From Epithemia pelagica (lineage: Eukaryota > Protista > Bacillariophyta), in the NCBI GenBank assembly GCA_946965045.2, contig OX337229.1:3286001-3350000 (forward strand): 64,000 bases of DNA, written 5' to 3'. The notes beneath the pieces are model-generated. The model was given only the letters and a program-made list of their open reading frames with translations, made no database searches and was not told where the DNA came from. A program made the translations under genes and the position numbers. Below are positions 1-64,000 of this stretch, piece by piece (the first letter of the stretch is position 1; every line of letters begins with the position of its first letter).

Positions 1-3000
1 TCAATCGGTTCATCAGGTTTTACATTTGGGGCAGCTCCTTCCAAAAGTGCAGAGACGTCATCGATTGGATCTTCTGGGTTCACGTTTGGAGGAACCGCCC
101 CTTCATTTGGTACTAATGCTTCATCGGTTGGAGCATCTGGATTCACATTTGGTTCAAACGTACCAAGTATATCAAGTGGAGCTAAGGTGATTGGATCCTC
201 TGGGTTCACTTTTGGCTCGTCTAATGTCTCGACTGTTGGCGCAGAATCATCATCGGGGTCCACTCCGGCTTCCGTAGCCACGAAAACATCATCGTCCTCG
301 GCTTACCCCCCGACACCTTCAAAGGCCCCGACGGCTTTTGGTGCAGGGTGCACCACTGGTATTGGAGCTTCTGTTTCGTCGACCTCTCCCAAAGTATCCG
401 CAACGACCGGGTATCCTCCGACTCCGTCAAAGGCACCTGCAAAGTTTGGAGCCGGATCTATTGCGACTGCTGTACCCATCAAAGTGTCTTCATCCTCAGC
501 TTATCCCCCTATGCCTGCAAAGGCTCCGAAACCTTGCGCTACCGGATCCACTTCGGCTTCTGCAGCCACGAAAACATCATCGTCCTCGGCTTACCCCCCG
601 ACACCTTCAAAGGCCCCGACAGTTTTTGGTGCAGGATCCACCACTGGTATTGGAGCCTCTGTTTTGTCGACCTCTCCCAAAGTATCCGCAACGACCGGGT
701 ATCCTCCGACTCCGTCAAAGGCACCTACAAAGTTTGGAACCGGATCTACTGCGACTGCTGTACCCATCAAAGTGTCTTTATCCTCAGCTTATCCCCCTAT
801 GCCTGCAAAGGCTCCGAAACCTTTCTCTACCGGATCCACTTCGGCTTCGGCAGCCACGAAAACATCATCTTCCTCGGCTTACCCCCCGACACCTTCAAAG
901 GCCCCGACAGTTTTTGGTGCAGGATCCACCACTGGTATTGTAGCCTCTGTTTTGTCGACCTCTCCCAAAGTATCCGCAACGACCGGGTATCCTCCGACTC
1001 CGTCAAAGGCACCTACAAAGTTTGAAGCCGGATCCACTGCAACTACTGTGCCCATCAAAGTGTCTTCATCCTCAGCTTATCCCCCTATGCCTGCAAAGGC
1101 TCCGAAAGCTTTCGGTACGGGATCCACTGCGGATTCCGCGGCGACGAAATCATCGACATCTCCAGCTTATCCCCCCACACCGTCGAACGCGCCTTCGCCT
1201 TTCGGTGCAGGAGCAACAGCGAGTTCTTCGACTAAAGCATTTTCATCTTCAGCTTATCCTACCTCACCGTCAAAAGCTCTAACGGCTTCCAGTTTCAGTG
1301 GGGGATCCACTGGGGCTGCTGTATCCACAAAAATATCGTCGGCTTCAGCTTATCCACCCCTTCCGACGAAGGCCCCGACCTCTTTCGGTTGGGGATCGGC
1401 ATCAGGATCTACTCCCAGCGCTGTACCTGCGAAAACATCGTCGTCATCGGCTTCTGCTCCCACGAACACATCATCCTCAGTGTATCCCCCCGTACCGACA
1501 AAGTCACCGACACCCTTCGGAACTGGGTCGACTGCGGGTTTCTCATCCACCCAGACATCCTTATCTCCAGCATATCCGCCTGCACCGTTGAAGGCCCCGA
1601 CACCGTTCGGTTCAGGGAATAATGTCAGCGGAGCCACAACCATTAGAGAATCGTCTTCTGTAGGATATCCACCTGCGCCATCTCAGGCTCCGACGCCGTA
1701 CAGTATTCCGAAACCAGCATCTGGTTCGTCCCTCAAGCCCAATCAGTCTTCCGCTGGCTTAACGTCACCAACTCTCTCCAAGGGATACCCTCCTACTCCG
1801 TCAAAGGCTCCGTCGCCATTTGGGAAAGCGACAATCAGCAAGACATCGTCGTCTTCCGGATATCCACCTACTCCAGCAACAGCACCTACACCATTTAGCT
1901 CTACATCATCCAGTTCACATTTGAGCACAACGAGATCACAACGTGCTTCATCGCAGTTGAACTCTTCTCCATCGAGATCCAATGCATTGGGCGACAAAAC
2001 TATACCTGAAACTACTATGAGGTACATCAATATTATCACCCAGATGGAACGGTCGTTGGCATTAGTATACCAGTGCCGTTCTAGTAACAACGATGATCGC
2101 GAAACGGAGGAGCGGATATTGGAAATGTCCAAATGCCGGAGCAGGTTGTTCTCCTCTATTGCCGATGCACAGGCCTTGGTCGTAGAAGTTGGCAAACGGG
2201 TTCCTCAATTTGCTGGATTGAAACCAACAATCGATTCAAGGGTTGAACAAGCTCATGCGATACTAAAGGAACGGAATAGTGACAGCCAAACAGAGCTTTT
2301 TGACTCACAACCTCTGGATATGGAGTCGGAAAAAATACAACGTCATCTTTCGCTGGAAGGAATGCGGTTTCTGCAGAATGAGCGCATTCTTCAGCAACGC
2401 TGTCATGTTTGGAGGGACCTTGTCCACGGCAACGTCAAAGAAATGACAGAGGTTCTTCTGGGAATGCACGAACGAGTCCGACAACTAGAACAAGCATCCA
2501 GAAAAATGAAGAAGGCCGCGTTAGATTTGGACACTTTGTGTGCTTTGCGTCCGCAGTCTCAGTCGCTGCAGCTGGTCCAACGTAACGAGAAGCAGATCAT
2601 GACCAAGGATGAGTCTTGGAAAGCCTGGAGTGAGCTTGATTCATCAAGTTTCCAGTCCATCGTTGCCCCGAGTAGAATGGCGTTCGAGCTAAGACGTGTC
2701 AAGAAAGCGAATGTACCCCCTTCACCGCAACTGAAATCGAGACAAGTGAAGAATCCCATTAGATCTAGCTCTCGCTCTCACGAGGGACCATCTGAAGCAC
2801 AAGATCAAAACTTATCTCCATTCTCACCGTCTCAGTCCGTGACGCCACGCGGCGCATGGGACAAGGCTTCCACAGCGGACCAAAGTCGAGCGAAGCGCAT
2901 GGTCTTCACAAGTCCCAGGGAATTGCGTGAGACCTCTTTGGGAACTGAAGCCCCGACAGTGCTCAGAGCATATGGTACCAGTCTCGAAAGTATTCAAGGG

Positions 3001-4681
3001 TCGCAGCAAAGAGAGGATCCTGTTGTAAACAAAGCCTTTCAACCCTCAGATGATAGGTATACCGAGTCGAGACATGAAAGAAACGTGCTGAGTTCTCAAA
3101 AGGAGTCTGAATTAGCTGAACTCTCAACTTCTTCTGCGAGTCCAGGCCGTATTCTTGAAAGACAAGATGGTAACTCCACCATGACAAACAGAGCAAAGAG
3201 ACTTTCACCAGGTCAGCTGGAGAAAGACAGTTCGTATACAAACAACACAAAGAGTACAGCGAGTGGGTTGGATGGAATGGCGGGACTGGGCCTTTCTTTG
3301 TCCAGTGAAGGCAAACGTGGTGACAGAGAAAATGAAGGATCACCAGGACTTTTGGGGGTTTCGCTTATCAGTCCGAAACAAACGACCAGCGAAGATCAAG
3401 AAAATTCCCCGGAGACTCCAGATTATCATACTATCCTCACCCAGTTTTACGAGAAGCACAACCCCTCGAAGTTGAACTCTGTAGCAGCTACTCTGAAGAA
3501 GTATCAGGTACGTTATGTGATGATTAAGATTGTGTTGATTTTCCGACGTCTCAACTTTGGTCTTACAGGGGCGAGAGCGGGATATGTTTGCGAAGCTCGC
3601 TCAGAAATATGGTACGTCCTGCTCTTAAACCCTTTGATGGCATACGGCAACTTGCTTACTTTTACTTTCTACGCAGCTGTGGCGAGTCCTCTGGATAATT
3701 TACATGATCCGGGGAGGAAAGGCGTCGGAGCTGCCTCCCCAAAGCCTCCAATCGTCACTTCAAATCCTAGCCTATCGACAATTGCAAAGCCCATCCAGGT
3801 CCCATCTCCTTTCGCTTCTCAGAAAGACGATCAGTCATCAGCTCCAGTATTTGGGACGGCTCCTGTGCAAACCTCCCAACCAAGTTTTGGGGCAAAAGCA
3901 ACAAGCCAACAGTCGGGCGGCTTCTCATTCGGTAGTTCCACTTCTGCGCCCACTCCTTTCACCCAACCTCTGTCATCACCGGCTCCTTGGACGCCCCCCT
4001 CAGCCAATGGAGGATCACCGAGAGAAATGCTCACAAAGTTCTACGAACAGCGGAATCCATCCAAATTGGGTGAGGTCGACAAAGTGCTTGCAAAGTACGC
4101 AGGAAAGGTACGTTTGCCCCATTTTTCGCCCCACTCAATTTTCTTGCAGTGCCATTGCCCTCTGACGTTTATTGGTATCCATGGAATTGCAGGAGGAACA
4201 GCTATTCCGAAATCTTGCGAAGAAATACAACCTTGATCCATCCTTCTTTGGACTACATGCCGGAGCTGGGACCCCGTCATCCTTCCCTTCTCCCGCACCT
4301 TCATTTGGTGCACCCAGTGGTTTCGGACAGCCGTCGGTTCTGGGAGGTGGACCTTCGCCTGCACCCTCTAATATATTTCCGGGTGGAGGACAACCCACAA
4401 CTTCCCTGGGAGGATTCGGACAACCCTCCGTTCTTGGAGGTGGCCCAAGCATCGGATCGCCCAGTCCATTCGGTTCACCAGCTGCTACTCCAGGATTCAC
4501 TAACCCATCTTCTGGAGGCGGGTTTCGAGCAACGACCAGCGCATCTGGTGGTGCGTCCAGCTTTGGTTCGTTAGCTCAAAGTGCATCTCCTGGTGGCTTT
4601 GGCTCCTTGGCATCAAATTCATCGTTTGGGCAACCTTCTGCAGCCGGATTCGGCTCGTCTTTCGGTGGCCCTCGCCGCTGA
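1..4681 (+). CDS. FG-repeat nucleoporin-like protein (Nup214/Nup159-like architecture), 5' end lies outside the window
   Basis: Frame 1 is open from base 1 with IGSSGFTFG repeats, followed by YPPxPxKAPxxFG repeats, a predicted coiled-coil middle, two FYxxxNPxKL helical repeats and an FG-rich tail ending FGGPRR*. GT-AG introns at 3508-3568, 3612-3676 and 4108-4192 restore KYQ|GRERDMFAKLAQKY and KYAGK|EEQLFRNLAKKY. Confidence 0.7.
277..1140 (+). repeat. 288-bp (96-aa) coding tandem repeat, 3 copies
   Basis: gccacgaaaacatc recurs at 277, 565 and 853; each unit encodes three YPP motifs. Confidence 0.95.
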
Positions 4682-5012
4682 AGAAGACCCGTAAATTCAA
4701 CCAGATGACATCAATTCATATAAAGAGAAGAAATCTACTGTACTCAATTAGCGGCGGCAACTGATTGTTCGGGATCACTTTAGCTTTCCACTAGTCGTCC
4801 CTCTTGCAGTCGTCTTTTTATTCAATTTTCACGTGCAAATAACAGAGTAGACACCACGGTTATAATCTATTATCGTGACGGACCTCCCAATCTTTTCAGT
4901 AATTCAATCATCCCCGCTCTCATTTGATCACAGATTCGGTTCGAACTATGTTGATGTTTGTCCTGCTTCATCCGCTCCTTCAAACACGCAAGCTTCAATT
5001 GAACACCTTAGG

Positions 5013-8000
5013 TCACATTGGTTTCTTTTTCTTCTTTTTCTTCCGAAACCCACCTGGCAACGCCAAATCACAAACCGAGAAGGTCGTTTTCGCATTTGTT
5101 GACAGGTGCGGCTCAATCGTATTGTTTTTGTTCGCTACGGGTCCGTTTCTTCTCGATTTATTCACAGAAGTGCTCAGTAACTTACCTCCATCCTTATTTG
5201 CGCGAGAGAAGGTTGTATCCTGAGAATTCGGTCCCGGCAGCGTTTTCGCAGAGGTGGCCGTTCTTCTGGTAGTATCATTTTGATTTTTATTGTGGGAACT
5301 CAAACATGCTTCGCTCCTGCCGCCTAAGAGGGATGTTTCATCGTTTAGTGATTTCTCATCACATGTAATTTCGCTTTTTTCAGGAAGTAAACCGCAAATA
5401 TCCAGACAAGCCTGACTCTCTCCACCCACCATTTGAGTCTCCGTCGAATGGTGGAGCTTACTCTCCTCATTTAAGGCATCAGTCAGATTGCGGTCTTCTG
5501 CCTTTGTCTGACTCGCCATTTGAATGGCGCTGGTCTCGGCATGAGTCGTGAGATCGTTGGACATTGCCTGGGCCACTGAAAGGAATGAACTCATGTCAAA
5601 AATGGGCTGTTTGAACACATTCGACTCTGTGGCCTCTGGACCATAGTTCATGAACGTCCCTGTCTCATTAAAGCGAAGGAGATTCGTCATACCAAACAGT
5701 TCACCACGCCGGTCCGTATCACCTGCAACTCCACGGAAGATGCGCTTTGATGTATCACGTCCAGATCCTTGATGAGTGAGTGTTTCGTTTTCAAGTTGCG
5801 TCTTGTAAACCTGCCTTAGGTAGCGGAGTTCTTCGATCGTCCCACTGCTAACAAGCCGGAAAACTTTAACGTCGTTGTTCTGGCCAATTCTATAGCTCCG
5901 ATCTTGAGCTTGTTTATCGTAGCTCGGGTTCCACTCAACATCAAATATTATAACCCACGAAGCACTGCGAGTGTGAAAACGGAATATGAGGGAATTGCTT
6001 CAAAAGTCATTGTGCGAGTAAGGGAACACGAACCTTGTGAGATTTAATCCCAGCCCCATCGCTTTCGTCGAAAGCAAGAAAAGAAAGATGTCGGGGTTAG
6101 CTTTAAACTCTTCAGCAATCTCTGAGCGCTTCGCTTGGGGAGTGGCTCCGTCCATGCGTAAAAACGTATAGCCGGTAGTCTGGACAAAAGTCTCGATAAT
6201 GTCAAGCATGCTTGTTGAGGCCGAAAAGAGTAAGACCCTTCCTTCACGACGTTCGATTATCTCCAAGAGCTGCGCAAGAACCTTCATCTTCCCTGTTCAG
6301 ATGAAACGCACTGGCATAGTTAGCAAGAGTAAATCCGTCATCTACTCTGATGGCACCATGCGGTCTTACCAGAGAGAACGAAGTGATCCATCATTATTCC
6401 TTTCTGTCGTATCAAACTGGGCATTTGTAGCTGCTGCAGGACATCAGGAGGTATGAATGCCTTGGCGATTTCATATTCCTTCTGTGCTTGTCGTCTACTT
6501 TGACTTCCTTCCGGCAAAGATTCAGGTGGATGCTGTGGCTGAATCAGCCCGACATGAGTGGACAACTTGAATAGTATATGCATCGTCGGGAATATAATAC
6601 AAAACGGGCATTTCTGGCACGCTTCGTCATTGGGATGTTTTTGCTTCCACAAGACAGCGCGAGGATCGATCTCTGCACTGCCCAAAGCAACTGTTGGTGT
6701 TTTGAAACAGCATTTCGCTCTATTCTTAAGTTCATTTTTATGGTTACGAAAATAGTTGATCTTTTCGTCTCGAGATCGAAGAAGCGCCATATTGCTGAAA
6801 AACTCCTTGTTCACCCCACAACAGCAAGGTGTATGAGCTTGAGCTACCAGCACGAAGTCAGGTTGTTGTAAAACGTGCTTGTAAATAGCCTTCTGCAACG
6901 GCGATGGGTCGCAAAAGACGATTCTTTCATCTTTGCGAGGAAGGTGATCTAAACGACAGCCCGAGGTAAGACAAATAATGTGCGAATCGTAGTTCGACAG
7001 GCGTTTCTTACCTTTAAGTACAGATTCTTTTGTTTTCCGATGATGAATCGCGTCCAACTTTAACTGCAACTCTTCGCTCTTTCGGCGCCCAAGTTCAATT
7101 ACGCTGTCAGTGGCGTCTTTGGTTCTGTTCCATTTTTTGAAGCATTAAGGATTTTCAACGATTGATAAGGTAAAAGTCCACACCCAGTAAACACTGTAAC
7201 TTACCTCGCCCATTTGATCGGTTTCGCAGTGCTTTCTTGAAAAGCACTCCAGTTCCCAAGAAGTGATGGAGCAACAATGTCGACGAGATTCCAGAGCTCA
7301 TAGTGATCATTCTGCATAAGTGTTCCCGTCAGTCCAATGATGCAGGTCCTGCGTGAGTCCCGGAGTTTGCGTATGTGTTTTGAACGTATTGCAGTTTCGT
7401 TCTTAAATAGATGGTATTCATCAATCACCACAAGCTTCCAGGGTACTTCTAGGAATCTCTGAAAGGACAGAAACAGTACGACAGTGCGGGTGAGGCAGAC
7501 TCCAAATCTCAATGTCTCTCGGTTGTGGATTTGTACATACATTGAAGTGCTCATTACTCATAAATATGTTATGGCTGGAAACCATAATCTCAGCCAACCC
7601 GTCCATGACTTTGTCGACTCCTGTGTATCCACTCGCTGAATCATATGATGCTATGGAGAAATGACCCCAGGTGCCAAAATCTGTTTTCCAGTTCACCATG
7701 ACAGAACTTGGAGCCAGAATAAGGATCGGGGCCCACTTGAAGCGTGCGATTGGATCCTCCTGATGTAAGAAGGGGTCCGTGTAAGCTTTTCCACTTTGAA
7801 GCGCTTCATCAAGAGCTTCCTGTTGAAGTCGCTTCCGTGTCGCCACAGCTTTCTCACGCCGTCGAATTTCGAGGAGGTCTTCCATCGTTCCTTTCTTCTG
7901 AAGCAGCGCAGCTACCAGAGATACGGTCTGAATCGTCTTTCCAAGTCCCATATCTCCATGGTGATATCAGCGGAAGGAAAGTGAGGTGAGAAAGAACCAG

Positions 8001-9436
8001 AAAACAAGCGGTTCGAGGAAAGACCACGTACCATGGCCAAGTATAGCACCCCTCGTAGTGGTGATGGCATTGAACATGAATTCAATTCCCTCACGCTGGT
8101 ACGGCGGGAGATATCTTGAAATGGAAGCAGGAACTTTGTAGTTTGCGTGTTCGCTTTCTTCACTCGAAAGAACCAGTGGCTCCAGATCAAAAGGGCCAAA
8201 CTTTGGCGTTTCAAATTCAGGTTTCAGCTGAGAGGGGTCAATTTCACTTTCTGGCTCGTCCATCAATGTTCTTTCAGCCGAGAAAGACTTTTCTAAACCT
8301 CCAGATCCATCCAACTGAGCCACTTTCTTTCTTCTTTTCTTTGGTTTCTTCTCTTTCGCTTGTGACCGGCTTTCACGCTGCAAGTCTTGTCCTTCGTCTT
8401 GATCATCTGGATCCTCCCATAGGTGGTCCACAACAGCTTTTTCGGTTGTCGCTATCACAGGGTGGTCAATACTGGAACACTTTTGATCTTCTTTCATGAG
8501 CGTCAACGGGTTTCGTGGTAACCTGCGTGACTTGTTACTGCTTGTTTTCGAGTCGGGAGTTGGTCGCTCTGACAATTGTTCGTTGTCAGCGGAATCTCGA
8601 TCCAATTCACTGATTATATCACTACCAGGTTTTCGGACGTTGCCTCGCGAAGATTTCGCATGAGTGTCGTCCACAGCCTTGTCCGTCGACAACATCTCCA
8701 GTGATGACGGTGGCTCGGGTTTTCCCGAAGAATGGTGGATTGAGGATTCAGCTTGGTCACCACTGCTGCTACCAGTATTTGTTTGCTCAGCACCCACCGG
8801 CTTCTCCTTTAATGCTGCCCACTGCATAATGTCAAAACTTCCATCCGATGAAGAAGACGAATCTGAGCGAGCACGTCGGAGCCGTTTTCGTCTAGACGCC
8901 GGAACTGCCGCCTTGTCATTGGAAAGAATACCAGTTGTCTGATTGGTTGTTGTGGTATCTTGAGAGAACGAGACAGACGACTGTGGTGAAGTGAGCGAAT
9001 TTGGTAGAATATGTCCAATCTTTCCATCAGTGGTTCGAAGAGCGTTGTTCGACGCAAAGGGTGGGAAGCTAGGCAACGATCGATTGGATGGCTTTCCCTC
9101 GATCGGATGCTGCTCTCGTTGTTGTGGCGGCAATGGCAACTTTGTCAAATAGTCTCTTGCCTTATCTTCTCCAGAATTTGGAGCTTTTCGTCTTGATACA
9201 GCCGATGCAGTTGCAGATGTGGTCGACAACCAACCTGTCGATCCGGGTTTCGTCTGGGGGACAGCTGGACCATCATTACTTGTGCCTCCTTCTTCTTTGT
9301 CATCGATAGTGAATTCCGTCGCCTTGGCTGGAGCCTCATACTCTTCTTGTTGTTTTAGAAGCTGTTGCCGTCGCTCCTCATTCTTTTTTTGTTGTTCTCG
9401 TCGTCGTTTACGACGGCGTTCTTCCAAGCTAAGCAT
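5013..9436 (-). CDS. ERCC6L2: SNF2-family helicase/translocase, ERCC6L2/plant SWI2-like, ~1324 aa, 7 exons
   Basis: Exons 9436-8032, 7953-7541, 7458-7205, 7124-7012, 6948-6370, 6292-6034 and 5964-5013 sum to 3975 nt in frame. Motifs: [69 protein letters not shown] Cys-rich CPFC insert between the lobes is as expected for this subfamily. Confidence 0.85.
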
Positions 9437-9634
9437 GATGATAATGATCTTGCATCAAAAAATGAAAATCGCGATGTTGACGAGTTGACGAGTTGACTTT
9501 TTTTGACACATTTGCGTTATCGACGGATTGACAACTTTTAAAACATCATTCCAAGTAACTCCTCTCCTCTCATCACCAATTGGCACGACTGGACGCAAAC
9601 GTAAATTTCATTTGATATTGTATCACAAAATATG

Positions 9635-9708
9635 TACACGAGCCGGGAGTCGAACCCGGGACCTACCGCGTGTGAAGCGGTCGTCATAACCAACTAGACC
9701 ACCCATGC
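9635..9708 (-). tRNA. tRNA-Val (anticodon CAC)
   Basis: Minus strand GCATGGG-TG-GTCTAGTTGGTTATGAC-G-ACCGC TTCACAC GCGGT-AGGTC-CCGGG TTCGACT CCCGG-CTCGTGT-A. Anticodon and T stems are perfect, discriminator is A73, and a TTTT Pol III terminator follows within a few nt. Confidence 0.93.
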
Positions 9709-9839
9709 GTGTCTCCAGCGACATTTTTTTGTTTTTATACTAATAGAGATTACTCTTACAAATGAAGTGATGAGATCTTTACGTGATGTTCCGATGAACA
9801 GTGAACAGTGAATCCGGGTGGGAGGGAGAAGGAAATGCA

Positions 9840-11339
9840 ATGTTGTTGCGAAAGTTTATTGGTCAACGATTGGCATCATATTATGCCCAGTCCGCCGATG
9901 CTGTCGTAAGTTCCTCACCTTCATCATCCCCCATTCCATTCCGTCGACTCTTGGATGAATGGCAGTGGAAGAATCTGTTGCGCAAACTATATCGTGAACA
10001 AAAGGGTCAATGGTTCACTCCGGTGGAGCTCTTCAAACCATACTATTCCAACGCTGTGGCAAACTTTATTGTCGCTCACTCTAAAAATCTTTCGTCCAGC
10101 GAGAGCGACTCTTTTCTGGATGGTGTAGTAGGCGGCGTGGACAAGGAGGGTTCCATCGGCACATTGGACAACAAAGTCGATGACCACATTCAGGATGATG
10201 ATGATGATGACAGAGTTATCGAAATTGTGGAGTTTGGTGGCGGTCGTGGCACGAATGCATTGTGTATATTGAATCATTTGAAACAAGAGGAACCTTCTCT
10301 GTACAAACGTGTGCAGTACTATATCTTGGATTCATCGCCGACCTTGCACCAGATGCAACAGGAAAGATTACAGGCCACGGATCATGCGGATAGAATCACT
10401 TGTGTTCAAAAGGACTTGACCCAGGTCGCCGAAGGACAGTGTGATCTCCTACCACCAATTTTGAGTTTGGACAGTGATGACGATCCTCTGACCTTTGTCA
10501 TTGCGCTTGAGGTCTTTGATAATCTTCCTCATGATAAAATACGGTGTATGGGAGGGGAGGGACTGGGTGAAACAGACCACTCGATGGAACAACGACAACA
10601 GTGCAGCGTAGTGCAGTCCGCAATACAGTCTTCTACCAATACACACCACACCACAACAGCATCGACATCCTCAAATGTCATGTGGGATGAACGCTTTGAA
10701 CCCATGACCGATCCACTCCTTTCGCGAATGGTGAAATTGGCCCCAGCCGGGTCCATTCACCCAAATTCCGTCACCTGGATTCCCACTGTTGCGCTTTCCT
10801 TATTGAATCAACTTCCCAAAGTCAGACCCAATGTTCAGTTGCTGGTGGCCGATTTTGATTGGTTCCCCGTTGCCAGTCATCTTCAATCGTCGTCTTCCCT
10901 GACGAGTCTACCCCCACCACCACAACGACGGTCCCTCATGGGCCGACAAGAACCCTTGATCAAGTCCATGGAGGACTCTGAAGAGGACGGAGTCTTGTAC
11001 GAATGCTATCTAACGGCTCCACCACTCTGTGACATTTTGTTTCCAACCGACTTTGGTTTTGTGGCTCGATTCTTGCAACGGTCGTGGCGGAAATGGAGCC
11101 GCAAAATACGAGTTCAAAAACAGGCTGACTTTTTGTGGCAATACGGCCCCAAGGAAGTCAGGGCAACGCAAAGTTGGCTGACAGGCTACAGTCCCATGAT
11201 GGATGACTACAGCAATACATCCGTTCTAACAGCCACAATTCGTGGTCACGAGCCAACAAATCAATCTGGAGGAAGCAATTGGTCACAAAGTGCAGCAGAC
11301 TTTCTAAGGAGGTTTTCGTTCAGTAAAAGAGATAAATAG
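9840..11339 (+). CDS. NDUFAF7: NDUFAF7/MidA-family SAM-dependent arginine methyltransferase
   Basis: QWFTPVELF, IVEFGGGRGT (SAM motif I), IALEVFDNLPHD, ADFD and DILFPTDF. First ATG is at 9840 (MLLRKF, mitochondrial-like N-terminus). Confidence 0.85.
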   Translation: MLLRKFIGQRLASYYAQSADAVVSSSPSSSPIPFRRLLDEWQWKNLLRKLYREQKGQWFTPVELFKPYYSNAVANFIVAHSKNLSSSESDSFLDGVVGGVDKEGSIGTLDNKVDDHIQDDDDDDRVIEIVEFGGGRGTNALCILNHLKQEEPSLYKRVQYYILDSSPTLHQMQQERLQATDHADRITCVQKDLTQVAEGQCDLLPPILSLDSDDDPLTFVIALEVFDNLPHDKIRCMGGEGLGETDHSMEQRQQCSVVQSAIQSSTNTHHTTTASTSSNVMWDERFEPMTDPLLSRMVKLAPAGSIHPNSVTWIPTVALSLLNQLPKVRPNVQLLVADFDWFPVASHLQSSSSLTSLPPPPQRRSLMGRQEPLIKSMEDSEEDGVLYECYLTAPPLCDILFPTDFGFVARFLQRSWRKWSRKIRVQKQADFLWQYGPKEVRATQSWLTGYSPMMDDYSNTSVLTATIRGHEPTNQSGGSNWSQSAADFLRRFSFSKRDK

Positions 11340-11374
11340 TGAGAATGACAAAAGGAAATTTTATCGCTATCTCT

Positions 11375-14300
11375 CTACTTGTTTGCAACAGGGCGCCGAG
11401 CTTTGATCTTTCGTCGTCTGTTGGTCCCTCCAGTACCCATAGTGAACCCCGATGCCCCGCCATCCGCACCTGCAAGTCCAAAGCCTGAGCCTGGCGTGGT
11501 AGCCCCAATTCCAGCACTGGGATTGGGAGTAGAAGCCCCAAACCCGGGAGCTGCTGTTGGTTGCCCCATTCCACCACTTGCTGGTGGAACACTTCCAAAC
11601 ATACCTGTCGGTGCGCTACTTGCAAAACCTGGACCAGGCGTAGGTGATGCAAACGTCGGTGCGTTTGGAGGGTTGCTAGAGCTTGGAAATGGAGCCCAGG
11701 GAGCATTCCCCGGCGTGCCTGTTCCAAACCCAGCAGTGCCGGTCCCTGGCGGAACCGCAGATGGATTAGGCGTGTTGCTAGCACCTCCAAAGAACCCGGG
11801 GACAGAGGTATTGGTTTTCGGGCCTCCAAACGTCGTGCTTGTTGGTAGTCCTCCAAAAGAAGTTACAGGGGCTCCAAAGTTTGGAGCCGACGCCGAGGAT
11901 CCTCCAAAGGGAGGGGCAGAAGGGTTTCCGAAAGTTGTCCCAGACGGAGCCGGTGCTGGGGTTCCCCCTCCGAACCCAGGTTGACCAAAGGAAGCAGTAG
12001 CTGTTGTGGACCCAGTAGTCGTTTCTCCCGACGAAGCGTTGGAACTACCAAACTGAAACACTGAACTGGAAACCGGAGCCTTTAATGAAGGCTCGGGAGC
12101 GGTGTTTTTGTCGACACCAGGTGTGGTTGTCCCTAACGTATGTGCCGGAGCTGCGTTTGCAGCCGGAATCGATGGTGTCGTCCCAAACGTAAGTGCTGGA
12201 GTTACAGTTTTGTCGGATATAGGGGCCTTTGTGCCAAACGTTGCAGCTGGCGCAGCATTCTGGTTCGGGTTCGAGGGCGCTGTTTCAAACGAAAAACCCG
12301 GCGCAGCATTCTTCTCTGGGATCGAAGGTGCTGTCCCAAACAAAGGTGTAGATGCAACGCTCTTCTCGGCGATTGGTGCCGTAGCAGTAGCACCAAACAA
12401 AGGTGCCGATGTCGTGCTCTTGTCGGCGATTGGTGCCGTAGCACCAAACGAAGGTACGAAAGCTGCGCCTTTATCAGCGGTTGGCGCTGGAGCAGTAAAC
12501 GAAGATGCGGGCGCTAAACCCTTGTCCGCAATCGGTGTCGAAGCGCCAAAGGATGACGTTCCAAATGACGACGATGCTGTAGATTTTTCTGTGGGTTTCG
12601 CAGCAGTATCCGCAACCTGAGTCGATTTTTGTCCAAAAGTAAAAGGGACAGTCGTCCCTACCACACTTGAGGAGGCGGAAGCAGAATTATTGGTAGCACC
12701 AAACTGAAATGGCTTGGAGGGTGGCAAGGAAACGCCATTCGGAGCACTGTCCGTCTTTGGACGGTCTCCGTTTTCGAGGGTCTTCGGTGTGGGAGTCTGT
12801 CCATTCGGTTTGTCCTTCTTGTCTGCTTGAGTTGTCGGCCACGCAAATCCATTCGAAGGACCCGGAGGCGCCGTGCTCAGGAGAGATGCCGTCTTGGGTA
12901 AACTTGTGGTCGACTCAGAAGGTTTCGACGGTTCGTCTCTTCGGATTTTCTTGTCATTCGGTTGTGACGAAGGCGAACCGAACGTTATGGAAGGTGCAGA
13001 AGATTTGGCGGTGGCTATGGCTGCCGTTGGTGCCATTGATAGCGATGTTGACAGTGACGTCGATGCAGAACTGGGGAATGCGAATCCTGGCACCCCAGAG
13101 GCTTTGTCTGTTTTATCCGTACTGGTCGATGTGCCAAACGTGGAGGACTGGAAGGAGAACCCTCCGGAAGAGGTAGGATTACTGTTTTCTTTATCTCTGG
13201 TAGTGTCGGCTTTCGTGCTTGCTGTTCCAAAGCCGAACGACCCAAAGGAGGATGAGGACGACGTTGCGTTGGCCGCGGACGCTTGTTTCGGCGCAGAGGG
13301 GGGAAGTAACGTAAAACCGCTCGATCCAATCGAGCCTGTTACCCCGTTGGACTCGTTCTTTGGCTGTGTCTGCCCCGCTTGGTTTCCATCACTTGTTTCC
13401 ATTGACTTTTCTGCCTTCTCTGGAGTTTTGTCACTCGGGAAGCGTTCCGCATCACAAGAGCGACACTGGGATGCAGACTCTGGGTTTCGGGAAAAGCATG
13501 TGGAGCATTTCCACCCACTGGAGTTTGCTTGCAAAAAAGCTGTATCCCACGTTGATGTAGTGGGTTTCTCCGTCCTTCGTGCTCCGCACTGCAGGCACTC
13601 GGATTCGTCGTTGGGGTTCATGGCTCCACATTTCGAGCACTTCCATTCATCCGATTCCCTCGCACGCGACTTTTTGGGTTCTTTTGTGTCTCCTGTGGAA
13701 TCTCCCACTTCTGACTTATCACCTTTTGTCACTTCATCGTCCTCTGTGGACGTTATTAAGTCGGAATCGGACAGTGTGGGGTTGTCTCCCCACCGATGGT
13801 AGCGTATTGGCAACCCCGGAGCGGTGACATCATCGGAAGGAACTCGCGTACCATCGTCATCTCCTGGCTCCAACAAACATTGGTAAACTCCATCGATGTC
13901 ACGTGGACGCAAGGAAGTCGGTTCAATGGCATGGCGATCAGAATCAGATGATGCGGTTGACCCCGATGCATCTGTCGATTGCGGAGACGTGAGTCCATGT
14001 TGGAATTTGACACGTTTGTGTCGATCGGGCATGGTCAATTCTGAACCGTCCACAGACGCTCCATCCATCTCGAACTTTCGTTTCTGATCTGAAAGCAAGC
14101 GATCGTGTGACTCGTGAATAGTCCTCCCTTTCCGCAACATGACTTTTGTGGAGAGAGACAGCGGTAAACTTCGCGGTGGCTTGCGAGGCGGAAGCTCCAA
14201 GCTTTTTCGAATTTCATCTGCCGTAAGATTGGTGGCCTTAAGACCCAGGTGCTTGTTTCCGACTTTCGAGGACGGTCTCCATTCCATTCGTGCAACACCT

Positions 14301-14851
14301 CGTCTGACTTTTACACTTTTCTGTTTAGATGCAGGAGCCGCTTTCCTAGGAAGACTGCGAGACGTCACGGAGGGTGTCTTGCGATAGCTGGTGGTCGAGG
14401 AAGAAGGCCTCCATGGTGATTCCGCAGGAAAGGAAGGGGCAAACGAAACAGTAGACTTTCTAGCGTCAGTGCGTGCCAGTGAGGAAACTGGCAGGTTGTT
14501 TTGGGAATCTTCCAGTTTTTGTTGCTTTGAAGGAGGAGGCTGAATCGGTAAATGGTTGGAAGTGCCATTGGCCACTACTAACTCAGACGAGGAAGTTCCG
14601 CTGCTATGCGGCATATCCAGTCGAGCCACAAAGGGCGCCCTCGATCGGGGAGACTGCAGTTTGGCTGGCGAGGCATCGATTGGACTATGCTTCTTCTTGG
14701 CCGTAGACGCTCCCCAACCAAACAATGCCAACCCCCAACCAGGGGTTTTTGGCGCCGGAGTCTTTGTGGACTCCTCCGGAGTTGTGGGCGTTTTCTTCGA
14801 CAGAGTGGAATCCATCAAGTCACTAAGAAAATTCTCTTGATCAGCAAACAC
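11375..14851 (-). CDS. Nup153/Nup1-like nuclear basket nucleoporin with two RanBP2-type zinc fingers
   Basis: WKCSKCGAMNPNDESECLQC and WKCSTCFSRNPESASQCRSC (W-x-C-x2-C-x3-N-x6-C-x2-C), a long FG/FxFG region and a basic C-terminus RRRKIKARRP. Start is uncertain: first ATG at 14815, or an upstream exon. Confidence 0.8.
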   Translation of the reverse strand: MFADQENFLSDLMDSTLSKKTPTTPEESTKTPAPKTPGWGLALFGWGASTAKKKHSPIDASPAKLQSPRSRAPFVARLDMPHSSGTSSSELVVANGTSNHLPIQPPPSKQQKLEDSQNNLPVSSLARTDARKSTVSFAPSFPAESPWRPSSSTTSYRKTPSVTSRSLPRKAAPASKQKSVKVRRGVARMEWRPSSKVGNKHLGLKATNLTADEIRKSLELPPRKPPRSLPLSLSTKVMLRKGRTIHESHDRLLSDQKRKFEMDGASVDGSELTMPDRHKRVKFQHGLTSPQSTDASGSTASSDSDRHAIEPTSLRPRDIDGVYQCLLEPGDDDGTRVPSDDVTAPGLPIRYHRWGDNPTLSDSDLITSTEDDEVTKGDKSEVGDSTGDTKEPKKSRARESDEWKCSKCGAMNPNDESECLQCGARRTEKPTTSTWDTAFLQANSSGWKCSTCFSRNPESASQCRSCDAERFPSDKTPEKAEKSMETSDGNQAGQTQPKNESNGVTGSIGSSGFTLLPPSAPKQASAANATSSSSSFGSFGFGTASTKADTTRDKENSNPTSSGGFSFQSSTFGTSTSTDKTDKASGVPGFAFPSSASTSLSTSLSMAPTAAIATAKSSAPSITFGSPSSQPNDKKIRRDEPSKPSESTTSLPKTASLLSTAPPGPSNGFAWPTTQADKKDKPNGQTPTPKTLENGDRPKTDSAPNGVSLPPSKPFQFGATNNSASASSSVVGTTVPFTFGQKSTQVADTAAKPTEKSTASSSFGTSSFGASTPIADKGLAPASSFTAPAPTADKGAAFVPSFGATAPIADKSTTSAPLFGATATAPIAEKSVASTPLFGTAPSIPEKNAAPGFSFETAPSNPNQNAAPAATFGTKAPISDKTVTPALTFGTTPSIPAANAAPAHTLGTTTPGVDKNTAPEPSLKAPVSSSVFQFGSSNASSGETTTGSTTATASFGQPGFGGGTPAPAPSGTTFGNPSAPPFGGSSASAPNFGAPVTSFGGLPTSTTFGGPKTNTSVPGFFGGASNTPNPSAVPPGTGTAGFGTGTPGNAPWAPFPSSSNPPNAPTFASPTPGPGFASSAPTGMFGSVPPASGGMGQPTAAPGFGASTPNPSAGIGATTPGSGFGLAGADGGASGFTMGTGGTNRRRKIKARRPVANK

Positions 14852-15294
14852 AACTGTTGAAAGGGCTCTCTTTCGTTTATTCGATGATGCAAAAGGATGA
14901 GCTTATACCATCCGTCTCCGACAAAGAGAGGTATTGTGTGAAACGCCGCTGCGACGAAACGGAGATCGAGCGGCTACCGTCCGTCTGTCGTCTGTGGAGC
15001 ACACGCGCGCCGGCCGCGCTCTATTGCATTTCTCTTCAGTGGGGGCGACAGTGAAGAAGGGACCCCAAATTCACATCACGGGGTATTATGTATTATGTTA
15101 CTCATGTCCTAAAATTTTGGTCCTCGACCCACGATAGGAATAGGTAGGGCTACGGGCTTTGAAGACTCATTTACTCCTATGTTGTAATCAATGACAATCA
15201 TGATCTACCTAGAAAGATTCTGTGTACAACATGGCTTCATAAAGAATGATCATGTCACAATTCACAATGTACGAGATACAGCATGGTTCTAAAA

Positions 15295-18200
15295 TTAGGA
15301 GGGCGGCTTGAAAACAGCAAACTGAGGAGTGGCAGGAGGTTTGGAGGAAGCTGCTCCATCACTACTAGAAGGAGGCCCTCCTCCAGGCTTGAAAGAGGGA
15401 GGTGAGCTCATGCCCGACGTCGCCGACGTTGAATGTGCTTTTCGACCACCCAGTCGCCGCGCTGGTGGTGGAGCCATCATCATGGACAATGGATCTTTTG
15501 GCGCAGCCGGTTCCGCTGGCTCTTGCTGCGGGGCCATGGGTGTCGTGGGAGGAGGTCCTGCCGAAGCGGGGATATCGGTCGGGTCCTCACCTGGAAATAC
15601 CCAACGCTTGAGTTTCTCATCGTAGTAGGCTTCCATTTTCTCACCAACATCGGCGAGCGATGCATCGGGATGCAATCGGGATAAAAAGTAGTCCCGGATT
15701 CCAAAATCGAACCAAGCCTTTTTCTTGTCCGACGACTTGGGGGTACCATCCGATTTCATCTTGTGAAGATTCGCTGGAGCTGAAGATGGGGCCTTTGGAA
15801 TTTGGGGTCCACCACCGCCTCGAGCGGGAGTGGTTTCCAATGCCGAAGGCTGGCCAGTTCGTTTGGGGATTTGGTGTTTTGGAATTTCTTTGGTAGTTTC
15901 GGGGCCCCGTTCCTCTGACGTTGACTTGGGTGTCGAAGGATGAACGAGGGCGGGGCTCTTTTTCTTCACTTCTGTGGTGGGGACACCAGGAAATACGGGA
16001 GAAGAGTGTGGAGCTTTCGACGGGGTGGTTGGTTTGGTCATGGGCTCGGTGTGAGGCATGGGATCCATCACTTGCCCTCTTGGGCCTGGCGCCAGGGGTG
16101 GAGTGTCGGAAGGAGGAGGGCGGTTCTCGAGAGGGGCCAATTCGGAATGGGAGCCAAGGGCCGGTCGTTTACTCAACGCTGCCGGTGGCTTCTCCACCTT
16201 TGGAGCAGATGACACTCGAGCCTTTGCGGGAGGCTTCGACATCTTGGTCGGACCGGATTTTGGCTTTGGAGGTTCTTGTTTTGAAATGGCAAGGCCCTTG
16301 TTGTTACCTTTCACCTTTTGTTCTGGCGGGACCACTGTCACATCGCCTTTCGGTTGTCCCGAGGCAGATGCTTCTTTCTTACTTGTGAGTGAAGACAGTA
16401 TGGGTTTCCCGCTGTTCCGAAATCGTTCCAGTCGATCGCGGAGACTATTCAGGGCAACCACTAATGATTTCTTTTCCGTAGACAGGACGGCCAATCCCAA
16501 TGGCTTCTGGGTGTCTACCGATGCAAGGTCGTCATATGACGATTCTCCTAGGCTTTCAAGGGCGCTGGTGACGTAACGATAGGCATCTTCATCAAATCCA
16601 TATTCCATAAGTCGCATAGCATAAACTGCCTGAAAGGCTTGGAGTGTTCTGATTGTGGCATTGGGGTTCCCTCGGCGTTTGGCCCATTCGTATGCCTCGG
16701 TTCGAAGAAAGGATTCAATGGCGCAGTCTGTGTTAAGCACCACGTCCGATGGAGTCATGTTACACCCAACAAGCGTCCAGCGCGAGTCTCTCTGGAGAGG
16801 GCTTGTTATGGGTATTCCGCTAACCATGAAACAGAAATGAGCTGCTTCATTTAGACCGACTTGGCGGAGGCGGTCACCGAGAGCAATGACTGCGGACTCC
16901 CAGCCAGGTATTCGATTGTTGATGATGGCGGCCAAGTGACTAGGCCATGATGCAACTAAATCTGTCGTTGTCTTGCCGAACAGAGAATTACTGGTCGTAC
17001 CGACCTGCGAGGGAGATGCAAACATCACTGCAACTGTATGCAATGGAGAACCTTGTGCAAGAGCATTGCGACAGAAGTGTTCTGCAGCTTTCTGGTACGT
17101 GTCTCGTCCACACATACCAGCAACGAGCAGAGCCAAGCCATGCTGCCCCTCTCGGATGGCACAGTCCACTGCCTCCTCGCGTTTCCCACGTACTAAAAGC
17201 TCTTCAATAGAACCTATGTCAGTTCGACCTGTTGCAAGTTGTTGTCAGAAAGGGAAGAAGGATGGGAGCACGAAAATATATTTGGCACAATCATGTAACT
17301 TACGTTCAGTAACACTCGACTCAGAGTTTTCTTTCTCGTTTCTTTTGCTGCTAGTTGAAGGGAAGCCCTTCTCTTCCAACAACATACGGACGACTGCAGT
17401 TTCAGGGCTGTTGGGATCTGCAACGCCATTAAAACTTCGAAGCCTTCCCTTCGATTTTGCTGCAATAGAGATGAGGCGCCACAACAGGTCACTCCTCTCT
17501 CTCCTTTCGTGTGATTTCATGTAAGCCTTCACGTGGTCTTCCTCAGCTTTTCGCAATGGACCAATGATCCCGTGTGATCGTTTCTCGTGCGTAGCCATAG
17601 ACAGAGCATCACCAGCCAATGATTCATGCATCCTGCGAATAACAATACGACCTTGTCGGTCTAAAGTACAGATGTTACCTCCAAAGGCAAGATGCGCCGT
17701 GGCACAAAATGGACGACCTTGTTTGCCGTTTTTCTGTTCACTTTTGTCAATTTCTGAACGAATCGAATCTACAGGTTGGGTAGATCTACTGTCAAATCCA
17801 TGAGTGGGCGACACGCTCGAAACAACTTCCCAGCCATCGGCTTCGACCGGGGGAGTCTCATCAGGGCCAACGACACGTTTTTCCACTGAGACGATCGGTT
17901 GTTCCTTCTTGACTGTGTCCAAGGTTTCGGAAGGGGGATCCCATCTAACATCTCCAGTGACAGTATTGTAGTAGTACTGCTTTCCCGTTGCGTCATCTTC
18001 GGCTTGAACCCAATCAGATGGAAGGTTCACCTGTTTCAGAGAATCATCAGCAGAATCCAACTTTGGGATTTGCTCCGTGGATCCCCAATTCGACGGCTTT
18101 TCCCAACTTGTCTCACCTGTGATCTGGTTGTAATAGTATACGGTTTGACTTGTCGGGTCTACCGCTTCCACCCATTCGTTGGTTAACTCTTCGCCCGGGG

Positions 18201-21200
18201 TTTGTGCACTATTGGGTTCTTCAGTAGGTCCTCTTGACTCGTCACCGACTGGAGCGTGATCTAACTCACCACGTGGTTGAACTTCTTCCCAGCCCGAGGG
18301 GAGGTCACTCTCACCGGTGTCTTCATTCCGACTTGAATCAGCATCTGGTGTTGTAATATCAATCTGTCGAGTGTCCGTGTCTTCTTTGTCCATTTCGACG
18401 ATCTCATTGTTCTCAGGACGACTGAGTGCTTGACTTTCGGACGACACCACAGATTCCACTACATCCTGCCTATCCGAAGAGATGGGTTCCCCGACGGCAC
18501 TATCGTCCAATGGCATCTCCCAAGAGGTCTCTCCTGTGTCTCGATTGTAGAAGTACTTTTGACCCGTGGAGTCAGTAGCTTCCATCCAAGGGTTCATCGG
18601 AGGATCAGATGTGTTGTGGTCACCAGCCACTGGCTCCAATCTATTCTGGACAATATCACGGGACTCTTTTTCGTTGAGCACATCGGACTCAACAAACTGA
18701 GGGTTGTCTTTGGTCTCTAGGCTTTGGACGACTTCTGTGGACAGAGCTTCTGTTTCTGTGGGTTCAGAAGAAACCATGACATCAGACTCTTCAATATTGT
18801 CGGCTATTGGTTCTTCAGAACGACTACCGACCAGGTGCTGTGCCTGCTGATCCAGCTCTTGCGAAAGGATAGGTCGTTCCCACGACGTTTCACCAGTTTC
18901 ACGGTTGTAAAAGTACGACCGATCCAGATCGGGGTCACTGACTTCCTCCCACCCTGGCGGAGGAGCACTTATGGTACTCTCACTCTCCTTGGGGACAGGC
19001 TGGTCTTGATCGGTTCCGGATGGAGGGACACCTTCATTTTCGATAAATTCTTTCGAATCCCCCCACACAGGTTCATAATCGCCTTCATTATTTTCCAACT
19101 TTCCTGGATGGGCAGCTTGGAAAGTTTCGTCGGCAGACTCAGTCACATTGTTTGCTATCATATCATCACTTTCCATGTTGTTGGAAACAATGGGAACTTC
19201 CCACGAAGTTTCGCCACTTTCTGCGTTGAAATAATACGTTCGCCCAGACGTTGGATCTGTCTCTTCCGACCACATCGGTGGAAGGCTCTTGGCGTTGTTG
19301 TCTCTGGAGACTTCCTCGCTTTTGGTCTGGACTTCGTCCTGGGATGTGACTGGTTCAGCTGTTACCTTTGTTGGGCACTCCTTTTCTGGTGCTTCGTCAA
19401 TCATTTCCACCGTGGCCGATGCTTCGTCTTCAATTATACCAGCTAGCACCGATGAGTTTGGGTTGTGTTCATCGGGCATGGAGCTGTCAATGTCCGGTGG
19501 AGACGTCCCGTGTAGGACAGGTCGTTCCCATGTGGTTTCTCCATTCTCTGCATGATAATAATAGGACCGACCCGAAGCTTCATCTTTCACTTCCACCCAG
19601 CCACTTGGTAATTGACCATCACCGTTATAATCAAGACTGGGACCCGTCTCCGCTATGGATGGCGAATGCTCGTTGGAGGTTTCAGTCAAGCCTTCGCTTT
19701 GCTGCTCGGTCGAATCATGTTGCTCCAATGGTTGTTCTGATTCGACGGACTGGGGGGCGTCTGTCGTGGAATCCAGCGGAGTACCCGGCTCGTCCTGATT
19801 GTTGCTAATTGGAATCGTACTGGATTCAGACTGCTGAGGCAACTGCGAATTTTCGGGCTGTGCGACTTCGTCAACCACAGTTCCGGATGATGGGAAAACG
19901 TCAACGGCAGAAATATGTGGCTCGGACGAGGTAGGACGATCCCAGGAAGTTTCTCCAGTCTCACTGTTGTAAAAGTAGGGTCGATCATGATGTGGATCAA
20001 CAACTTCCTGCCAAGAAGGAGGAAGAGGATCTTTGTCGCCGTCATGCTCCAACATGGGAGGTGCATCTTGTTCAGTTCCTGACACCGGACCGTCTCCGTT
20101 TTGAATCAATTCATCTGACTCACCGGCTCCATATTCGGGAGCACCATTTTCAGTACGATCAATTGTTGATTTGGTAACAGACACCATCTCATCCATGACC
20201 TCAAAATCACCATTTCCAACGTCATCGGAGACCGCTGGAAGTTCCCACGAAGATTCTCCGGTTTCTGAGTTGTAGTAATATGTTTGACCTGATGTTGGGT
20301 CCGTGGTTTCTGTCCAAGCCGATGGAAGTTTCTTAATGTCGCGTTCCGTTCCGGTTTCGGAAATCTCCGTCGGGTACTCGTCCTTGTCGATAACGGTGGG
20401 CTCAGTCAATGACTCCGTGACAGGCTGCTCTTCTCCCCGTACAAGAGGCTGTTGTTCCTCTGGCACGTCCGCATTGCTGTCACCAGTGCCAGGTGCTTGT
20501 TCTTCTGCAATTTCATCTTGCGCTGTCGTGGATAGCAGATGGTCGTCCTCGTCGTCGACGATTGCTTGCTCGTCACGGTTGTACGAACTTTCATCCACAG
20601 GTCGCTCCCAAGTAGTTTCTCCTCGTTCTGCGTGATAAAAGTAGGACTTACCAGATGCTTCATCATGAGCTTCCACCCATCCACTTGGCAAATGATCGCC
20701 GTCATCATTTTTGCTCGTTTCATCCTTCTCGGCCAACGGGATATCATCTGGAGTTGTTTCCATCAAAGCAGAGTCTAGCTCCTCAGTCTGATCATGATTC
20801 AAGGGTTGTTCTTTTTCACTATCCACGGACGAAGTGGGTATCATAGACGAAGTCGCTGGGGGAATGCTTGCCTGCAAATCGGATACTTTGTCCGGATCCG
20901 TGACAAGTGATGGGTCAGGATCAAAAGGCTCCGTTTCTCGGGCACTCTCATGTTCCGCCATTTCATCCTCCAAAATAGCTTGCGGCTCGGGATGATCGAC
21001 CACATCGTCTGGATGATCATCAGTTACCGGGACAACGCTTGGTCGTTCCCATGAAGTTTGACCAGTGTCGCTGTTATAGAAATACGGCCGATCCTGAGTG
21101 GGGTCAACCACCTCCTGCCAACCTGGAGGCAGTGCACCATGTATGTTGCTCTCATCCGAGGAAGGTTGAACTTGTTCATTTTCAAACGAATGAACATCTT

Positions 21201-24200
21201 CCTTTTCAATAAATCCATCCGGCCCTGACTGTACAGGTTCTGAATCTACTTGTTCACTTGCCTCAACTGCTGGTAGGGCCACTTCCAAAGACGTTTCGTC
21301 GGCAGACTCCTTTGCAATCATATCCTCACTTTCCAGGGAAGCAATGGGAAGTTCCCACGAAGTTTCTCCAGTTTCTGAGTTGAAATAGTATGTTCGACCC
21401 GAAGTTGGATCCATCGCTTCCGACCACATCGGTGGAAGGCTGTTGGCGTTGTTGCCCATCTGGATTTCCTCGGCCGTTGTCGGGGGCTCTTCTTGGGTCG
21501 TCATACTCGCTTCCGCCTCTGCCACGGCGAAATGTTCATCTTTCTCTAGATGCTTGTTTTCTGATACGTCGACCGTGCCTAATGCTTCTTCTTTTACGTC
21601 ATCATCTTGCACGGTTGTGTTAGGTTCATGGTCCTCCTCCTTGTGATCCGACAGTGGCTGCTCGTCGGGCGTGCGATTGTCCACTTCCAATGGAGACGGT
21701 TCATGTGAGACAGGTCGTTCCCAAGTGGTCTCTCCGTTTTCAGCATAGTAATAATAGGATAGACCTGATGTCTCATCCTTCACTTCCACCCATCCACTGG
21801 GCAGGGGATCATCATTGTTTAACTCATGATTGGCATCCGTTTGCTCTTCAGTTGACGGCACAGGTTCGGTGGTGGTTTCCATCAAGTTTGGTGGTTGCTC
21901 CGTCGTGGCATGTGGCTCAAGTGGTTCCATAGACACCGTGGCATCTGCCATGGAATCCAGCGGCGGGCCCTGTTCGTTCGGGTGGTTGTCGTTTGGAACC
22001 GTACTGGGTTCCGACTCGCGAACTTGTGCACTCTTTGGCTCGTCCGTTCCCGATTCGGTTGGCTCGTCCGTTCCCGATTCAGGAAGCTGGTGGTCCACGG
22101 CAAGAGACGTTTGAGACTCGGACACGGCAGGACGATCCCAACACGTTTGGCCCGTCTCCTGGTTATAAAAATAAGGGCGGTCGTAATTGGGGTCCGTGAC
22201 TTGTTCCCAGCCCGGAGGAAGGGGCGCTTCGTCGTGGGTCAAGGACGCAGCATCCTGTGCAGAGGATTCTACCGGTTCTGCCACCAATGTATCCGGCTCG
22301 ACCGACACAAGGTCCTTGTCAGGTCCCTTCTCCTCTTCTAGATTGGGGGTAGAGGAGGCATCCGCGCCCAGGTCGGTCGTTTCTGCGACAGCCTCGGTAG
22401 TCTCCGGCTCGCTGTTGGGAGCGACAGCGGGACGTTCCCACGAGGTTTCTCCAGTTTCCGAATTGAAATAATAGGTTCGACCAGTGGTTGGGTCCGTCGC
22501 TTCCGACCATGGGGATGGCAGTTCTTGGTCGACACTCGTTGTGGACTCGACTGGTTCTGTCGTTGTCGGTTCCGACACGGGTGTGGTCGTCTTCAGTTCC
22601 AATGGAGTTTCTTCTTCTTGTGGTGATGGCGCACTGTCGTTGGCGCTTGGTTCGACTGGGTCGGAAGATGCATTCCACACAGTAGTAGTCGTCGTCGTGT
22701 TTTCCTGTTCCTTTGGCAGAGTCGTTGGTGCTTCCGGTTCCGCGACATTTGTGGTTGTTGTTGGTTCTGGCATCGACGATTCAGACGGTGGTAGAACCGG
22801 TCGTTCCCACGTCGTTTCTCCGCGTTTGGCATGATAATAATAGAATCGCCCCGTAGCTTCATCCGTTGCTTCCACCCATCCACTCGGCAACGGTGCTTCC
22901 TTTTCTTGGTCGGGGACCGTGTCGGTGGGAGTAAGTTCCACCACGGGTTCCTCTGCTTCCACCGTGGCGGTCGCATCTGCCAAAGTGTCGACCGGTGTGG
23001 CGGCGTGGTCCACGGTCGTCATTGCGGGCGTCTCCGTGGTGGTAGTCGGTTGCAGTGTCGTTGGTGCTTCCGGTTCCGCGACATTTGTGGTTGTTGTTGT
23101 TGTTGTTGGTTCTGGCATCGACGACTCGTCCGGTGGTAGAACCGGTCGTTCCCACGTGGTTTCTCCGCGTTCGGCATGATAATAATAGAATCGCCCCGTA
23201 GCGTCATCCGTTGTTTCCACCCATCCACTCGGCAATGGTGCGTCCTTTTCTTGGTCGGGGACCGTGTCGGTGGGAGCAAGTTCCACCACGGGTTCCTCTG
23301 CTTCCACCGTGGCGGTCGCATCGGCCACAGTGTCGACCGGCGTGGCGGCGTGGTCCACTACGGTCGTCCTTGCGGGCGTCTCCGTCGTGGTGGTGGTCGG
23401 TGGTGGTGTGGACTCCTCCTCCTCCAAGGGTGGAATGTGGGGTGGTGGTTCAGATGCCGACGTAGATACCGGTTCCGGAGTGGGTGCGTGCCACGAGGTT
23501 TCGCCCGTCTTGCTGTGATAATAATACGTTCGCCCCGATGGATCCGTGGTGGGGAGCCACTCTCCTCCTCCTCCTTGGTCGTCTTTTTGAGACTCTTCCT
23601 GGACTGCGTTGGGGGAGGACGACGACGTGGGACCCAACGTCGCGGGTGGAACCGTGGCGTTCCAACTACTACTCGTAGTAGTACTTGTACCAGTACCATT
23701 GTCAGCGTCACGGACCGTGCTTTGTGGGACGGAAGGAGCTTGTGTCACGGAGGTTGTTGGGGGCGGTAAGGGCGACAGGGAAGGTGACAATCGGACCGAC
23801 GGCGACGACGGTGGTTCTCCTGCGGCACCGTGTGCGGACGATGACGCACCGGGTCGCGGCAAGTGTCGTTTGGAGGTTGGACGCGTGGGAGGCAATTTGT
23901 ATCGACCGCTGCTGCGAGGGGCTGGACTCACGCGTCCTCCTTCCACTTGGGTGGTGGTGGTGGTGGTGTGCGGTGGTTTGGTCGGAGTGGTGGTGACGGG
24001 CGATCCTCCGCGTCGTCCGGGTGGACGTGGTAAGGGTCGAGGTCGCACATGTGGATGGGATCGCGGAGAATGGTGTCGAAGACTTGTCGTACTGGTGGGA
24101 GGGCCCGTACTGGACAATGGTGACGACGCGGCCATGTCGGGGGTGGCCGGTGTATTCGGAGGAGGAACCGGCAAAGTGGGATGCCCCCTGGTGGTAGAAG

Positions 24201-24459
24201 TTTGATGGGAGGCCGCAGGGACAGAAGAAGAAGGAGTGAACAGAGCCAGGGGAGAGGCATGGATGGATGTAGCCAGTGGAACCTGTGGTTGCTGCGGCTG
24301 TTGCAACGGGGTAGATACATGACTACTGGAGGATGGTGGTGGTGGATGCAACTGGGATGAATGGGGATTGGAAAATAACAGGGCTGCCTGGTTGGAATCG
24401 TCACCACTGCCGGCGGCGTGTGGGGGTTGACCTACCGATGTGGGTGGTGGTCCATACAT
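15295..24459 (-). CDS. SEC16: Sec16 (COPII/ER exit-site scaffold) with an N-terminal array of WW domains, ~3029 aa
   Basis: Exons 24459-17304 and 17228-15295, with a 75-nt GTAAGT...CAG intron; total 9090 nt in frame. Sec16 motifs occur on both sides of the intron: RPFCATAHLAFGG, IIGPL, DLLWRLI, ELLVRGKREEAVDCAI, HLAAIINNR, LGDRL..EAAHFC, TEAYEW, YAMRLMEYG and C-terminal YYDEKLKRWV. Confidence 0.85.
17930..23570 (-). repeat. Array of 17 complete plus 1 truncated WW domains
   Basis: Repeated LP.GW.E..D..(S/T)G..YY(Y/F)(N/H)...G(E/Q)T(T/S)W(E/D).P units separated by acidic Ser/Thr/Pro spacers. Confidence 0.95.
22715..23400 (-). repeat. 345-bp near-identical tandem duplication containing WW2 and WW3
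   Basis: atgataataatagaatcgccccgtag occurs at 22831 and 23176; flanking spacer sequence is also duplicated. Confidence 0.9.
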
Positions 24460-25170
24460 GCTGAGAGATCCGTTTTGTTGGAGCGTGTTGGCCTTGGTGG
24501 AAGAGTCGTGCGATCGAGAGTCGAGAGGATATCCAAAAATGATCAACGGGGCTAAATCGTTGGTGGCTTTCCTTTCGAGAACAAAGTGGAGTCAATGTGA
24601 CAAAGAAACGCCACTACCAAGAATAAATCATGCAAGGATTTATTGGAATCCTGACGATGATTGGAGGATACAAATGAGAAACCTTTGCTCTCTGTGGACA
24701 TAGAGATCTTATCGTTGCTCTCAATAGACCAAAATGGGAACAAGTGACCGGAGGGAGAGGAATGACGATGGTGCGTGCGCGGCGACGCCGACGCGTTGAT
24801 GGCGTGCGCCGTGCGCATGGAGTGTGCTATGCGCGACTACAACCCAAATGACTACGCCTCAGCCTCCTGAAGGGAAGGATATAGGAATAAATCTTTAAGT
24901 AAAAGTTTTCTCTAACCGATGAGAAGTGGTTTGTTCCCGTCGCCATCATTTTCGCAATGGTGGGTGTGTCTGCTGCCGACGACAAGAAAATTGCTCAATG
25001 ACAGTATCGAATATTGGCGGTGCGACTCTGATTCCCCATTGATCGACTTTTCTTCTCTTGCACCACGAAGGGAGCCACAACAACGACGGCACTGTAGTTG
25101 TGAGATTGAACAAGACACGAACCAAAGGCCCACCCGAAAACTGCTCCATTCTCAAAAAGTTTTGGAAACA

Positions 25171-26244
25171 ATGCTACTCTGGCACACGACAAGACCGTTT
25201 GTCGTTATACTGTTGGTTCTGGCCTACAGCTGCTCGGTCGTGGCAGCACCCAATGAATTGTTTGATTCTTTGGATACGAACCACGATGGATCTCTGGCCA
25301 AGGAGGAATTGTTTGATGCCGCGGATCTCAATCACGACGGTGCCTTGGACGCCACCGAATTTCAAACCTTGTCGAGCAAATTTCAAGCTCTGGCGGCCGC
25401 TGCGGCGGCATCTCCCGCCGCCAAAACCTTGTTGCAACAAGCATCGGCCACCACCGCAACTGCCACCTTGTCGTCCCTCGTGGGATTTTGGAAAGCCTTT
25501 ACGTCTTCCTTTGCCATGATTTTGGCCACGGAAGTGGGCGACAAGACCTTTTTCATTGCCGCCATTTTGTCCATGAAACATTCGAGGGCCGCCGTCTTTG
25601 CCGGGGCGTTTGCCGCCTTGATTGTCATGACCATTTTGTCCACCGCCATGGGCTTGGTTTTGCCCACCTTTGTCCCTCGCAAATACACGCATTGGTTGGG
25701 CGGCATTCTCTTTTTGTATTTTGGAGTCAAACTGCTCTACGACAGTCGCACCATGGATGCTGGAAAGGCGTCGGAAGAGTTGGAAGAAGTTGAAGAAGAG
25801 TTGGGCACCACATCCAGTAACAAAAAAGCTGATATTGAAGAGGGACAAGCCGCACAATCATCGTCTTCGACGACAAGGGGTGGCGTCGTGCATCGGAAAG
25901 CACCACCACCCAACACATTGTCGGGAACAATCTCCACCACCAACAGCAAAGGCGTGGGTATTACCTCCAAAAATTGGTATCAAGTTGTGTTGCAATCTTT
26001 TACCTTGACCTTTATTGCCGAATGGGGCGATCGAAGTCAAATTGCCACCATTGCCCTGGCGGCCGCCAAAAACCCCATTGGCGTGACGATTGGTGGTACC
26101 TTGGGACATTTCATGTGTACGGGGGCTGCCGTCTTGGGTGGACGAATGATTGCCTCTCGCATTTCCGAAAAAACGGTCAGTCAAGTAGGAGGCATTATAT
26201 TTTTCATCTTTGGGATACATTCCCTCTTTTTCGAGTCGGACTAA
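25171..26244 (+). CDS. GDT1: GDT1/TMEM165 (UPF0016) Ca2+/Mn2+ transporter with signal peptide and two EF-hand loops
   Basis: Both family motifs are present (EVGDKT and EWGDRSQ), with an acidic central loop EELEEVEEEL, a hydrophobic N-terminus after the ATG at 25171, and EF loops DTNHDGSLAKEE and DLNHDGALDATE. Confidence 0.92.
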   Translation: MLLWHTTRPFVVILLVLAYSCSVVAAPNELFDSLDTNHDGSLAKEELFDAADLNHDGALDATEFQTLSSKFQALAAAAAASPAAKTLLQQASATTATATLSSLVGFWKAFTSSFAMILATEVGDKTFFIAAILSMKHSRAAVFAGAFAALIVMTILSTAMGLVLPTFVPRKYTHWLGGILFLYFGVKLLYDSRTMDAGKASEELEEVEEELGTTSSNKKADIEEGQAAQSSSSTTRGGVVHRKAPPPNTLSGTISTTNSKGVGITSKNWYQVVLQSFTLTFIAEWGDRSQIATIALAAAKNPIGVTIGGTLGHFMCTGAAVLGGRMIASRISEKTVSQVGGIIFFIFGIHSLFFESD

Positions 26245-26367
26245 ACAACAAACCACATCAACGCCACTCTGCCGATACATTGCTAGATCTCCTAGAAACA
26301 ACTGCACTCACTCACACACACACATGCCTATATCTTTACAAAACTGGTTGGTATTGCTTGGTACTAG

Positions 26368-26866
26368 CTACCGAGCGCCAGTGTTGCTGTCGTTTCTTCC
26401 CAAAATATCTCCTGAAGTGGCTTGGAAATCTTTTAGAAGTTGTTGTTTGTATTCCATGTCTTTCAAATATTTTTGTTGTTGTTCTTGTTGCTGGTCCAGT
26501 ACCTTCTTGGGCGCATGCTCGATTCCAAAAATATACCGATCCACCGTCGTTTGCGACAAGTCTCGGAGACCCTCAAAACAGTGCGGTCCTTTGTATCCCG
26601 GAATATCGTAATCCGCAAAAAAGACGGCATAGCCACCCCCTATCGCACAGACAACATAGGTTGCCACTTTCCTGTGTTGGATTCGACAGAGAAGCAGCCA
26701 ATTCACAAGGACCCATTTGCCAGTCGTCGGAAAAAGCAAGACAAACAAGATAAGATGCGAGTGGGAGATGAATTGCCGCGAGATATAATTTGCGGATGTA
26801 TGCGGCCACAAGCGACGGCTGAAGGACAACCTACCAATTTCGTTTTGTTTGTTCACTCAGGACCAT
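26368..26866 (-). CDS. Small single-pass membrane protein, 111 aa, unknown function
   Basis: Exon 1 26866-26835, intron 26834-26672 (GTAGGT...CAG), exon 2 26671-26368. Gives MVLSEQTKRNWKVATYVVCAIGGGYAVFFADYDIPGYKGPHCFEG... with a Q/K-rich helical tail. Confidence 0.6.
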
Positions 26867-27818
26867 GGTCGAATCTGTTCTACCGTGCGAAAGACGGGCA
26901 AAATGATTGGACGACGAGATCTTTTCTTAGGTCTACCTGCGTCCTTCAGACGACCTATAAGCGATCTTTAACGCGACCTTTTCTCCTCAAATAATGTAGT
27001 GGAGCTCTCCACATTCCATAGTAGGAGAACCTCTAGTTGAGCAGAGCAAGAGTAGAGCGTTATTATTTCTTCTAAAAAGTCCCAATCACTCTACAAATAT
27101 TAAGTCCAAGTCAATCACTCGCCACTCGCCATGTTATGTGAGTCTCTATTACAGTCACGCAGTAAGCGGCAACACAAACTCATCTACGTAGTCATCAATA
27201 AATTAGCGCACGGAAAACATCTCTCTCCGGCTACTTTTCTTTCTTGGTTCTGTCCCTGGGACACTGGTTCACGCTGGGCAACGACAGTGTTCAGTGTTCC
27301 CAATCTGGCAAATGGGTGCACTGAACACTGAACACAATCCTTGAGAGCATGGTCAGGAGAATGACTCGACGGACACTGTTCCTCGACATCGATATTGGGG
27401 TGATTTCAAGATCTTCCAGTGAACTCGCGAGGGACATGCGACTCATTTTGACGGCCCCGCCAAGGTCTATAGTCTATTATCTACTCTGTAGATTTATGTA
27501 CTCGACCCACAGGGGTGTTAGTTTCAAAAGGCAGCAATATGATTGGGTTAGAAATGTCGTTTCACAAAAAATCACTTAGGAAACAAATGTCGTTACAAGT
27601 GTCTTACCGTGTCCCGGGAACCCATCGAATCACGGACAAAAAACATGGAGGGAAGATTCCATCAGCCGATCCGGTCGGTCCTTCACGGTCGCCCATGGCA
27701 TGGCCAAGTCGACCATTGCGACAAGTCCTCTTCTGACCATCTCATGACCCTTTTGAGCATGGTCAGAAGCCTGGAAAAGAGGATACACTTCAATAAGTTA
27801 GAATAACAAATAGAGATC

Positions 27819-30800
27819 ATGAGTTCTGCAGCACAATTCACAGCGGCCAAGGCCATGGGGCCACAGTCGCAACGATACGGAAATCAGTACTCTCGTTGGC
27901 CAAAGAAGAGTTGGAAGAAGCGTTCAGGTTGGAGAAAGATGGACCTTTCGGTCATCTTTGAGTCCGACATTGACTGCCCCATCTGCAGGGCCAAGGCAAG
28001 AGGAATGGCCATCCCTCATCGCCCTCACCACCCCAGATGCAGCAAAAACACAACAACAAGGGGCAAGGGAATGAACGATGGAAGAGGAGCAGAGGTAGTG
28101 GCCTCAGAAAAGGCCCAGGCTGCCCATGCCAAAGCAATCCGCAAGCAACTTACCAGTGCAGAGAGATTGTCCGCCTCCAATGTCACACAGGAGGCACTCA
28201 ACACTTTCATGGAGCATCGTCCAAATTGCTCGTCGAAAAAAGCAACGACAAGAGACGCTGAAAATGAAAAAACACAATCAACTACGGAGACTACGGCAAC
28301 GGAAAGTTCTACCGTTGGTGGCGAGGAAGGCGTGTATGTTCCAACAGCCGAAGATTTCAAGTTTGAGGTAATTATGCGTGTGACAGCAGTACCTACGGAG
28401 GTGCATGTCCCACGTGCTGTGCATGCGTTGGCGAGTTATGTGACCGACACGTGCCTTGGTTCTAAGCGTTGTGTTGAGAATTTGAAACCTTTCTTCACTA
28501 ATATTACCCTTACTGTACCCCCCATTGCCGACAACACAAGTGCTTTGTACGACTCGATTGTGGGACATGAACTCCTGGTTGTTGATTGGGAGCTGTTTTT
28601 CCCCAGTCACCACTTGCGTTGTCCTCGTTGCCGGGGTAATCTCCAGCGTACGCGATCGAACTTTTCAAAAAACAAGTCCCTTTTCCCCATTTTCGCCATG
28701 TCTGGTCCCCCAAAGTATGCAATACTTATGGGATACAAGTGTGCCGGGTGCTCGGCTGCCTTCTATGCGAATGATGGAGAATTGCTCGCACGACTGCCTC
28801 CCTACATGGCTATGTGTTACCCAGTGGAATCCAAGTATGCTAGAGGAACATCGCATCTAGCTAAAGATGCTACGAGGATTATGGAAGCATCAATGGTAAC
28901 CTATGGCAATGGGGATTACATCAGTCGGATGCTATATGAAGGAATCAACACCTACTATGAAGACAAGACAATGAGATACTATTCTTATTGTGCTGCTACA
29001 GGAAAAGAATCAGAAGACTACGTGCAAAAGGATGGTGAGTTTCTGGTTCGCTACCCACCTTTAGGCGAGACAATCCGCCAGCTATATGATGATGGAGCAA
29101 GCTCCGAATGGCAACCCTGGATGGTGTCGGACAATGAGAGAAACACAAGAGAGATTCAAGGGGTTAGATGCCAGCACATGTTTGCTCACGACCACACCCA
29201 CCAGGTAGTGAAAAATTATCCAAGACGCCTCAATGCAGCTGCAATGTGGACCATGGCAACAGAGGCAGGAGAAATTGCTTGTGCAGTGTTAGTGCACGAC
29301 ACATCAGCACTCGAGTTTGCACATGCTGCGGAACAAGTGCTGAGACGTACCGGGTTTTGCCCCAAGGCCATGTACTCTGACACATGGCCTTGTGGCCAGG
29401 ATTTTTGGTTGTTGTTGGTTGATGACTTGGAGGGCCGTCTTGGCCTTTTCCATTTCATACAGAGGATCACCAAGACGCTCAGACAACGGCACATTGACTT
29501 TGGGATAGCCATGAAGGATTTGTTGGATGCAATCTACGAGTACCATCCTGAAGACTTGGAGAAACTTGTTGGTTCTTTGAAAAATGGAACCATGTCAAGC
29601 TCCAAGAAACAATACACAGACAAAGAGATCAGTGAAATGATGGGAACAAAGACCTTTCGACAGAGGTACTCAAAGAACTTACGGAAGATTATTCGGGGTG
29701 GCGATACGATTGTCCTCAAGTTGGAGGAGTGGAAGTGCAAATACAAGTGCACTTCCACTCCTGGCAAGCCACCAGCACGAGGCCGATTGGATCCACACTC
29801 CAATCAACCTCTTTTTACGGCCGAAACACATCAAGCACTGGAAAACTGTAAAGACAAGGCAAAGTTCCTTGCTGATCCCTTGCCCGTGGAGAAAATGTAT
29901 CGTGAGATACCTCCATCACCAAGATCAAGCAACCAGCTGGTGGAGTACGTACCTTTGAGAGGAGAGAGTAAGCTCGAGAGCTTTCATGACAATTTGACGC
30001 ATTTTGCCAACTGTGGCATGCGAGAAACTCTCGCAGATGCTTTGAATTTGGCAGGCACGGCCCAGTATAACAGGGCAATTCGTCACAAGATGAGAATCAT
30101 GACGAAGTCTCAAGAAGAACGTTCAGTGGTGCCTGCAGGATGGGAAATGGTGGTGAGTTTTGGTAACGCATGCAAAACAAACATGATCAATATACTTGCC
30201 TCGATGTCTGGAGCTTCTCGTCCTCCCTTTCCAGAGGTTGAGAAGCTTCCAGAAGATACGGGAGAACGGTTTTTCTCCGAGTACCTGGAAACGAGAAAAG
30301 AAATCACGCAACAAGTTCCAAAGCATCCACTCAACGATCGATGCCAGTGCCGAAAATGTGCGAGCAACAAGAAGAGGTTGCCGCATGACACGTCCATTCC
30401 ATTGTTGGGTTTGGCAGAGGAGGAGTCAGAGGTCGAAGATGAAATCCAACAACAGGACAGCGAGGAGAATCCAGACAAAATACAACAACCACAGACACAG
30501 CCAGAAACACAACAACAGACACGGCAAGAAACACAACAACAGACACAACAACAAGAAACAGCACAAGCACAGGCAATCAGTAGCAATAAGAGAAAGGAAA
30601 GAGAGGGAGAAGAAAAAGAGAGCGACAATTTGGATGAGAACAACACCAGCAACAAAAAGCAAAAGGTTACAAACAACAGCGAAGCCTTACTAACAACAAC
30701 GATGGCAGCAACAAATCAATCAGCAGCGACAGTGCAGGATCAACAACAACAACACAAAGAGCCTCAAAATGCAGCAAACAGCACACCTGCAATGGCAACA

Positions 30801-31151
30801 ACAGCAAATGGGTTGGTGGTACTGCAATCGACAACAACAACAACGACAACAAGACAGAAAAACCAACCTGTCAACCCGTACAAGCAAAATCAGCAACGGC
30901 CAACAACACTCCCCGATCAACAGCAATACCCCTTTGCATTCAACAGCAATCCGCATGGCTGGGGTGGTCTTCAATCCGTCCCGAGATGCATGCCCACCTT
31001 TCCTCCCTTCGGACCACCACCTCGTGTCCAAACCCAGTTCTGTTGCGTCAAGCACATGAAGTACTGCGTAGAACGAGGGAAAGGACGTCCACCCCATGAC
31101 CGACGCTGCCTCAAACGAGCCTTGAACAAGGCACCATCTTCATTCTCTTGA
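27819..31151 (+). mobile_element. Intronless 1110-aa DDE-type transposase-like ORF (Mutator/KDZ-like clan; resembles DUF6729-associated proteins)
   Basis: N-terminal CxxC modules (LRCPRC, YKCAGC), then putative catalytic motifs AHDHTH (D1), MYSDTWP (D2), RLGLFHF (xxH signature) and RGESKLESFH (E). No introns; flanks are AT-richer and rich in hairpins. Element termini are not defined. Confidence 0.65.
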
Positions 31152-32193
31152 TTGACCTGAATACCTGCATGACAAACAACAAAAAGAAAAATTCGTAGTG
31201 AGTAACATCGTAGCAAAAAGAATTATGACAAGATCTTGTGCGAGGTGCAAGCAGTTCCGATTGTGATGCGAAGCACAGACTGGATACGCCTCATCACATG
31301 CTACGTAGAACCACGTGAAAGGTCATCGGATGGTCGGGAGGATTGTACCAGTGTAGAATGTCGTTTCAATAACAAAAAGGTGCTGAAACGACATGAAGGG
31401 CTTAATCGTTTTGGAGGGGAAGTGCCTTCTCCCCTCTGAGGGAAGCTTGGAGCTTCCTAGAACATTTCATACGTCAGAGGAAACAAACGTGAGACTGCGA
31501 GCAATACGCGGATCGATTTCATGAAGGAATCTGACTTACGGAATCTCCTTCTTCTCTCCTTCTCTCTCCCCCTCCTCTCCCCCTCTCCTCTGCCTTCTCC
31601 CCCCCTATTTTCCACGTAGAGCGATGTGGGGCAAGACACCGCCTCCGTGAATACCCAGTCACCACTCACCCGTACACAAGACTCATGAAAATGCAAATTC
31701 ACTGGCTATACAACCTATCTCTATGTACCGCTTCATGCCACTTACGCAAATGGATGTCAGGTACTGACCTGTCGTAGGCTATAGTAGAGTTTCAAGATGA
31801 GTGAAAGCTAGAGAGTAGTATGCATTCAAATTCTCGACAAGTAACAGCTCGAGTACTTGCCGCTATAGTTACCCCGAAACTACCAAGCAGTTGCGGCTTC
31901 GTTACCTTCTTCTACATGTGCTCAAGCTAATCCGGTGGCGACAACAGACGGAGTCAGTCACTTAGTTCACAGACCTTCACCTACACTACAAGATTTAGAC
32001 GATTGAATAAAGATCCAAGTACGTGTGTGAGGATTCACCAAGAGTTCAGAACCACGGATTGGGACAATCGTCTTGGTCACACTGTCTTCAGATTGATCTA
32101 TTCGAGAAGGTGCTCTTCCCTGCAGGTCCAGCATCTATTGAGTTTGTATTGCTCTGAGTTTTAGTTTTTGTAGTCGTTCCTTGCCTAGCTCCC

Positions 32194-35169
32194 ATGTCGT
32201 CGTCTGGCTTTTCGTCGCGTTTTTCGTCTGCTCCTCGCGAGCGCGTGTCTCTGGGTCCTCGCCCTCCCGCTGCGTCTTCGCGTCCTCCCTCGGAGGATGG
32301 GTTGACTCCTTCGTCGGGCCTCGGTGTGGGAGTTGGAACGTCTCCGTTGCGGGTCCCTGTGTCGACTTTGTCGGGCCTCGCCCCGGTTTTGTCGGACATT
32401 GGGGGGGGGGGGGATATTCAAGAAGGAGTTGGTACGGTGTTTGGTGTAGATCGTGGCGGATTGGACTCTGGAGCGGCGCCCGTGGCTTCTCCCGGGGGAG
32501 GTGCACTTGCACCTCCTTCTCCTCCGCTCTTCTTTTCCCGTGATCGTGCGGGGAGTGTCGCTGCGGGCATGAGTTCCACGAGTTCTCGTGCTTCGGACGT
32601 CGGGTGGTACGCTGGCTTGACTGAACGTGAAGACGCGAACACTCAGGGTGGTGGGCCGCCTCTCTCTTCGCAAGAACGACTGGCCACGGCTTGGGCCAAA
32701 GCTGATCGGGAAAGCGAGGCTTGGTACTTGAAGACTCGGGGTGTTTCCGGGAAGAATCTCTCGGAATCTGGAACGCCGATGGATGAAGAAAACAAGCCAG
32801 CTGGACGCAAACCTGGAGCAGTCGCGTCCATTGCAGAGACTTTTGGTTCGGATCGTTTTCCTGGGGGGTTCCCTTCAAAGCCGGAGAACACTCAACTTCA
32901 TGGTGAGCACCCTATTTCTAACAATCTTGTGTCTGTGCGTTGCGTTGATGTGAATGAGCATGAGTTGTGCGGCAGCACGGTCGGATCGTCGGGAAAATTT
33001 TGTACTCTCCTTAAGATCTATTGCAAGACGAAGTCACACCACAAGAAAGGGCCTTCTTTCCTAGACTCTCTCAAAAATAAAGGACTGTCCAAGGTCCTGT
33101 TCATTAACGCCCCCATGAGCAAGGCCCAGCAAGGAAAAGAAGATGCTCCTTTGCAAGCGTTCCAAGATCCTTATTTGGATGCTGCTTCCCTTGACTCATC
33201 CAAGGTCGAAGAGTTGTTGTCGGCTAAGATTCAACCTGTGTTGGTCTGGACATCTTTGTTCTCTTTGATTAAAAGTGAGACTCAGACCGATTTTGAGCCC
33301 TCGAAGAAAAACATTGGAGCGGCCCTGGAAGCCATTGGCGAAGTGGATGTGAGGATCGAAGCGGATTCATGGTCCATCGCCAAAGATGATGACTTGGAGT
33401 TAGCGACCATGGCTGCTCTCAAGAACAAGGCAGTTCACGTCGCTCATACTCTGGCAAAAGGGCTGCGGTTGGAAGACGTGGAATTACCCTCGCCGATGGA
33501 ACCTCTCGATTTGCGGCCGGTTTCCGCTGAAACTACAAACGTGAGAGAGATCTTGGTTCATAATACGACGCTCTTAGGGCAAGTCGCTCAAGCCTCGTCG
33601 AATCAACTCGTCACACTTCGCGCTCGACAGCTCGAGCAAAACAAGCTGCTGAACACGCTGGTGAACAAAGTAAACCTAATGAGTGGCCTATTGGGAGCGC
33701 CCCCTGCTGGGGCAGGTACGGTTTCAGTGTGGCAAGCTTTGTCGGAACTGCAAGACTCGAGTCTACAGCCAGACAACCACTCTGAAGAGTCAAAGGATTG
33801 GCGCATTGAAATGATGGACTTGCACCAGAAGGTCCAGGCTCTAAGCACCGAATTGGAGGATGCCAAATGAAAATCTGACAACTTTGAGAAGGACCGCAAG
33901 ATGCTCAAGCTTCTACCCGAGGAAGTCAAGAAATTGATCTGGCACGAGTTGAAAAAGGTGGAGAACACTATCATTGATGCCAATGATTACTTCCAGGGAG
34001 GTGGACGTGTCGAGTTAGAGAATCATATTCGGTACTTGACCGACACTTTGCACTCGGTATTACAACAAGGACGACCAAGTACATCTCACTTGGCAGGTTC
34101 GGGAGTTGACGCTCAGGAAATAGTCGAAATGAAACGTCTGCTGAGCAAGATGGAAGAACAAGAGAAGACTCAGCAGATACGCATCACGGATCTAGAAGCA
34201 AGATCGGAGATGCAAGCTGTGGAGATTGAGGGAGTTCAGTTTAGCTCCCCCGCTCAGGTAAAGGCGTTTGTCATCTCCAACAACGTTTCAGGAGAAGTTT
34301 TAAAGTTTGTTGACGCAATGTCATTCATTGAGATGGCCACGACGGTATCTCAAAGTTATACAGATAACATTGAGGTGCAATACAAAGGAAGCAGGTCGTC
34401 GATGGAAAGACCGAGTGATCAAAAAGCATTGTACTCGTTCCAACTCATGGCTCCTACAGTCATGGCAGGAACACCAGACCAGGCTCGCACAAACCTACGC
34501 AAATTGTGCAAACTCGATACATATCAACGGTTCAAGGGATCCGGTGCCCGTGACTCGGGAGCAGCCAGTGAAATTCGGAAATTGCTGAATGACAAACATT
34601 CGGCCGTCCTGAAAGAGATTCGGACTTCCGAAATGTCCCAAGGAGCTAAGTCAGTAGCTCACGCTTTGTTGACAGACGCCAAACACTTCCTTGATACTCT
34701 CCTGATCTATATGAAAGATCAGGTGGAGGAGTATGGCTCTGACACAAACTTGAGCGAGGTCCGTCGGTGGGATTTGGTTCAGAACATTGTCCGGATTGTT
34801 TTCGAAGTGATAAGCCAGCCACGTAGGGTGTGCAGCGAAATCACGATAAAACAAGCGACGAGCCCTGAACGTGCACATGATCTTCTGTGGGCTGTGTTAC
34901 AAGCAAACAGGTTGCAGCGCAAATTCTTAGATCATGAATTCAAGAACCATCCGAAAGTCGGACCAATGCTAACTCACTTCTTGTTAGATGTGGTGAGCTT
35001 CCACGACGATGTCGATCCGCTGATAAAGGACGTACAAAAGGCGGTGACTGAGGCGGGTCAAGCAAAACGCAAGTTAGATGCTCTGGAAAGTCAAATAAAA
35101 AATATGCAGTCGAGACTCCCATCCAAGAAGGGAAAAGCAAAACCTGAGGGGGCCGAATCATCATCGTGA
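32194..35169 (+). pseudogene. gag-like ORF of the YR retrotransposon, interrupted by one in-frame TGA at 33868-33870
   Basis: The ORFs 32194..33870 and 33901..35169 are in the same frame and separated only by the TGA plus 10 sense codons. Contains a Cys/His cluster LCGSTVGSSGKFCTLLKIYCKTKSH and coiled-coil segments. Confidence 0.75.
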
Positions 35170-35223
35170 GACGGAAATGAAGAAAAGACCCCTTGCAAAA
35201 TCGATGAACAAGAAACTTCAGCC

Positions 35224-38200
35224 ATGCGAAAGAGGGAGAGAAGCGTTGAGCCCAAAAGGTTCGGCCGAGAAAAACGAGAGAAGTTGGAAACATGTTCAGC
35301 ATGGATCAGTCGCAAGGTACCTATCGAAGAAGCATCATTCTCCATGGGTATCGTTTTTACGGGTCTTTCGAGTTGGCTCTTCTTGCCCGAGAACTTGATG
35401 GGATGCAGAATTAGTTGGTTGGTCACGTGGAAACGCTTGAGAAACTACTGCACCCACTTGGTCGCGTCGGGATCAAAGGTGACCTGGATTGATCCGGAGT
35501 CACCTTGCAGCATGGAAGACTACACTCCGTATTATGAGGACTCAGTTGACGTAGTCGTTTTTGAAGGCACGTGTCGTCCGTCCAAAGCACCTCATCCTCT
35601 GTGGTTTGGAAGGACTCAACTGGTTCTGTCGGATCGGGGTCTGCGGGGAAGGCCACCGGAAGGATGGTGGACGCTTTCCCAGGGTCTCACTCATGCTGAA
35701 ACAGGAGGTGTGACGGATTGGCGGGGCCGCTCTCACTGGTTCGCAAAATCGAGCCACCACGGAAGTAAACCCAATGATGCTTCCGCTGTATTCGATGCAA
35801 GATTCATTATTGGGGCTCCAAACCATCTGATAAATCTCGTGGATCGCACTGTCACTGGGAAACGGGTGAGATCGAGTTTGGAAGACGATTTGTTGGATCC
35901 AGACAAGGATCTGCTACCATGGAAAGATGTAGCTATGTTTCAAAAGAAGCGACTCGTCTTACCAACAGTGTATGGACAAAATGTCCGCGTGATGAGACAA
36001 CTTACTCTCAAAGAGTTGTCTTCGTGTATTGATTTGCCTGTGTCGGTAGTGCAAAGTTGGAATGACGCCACACTCAAAGCCGTCGTCATAGCATGCACCA
36101 AACCAATCAAGGTCGTGTCATGCTTGGGGATGTGTTTGCGAGCTTGGCTGATGCAAACGCTATCGGACACCGGGAACGACGTCAAATTATCGGCGGATAC
36201 ACCAAAAGGAAATCATATTCTCAAGGACAGCGAAGAAGTGTCCCAAAGTCTTAATGGACTCCTTTCATCGGAACGTGAAGAGTCGAAAATTGAGGAAGAG
36301 GAGCGCATGTCGGGCTACATCAAGCTGGCTTTGACAACCACTGCCTCCGAAAAAGCAGTCAAACATGACAAGGCGGCCGTACCCACTGATTTGTGGGATG
36401 ATCGAATCCGTTTCCTGTTAGACCAAGATAGTTTGTCAGATCGTCATTGTCGAGCGTTCAATCTAGTACGAGAAGCGATGCTATCAAGATGGAGACGCAA
36501 TGTGGTTTGGTCATGGCTGACTTGGTGGCGGCAGAACAATCGGCAACTGAAGGCCGAAGAACCAAACTGGTGGAAGCTCATTGAGCAACGAGGCAAAGAA
36601 GCGTGTCGACATGCTTGTGAGGCCACTTTTTGGGCGTGGCCCGCAGGGTCGAGTGTATTCTTTTGGCGGTGGCCAAGCGAGTACATGCGAGATCTGGCGA
36701 TTGGCGTCCCACTTTGTTGGACTGGCATGCCAAAACAACAAATCGTTCGCCAAGGTGGCCTTGGCGATGACAACACTATAAAGCGAATCGCGGAAAAGAT
36801 AGACGATGTGCGCGCAAAACGGTATGTCGGAGAGGACGGCAACTGGAAAGCCACAATGAATTATTTTGCGGTTCCAAAGGGTGAAGACGACGTGCAGATG
36901 GTATACGATGGAACCAAGAGTGGTCTTAATGACTGCTTGTACGCTCCGTGGTTCCCGCTACCTGATGCAGAAGTTTTGGTTCGCACTCTCGACACCGGCT
37001 ACTGGTGCGTAGACAACGACTACGGGGAGATGTTTTTAAACTTCTGGATCCATCCGGAGTTACAAGAATTTAGCGCCATGGATTTTACGCCTATCTATGG
37101 CAGGAAAGAGAACGGCGAGTTATGGATCGAAGGATGGACGAGGTGTGCTATGGGTCAGAGTCCTTCACCCTTCACGACTGTCCAGCAAACTCGTCGCTTG
37201 AAACGGCTCATGTTAGGCGATCGGAAAAAGCGAGTGAACGTGTTTAGATGGTACCGAGTGGTAATCAACTTACCTGGTACTGTCGATTACCGCCCGGGTG
37301 AACCCTGGATCGCGAAGAGAAGGCAAAACGGAGCTTTAGCAGCGGATGCCCATGATTACGTAGACGATCTATGGGGAACGGGACCGACGTCAAATGATGC
37401 CTGGCGCATAAGTTCGGTTATTGCGAAAACCGCTTCTTTCTATGGCGTCCAAGACGCGGCGCGGAAAAGAAGGGAGCAAACTCAACGGCCCGGAGCCTGG
37501 GCTGGAGTAGTGTGCGGGACGGCCCCCGACCAGCCTTTCATTTCGGTCACACAAGAAAAGTGGGAAAAAACCCAGAGCAAAATAAGAAGACGACTGCGAA
37601 GTGAAATCAACGAAGTCGGGAACGCGTCTCCAAAAGGTACAGTGCGACGAAAAGTACTGGAGGAGGTTGCCGGCTTCATCAACCACGTGGGTCGAGCGTA
37701 TCCAACGTTGCTCTTGTATTTGAATGGAGTGTATGCAACGATCAACATCTGGCGGCCGGATCGCGATGACGACGGATGGAAGGTGAATAACCATACGTCG
37801 GATTTGCGATATAGTGGCAGTTACAAAGACGCCCCAGCACGCGTTCGGTTGGTCGATCGAATGATCTTTGATGTTGAAGCGATGGAATCGCTCACTTCAG
37901 CAACACATCCTCCCGAACGATTTCTTAGACCTGACAAAGCTGTCGCCAAAGCTCGTTACTACTTTGGCGATGCCTCTGGAGCAGGATTCGGAATGTCGGG
38001 ATGGACTCCAGGCGACAAAGAAATCGAAGTAGATTTTGGGGCCTGGGAGGCGTCGGCGATGTTGGGATCCTCTTCCAATTTCAGAGAATTAGCGAACATT
38101 GTCATGAAGATCGAGGAACTTGAACGCCAAGGGCGAGTCAATGCTGAAACAGAGTATTTTATCTTCATAGATAATATTCATGCCGAAGCTGCGTTTTATC

Positions 38201-38979
38201 GAGGATCGGCGAGGTCCCCTGAGGTGTTGCATTTGATGTTTCGCCTTCATAAAATCCTTATGAAGGGCAACGCCTTCATACACGTAATCTGGGTGGCGGG
38301 CAAGCGGATGATAGCACAGGGCAGTGACGGACTGTCCCGATCCGACCTCACCAGTGACGTGCTGAGGGGACAGAGCATGTTGGATTATGTGCCGTTACAT
38401 CTATCGGTGGGTGAAAGACAGCCTCAAGGAACATCGACACTGCTCAGGCGCATCATGGGTGACCGTTTCAATCAAGCACTGAGAATGGAACCGCAAGACT
38501 GGTTCACTGCTCCTCAGGATACTGATGGAATCTTCATCTGGGAGCCCCCTCCCTGTCTAGCCGATGTCGCCATATACATGATGAGCGAAGCGTGGCATAT
38601 CCGTCCATGGAATGTGCACGTCATGTTGATTCCCTCGTTGATGAGTGGAAAGTGGAGAAAGATGCTTTTCAAAATATCTGATGTCATCTGTGTTCTTCCG
38701 TTCGGCGAGCAATGGTGGCCTCGTGAGTCGGAGTTTGAGCCTCTCACTCTCGCTTTTATTTTCCCTCTTCTACACAGAGCGCCTTGGCGAGTTAAATTCG
38801 AGCCATTTTTTCGAGACCAAAGTCATTACGTGCGCACGTTGCACAGGCAATCTATCCCATTCGCGGGGTATCATCTGTGCCAACTATGGGCACGCGCGTG
38901 GACACTGGGAACCGTGCCGTTCGGCGTACCACCCTCACTGTTACGAGGTGACAGCGAAGCCCGATCCGTTTCCTCGTGA
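35224..38979 (+). CDS. pol ORF: reverse transcriptase, RNase H and C-terminal methyltransferase-like region
   Basis: MVYDGTKSGLN, DNDYGEMFLNF, WTRCAMGQSPSP and YVDD (37357-37368) form the RT. YFGDASGAGFG, SSNFREL, FIDN and QGSDGLSR form the RNase H. IWEPPP..VMLIP follows in the tail. Confidence 0.88.
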   Translation: MRKRERSVEPKRFGREKREKLETCSAWISRKVPIEEASFSMGIVFTGLSSWLFLPENLMGCRISWLVTWKRLRNYCTHLVASGSKVTWIDPESPCSMEDYTPYYEDSVDVVVFEGTCRPSKAPHPLWFGRTQLVLSDRGLRGRPPEGWWTLSQGLTHAETGGVTDWRGRSHWFAKSSHHGSKPNDASAVFDARFIIGAPNHLINLVDRTVTGKRVRSSLEDDLLDPDKDLLPWKDVAMFQKKRLVLPTVYGQNVRVMRQLTLKELSSCIDLPVSVVQSWNDATLKAVVIACTKPIKVVSCLGMCLRAWLMQTLSDTGNDVKLSADTPKGNHILKDSEEVSQSLNGLLSSEREESKIEEEERMSGYIKLALTTTASEKAVKHDKAAVPTDLWDDRIRFLLDQDSLSDRHCRAFNLVREAMLSRWRRNVVWSWLTWWRQNNRQLKAEEPNWWKLIEQRGKEACRHACEATFWAWPAGSSVFFWRWPSEYMRDLAIGVPLCWTGMPKQQIVRQGGLGDDNTIKRIAEKIDDVRAKRYVGEDGNWKATMNYFAVPKGEDDVQMVYDGTKSGLNDCLYAPWFPLPDAEVLVRTLDTGYWCVDNDYGEMFLNFWIHPELQEFSAMDFTPIYGRKENGELWIEGWTRCAMGQSPSPFTTVQQTRRLKRLMLGDRKKRVNVFRWYRVVINLPGTVDYRPGEPWIAKRRQNGALAADAHDYVDDLWGTGPTSNDAWRISSVIAKTASFYGVQDAARKRREQTQRPGAWAGVVCGTAPDQPFISVTQEKWEKTQSKIRRRLRSEINEVGNASPKGTVRRKVLEEVAGFINHVGRAYPTLLLYLNGVYATINIWRPDRDDDGWKVNNHTSDLRYSGSYKDAPARVRLVDRMIFDVEAMESLTSATHPPERFLRPDKAVAKARYYFGDASGAGFGMSGWTPGDKEIEVDFGAWEASAMLGSSSNFRELANIVMKIEELERQGRVNAETEYFIFIDNIHAEAAFYRGSARSPEVLHLMFRLHKILMKGNAFIHVIWVAGKRMIAQGSDGLSRSDLTSDVLRGQSMLDYVPLHLSVGERQPQGTSTLLRRIMGDRFNQALRMEPQDWFTAPQDTDGIFIWEPPPCLADVAIYMMSEAWHIRPWNVHVMLIPSLMSGKWRKMLFKISDVICVLPFGEQWWPRESEFEPLTLAFIFPLLHRAPWRVKFEPFFRDQSHYVRTLHRQSIPFAGYHLCQLWARAWTLGTVPFGVPPSLLRGDSEARSVSS

Positions 38980-40692
38980 CTTACAGCCGAGGAAGATGGA
39001 ACTTAACGAAAACGGAGAGTGGGTGGAGGAAACAGAAGGCTGCGAAGCAACGGAAAAGGAGCGTAAGGATATGGACGATTGGTACACTTGCGCAAGAGCA
39101 GGTGACCATCTTCTTACCACGTTCCAATGTACACTGTGTCATTTTCGGAACATTTACAAGAGAGATCCTGTATACGAGTCTCGATAAGACGAATGGGCGC
39201 AGCTTTGCATCACCCGGGCCAACTTGGATGCTTTCTGGGCGAGGCGATCCAGTACGGTAAAGGGAAACTTGTTAGAGGTGATTAGAGTGATGAAAATCCT
39301 GAAAGATCTACGCATCGAAAACCCTTGTCCTGACACTCCCAGGGGACCATTTCCTGTGGAGGATGTGCACGGCATGGTGCCTGCAATGGTGTCTCTTCAG
39401 CGCTCCATGGATCACGGAAGAAACTCGAAGACTATCCAGTGGGACACTATGCGAGGGATTCGCTCTGGAATTAGCAACTTTATTCACACCACTCCTAAAG
39501 GTACGGATGGAGCCATCATGTCAGACGGAAAGAGATCCACACATATAACCACCAGTTCAACCAATTCGATGTGGTTCAAGAAATTTATGATTGGCAGCCA
39601 TGAACGGATGGGTGATGTCAAACTGCAAGACGCCGCGGTATCCATTGAGTTGTTGTTGGCCCTACAAGGTTTCTACGAGAAGGCATGGGCTCGGGAGGAA
39701 GAGATGACAGCGGGATATTCATTGTCAAAGTTTGAGACGGTCGTGATGGGTGCGGCACTCATGTTGGGCTTCTCCTCGGCGCTACGAGGGGAGGAGTTGG
39801 GACATATCAGGTTGGGTGAATCCAAGCTGTACACGAACTTTGGCTTGAAGCACCCAAAGAAACCGCATGTGGAGTTGGCATTGCAAGGCAGATTCAAGAA
39901 CATGACTGGCTTTACCCCCTAACTTATCACCGGAACATTGATGCGGGTGAAGGTGCGAGTGCGGGGAGTAAGCCCCCGCACTCGCATCAACATTCCTACT
40001 AGAAACTTAACAGTTATCCGTAGTTTTGTCATGCGAGTGTGCTTCAACGGATAGAATGACAGACGATTACCGATACTCTTCAGCTTTGGCGCGGCAAATC
40101 GTTGCCCTCGCAGCCCTTGCATGCCCGCAGTGACTTGCACGCAATTTTTGCGAGCGCCCGCGCTAAATTTTTAGATTTGGAGTCCCCCCTCGCACTCGCA
40201 CCTACCCCCGCACCAAAAAGTAGCCTGATAAGTTACCGTGTTAGACGCCACAAAATTCCGTTGGCGGCAGAGACCAAGTCAGGCATCAAGAATGCTGTTT
40301 GGATGACAAGGCTACTCAATTTATACTCGTTGATTGGTGTGGAAGAGGGGCCGTTAATTCGACTGAGACCTCGAAGTGATCAAGCCGCAAGCATAAGAGA
40401 GCTGGACATCCTATGGCACAAGAGTTTGTATGTGATGCAGATTGCCCATTCATCTCTGGTCCCAGATCTGACGGAATCGGGAGCATCATTTAGTGTGAGA
40501 CGATCGCTCAGACGAGGGTCCACAACGCAAGCCAGAAACCAACGGATCCCAAAAGACGTTGTGGTTCTGAACAACCGATGGAGAAAACAGGATCACGCTG
40601 GTAACAGATTCGCGTAATCTGAAATGCTAGAGGTATACACCGACGTTGTTGCAGCGCTACGAACTTTGTTGCAATATTCGGAAGAATTGTAA
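38830..40692 (+). pseudogene. Tyrosine recombinase ORF, overlapping the pol 3' end, disrupted by two TAA stops and a 326-bp insertion
   Basis: Motifs RAGDHLLTTFQCTLCHFRNI, RANLDAFWAR, LRGEEL, GRFK, RSLRRGSTTQA, NRWRK and terminal EVY..D. TAA at 39185-39187 and 40615-40617; insertion at 39915-40240; the likely true stop is 40690-40692. Start position uncertain. Confidence 0.85.
39915..40240. mobile_element. Non-autonomous TIR element (MITE), CMC/Chapaev-like termini, TTA target-site duplication
   Basis: Left end CCCCCTAACTTATCA, right end TGATAAGTTACCGTG; TTA at 39912-39914 and 40241-40243. Removing the element plus one TTA restores the YR frame (MTGF-RRHKIPLA). Confidence 0.85.
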
Positions 40693-42259
40693 TTTTCTCA
40701 AAGGCGATTTGACAGAACGTCTTTGCTATGGAAATACGGCAGATGAGGCAAGGTGGGGGATAAGGATAAGATGACTTCACGTCGCTTGTTCGTCGTTTAC
40801 GAGTTGGCTGATGGATTTCGGAAACCGTGGACATGTGAAGGCTTTGGTAAAATTCTCGCAGTGGCATGTGAGGATTTTGGCAAATGGTATTTTGCAGCGG
40901 TTCGCCCTGCGTGCCAACCCGTGCTTTCGGGGGCTAGAACGGCACTCGGGCAAAGAATCTACGGTCAGCAAGAGCATGCTTGGTAACCGACAGCTACTGA
41001 GCGTGCGTCGATTTGAAAGAATGGTTACGCTTCCCAAGCGGCCGTTTTGCTCCTGTGGGTCGGAGTTCCCTATCAGTAAATTGTACGTAGTCAGTACTAT
41101 ACGTACAAATGCGCGCCCATTCTCTCTTCGTGTTTTTCCATACGAGTAGGTGCAAGGAAGTGAACTAAGGAGTGAGCCGGACGGAGGAGATGCCTTTTAC
41201 CTTCTACATGCACTTCAAGAGCTTCTTTTGTTCTGACCCAATACCCAGTAGTAAGGAAGTGATTCCTTGCAGTTTCTTCGTATTACGTATTGATCTTCAC
41301 CTTTTGTGCACGTGAGGACCGAGAATAAATCTAGTCACGAGCGATGGGGATGAACAAGATATCAATTTCTCAGCGGTAGTATACCTAAAATGAAACAGTT
41401 CTCAACAACATTCATTAACATGGACAGATAGAAATGTTTTCCTCATGCAACAGCTAAAATCCCCCGAATTAGTAGAATAGAACTGCGTACGTTGATCTGG
41501 CCACGTAGGCTCTTTCCTTTTCGACCTGAAAAGACATGTTTCGCGAGGAATGATTCTCGTGTATTCCTCAATTGGCGACAATTAGTTGGAGTATCTTCTT
41601 TCAAAAACGCTGCAGAGTCGTTTCTTAAAAGCGAAGATCGACTGAATGCAATCCGAACACGACAATTAACGACGACACTGGATCCAGTTGTGCAGCGTAT
41701 TTAGCTAGTATCGTAAGGTCAACGCTCTGAATGATGCTGAGAAAGCTTGTCTTGAAAAGTTTAGCTTCACATGATCTGATAGTATTCCTGGAGATATACT
41801 AGTAGATGTCTATTCAAGTACTAACTTTCTGAAATAGTTTAAACTAAGTATTTAGAGAGGATCCTTTAAGATCTGGAAAGGCTTTTCGAACATAACAATC
41901 CGTCACTGACGCAAGTTTCACGCTACGTCAGTGTCGCTCGAACTTTTTAGCATACAAGGAGTCAAAGTGGGGATTCGTTTACCAAGGGATGGTCGAAACA
42001 AAGGCCTTGGCGCGGAAATTTCGTGGCTTGGTCTCGGTGAATACGAATGGAAGATCGCTGAGCTGCGCATTTACTCTTCATAACATTGTGAATGTGGTGG
42101 ATGCATCGTTGAAAGGTGGTTATTGAATAGGAGCATCGTAAAGACAATCTGCTCTCGATAACCTTACTTTGGCTTGCATCATATCAACCTTTGTTAGCGG
42201 ACGTAACTTCTCAATCGATTAGATTTGGAGCCCTGAGTCATTTTTCGTATCCCCAAGAT

Positions 42260-43093
42260 ATGACTGGTTGTGCTTCCGATGACAATGCAGGATCTTTTGG
42301 ATTCAGTGCGGATCCTCTTTCAGGGTCCAAATCAGTCCCTCTACCCCGATTCAGTCTGCGGAAAAGGAAACCTTGTCCCGACCGCGGAGCTCTGGGGTTG
42401 CCATCGGTGAGCTCTGCTCTTCTCGATGGTATTTTTGCGGATGTTGCGGAGATCTTGCAATCTGAAGGAACTGAAAGCTCTGGCTCGGATTCTTCTTCCT
42501 CTCCTTCCTCCTGCGAAGAGAGCACATCGTTTATTCAGATGTCTCCCCCGGCTAAGAAAAGTCGCTCGTCTCTGACTCATTCTATCAGCCGCAGCCCCAA
42601 GTCATTCAAGAGTCTTGGTGAGATGTTTTTCCCTTCGAGTCATGAGATCAAGCCAGGTCTTGTTTCGCCCAGCTACACTCCCCCAGATCTGACGCTGCAG
42701 GTCACCGCCGAGTGTAAGACTAAGAAACGAACAGTCGTTTCACAACCGAAGATCTCTGAATTCCCAACCTCTGCTCCCTTGGGGGCTTCTCCGTCTTTCC
42801 CTCACCTTCCTCCAGCTGTAAGCGTGTCTTCCTGCAACACTCTCACCAGAGTGCTATCGGATCTCCAAGATAATGCTATCGAACCCGAAGGAAAAGACAG
42901 CTACGGGTGGTTCATTGAAATGGACAACGCGGAAGAAGAAAAAGAGACGGTTGATCCATACACCAAGAGCTCCAGTTCCAACAACCTTGCCTTCGTAGCC
43001 GCGACTGCTCCGAGCGTTGGTAATCACGACGCTGAAGTTGAATGGGCCAAGGCTGCTGATACTGTGGACTCTGTTCTCGGAGACTTCTTTTGA
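42260..43093 (+). CDS. Hypothetical low-complexity protein with a conserved-looking acidic C-terminal motif
   Basis: Ser/Pro-rich ORF ending YGWFIEMD...DPY...LAF.A.TAP...AEVEWAKAADTVDSVLGDFF, a motif type I recognise from diatom hypothetical proteins. First ATG at 42260. Confidence 0.7.
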   Translation: MTGCASDDNAGSFGFSADPLSGSKSVPLPRFSLRKRKPCPDRGALGLPSVSSALLDGIFADVAEILQSEGTESSGSDSSSSPSSCEESTSFIQMSPPAKKSRSSLTHSISRSPKSFKSLGEMFFPSSHEIKPGLVSPSYTPPDLTLQVTAECKTKKRTVVSQPKISEFPTSAPLGASPSFPHLPPAVSVSSCNTLTRVLSDLQDNAIEPEGKDSYGWFIEMDNAEEEKETVDPYTKSSSSNNLAFVAATAPSVGNHDAEVEWAKAADTVDSVLGDFF

Positions 43094-43798
43094 TCATTTT
43101 GTATGCTACATATTTCTATATTCACGGCTTGCTTGCCTTCCTTCCCTCCCTTTCGCTACCCTTCCTCCACTTTCCTCTTAAACAACCTGAAGAAAAAATC
43201 ACTCAGCTACAATCCAGAAGACAATTGTTAGCATTGTCCCGCTGGAATACCGAGATGGGCAGTTTTTGCTAACTGAACCTCTCACCACACCACTCTAAGA
43301 ATCATATCGGATGTATGCCTCTTGATTCGTGGGTTCTCCCACAGCATTCACCTTTTCCACCCAATTGGCGACTTTTGGTAGACGCTCTAAGATGAAATCT
43401 CATCATTTAGGAAAATTCAGTGAACAATTCTCTGGTCTTTCATGTGTACGTTCATAGCAGCAGCAACAATCTCATCCTCGCCTTTCTCATGAACACGAGG
43501 GTCGTATGAAAATGCAAGTGACCATGCGGTGGATTGCAATCCCTGTTTCCTTGTTTTCCGTTCAAGCGTTGTTCACCAAGCTTCGTCCTCGAAACCTTCG
43601 GTCGTAAATTCCGCTGCTCGGGTTTGGGCATGACTTTGTCCAACATTGAATGTTTTTGAACATCCTAGCACAAACAACCATGCGGAATCGTTTCCTCTCT
43701 CATTCAATCCGTTGCCGTGTTTGGGGGTTTGCTAGATCGAGTTGAGCCGTACAGTCGCGCAATCGTTTTACGGAAAGCCTCACACACACAGCGTTTGG

Positions 43799-45187
43799 TC
43801 ATGGACGACGCGTTTTCTTGTTGGATTGTGTGGCGAGTTGTCCACAGGCGGCACTTTCGTCGTCCCCCCGTGTGGTTCGAATGTAGGATCGTATTCCACA
43901 ATTGACCAAGGTTGTTTGAAAGGCCCGCACGCGATCCGGTGAGGGTGGTCGATACATCTGAGCGGGTCCACTGGAGGCGGAAATATCGTTCCAGGGAATC
44001 AAATTCACTACAACCTTACCATGGGGGACTCGTTGACGAATGGGCCCACAAAAGTCGGCCAGGTGCTCCGCATCGGCCACCGAGTCATTGATTCCATCCA
44101 GCAACGTCACTTCCAGTAGAATCGATTGTTGTTTCCGTGGTCTTGTTTGCAAGGTTTGAATGAGACTTTCCCGAAGTTCCACCATGGTATGTTGTGTCGT
44201 CGGAACCAGTTGCTTCCGAATCTCATTTCGACTCGAATGGACGCTCCAGGCCAAGACGACAGGTGCCTGACCCAAAATGGCAAATGTGTTTGGATGGGGA
44301 GCGACTGTGGATATAGTCACTCGACGTGGCGCAAATTGATATTGTTCGGAATCGACCAACACCTTGGCAACTGTCAAAACGGCAGGGGCATTGTCAGCCG
44401 GTTCCCCCATACCCATAAAGACAATATTGTCAATCGGGAATAGCGTATTGTTCTGACTTTTGTGTTCAGTCTTGTCGCCATGAACTCCTCGTGGACGGGT
44501 AATGGCCATGGCATGAAAGACTTGTGCCAAAATTTCGTCGGCCGACAGAGACCGAAGTTTGCCCATGCGTCCCGTCATGCAAAAGGTGCAACCTTGTCGA
44601 CATCCAACTTGAGAGGAAATACAGAGCGTACTTGTTTGACGATCCTCCCAGGGAATAATGACAGTTTCAACTTGTAATCCATCCTGTTGAAGGGACAGCA
44701 AGAGTTTGGTGGTCCCATCGCGTGCCACTTGAACCCTCGTCACGTTGGATATCGAATCGTGAATGCTGGCAAAGCTTGCGGTATACCGGTCATGGGCACG
44801 TGATCCGCACAAAGTCTGGAGTTCCTCCATTGGATCCACACCACGCCGGAGGCACTTCCACACCATCTTGGCTCGACCTCTTCCACCCAACACCAAGGAC
44901 AGCGTGTCCATGTCGAGCGAAAGTGGAGACAACCATGATGACGATGATGATGAAGACGACGACGACGTGTCGTGAGACTCCTGGACAAAGTCCCCTTCTC
45001 GGGACGAAGCTGTACATGGCAATGCCAATGAGGGGATCCATGGGACCGTAGTCTCGTGGAATTTGAATAAAGTCTTCCAATGGCCAAACCTAGTCGTTCC
45101 ACAAAACGTGACCCACCCAGAACACGTCGTCTTCGACAAGGCCCACCAGAGAGGGCCGTACACAACAACAAGGTAGGTCCAGCGCAT
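43799..45187 (-). CDS. rlmN: RlmN/Cfr-family radical SAM RNA methyltransferase, probably organellar
   Basis: CISSQVGCRQGCTFC (CxxxCxxC), VFMGMGEP, VNLIPWN and RGDDESAACGQL. The start ATG is ambiguous (45187 chosen). Confidence 0.88.
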   Translation of the reverse strand: MRWTYLVVVYGPLWWALSKTTCSGWVTFCGTTRFGHWKTLFKFHETTVPWIPSLALPCTASSREGDFVQESHDTSSSSSSSSSSWLSPLSLDMDTLSLVLGGRGRAKMVWKCLRRGVDPMEELQTLCGSRAHDRYTASFASIHDSISNVTRVQVARDGTTKLLLSLQQDGLQVETVIIPWEDRQTSTLCISSQVGCRQGCTFCMTGRMGKLRSLSADEILAQVFHAMAITRPRGVHGDKTEHKSQNNTLFPIDNIVFMGMGEPADNAPAVLTVAKVLVDSEQYQFAPRRVTISTVAPHPNTFAILGQAPVVLAWSVHSSRNEIRKQLVPTTQHTMVELRESLIQTLQTRPRKQQSILLEVTLLDGINDSVADAEHLADFCGPIRQRVPHGKVVVNLIPWNDISASSGPAQMYRPPSPDRVRAFQTTLVNCGIRSYIRTTRGDDESAACGQLATQSNKKTRRP

Positions 45188-45636
45188 CAAGGAGGAATGA
45201 GAAGACAAGGTCAAGACGATCGATCCTTTGCTTGCAATAGTGGATGTCAAACGAATGACACCGAAATGGTATCTTTGCCAATGACCGCGTGTCTTTGGCA
45301 GGTTCTTGGTTGCCGCAGATGAAGTTCTTCTGAAAAAATTCCGAACTCGGAGGGAGAAGAGCTCAGTCGCTGATCGACACGGGGCCATACGGAGGACAGA
45401 CTAGCGCGACTGGACAGGCGGTGGACAGACGGGAAGACATGCGACTGGCAGCGATCGTCACGTGGAACCAAGGATGAATGGAGAGTGACGAAACTTCAAA
45501 CCCATCAACATCACCCAGATCGAGAACAAGGGATCAAGGCGACCATTGCGAGGCATCTCTCTACTGTCTTCGCAGACCCCACGAGCACTTCTTCGTTCAT
45601 TGTCCAGATCCTAACACACTCTCATTTCATTACATA

Positions 45637-48443
45637 ATGAGCGGATCGCGACTGGTCCAATCCGTTGCGTCGAGACTCGCAATAGCATCCCTTTGCGTTC
45701 TCTTGCTAGTGGCCTCCTGGATACCCACCTCCACAGGTGCTTCTCCTCATGTGCAAGTAGGGCATCCAACGTTGGGCTGGGGAATGCATGTGGTGGACCT
45801 CTTGCGAGGTGGATCGACCGGTAGGTAGATCTTGTGTACATGGACGGAGGACTGCATGGAGATGAACGCCTCTCTCTCATTATCGTTTGTTGTTTTGGAG
45901 CAGCAGTAGACGAGGAGGAAACAACGAAACCCAAAAAGAAGAAAAAGAAAAAGGCCTCCAAACCTAAAAAGGAGGCTCCTGCCAAGAGCGATGCGGATAG
46001 TGATTTATCCATGGCTATTTTAGGAGGTTCGGCGGGTCGAAATACACTTGAGGTGTTTTCCTACGAGAGCGACGAAGGCCACTCTGTCGTGTGCCTGACG
46101 GAGGATGCCATGGAAGAAATGGGTTTGTTTGAAGGAGATACGGTCTCCATTAAAGGAAAACGTGGTAAGAAAACTGTGGCCAGTATAGCCTTGATTGATG
46201 CGTCCGATGCGAGTACTTTGATGGATGGATCCGGAAAGGCCCTGTCCAAATTGGGCATGACCCCCGATGCCATGAAGAATGCCGGTGTTCGAGCGGGTGA
46301 TACCGTCACCTTGGTACCTGCTCCCAATGTCAAGTTTGGAAAGGCCGTTCTCATTCTTCCATATGAGGATTCCCTCTCGCAAGCCGGTGTGGACAAGATG
46401 GAAGACGCCAATCTCTTTGACGATTACATCAAACCTTACTTCGAAGGAAAATTTAGGTCGATTCATCGTGGTGATTCCTTTACGATTGATGGACCCTTAG
46501 GAAAGCTCGAGTTCCAGTGCGTTGATATCGATTCTGTGGAAGAAGATGGAGACTCGGCTTGCGTTGTGGTCGACGATACCGAGATTGAATGCGAAGGCGA
46601 ACCTGTAGACCGGGACGATGCCGATGACCTAGAGGGTGCTGGCTACGACATGATTGGAGGAGCCGCCAAGCACTTGGCAGCAGTACGAGAGTTGGTCGAA
46701 TTGCCTCTTCGACATCCAGAACTCTGGCGGAAACTTGGTATCAATCCACCTCGAGGTGTGTTGCTGACAGGACCTTCTGGATCCGGAAAGACAGCAATGG
46801 CACGGGCCGTTGCTGCCGAAACGGGGGCGTACTTCTTTGTTATCAATGGACCCGAAGTCATCTCCAAGAGAGCAGGAGAAAGTGAAACAAACTTGCGGCG
46901 TGCCTTTGAAGATGCCGAGTCAAATGCGGACGACTACAATGGGGCAATCATCTTTATTGACGAGATTGACTCCATTGCACCCAAACGTGAAAAGGCCGGA
47001 GGTGAAGTTGAAAAGCGTATCGTTTCCCAGCTTCTCACTCTCATGGATGGACTGAAGCCGACGTCCAAGGTTGTAGTAATTGCTGCGACAAATCGCCCAG
47101 GTGTCATTGAACCCGCTCTTCGTCGGCCAGGACGATTTGATCGAGAGCTTGATATGGGCATTCCCGATGAAAAGGGACGACTGGAAATTCTCCAGATCAA
47201 AACTCGAGATATGAGACTTGGCTCAGACGTTGATTTGGACTTGCTTGCTCGCAATACGCACGGTTATGTGGGAGCTGATATTCAACAACTTTGTATGGAA
47301 GCGGCACTTGAATGCATTCGAAGCAAGATGGGCCTTATTGATTTTGACAAGGACAAGGTTGATAAGAAGATATTGGACAGCATCATTGTCGAACAAAAGC
47401 ATTTTGACCATGCCATGGGGATCGTCGCTCCATCCTCTCTTCGAGAGAATCAGGTGGAGGTGCCTGACGTCCATTGGGACGACGTTGGAGGTCTTGAAGA
47501 TGTGAAACGGGAACTCCACGAAACCGTACAATACCCAGTGGAACACGCTGATAAATATGTCAAGTTTGGAATGAGTCCGAGTAAGGGTGTGCTTTTCTAT
47601 GGCCCTCCAGGATGTGGAAAGACACTTTTGGCGAAAGCCATTGCGAACGAATGTGGGGCCAATTTCATCAGCATCAAGGGACCAGAATTGTTGACACAGT
47701 GGTTTGGTGAGAGTGAGGCTAATGTAAGGGAATTGTTTGACAAAGCTCGCGCTGCCAGTCCATGCATTCTGATGTTTGATGAAATGGACTCTATAGCCAA
47801 AACACGTGGAAGTGGTGGACCAGGTAGCAGCGAAGCTGGGGATCGTGTGATCAACCAGATCCTGACCGAAATCGACGGTGTCGGGGCGAGAAAAAATGTC
47901 TTTGTGATTGGAGCGACAAATCGTCCTGACATCTTGGATCCCGCTGTTATTCGGCCTGGTCGACTTGACCAACTGATCTACATTCCTTTACCTGACTTGA
48001 AGAGTAGAATTGCTATTTTCAAGGCGCAACTTCGAAAAGCCCCAATCGATCCAGAAGTTGATGTCGAAGTTCTCGCAAGATCGACACAAGGGTTTAGTGG
48101 AGCTGATATTGCAGAAATTTGCACTACTGCGTCAAAGTTGGCCATTCGCGAGGCCATTCTAGCCACAGAGGAACGACTGCAGAAAATTGAGAGCGGTGAG
48201 CTCAGCGCTGACGAATCAACGGAAGTGAGCGACAAAATGATCATAACCAAGAAACACTTCAATTTTGCCATGAGTCGAGCGCGAAGAAGTGTGAGTGAAA
48301 AGGATCTTGCGTTGTTTGAGGAATTTGCGGAGAAGCAAAAGGCAGGACGAGGAGAGGGCGTCAACAACTTTTCATTTGACGATAGTGCACAGTCTACCGA
48401 AGAGGGGGAAGAAGGCAGTATAGAAGAAGATCTCTATGCGTAG
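45637..48443 (+). CDS. CDC48: Cdc48/p97 AAA+ ATPase with signal peptide plus transit-like region; likely the periplastid SELMA sCdc48
   Basis: Exon 1 45637-45820 encodes a hydrophobic signal (LAIASLCVLLLVASW) and LLRGG. Intron 45821-45903. Two AAA modules: GPSGSGKT/FIDEID and GPPGCGKT/FDEMD. Confidence 0.85.
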
Positions 48444-48835
48444 AGTAAAATCGAAGAGTCCGCTTTAATAGCTCTTGAATACGATAGCAGTATTATACAT
48501 TGGTGGCGTAAAACGACATATGGCAGGATGGACTTTGTTTTTTTTTTCATGCCCTTATTCATGACATTACGGATAGAAGACAGAGAGGCACTCTTTCAGA
48601 GGCGAAATGGCATCTAAACTACACCTATGCTCTGATTTTTGTACCGCTAAGGAAACCGATAGGTTGTGTGGTGCGAATTTTCTCGACTCGATCTCGAAAG
48701 ATGCGCGGGAATGACACAAGGTCGTTGATTGTTGATTGCTTCCCGTTTCCCGTTTGCTGATTGACGTGTTCTGTTTTTCATTCTTCTCAAAAGCAACGAG
48801 TTAAACCAAAGACTTGGTCGTTATACCAGTGCACC

Positions 48836-49780
48836 ATGTCAACACCAGCAGCCCAAACGACCGAGGACGATCGTCCAATCGTCATTTATGCCATGCCTGG
48901 ATCTCAATTTACGGCCAAGGTCTTGGCGGCATTGCAAGCCCGAAAAATGAATCACTACATCTATTTTGTTCCTCTGGATCTGAAGGAACGTAAGAAGACG
49001 ATTCCTTCCGGTGGCACCATGGTTCCAGAAATGCAGGTTGGTAAACGTGATGGTGCGACGATTGTGTCAGGCAGCGAAGCCATTTTGGAGTGGCTGCATG
49101 AACACAAGCCCGAGGCGAATTTCTACCCGGTCATGCCTGATTGTAGTGACGTTTCGGTACGAGCCAGTGACAAGAAATTGGCAGGTTTAGTATGGTACTA
49201 CAACTGGGTAAATGGTGAAGGATTCAACAACAGCATGAGAAAATTTGTTAGGAAGCAAGCTATTCCAAAGTAAGTCTAACCTTGTGACATCGGCTCACAA
49301 CAACATCTCATCATCACGTTCTTCAACTCTCGTGACAGGTCACTGTCTTGGTTGGTACCCAACATTGCCATCCAGTTCTTGGTATCTTCCTATCGTACAA
49401 AATTTCGAGAACAAGCTGCCAAAGCAATAGAAGTCGACCCGAAAGAATTGGACAATGATGACGCTATGCGGAAAATTCTAGTTGACGAGCTCCTCTATTT
49501 TCAGTCCCTCTTAAAGAAGGACGCATCGCAGCAGCCATACTTGATTGAAGGAACATCACAACCAACAGCTGCAGACTTTTCTGTGTACGCGCAACTGGAA
49601 CGTTTGGTGGGGGATGGAACTGCTTCGGACGTCTACATTGATCCTGCCATACAGTCCTTTAAGGATGAATCGAAAGAGAAAGATGACATCAACCGCTTGT
49701 GGGAATGGTACGACCACATGCGAGCTACGTGCCCCGTCCAATTCAAAGGCCATCGCCCGCCTAAAGATATTATCGAGTAG
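48836..49780 (+). CDS. Glutathione S-transferase-like protein (glutaredoxin-like N domain plus GST C domain, PTGES2/metaxin-like)
   Basis: YAMPGSQFTAKV, MVPEM, SGSEAILEWL and PTAADFSVYAQL. Intron 49270-49338 joins the two ORFs in frame. Confidence 0.7.
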
Positions 49781-50168
49781 ATGGTAGTGTATCCTCATAA
49801 AACTTCGCGATCAGAAGTATATCATTCATACACCCTTGTCCTTGTTCTATATGAATTTATTGTCAAGTGCTTGCGCACGTTAGCTGGGGCAGGGCTGGTT
49901 CACCATTGATCATTGAGCATACGAGTAGACTACCCGTTTACAAATAAATCTCAGAAGTTGCGCGATCAGCGCGACTGCGACGGTCGAAAACATGCGACTG
50001 GGGTGACAGCCGTCGACACGAACCAAAGACAGCAGATGTTCTTATTCGTAGAAGGTGTAGATCTTAGTCCATCAAGTTTTCTTCAAAGCGAACCTTGTCT
50101 CTTGTCTGTGTTCTGTGGATGATCCCAGAATCATCCCGGTCGAAAGAACATCACTGCAAGGAACAACA

Positions 50169-52132
50169 ATGAGGATTATAAGGCTCCCAGCGGAAGCTTA
50201 CTTCGGACGCCTATGTAGTGCGAAAAGGGTCAGGGTTGTCGTGGGTTCTCCTGGTTTGGCAAGATGGAAGACCGCCCAACGACATTTTTCGAATTCAACG
50301 GTTCTCTCCAAGGCGAAGAGTAACATGGCTATCATGGAGAATTACCACGATTCTTTCTCCACAGATCAAGCTCATCGACATCGGCGTCGAGATGTGGAAG
50401 ACCCAGTCATGAACGGTGGATCCATTGGCGACAATGAGCCATTGTCCGAGCACAGTAGCGGTGGTGAAAGATGGGCACTTTTTGACGGCAAGATTTCAGT
50501 CCTTCAGCAGCAGTCCAACGAGTTGCAAAATCCGTCGACCAAGGCTGTACCTAGCGAATTGCCACGAAAGTTTGATGGAACAGACGCGAAACACTCAATC
50601 ACACCAGTCGATACTTACTATGGAACTGTCCCACGAACATCCTTGCTGATGCAACTGACTGACCGGGTTGGGATTCTTCACGATGTGCTAAGGTGGTTTT
50701 GGAAGTTTGATGTTAATATTTGTCGCATTGAGTCGCGTCCTGTGAGTTTTCTCCTGGGTTTTAAGGTCGACTTCGTGCTGGTCGTTCTAACGAAATTCCG
50801 TTCTTTGCTTTTCAGGTTAGTGTTGGAACACCGACAGGACAACTTCGAACGTTCGACTTTTTTGTGGATATGGAAGGGAGCCCATCAGATGCGAATGTCG
50901 CTCGTCTTTTGGCAGCCTTGCGTACCATGACTGACAAGCTCCTCGTGCTCGATGAGAAGGAAGTGAATTGGTTCCCTCGTCACATTTCGGAACTAGACTT
51001 CGTCGCGAACCGTACATTGAATGCAGGCGTGGATTTAATTTCGGAAGATCATCCTGGTTTCCATGATCCGGTCTACCGTGAACGGCGTGCCCTATTGACT
51101 GAAACTGCCTTGAATCATCGCTGGGACCAACCCATTCCTTCAATTGACTACACCGAGGATGAAGTCAGTGTATGGTCGGCTGTATGGGATCGAATGGAAG
51201 ATTTGTGGCAAAAGTATGCATGCGCAGAATACTTGCGCGCTCTGGATCTAATGAAACAGCACTGCGGCTATCGACGTGATAACATACCTCAGCAAGAAGA
51301 TATTTCGCGATTTCTGTTGAGCCGCTCTGGTTTTCGAATGCGTCCAGTGGCTGGCTTGCTTTCAAGTCGAGACTTTCTGAATGGATTGGCATTCCGCGTG
51401 TTCTTTTCAACTCAGTATATTCGTCATTCGAGTCGACCTCTGTATACGTAAGTGAAAGACAAGGTCCACCGAGAGATAGTGAAGCGTATAATACTCACCT
51501 CGTTTCCGTGTTGTAGTCCAGAGCCGGACATATGTCATGAACTGCTTGGGCATGCTCCCATGCTTGCGGATCGTTCCTTTGCTGATTTCTCGCAGGAAAT
51601 TGGCCTAGCATCTTTGGGGGCTTCGGATGACGATATTGACCGCTTAGCTCATTGCTACTGGCATTCTGTTGAGTTTGGGCTCTGCAAGGAATACGAGGAT
51701 GGCCAAGTCAAGCGAAAAGCCTATGGAGCTGGGTTACTTTCATCCTTTGGAGAACTGGAATATGCATGCAATCCCGAGAAAACAGCCGAGTCGAAGGAAC
51801 TGGAACAGGATCCACCGGAAATTAAGCCTTGGGACCCCAACGTGGCTTCACGACAAGGTTAGTGTCAGAGAGGTAGTCATTATTTGTGATTTGATCGCCA
51901 TCGTGCCTCTTACCTTTGTTGCATTGTTCTCGCAGCTTTCCCAATTACTACGTATCAACCGATTTATTTCATGGCAGAATCCTTGGAAGATGCAAAGCAC
52001 AAAATGCGTCATTTTTGTGAAGAGCTGCCTCGACCTTTCTTTGCGTTGCACAATGCTCAAACGGATACAGTTCACATTGACCGACCTGTCGTCAGAACTA
52101 AAGGGCTTCCTGATTCACTCGCTGAAAAATGA
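50169..52132 (+). CDS. PAH: Phenylalanine 4-hydroxylase (biopterin-dependent aromatic amino acid hydroxylase) with ACT domain
   Basis: ACT motif [43 protein letters not shown]|[12 protein letters not shown] and SVEFGLC. Introns 50742-50815, 51448-51516 and 51858-51935 all join in frame. Confidence 0.93.
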
Positions 52133-52287
52133 GACGTTCCACAATGCAATGAGCACCTTTATTCTTGTCAGCTTCTACTCCTAATATTGATGCACCTTTG
52201 ATCTATGAGATTGATTTATGAAACCTTAGCTGGATATATCCGTAGTGAATGTTGACGGACCCGTGACAAGAACTTGTCACTGCCACC

Positions 52288-53316
52288 TTAGCCAAACAAG
52301 TCGTCAAAGAAGTCACCTGCTTTCTGTTTCCTCCTCTTTTTGTTACGGTCCTTGCTTTTAACATCCTTTTTGGCGTTTGGACGTTTCTGCTTCTTCTTTT
52401 GCAATTTCTGCCACTCCTTGACACTAGTCTCGTTATCGACGTAGAGCTCATCCACTCTTTCACCCACATCGTTGTCAAAGACAACCTTGTCTGTTTTCTC
52501 TGATAAAAGTCCCGCTTCCGTCAAAATGTTATCAGTAGCTTCATTTGTCTTCACATTATTCGAAGAAGTCTCATCTCCAAGATGACTTTGTTCTTTTTTT
52601 GGAAAGGTGGAAGGATTAAGTGCCCCAGGTTTCGAAAGTGACTCCAATGAAATGGGTATGCCTAGACTTTGCAGAATTTGTTGCCCTCTATCGGATATTT
52701 GTGAATGTGCGAGTGTACTATCCGTGCGTTGATTGCAGTTGCTGTCCTCATGCATAAATTCTGCCGCTATCCCAAGGTTTTGATGCATTTGAGACCTCAA
52801 GGCCTTTACCAACGTCCAAAATCGCGCCGCCAAAGCGAACGCAGTGATATTGAATGGCACAAAAAATCCCCGGCTCAATTCGTTCACCAGAGGCTCCACA
52901 CATGACTCCAATCTAGACAGCAATTCATTGGATGTGAAGGTGGACCATTGGATAAGATTCTTTTCCTCTGCATTATCTGCGTGATCTTTCTCCAAGGACC
53001 ACATTTCCGTTCTGCGAGCAAAGCTTTTTCGGGAGGATTTGGATCTCTCAGAAGAATCACACCATCTGACGAGGCGAGGGTACACTTCCGTAACATTGCA
53101 CCGTTTCAAGGCTGCAAACGCCATGCGTAAACGCTGGTAATACGCGGCTTTTCCGTGGGTGACTCGATGACGTCGTAACAATGCGTCACATACAGCATAT
53201 TCCGTTTGAAGGAGCGCTTGATAGTGATCTCCAAAAGTCAGTCTTTGTTTGTGCGATGAATCATCATCCGTTGATGATACCTCTGTCGATCGCCGCTTAT
53301 GGCGCTTCGACGACAT
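52288..53316 (-). CDS. Hypothetical nucleolar-type protein, possibly NEPRO/Rmp1 (RNase MRP subunit)-like
   Basis: N-terminal E..V...L..RH...H....YYQRLR and FF.P....A..ARFW.L pattern, with a Lys-rich C-terminus ending DFFDDLFG. Confidence 0.45.
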   Translation of the reverse strand: MSSKRHKRRSTEVSSTDDDSSHKQRLTFGDHYQALLQTEYAVCDALLRRHRVTHGKAAYYQRLRMAFAALKRCNVTEVYPRLVRWCDSSERSKSSRKSFARRTEMWSLEKDHADNAEEKNLIQWSTFTSNELLSRLESCVEPLVNELSRGFFVPFNITAFALAARFWTLVKALRSQMHQNLGIAAEFMHEDSNCNQRTDSTLAHSQISDRGQQILQSLGIPISLESLSKPGALNPSTFPKKEQSHLGDETSSNNVKTNEATDNILTEAGLLSEKTDKVVFDNDVGERVDELYVDNETSVKEWQKLQKKKQKRPNAKKDVKSKDRNKKRRKQKAGDFFDDLFG

Positions 53317-53612
53317 GGTGCATCATGCATCATTGATCATGGATCTGATATGGAGGAACAGGCGAGACTCTCGGCAGCAAGACACAGAATTCGAACTTGC
53401 AAATTTTGGGTGGCTTGTGTGACATGTGACATCCCCCACGCAAAAATTCAAATTTGGGGGAGCCTTCCACCTTCCACGCCGACCGTCCTGCGACACCAAC
53501 AATGCAGTCCCGTAGCTTATCGCGATCACATATCACATTATCAGGCGCTCACATTTTTTGGAAGGAATCGCAAACGGAATGATCGATAGATTCGAGGAGT
53601 ACCTAGGAAGAG

Positions 53613-55112
53613 TTGAGAGACGAACGAAGTACCAGGAAAATGGATCATTCACCTTCAGTGCTTTTGTTGAAGACATATTGCAACTTGGCTAGTCTACCAG
53701 TATTGTGGGATCATCTCGAAAAGAACACAGTGCACTCTCGACAGCTCTGGGAACACAGTCTGTCATATAAGCGATTGCAGGAAGCGTCATTGAAGTGTGA
53801 CATATTTCTCCTCCCATTGGACGATGACGGACACCACGAATCAGATGATGTCAATGATCAGGACCAAGGAGAGATTGAAAACATGGGCCATGGCGCTGTC
53901 AAACATGGCATAATTTCATTTCAAAGACAAGTGCTTCTTCCATGTGGAAATGAGAACGTTCTATCAATGGGGAAAGGTATTCAAACCTCCAGCATGTTTC
54001 ATCTAACATTGTCTGACTGTAGCATCGAGCTCTCTTCTTTTTCGTTCTCTTTGTCAACAACTGATATGAGATACGATGAGGAGGTTGTGTCGTCGAAACG
54101 TGGCCATGGTATCCAACTTGCCCAAACCAACAGGTTCTTGGTGCTGGATTCGAGGATGGACGAGCGGGAGATAAGACAAGCTCAACTTGAGCAGATAGGC
54201 CATGACATGCGTCACACGATACCTCTCAACAAAGAAACAAGCGGTGCAGAAACCAGCCACTCCATTTGCCCCGAACCAATTCCATCAGATTCAAGTGTAC
54301 ACCCAAACATACAACGATGCCGCCAATGCTCCTTTTGTTCCAATGCATCATCAGCTTTCGCACATCCAAATCTGCAGACATCGGGAACGCTGCTCGACTT
54401 GTTGGAAGTAAGGCTCCAAGAAGAACTACAATCAATTCAGTTTCTCACGAATTGTTTGGCCATTCTTCCATGTTTGGCGCTGATAGCGATGACCGTGTGG
54501 ATGGTTTCCGATCAGCGGCAGAAACGGCAGAGCGAGTCTTTCAAGAGGGATGGTGAAAGACCTCGTGGTGAAGTGTCCGGCACCTTGTATGCTGAAGCGC
54601 TGTCAACGATTCCAACTCTGGGCGAAGACCATAGTGGGGACAACGTCTTACGATCCCGTCAAGTTGGGGATCTTAAGCCAAGCGAAGTTGATAGTGAGGA
54701 CGGTAAGTCGGACCATGCGTCGGTTGCCGGTTCAAAAAGTGGAACTGCAGAGCACACAGAGCCCCCGCTCTCTCCATGTTCTCTCCTGAAATCAAAGTGG
54801 AAAGCGAAGAAGCTGAAGAAGAAGCATCAAGAAATCGAAATGAGCAAAAACTCACTTACGACGCATGCTCTGGAGCAATCCCCGATGGGTTCGGCGAAGT
54901 TGGTGTCTCCAGATTCTACTTCCGAGACCAAACTGAAGAGGTCTTCGCCTGGAATGACAAATTTGTGTATCGTTGGTCAAATGATAGAACCATCAACGGA
55001 TCGTTCACGGCAGAGAATGACACCTGAGTCGCTTGGTGATAAACGCGGTGAAAAGCATCGTAAGCCGACTCATCAAAGCACAAAGACTTTTGTGGACAAC
55101 TATTGGTTTTGA
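53613..55112 (+). CDS. Hypothetical protein with one predicted transmembrane segment
   Basis: 499-aa ORF with a hydrophobic stretch CLAILPCLALIAMTVWMV; no family motif recognised. Confidence 0.55.
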   Translation: MRDERSTRKMDHSPSVLLLKTYCNLASLPVLWDHLEKNTVHSRQLWEHSLSYKRLQEASLKCDIFLLPLDDDGHHESDDVNDQDQGEIENMGHGAVKHGIISFQRQVLLPCGNENVLSMGKGIQTSSMFHLTLSDCSIELSSFSFSLSTTDMRYDEEVVSSKRGHGIQLAQTNRFLVLDSRMDEREIRQAQLEQIGHDMRHTIPLNKETSGAETSHSICPEPIPSDSSVHPNIQRCRQCSFCSNASSAFAHPNLQTSGTLLDLLEVRLQEELQSIQFLTNCLAILPCLALIAMTVWMVSDQRQKRQSESFKRDGERPRGEVSGTLYAEALSTIPTLGEDHSGDNVLRSRQVGDLKPSEVDSEDGKSDHASVAGSKSGTAEHTEPPLSPCSLLKSKWKAKKLKKKHQEIEMSKNSLTTHALEQSPMGSAKLVSPDSTSETKLKRSSPGMTNLCIVGQMIEPSTDRSRQRMTPESLGDKRGEKHRKPTHQSTKTFVDNYWF

Positions 55113-55274
55113 ACAAGTCCAAAGAAACGGGACAGAAATTGTGCAATTGCTGAATATCTCGAAGCCACAATTTGAGGTCTTCCTCCGGGGCGTGATGTAT
55201 TAGTCTTCTAAAATTAGGACAGTCTAGGAAGTAGATGATGACAGCACAAGCACAGGAACCATGGATGCAGCCTC

Positions 55275-55740
55275 TCATCCCAATTTCCACTGAGTGGGTC
55301 CTCCACCACCACCAGGTTTAATCACGCGAGATGTAGGCCGGCCTGTCATGACTTGTGCTCCATTCATGTTGGAAGACGCGGCAAAGGCATTGGAAGACAC
55401 TGGTTTTGAGGTCGATTCATTCTTTGATGGAGCAGGAGTTGCCGTCGTCGTCTGTTTGGGCTCTTCCTGTTCTTTGAGAACTGGTTCCTTTGGTGCCTCT
55501 GTCGTATATCACGAAACATCCGCAACTCGAACCGTGAGTGATGTGATTTCGTTCCCACTTGAGAATGAATCAATGGTTATAGTATCGCTTTCAATGCCAC
55601 CCACCTTGTTTCTTTGCTTGTGGTCGAACCTGTGGTTGTGGGTCGAGTCCCAGCGTCAACGTCGACCGTCCACCAGGAGGCGCAAGAACCCGTGAAGTGG
55701 TTCGCCCTTCGCGTACATTGTAGTTTTGGTTGTCATTCAT
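55275..55740 (-). CDS. SPIRAL1/HN1(JPT)-like small protein, 119 aa, 2 exons
   Basis: Exon 1 55740-55605, intron 55604-55499, exon 2 55498-55275 (360 nt). Motifs GRTTSRVLAPPGGRSTLTLG and SSNAFA..N.NGAQVMTGRPTSRVIKPGGGGG. Confidence 0.75.
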
Positions 55741-56631
55741 GGCTGTGATGGACTTCTGGGCTTGCCGCACTTGACCTTGACCTTTCACCTCGAAAGAATC
55801 GAGTGTAGAACCAAAGTTGGCGCCAATGGAGAAGATGCGACGGCAACCTGTCATTCTTTTCACGATCAGGACCAAAAAGACGTGAACCGATACCGATTGG
55901 TCGCATTCGCCACGTTGGGGACGGTGATGGCGGGACCGCACGCCCCGACGACACGTGACTGATCGCGCGATTCGCGCACATGAGGGCTTCTTTTTGCGAT
56001 CTACCACTGTTGCTTGCAAGTGTTTGGACCTCGTTGCAACCAGCACCATTGACGGTCGATCCGAGCTTTCTGGAGAGCACCATCACATTTTGATATCACA
56101 ATAGAGTTCATTTGGTGTGATTCCATTGTTTGGTAAGTTTGAACGCCATGGAATGATGGATGAGAACGCTCGAACGGTCTCCGCGGTCCGCGTCGTCGCG
56201 ACGGAATTTTTGGCTGAAAGCGCGTGCAATTCTACGTGTCGTTTGTACTGGCTCTTGGTGGATGGCGGCGCATCCCCCTCTTGGGGACACCGCTCGTCAC
56301 ATGGCCAAAGGGACGTTCCTATGGCCGCAAAAACGTCTTTCCATGACATGGATGACTTGGAAATGAGGCTGTATGGATCGCACCGTGGATTGCGCCGGTC
56401 GTTGCAGTTGGATGAAGAGACCAAAGCGATAAAGACACCGTCATTTCGAATCATCAATTGGGAGTCTTGGTTGATTCTGAAACACGGATGACGTGGGATG
56501 ACATTTTCCGTCCACAATTTGGGCCCCGTTTTTCTCATCCTTTTTTTGTGGTGTCTTTCAACTCAAACTCAACAGGAGCCAATAGAAGCCAATTCGTTTG
56601 TCACCCAGCCGTTTGGGAAAGACGCGACGGC

Positions 56632-59600
56632 ATGATGAAGGAACTTCGTGTCGAGGATGCCCTTCTCTATCTTGACCAAGTCAAGGTTGAGTTCGGTGAT
56701 CGGCCACACATCTACAATGAGTTTCTTGACATTATGAAAACCTTCAAGACACAGCAAATAGATACCCCAGGTGTGATTCGACGGGTTTCAAATCTCTTTC
56801 AAGGCAACCGTCGTCTTGTTCTTGGCTTCAATACTTTTCTTCCTGAAGGCTACAAGATTGAACTCCCTGCCGATGGAGAAGGGCCGCCTGTTGCGGTGTT
56901 CCGAGCTCCCGGTTCCACCATAACTCACGTCTTGAATGGGCCCATGACGACTACAACTACGACCACAACGACATCGCCAATTGCTGCTGGACCACCTTCC
57001 TTGGCCGAGGCATCGAGAGCTCAGGCTGTGAGTGCATTGGCGGCTGGAGGACCCCCGCCTCCTCCTGCTGGAGGGGTGGTGCGTGTTCCCTCTTCGCAAA
57101 TGCACGGTGCTGCACGCTCACTGCCAATGCGGGGAACCGGTGTTCCTCCCCAGCCTCCTCAGCACCGAGGTCCTGGTGGTCCCCATGGTGTCCAACAACC
57201 GGATGCCGGAGGTCTTCGTATTAAACCGAGCGAATCATCGCCAGGCCGAAGTCAGGGCCAATCCCCAATGGCACAGCCGGATCTCAGTGAGTTTGATGTA
57301 CGCGGGCCCATGGACGCACAAACTTGGGTAAGACTTCAAGCGGCAATGTCTCCTGCCTCGCAGCAACCCGTTCCTTCCCAGCCTCAAGCACATTCGGAAC
57401 CGCGAACTGCGGATGGTAAGCTTCCGGCTCGAGTGGGGTCCGCTGCCACGCCAGGAGGGTTACATCCGTCGCAAAATCTTGCACAGCAGCCGCAACCACA
57501 GTCACAACTTATGGGAGAACCAGGCTCTGCGACAAGATTTGACGGCCAGCCATCTTCACAGGCTCCTCCGCCGCAGCAACAGCAGCAGGGGCAACAACCC
57601 AAACAGGGAGCACCCGTTTCGCAGCAACAGGCCCCGCTGGAATTTGATCACGCAATCAACTATGTGACTACCATTAAGAAACGATTTGCCAATGAACCAG
57701 AAACCTATAAAAAGTTTCTTGAAATTTTGCACACTTACCAGAAAGAGCAACGTGGAATTAAAGAAGTTCTGGATGAAGTTTCAGTTTTGTTTGCCGACCA
57801 TTCGGATCTATTGAAGCAGTTTACCTATTTCCTGCCTGATGCTGTCCAGGCACAAGCCAAGCAACAGCTTGATGTGGCAGTCAAGGAGGCTGAGTCAAGA
57901 AAGCGTTCCAAAGCGGAGCAGGCCATTATGAATCAAGCGCAGGGAATGCAGCAACAGGCACAAAAACGAGCGGCACGTTCCCCGCCTGTGGAATTTGATC
58001 GTGTTGTCCACGTTCCATTCGGCGCTACTCAGGGACGGACGGCTGAAGAAGAACGGTCCATTGTCGATTCCGCCGCGTTTGGCACGGTTTCCTTTGCCCC
58101 TGTACGTCCTCCGAAGCTTCTGGAAGATAGGAAAAGTATCCAAACTGCTGCCAAACAGGCGAGGCCCAAAACCATCCCCGATATGCCCTTGTCTCCGAAA
58201 GCTGCTGAAACTGCATTCTTTTATCGCGTGAAGCACCACCTCTCTAGGAAGGAACTCTTACCTGACAAGCCTGTTGGGGCGAAACGCAATACGCCGTATG
58301 TGGAGTTTATCAAATGTCTTCATTTGTTCGGTGCGGGGATTCTCAACAAGGAGGAATTGCTCCTGTTGTTGAGGGGCCTTTTGACTCAAGGCCACGTCCC
58401 CAAAGCTGCAGCGGCTCACAATCCCCAGATTGCCACCGATGCAGCCGACCTTTTGCGTGAGTTTGAAAATCTGTTGATCGGCCGGGGTCCTTATGCAACG
58501 CAAGAAGCTGCGCGAACAGACCGCTCCAAGTACGGCAGTCTACGGGCTCGCGATATGGATCTTGTGGATTGTGAACAACCAACGCCTTCCTATCGCGCTT
58601 ATCCTTCGGATTATCCTTCGGCAGTGTTTCTCGTGCACCCAAGTCGTCACCAGCTCGAAAGTCAAATGTTGAATGATGACTTTGTTGCGATTCCAGCCAA
58701 ACGATCAAAAGTCACGGACTCACTCGAAACCTACGATGGTATCAAGAAGAGGCATAATGCCTACGAAGAGGCCATGTCCATAATAGAAGATGAACGATAC
58801 GAAGTTGATATGGCAATCGCCCGAAATGCTCAAGCTCTAGTGCAAATCGAGCCGCTTGCGCAGGAATGCCTGCGTTTGCGACAAGGCGAAGAGAAAGACG
58901 GTCAACCGATTGGTCGATTGCAGTATCAACTCAAACGGCGACATGCCATCACACCCGTCGTTATCAATGCCATTGCACGAGTGTATGGCGACCGTGGAGA
59001 CGAAGTGATTCAACATCTTTCTCGGAATCCTTTGATCGTGTTGCCGATCGTGTATCAGCGACTGAAACAGAAACATGACGAGTGGAGAAAGGTTCGTGAT
59101 GGTTGCAAAGAACAGTGGAAAGCTGCAACAGAGGCCAACTACGAAGGATGCATGGATGTCCAGTGCTTTTTCCTTCGTCGCAAACTGGAACGTTCTTTTG
59201 GAGCAGACTATCTTGTCGATCAGTGTCAAAACGTCAGTATACACCAAGAGAGCAATGACCAAAATCAACATGTTAAATTCTCTGTTGGTCTTTCCGATCT
59301 GAAATTCTTGATGTTCGAACCCTGCATCACCGTGGGATCGCATGTCGAAATTACACACAAAGATGCTTTTCAGTTGCTAACGCATAAAGTGAATAGAAGC
59401 CCCAATGCTGAACCGGTTGACCTCGAGCGCATTGGTCGGATATGGGCGGAGTTTATGGTCCCGTGGTATAATTACCCGGCACATTGGGTCATGAGCGAAA
59501 TCCGGCAGAGCTTTTCAGGACGCCTAAGTCAATCTGTCGTCAAGTGTAAGTTTTCGCCATTGATCATGAATATGTTCTTGTGAGAGGCGTGAAAACTGAC

Positions 59601-60490
59601 CCTTTGTTGTTTCAGTTGCAATTGGGCAGAAAGTCAAAACAGTTTATGGGGAAGGATCTGTGACCCAGTTCGAAGGGGGGCGATACCGTGTTAAACTTTC
59701 CTATGGAACTGCGTACATGGGCCCTGCGGCGATCCTACATTCCATTCCTTCGAAAGATACACCATACATCCGAAGGGACGGGAAAATGGAGCGAGACACA
59801 AATAGTACAACAAAAACGCAAGGCCCGTATCTTCCGGCTTCCTGTCAGCTTTTGTTTGCAACACGCCGGATTTATCTGTTCCTTCGTCTGCATTTGCAAC
59901 TGTGCAGTATGCTAGCCGATCTGCGATCGGTTTTGAACATTTCTGAAACAGTTGATCCAGCCAGTACGTATGTGGTGGGCCCCGGTGAGACGCGAAAGAT
60001 TGACAAGTCTGTTAGATTGGACTACGCCGGGATGATAGGTGCTCTGAAGAAGGTGATCACAAAGAAATGCGACCACAAAACATTTGAAGCGTTTGGGAGA
60101 AAAATATCGAAGGAGCACGTGCATGCCATTTCTGCCTTGCCCAAATTGGTGGAGAGATGTGCAGAAGCGTTGGTCTCCTTGGCGAAAGAAGATGCCGTTC
60201 TTCACATTTATGATTACTGCCAATACAAGGAGCTCAATCCTGCTATTGTTCGAGACCACTGTTTCTCTATGGCTCCCGATGCTGACTTTCGTGTCCAGCG
60301 TGATGGAGAATATACATCCTTCTCTTACTTGCCTCGCGGGGCTACTTTGCCGACGGCTCCGAACCAAGAAGACAACGGAGTTGGACGCACACCTACAAAT
60401 GGGGAAAAACATGAAGCAATGGAATTGGACGAAGACCCGGTTGAAGACTATCATGATGATGAACCTCCCAACAAGCGTGTGAAGGTATAA
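56632..60490 (+). CDS. SIN3: Sin3 transcriptional corepressor (three PAH domains plus HDAC-interaction region)
   Basis: PAH1 LRVEDALLYLDQVK..GFNTFLP, PAH2 EFDHAINYVTTIKKRF..FTYFLP, a PAH3-like segment, TPSYR, and YEEAMSIIEDERYEVDM. Intron 59546-59615. Confidence 0.92.
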
Positions 60491-60559
60491 GTGACAAGCT
60501 TTTTTAGGTGTTAAAATTAAGAAATTCTGGAACGAGTATGCAATAATAGCGTGTGTCTT

Positions 60560-61328
60560 CTATGAAACTGGAACCCACTCTATGCGAAGCCCAGGCATCA
60601 TGAAATGGCGTTGTAACCTTTGTGCTATTTCGAGTTTCACAGATGCCAAAGCGGCCGATGAACCCTTCATGTCAAGCCAAATTGTGGGTTGAAGACCATC
60701 AACGTCCTCAATTCGATCAATATCAATTGTTCCTCCAGCAACCTGCAAAAACGGCCGCACGCCATTGAGGACTACATCAATCTGTTCATTATTCAGTTCT
60801 GGTCCGTCAGGAAGTGACTGAACAACTTCTTGAATCTCAGGAATCCGTTCCCGAAGCCCCCTCTCCAAACCCATTTTCATTGTTTGAGTGGAGGAAGGAC
60901 AAGTTCCACAGTTTCCCTAGGCAAAACACAACGAAGAAGCATTTGCGAAATCCATGAGTATTTTGACATTTTAGCAGTCAGGTATCTCGTCAACGGTAAC
61001 CAACCTGAAGTTCCAACCGCACAACTGGACCGTCAATTTCGGTGATTGCCACATTTCCTCCATCTTGCATCAAATAAGGTCTCATTTCATCCAGGACCAT
61101 TTCCACATTTTCGTACGTCAGATCAAGGGGTCCTGAGGTGAGTTCAGTGGGTTTGGTTGCAGTATACGTGGCGGTTCCTCCTTCGCCATCTTGTCGACTA
61201 TCGTCAAATGGTGATACAATTTCTCCGTCAGCATCTCGCAGCGAGATTCGTGGTCTTGTGAAAGCGGCGTGATGCAAAAACGCATTAGCAGAGCATAGGG
61301 ATAGGGATAGCACAACCGAAAGCTTCAT
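60560..61328 (-). CDS. NFU: Plastid NFU (NifU-like) Fe-S cluster carrier, 226 aa
   Basis: Signal peptide ending ANA-F (ASAFAP-like), then [20 protein letters not shown]|GNCGTCPSS across intron 61004-60917, and a second NifU-C repeat lacking CxxC. Confidence 0.9.
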
Positions 61329-61871
61329 TTCTTTTGTTCAATCGTTCACTTTATTGGATAAAGGAAGAAGGTACAAGGTCTTGTCCACGACTCTTGTTCT
61401 TACACGCCGAACGTCGATGTCGAACGGCCGAGGACGGAAAGAAGTGGAAAATGGCAATTGGAAATTGGTGATGGGAGAGGACGAATATTGCGTTGGTCGC
61501 CCTTGAAGCTGACGTCAGATTCCCTCCCACACCAGCCAATCAGAGCGTCTGAGAACTGGAACGCATGTCAATGGTACGTTGTTGCTACGTCACGAATACT
61601 GAATGTCTACAGGATCAAGACCAAGACTAGCGCAAGCCGATCCGTATCTTCACACAAAATCGTGGGACCCAAATCTGCGAGACTTTCTACTTTATCATCT
61701 GAGAATCGACACGGAATCCGTACCTACGGAGCAAGTGTTTTCGACCGAAGGATTACACAGCGTGCCGGATACGAGCGCCTTCTACGATTCGTCATTGCCC
61801 TCAGGGCTACTTAGTTCATTCCGATCCACTCGTTCAGGGAACCATCGTTCTCGCAAGAAATTCCTACGGTC

Positions 61872-63038
61872 ATGAAACCCACTACAGTTTCCACCAATCG
61901 ATCTTCCTCGTCGTCTTCATCCTCTTCTTACAAGAACATGACCGTTGTTACCACCATTGAGACAACTGATATAGGTCCAAATTCACAACGAGATCCCAAA
62001 AGTCCTTTCCTCGGTGAGCCATGTTTGGTTAGCCCTTCTTCTTCCTGTGATTCCACATCAATTAGCCCTTCCTCTTCCTGTGATTCCACATCGATTAGCC
62101 CTTCTTCTTCCTATGGTTCCACATCGCCGTTGTCGGTAACATCTCAATGGTTGAAGGAATCGAATGCTTTCTTTTCATCGAAAAAGCTCACGGAAGCACT
62201 AGAAAACCCACCGTCTGATTGGTCAACATGGCACAAACTCTTGAACAAAGCACTAACATTTGTTCCAGGATTGGCCGATCTTTCAGAAGCCAATCTTGAA
62301 CTTTCGGCTTTTCCTAATCTGTCACCAGAGGAAATTCAAGAGAGATGGGACAAGATCCTGTTTCTACTCAAGTGCGCCTACGCCATTCAAGAGCTTTTGC
62401 CCCTTCCTGTCTTGTCCGAAGCACCGAACGGTGCCCTCCATGCCGTCTTGGGTCTGGTTCGACCCAAACGAAAGGGTAATTCTTCTGAGGCGGTCTCGAT
62501 TTCATTGATTGTACAGCGCCTCATTCATGACCATCCAGTCGAACTCTACCGGCTTCAAGAGTCGACTGGTCGTTTGCCACTTCACGTGGTCTGCGCAGCT
62601 CCCTGTAACAAACTGCGACAAAGTCTGGTATGCGCGGTGCTCCATGCCAACCCGGATGCAGTGACTCTTCGAGATGACCAGGGAATCTATCCATTGCATT
62701 TGGCCTGCCAAGCCGGGTACCCATTCGAACCAACACTGGAATTACTCTGGGCAACGGCACCCTACGTGTCCGAACTTCCTTGTCCATGTTGCCCCCCACA
62801 GCTCTTGGCGCAACATGAAGAAATGAAGTCTCTTTGCTGCAGCAGCAGCAGCTGTAGTAAATCTACGACGACATCGTGCACCCAATGCACCGACGTTGTG
62901 AGTTTGGAGGAAAATGACGAGGACGATGGTTCAGATGGGGGCCTCAGCACGTCTTTTGAAACAGTCTACACGGTGCTACAGTCCGACCCGTACATTTTGG
63001 CGTTTGGGCAAGCCCACCGATGTGGCGCAAATTCGTAA
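61872..63038 (+). CDS. Hypothetical protein with two ankyrin-like repeats
   Basis: GRLPLHVVCAAP and GIYPLHLACQAG motifs, with a Ser-rich N-terminus. Confidence 0.6.
   Translation: MKPTTVSTNRSSSSSSSSSYKNMTVVTTIETTDIGPNSQRDPKSPFLGEPCLVSPSSSCDSTSISPSSSCDSTSISPSSSYGSTSPLSVTSQWLKESNAFFSSKKLTEALENPPSDWSTWHKLLNKALTFVPGLADLSEANLELSAFPNLSPEEIQERWDKILFLLKCAYAIQELLPLPVLSEAPNGALHAVLGLVRPKRKGNSSEAVSISLIVQRLIHDHPVELYRLQESTGRLPLHVVCAAPCNKLRQSLVCAVLHANPDAVTLRDDQGIYPLHLACQAGYPFEPTLELLWATAPYVSELPCPCCPPQLLAQHEEMKSLCCSSSSCSKSTTTSCTQCTDVVSLEENDEDDGSDGGLSTSFETVYTVLQSDPYILAFGQAHRCGANS
62031..62129 (+). repeat. 33-bp coding tandem repeat, 3 copies (SPSSSCDSTSI)
   Basis: agcccttc starts at 62031, 62064 and 62097. 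Confidence 0.9.
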
Positions 63039-63296
63039 ATAGGGAGACAAACAATACAAAAGCAAGAGTGAAAATTCATTGCTCTTCTATTACGTACATG
63101 AGCAGAGTTTGCGCAGATCCTCGTTTTCTGAAGCGTTTTGTATCTCGTTTCAGTTATGTCACGAATGAATAGGTTCCAACTAGTTTGCACGTATATATAT
63201 CGTGTGGACACGCAAAGGTTGACGGAAGCATTTGAGAGTCACATAGAGAACCCGAGCCTGGAAAAACCACTTGGTTCAGCAAAAGCGTAGGCAGTC

Positions 63297-64000
63297 TTAA
63301 TTGTCCTTCTTTTCTTCACTGACTTCATTGGGTTCTCTTGGTTTCGTCATCATTGCCGTTCCGGCTGCATTGTTGGGAGACGACGACATTGGTGGTTGTG
63401 TTGCAGCAGCAGCATCTTGTGCTTCCCCCTGTTTGTGTTCTGACAAGTCGTGGCATTCATTCTTTCGCAAAAAGGTGCCAAAGATTTGCAAAAAGATCAC
63501 AAACCAGGCCAAGTGAAGGAGAATCAAGAGTCCCAAAAGCACGTAAAAGAAATGCCGATAGTGCACATAAAGCAAGACTGGAAAACCGTCCTCCACAACA
63601 TAGTGCGATTGCGTCAAAATGGACCGGTAAATGATAAAGGGTAGGACATAGAGCCGTGTCATCATCCAAACAACCACCATGGAAAAGAAACAGGCCAAGG
63701 TCGTCCATTTCCATTTCAAGAAGTTGGCCAATTTACTCAAATCTACTGGTACGTCGGACAAATCGTGCACCAAAAAGACCATGGATCCAATCCGTGTGAC
63801 CCGACACAGAGAGGATCCAATCACCAGTAAATTGGTTACAATGTGATGAATCATCATCTCCTGAAAATCTCCGCGAACCGTCGGGCTCCATGCGAGCCGT
63901 ACAGGCATTTGCACTTGGACTTGTCCAGTTTTGGCATTTTCTTGTAAGGGACTTTGGATCTTTACTGTAAATGATATGAGCAACAGGCTGAGCATGGCAT
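63297..64000 (-). CDS. Ceramide synthase (LAG1/TLC domain), 3' part only
   Basis: Lag1p motif RGDFQEMMIHHIVT..IGSMVFLVHDLSDVPVDLSK; the gene continues beyond the window. Confidence 0.85.
   Translation of the reverse strand, partial: AMLSLLLISFTVKIQSPLQENAKTGQVQVQMPVRLAWSPTVRGDFQEMMIHHIVTNLLVIGSSLCRVTRIGSMVFLVHDLSDVPVDLSKLANFLKWKWTTLACFFSMVVVWMMTRLYVLPFIIYRSILTQSHYVVEDGFPVLLYVHYRHFFYVLLGLLILLHLAWFVIFLQIFGTFLRKNECHDLSEHKQGEAQDAAAATQPPMSSSPNNAAGTAMMTKPREPNEVSEEKKDN

Follow-up and report, generated by a model that had tools for sequence, protein, structure and literature searches.

The 64,000-nucleotide stretch of Epithemia pelagica DNA analyzed here (the window) contains a two-exon gene, Sec16-WW, which occupies positions 15295..24459 on the minus strand, as do all its features described below. 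Exon 1 runs from 24459 to 17304 and exon 2 from 17228 to 15295, ending in a stop codon at 15297..15295. The model draws on open reading frames, splice sites, a spliced contig and orthologue alignment. The spliced coding sequence of 9090 nt has no internal stop and encodes a protein of 3029 aa, in which a disordered N-terminal tail is followed by 17 WW domains, the Sec16 central domain and a conserved C-terminus. The gene is the Sec16 of a raphid pennate diatom, Sec16 being the scaffold that organizes COPII assembly at ER exit sites.

The exons derive from open reading frames at 17245..24546 and 15295..17169, connected by a 75-nt GT-AG intron (17229..17303; GTAAGT...CAACAG) that interrupts a codon within the Sec16 central domain. 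A 1245-nt contig from the public run X4, which is transcriptome-like by inference, its RNA origin not being on record, lacks precisely these 75 nt, whose ends read CT..AC on the plus strand. Unlike X4, the contigs of runs X1-X3 keep the intron, and the DNA-like run X2 combines it with SNP alleles identical to those of X4. The intron is also conserved, with one difference, in a second, 96%-identical copy of the locus (L003); its RNA fold is unremarkable (z -0.14). Across the splice junction, the protein aligns colinearly with the Epithemia clementina orthologue at 61% identity over 487 aa. The gene is real and expressed. A joint in the read layout, recorded as "goes back 2018", was considered as a rearrangement and ruled out: the contig there enters a six-domain repeat inside the gene, with 14 mismatches.

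The Sec16 central conserved domain straddles the intron. Its exon-1 part (17305..17727, aa 2245-2385) holds the GRPFCATAHLAFGG strand region and the first helices, colinear with diatom orthologues, and its exon-2 part (16465..17228, aa 2386-2640) is an ACE1-type alpha-solenoid that matches TPR_Sec16 (PF12931; E 4.6e-34; 119 bits, cutoff 22; exon-2 residues 7-226). The orthologue alignment is colinear from the FGGxxC strand onward, which supports a start of the Sec16 core in exon 1. A representative library holds 772 homologues, including named Sec16 proteins of oomycetes, a plant and Andalucia. A word-indexed protein search with aa 2170-2385, the exon-1 end of the core, returned no matches and was uninformative, relatives being found later by full HMMER search; an ESM Atlas feature search returned generic Sec16 clusters only, without taxonomic resolution. 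PF12932, the Sec16 mid-region model, gives no score at E<=0.01 on this gene's sequence, a difference from known Sec16 proteins; relatives from centric diatoms do have it on record.

Kinship with yeast Sec16 is visible at the fold level only, and a phmmer search of PDB sequences with the exon-2 part found no match. Fold comparison was made on the core of the E. clementina orthologue, which is colinear with and 61-69% identical to the protein described here. In its AF2 model (pLDDT 87), two N-terminal strands (18-22 and 28-32) precede alpha-solenoid helices; among PDB structures the model is closest to yeast Sec16 (3MZK; E 1.2e-7, TM 0.57), and next to the ACE1 of Sec31. In yeast, the strand insertion and ACE1 solenoid of Sec16 form its Sec13-binding module.

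Beyond the core, a region that is disordered by composition and rich in Pro and Lys (15763..16464, aa 2641-2874) leads into the Sec16 C-terminal conserved domain (15580..15762, aa 2875-2935), with the motif YYDEKLKRWV at 15598-15627. Over the block …G..MEAYYDEKLKRWVFPGE…PPP, the protein can be aligned with the Sec16 C-termini of diatoms, oomycetes, Andalucia and Raphanus, and matches to oomycete Sec16 confined to the C-terminus reach E 2.7e-22. The C-terminal tail (15298..15579, aa 2936-3029) contains PPPARR and, about 15 residues past the motif, a PPP column that is conserved across the eukaryotes sampled. The whole C-terminal part is 17% Pro with a net charge of +23. Judged by these alignments, the C-terminal conserved domain is a pan-eukaryotic Sec16 feature. 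The protein resembles known Sec16 (yeast Sec16p, human SEC16A/B, plant SEC16A/MAIGO5 and oomycete Sec16) in its core of strand insertion and ACE1 solenoid, its C-terminal YYDEKLKRW(V/I)FPG motif with downstream PPP, its long disordered flanks bearing PPP motifs and its very large size.

Where it departs from them is upstream of the core, a region that is unstructured in other Sec16 proteins and a WW array in diatoms. The array (17932..23571, aa 297-2176) matches PF00397 in 17 stretches (E 5.4e-183). WW1-WW6 lie at 23482-23571, 23143-23235, 22798-22890, 22429-22521, 22129-22221 and 21712-21804; WW7-WW12 at 21346-21438, 21040-21132, 20599-20691, 20236-20328, 19933-20025 and 19519-19611; and WW13-WW17 at 19192-19284, 18871-18963, 18511-18600, 18094-18186 and 17932-18024. 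A WW domain was taken to be about 30 residues with a cluster of aromatics at the centre, a Trp pair spaced by 20-23 and a Pro 2-3 past the second Trp; 17/17 fit this pattern, each with both Trp and the closing Pro. All 17 domains lie in exon 1, on acidic, disordered linkers of 27-120 aa that bring the net charge of the array to -342, and a single unbroken frame runs from WW17 across a gap of 68 aa into the Sec16 core. The earlier note had read from the DNA a Sec16 with 17 WW domains, in which one ORF with a Pro-rich N-terminus, the array and the start of the core is joined in frame, through a canonical 75-nt intron, to a C-terminus with YYDEKLKRWV. Pfam matches, the C-terminal motif and the colinear orthologue alignment bear out the identity, the ORF and the domain count; the stop-free spliced coding sequence and the X4 contig confirm the join; and the motif, at aa 2920-2929, is common to oomycete, jakobid and plant Sec16.

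The domains fall into three types (A, B and C) in a repeating A-B-C pattern. All three types carry YYY, YYF or YFY as the strand-2 triplet, followed by H-A, N-S or N-x and not by N-H. Aromatics at triplet positions 1 and 3, with no PPxY-class His after Asn, are what we take to mark ligand class II/III, whose members, such as FBP11/PRPF40A, bind PPLP, poly-Pro or Pro-Arg. The closest WW domains of solved structure range over the Prp40, NEDD4 and Pin1 types, however, so that ligand class is not reliably readable from sequence here. These relatives are the WW domains of PRPF40A/Prp40, NEDD4L, WWP1, Itch and Pin1 (E down to 1.8e-15); NEDD4L and Itch belong to class I and Pin1 to class IV. Closest to the A- and B-type domains is PRPF40A/Prp40/FBP11 (E 1e-10 to 4e-7), with the same aromatic positions and Ser/Thr-x-Trp that touch PPLP/PPPP ligands; the WW domains of PRPF40A bind PPLP and PPPP through those aromatics (PMC11079029). 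PRPF40A also has a Pro-rich segment N-terminal to its WW domains, but these are two in number, precede FF domains and serve in splicing, whereas the diatom protein sets 17 on a COPII scaffold.

WW domains are a regular feature of diatom Sec16. They occur in 71/71 close relatives having >400 aa upstream of the core, at 1-27 per protein, and the named proteins among these are diatoms without exception. They are absent from all 26 of the more distant Sec16 proteins, a sample made up of oomycetes, a plant and a jakobid. In the tree, centric and pennate diatoms come out as groups whose members are all WW-positive, and this gene is sister to E. clementina (support 99/98). Single MMETSP-derived transcripts hold WW and Sec16 together. 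Three distant WW+Sec16 matches (P0200-P0202) were considered as non-diatom, which would have given the fusion a deeper origin, and rejected: they belong to Thalassiosirales (Thalassiosira, Skeletonema, Cyclotella). Across these samples, the array is conserved over centric and pennate diatoms and absent in oomycete, plant and jakobid Sec16.

The diatom proteins compared were those of Epithemia clementina (KAL7561967.1), Seminavis robusta ("SEC16B"), Cylindrotheca closterium (A0AAD2JJ75), Nitzschia inconspicua (KAG7359509.1), Fragilaria crotonensis (KAI2496147.1), Chaetoceros debilis (A0A6S8TR00), Skeletonema, Cyclotella and Thalassiosira. They share the order of variable N-tail, WW array, Sec16 core and conserved C-terminus, and the acidic linkers (array net charge -120 to -480). 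Core identity to this gene is 69% for E. clementina and 34-46% for the other named diatoms. In contrast, WW number (6-27 in the named full-length proteins) and sequence type vary by species because the arrays were amplified independently. Such proteins are deposited as "transport protein SEC16B" (Seminavis) or "Protein transport protein sec16" (Chaetoceros debilis), and a JGI label reads "Sec23-binding domain of Sec16/WW domain"; our literature search found no published description of a WW-Sec16 fusion. The earlier note had proposed a candidate new architecture, to be given up if such fusions were already documented as common, and had known of no WW domains in yeast, animal or plant Sec16. Non-diatom Sec16 in our sample has none (0/26). 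As to novelty, the fusion is common in diatoms (71/71) and already deposited and labelled, but no descriptive paper was found. WW-Sec16 is a diatom-wide variant, visible in databases and apparently undescribed, not a one-off.

Could the array be a neutrally drifting repeat without specific function, or the fusion an annotation artefact of two genes? Copy number ranges from 1 to 27, the arrays are homogenised within each diatom species separately, which implies growth by independent tandem duplication, and the linkers evolve almost neutrally. Against L003, dN/dS is 0.03 for the Sec16 core, 0.33 for the disordered Pro/Lys-rich region behind it, 0.92 for the linkers and, from 34 substitutions, 0.46 for the WW domains, a moderate constraint only. 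The WW value is nonetheless half that of the linkers; the substitutions spare the Trp, the aromatic triplet, Thr/Ser-x-Trp and the closing Pro, so that signature residues are all kept in both copies; and five of five indels are in frame. The uninterrupted frame from WW17 to the core, the presence of both parts in transcript-derived proteins of other diatoms, and the retention of WW domains in all the close relatives, centric and pennate, also speak against drift or artefact. Both are largely refuted, and we give them very little credence. These substitution patterns indicate that the WW domains are under purifying selection, with ligand-contact residues all retained.

We propose that the array serves at exit sites as a multivalent receptor, predicted to bind disordered Pro-rich regions there with high avidity; we consider this reading probable. 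Each WW domain would bind a short Pro-rich motif, most likely of the PPLP, PPPP or Pro-Arg type because of its three consecutive aromatics and Thr/Ser-x-Trp, and the whole array would act as the multivalent receptor. Candidate ligands are the Pro-rich region of Sec31, other COPII regulators with PPP, and the basic Pro-rich N- and C-tails of Sec16 itself, either in cis or from one molecule to another. Coat components would thereby be concentrated and retained, and the array would assume the localisation and avidity role of the upstream disordered region of other eukaryotes. The COPII PPP/Sec23 gelsolin network (Sec31, TANGO1/cTAGE5, Sec16 DR2) likewise assembles at ER exit sites by reading short Pro motifs of disordered segments in a multivalent way: PPP motifs of Sec31, TANGO1 and Sec16 drive multivalent COPII assembly (PMC7594496), and this protein too has ten PPP runs, seven of them in its tails. 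In that network, however, Sec16 bears the Pro motifs and Sec23 reads them, whereas diatom Sec16 would itself read at many sites, through WW domains instead of gelsolin. That such a platform nucleates condensate-like exit sites is a plausible prediction.

The tails also bear on whether the array is mainly regulatory, either closed by its own Pro-rich tails for auto-inhibition and proof-reading, as in PRPF40A, or acting as a Pin1-like pSer/Thr-Pro reader, with kinase signalling or ligand competition switching the scaffold on and off instead of avidity building the site. The tails contain 24 Ser/Thr-Pro sites that would suit such a reader. The N-terminal disordered tail (23572..24459, aa 1-296; 20% Pro, 30% Ser+Thr, net charge +9, four PPP runs) is 38% identical to that of E. 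clementina. It includes a candidate in-cis WW ligand, RPRPLPRPP (24019..24045, aa 139-147), within a VRPRPLPRPP block identical in E. clementina; a RYKLPP block is likewise common to both. In both species this basic, Pro-rich tail stands directly upstream of the array. Pin1 WW domains are frequent among the matches of the B-type domains (…TSGRTYYFN…), some of whose residues may be equivalent to the phosphate-binding residues of Pin1. In PRPF40A, an N-terminal Pro-rich motif auto-inhibits the WW tandem, and the authors propose that this is general for WW tandems (PMC11079029). Yet 17 domains cannot be filled by one or two tail motifs, and the N-tails of Skeletonema and Fragilaria are Pro-poor. 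RPRPLPRPP is absent from the other diatom orthologues examined; because only the two Epithemia share it, self-binding cannot be the conserved function, and the motif was rejected as a conserved diatom self-ligand. We regard a mainly regulatory array as unlikely.

It is also rather improbable that the array brings in clients other than COPII, such as formin FH1-type poly-Pro and the actin machinery, ubiquitin adaptors or diatom-specific trafficking factors, and so couples ER export to another process instead of strengthening coat assembly. Prp40/FBP11-type WW domains do bind formins, WASP and many further Pro-rich proteins (PMC11079029), but the known Pro-motif networks of exit sites comprise coat components (PMC7594496, PMC5461033). 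The receptor for Pro-rich regions at exit sites is the reading we prefer. A much broader form of it, which we put forward only tentatively, is that diatom exit sites may be organized by a WW/Pro-motif network that other eukaryotes lack. The array would replace the upstream localisation region, read PPP/PPLP-type motifs in Sec31 and in the basic tails of Sec16 itself with very high valency, and drive condensate-like assembly, with a valency (~6-27 in full-length proteins) tuned per lineage by tandem duplication.

Of the core components of ER export, Sec16 is the one least understood, and the diatoms, a major group of eukaryotes, carry a secretory load that is unusually heavy and specialised. 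Sec16 beyond its central domain is regarded as disordered and poorly conserved (PMC4419792); it is in this region that diatoms place a long array of folded, putative Pro-motif readers. The current model of COPII assembly invokes weak multivalent contacts of Sec23 with Pro-rich disordered regions (PMC7594496). Diatom Sec16-WW is a natural experiment on this multivalency idea. It predicts that WW ligands can be identified among the proteins of exit sites, and transformable diatoms, Phaeodactylum and Thalassiosira for example, make the idea testable. Since the fusion is clade-wide and already deposited, the value lies in recognizing and testing the class rather than a single gene.

A young 345-nt tandem duplication (22749..23358, 94% identity) gave rise to WW2 and WW3. 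Repeat search (families D1-D5) places it within a wider three-domain period of ~1.04-1.11 kb and finds a six-domain duplication of ~2.19 kb across 19183-22896. This repeat structure indicates that WW copy number turns over through tandem duplication. The A-B-C order was considered as a conserved "code" and rejected, as the arrays of other diatoms are homogenised differently; by this comparison the A-B-C triplets, like RPRPLPRPP, are specific to this lineage.

The Sec16-WW gene is encoded on the minus strand in two exons (window 24459..17304 and 17228..15295) that correspond to two long open reading frames (ORFs; 17245..24546 and 15295..17169, both minus strand). The 75-nt intron between them (17303..17229) starts with GTAAGT and ends with CAACAG, and its excision yields the in-frame junction ACT GAA C/GT CGA. 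The spliced coding sequence runs from the first ATG past an upstream stop (24459) to 15295, giving 9090 nt and 3029 amino acids without an internal stop. The single ORF that contains WW17 runs on into the Sec16 core, whose first strand (GRPFCATAHLAFGG) comes 68 residues later. Both joins proposed in the earlier note therefore hold: the array is continuous with the core, and a single canonical intron connects the rest of Sec16 in frame.

Splicing is visible in public sequencing runs. Over the read layout 15295-21200, a 1245-nt contig of run X4 lacks exactly the 75 nt, the gap being bounded by CT..AC on the plus strand, and the intron is present in runs X1-X3. The library type of X4 is not on record; its transcriptome-like contig set (39 Mb, longest contig 19.6 kb) suggests RNA. 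An intron-less allele could produce the same gap, but X2, a DNA-like run with 0.5-Mb contigs, carries the same SNP alleles as X4 near the splice site and keeps the intron, so the gap reflects splicing. The spliced protein aligns without gaps over the exon junction to the Epithemia clementina orthologue KAL7561967.1 (61% identity, 487 aa), and Cylindrotheca, Nitzschia and Fragilaria proteins also align with it. Finally, a second copy (L003; ENA ERZ21939226, contig ctg1349l, 428791-448668, corresponding to window 15003-24983) is 96.2% identical across 10 kb with a syntenic GDT1 neighbor. No stop interrupts this copy, its intron shows one difference from the window's, and there are only five indels, each a multiple of three. 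Splicing, colinearity, the single ORF and the second copy all agree that the gene model is real.

The protein is a Sec16, as the earlier note had proposed. The exon-2 product carries the Sec16 Sec23-binding/TPR domain PF12931 at its start (E 4.6e-34; 119 bits, with the cutoff at 22), and a search of a 1.84-billion representative library returned 772 proteins, with named Sec16 matches from Phytophthora, Albugo, Bremia, Aphanomyces, Hyaloperonospora, Andalucia and Raphanus. A C-terminal block (…GEKMEAYYDEKLKRWVFPGEDP…PPP) can be aligned position by position to oomycete, Andalucia and Raphanus Sec16. We modeled the core on the equivalent 393 residues of the E. clementina orthologue using a 60-sequence alignment (pLDDT 87, pTM 0.85), obtaining a helical solenoid preceded by two N-terminal strands. 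Against the PDB, this model fits best to yeast Sec16 as it occurs in the Sec13/Sec16 complex (3MZK, E 1.2e-7, TM 0.57) and next to Sec31 edge elements. The Pfam mid-region model PF12932 gave no score on the window's sequence; it is on record for centric-diatom relatives.

The exon-1 product contains 17 WW stretches (PF00397, E 5.4e-183), with both tryptophans and the closing proline present in all 17. Three types, A, B and C, recur along the array, and representatives of each match solved WW domains of PRPF40A/Prp40, NEDD4L, WWP1, Itch and Pin1. Linkers of 27-120 aa, in which Asp+Glu make up 19-30% and basic residues are scarce, bring the array to a net charge of -342, and strongly acidic arrays (net -120 to -480) occur in 13 of 13 orthologues examined. 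Basic, Pro-rich segments flank the array: the N-tail (20% Pro, net +9), which bears out the Pro-rich N-terminus described earlier, and the C-terminal part (17% Pro, net +23). Raphid pennates have Pro-rich N-tails as well; Skeletonema and Fragilaria lack them. Between WW15 and WW16 lies a degenerate WW start (LPSGWEEVQPRGELDH…; window 18300-18330, aa ~2044-2052), which resembles what an eroded eighteenth domain would leave behind; E. clementina has 18.

How widespread is the fusion? An HMM made from the 17 domains was run over all retrieved proteins, and those with >400 aa upstream of the TPR part were counted. All 71 close relatives (TPR-part identity >33%) were WW-positive, with a median of 11 domains where >800 aa lay upstream and a maximum of 27, whereas none of 26 distant Sec16 proteins (<=33% identity; oomycetes, plant, jakobid and others) was. 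Precomputed Pfam assignments likewise pair PF12931 with PF00397 in 38 of 38 non-plant matches of one search and most matches of another. Raphid pennates carry 13 domains in Fistulifera solaris, 23 in Nitzschia inconspicua, 24 in both Nitzschia sp. Nitz4 and Seminavis robusta (recorded as "transport protein SEC16B") and 27 in Cylindrotheca closterium. The araphid Fragilaria crotonensis has 11 ("COPII vesicle coating"), and centrics have 6-10 in Thalassiosira, 8 in Cyclotella cryptica, 12 in Chaetoceros debilis ("Protein transport protein sec16") and 12-13 in Skeletonema. MMETSP transcript-derived proteins hold both parts on one transcript, and a JGI record is named "Sec23-binding domain of Sec16/WW domain".

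A maximum-likelihood core tree separates centric from pennate diatoms and places the window gene as sister to E. clementina (99/98 support, 69% identity); its diatom rows are WW-positive (28/28) and its outgroup rows WW-negative (6/6). For the diatoms and outgroups sampled, the simplest reading is that WW domains were gained once, on the diatom stem or earlier. In two Thalassiosirales-type contigs (L001, L002), the Sec16 ORF is broken inside PF12931 rather than just before it, so intron position may differ between centric and pennate lineages.

These results recast the claim of a new architecture. The sampled non-diatom Sec16 proteins lack WW domains, in line with the earlier note's remark on yeast, animals and plants, and full-text literature searches found no description of the fusion; a COPII survey confines Sec16 conservation to the central domain (PMC4419792). 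However, the pairing is common in diatoms and already visible in databases, so the value lies in the class and not in this gene, which is a typical orthologue for its clade. Diatom Sec16 is apparently an undescribed, distinct variant of a well-known scaffold, and offers a concrete, testable lead for COPII biology.

The arrays turn over by duplication. Array DNA shows a three-domain period of 1.04-1.11 kb and a six-domain duplication of 2.19 kb, and WW2 and WW3 arose by a young 345-nt duplication (94% identity). Homogenized units differ among diatoms (seven near-identical in Seminavis, six in E. clementina, three in Fragilaria), indicating that arrays expand independently and hence that no conserved code underlies the A-B-C order of this gene. 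The conserved element is many WW domains on acidic spacers.

Region-by-region dN/dS between the window and L003 was 0 in the C-terminal conserved domain, 0.03 in the Sec16 core, 0.33 in the C-terminal disordered region, 0.46 in WW domains and 0.92 in linkers. In all 17 domains, replacements spare both tryptophans, the aromatic triplet, Thr/Ser-x-Trp and the closing proline. With 34 substitutions in WW codons, this evidence is supportive, not decisive; WW retention in all sampled diatoms is the stronger argument for constraint.

The residues of the binding surface are intact; together with Sec16 identity and the conserved array, they form the established part of the picture. All three types have a strand-2 triplet (YYY, YYF or YFY) with aromatic first and third positions and Thr/Ser two residues ahead of the second tryptophan; the corresponding positions of PRPF40A contact PPLP and PPPP ligands (PMC11079029). 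By WW class rules this pattern would tentatively favor poly-Pro, PPLP or Pro-Arg over PPxY ligands; solved WW domains from several classes give similar scores. A motif scan found no PPxY or PPLP within the protein itself. Its tails hold seven of its ten PPP runs, and the N-tail motif RPRPLPRPP is common to the window protein and E. clementina. Elsewhere, PPP motifs of Sec31, TANGO1/cTAGE5 and Sec16 bind Sec23 multivalently and stabilize the coat at exit sites (PMC7594496), and the TANGO1 Pro-rich domain binds Sec16 (PMC5461033). In the most economical model, diatom Sec16 would have become a many-sited reader of Pro motifs, with the array binding Sec31 or further Pro-rich partners and perhaps also Sec16's own basic Pro-rich tails. 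Such self-binding could cross-link Sec16 molecules or, by analogy with PRPF40A, auto-inhibit the array; it cannot be a universal function, since conservation of the tail motifs does not extend to all diatoms. Condensate formation by diatom Sec16, also suggested earlier, is speculation.

L003 comes from the other haplotype or else from a sister strain. Synonymous divergence from L003 is far lower in the N-terminal tail region (dS 0.008) than elsewhere in the gene (0.04-0.08). An in-frame CAG is inserted after window 18176 in runs X2-X4, which also share dozens of SNPs relative to the window between 15352 and 20772. Several repeat-rich stretches show both alleles within a single run, which indicates a heterozygous or mixed-strain sample and explains why short-read contigs are fragmented across the array.

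Downstream of Sec16-WW lies a 1158-aa ORF (window 11375-14851, minus strand) whose product contains one zinc-finger match, of the RanBP2 type (PF00641, E 9.7e-9). The divergent neighbor (24919-26244, plus strand) encodes a GDT1/TMEM165-family cation/proton antiporter (PF01169, E 3.8e-45) with an inserted EF-hand pair (EF-hand_5, E 5.8e-10), and shares a promoter region of ~460 nt with the Sec16-WW gene.
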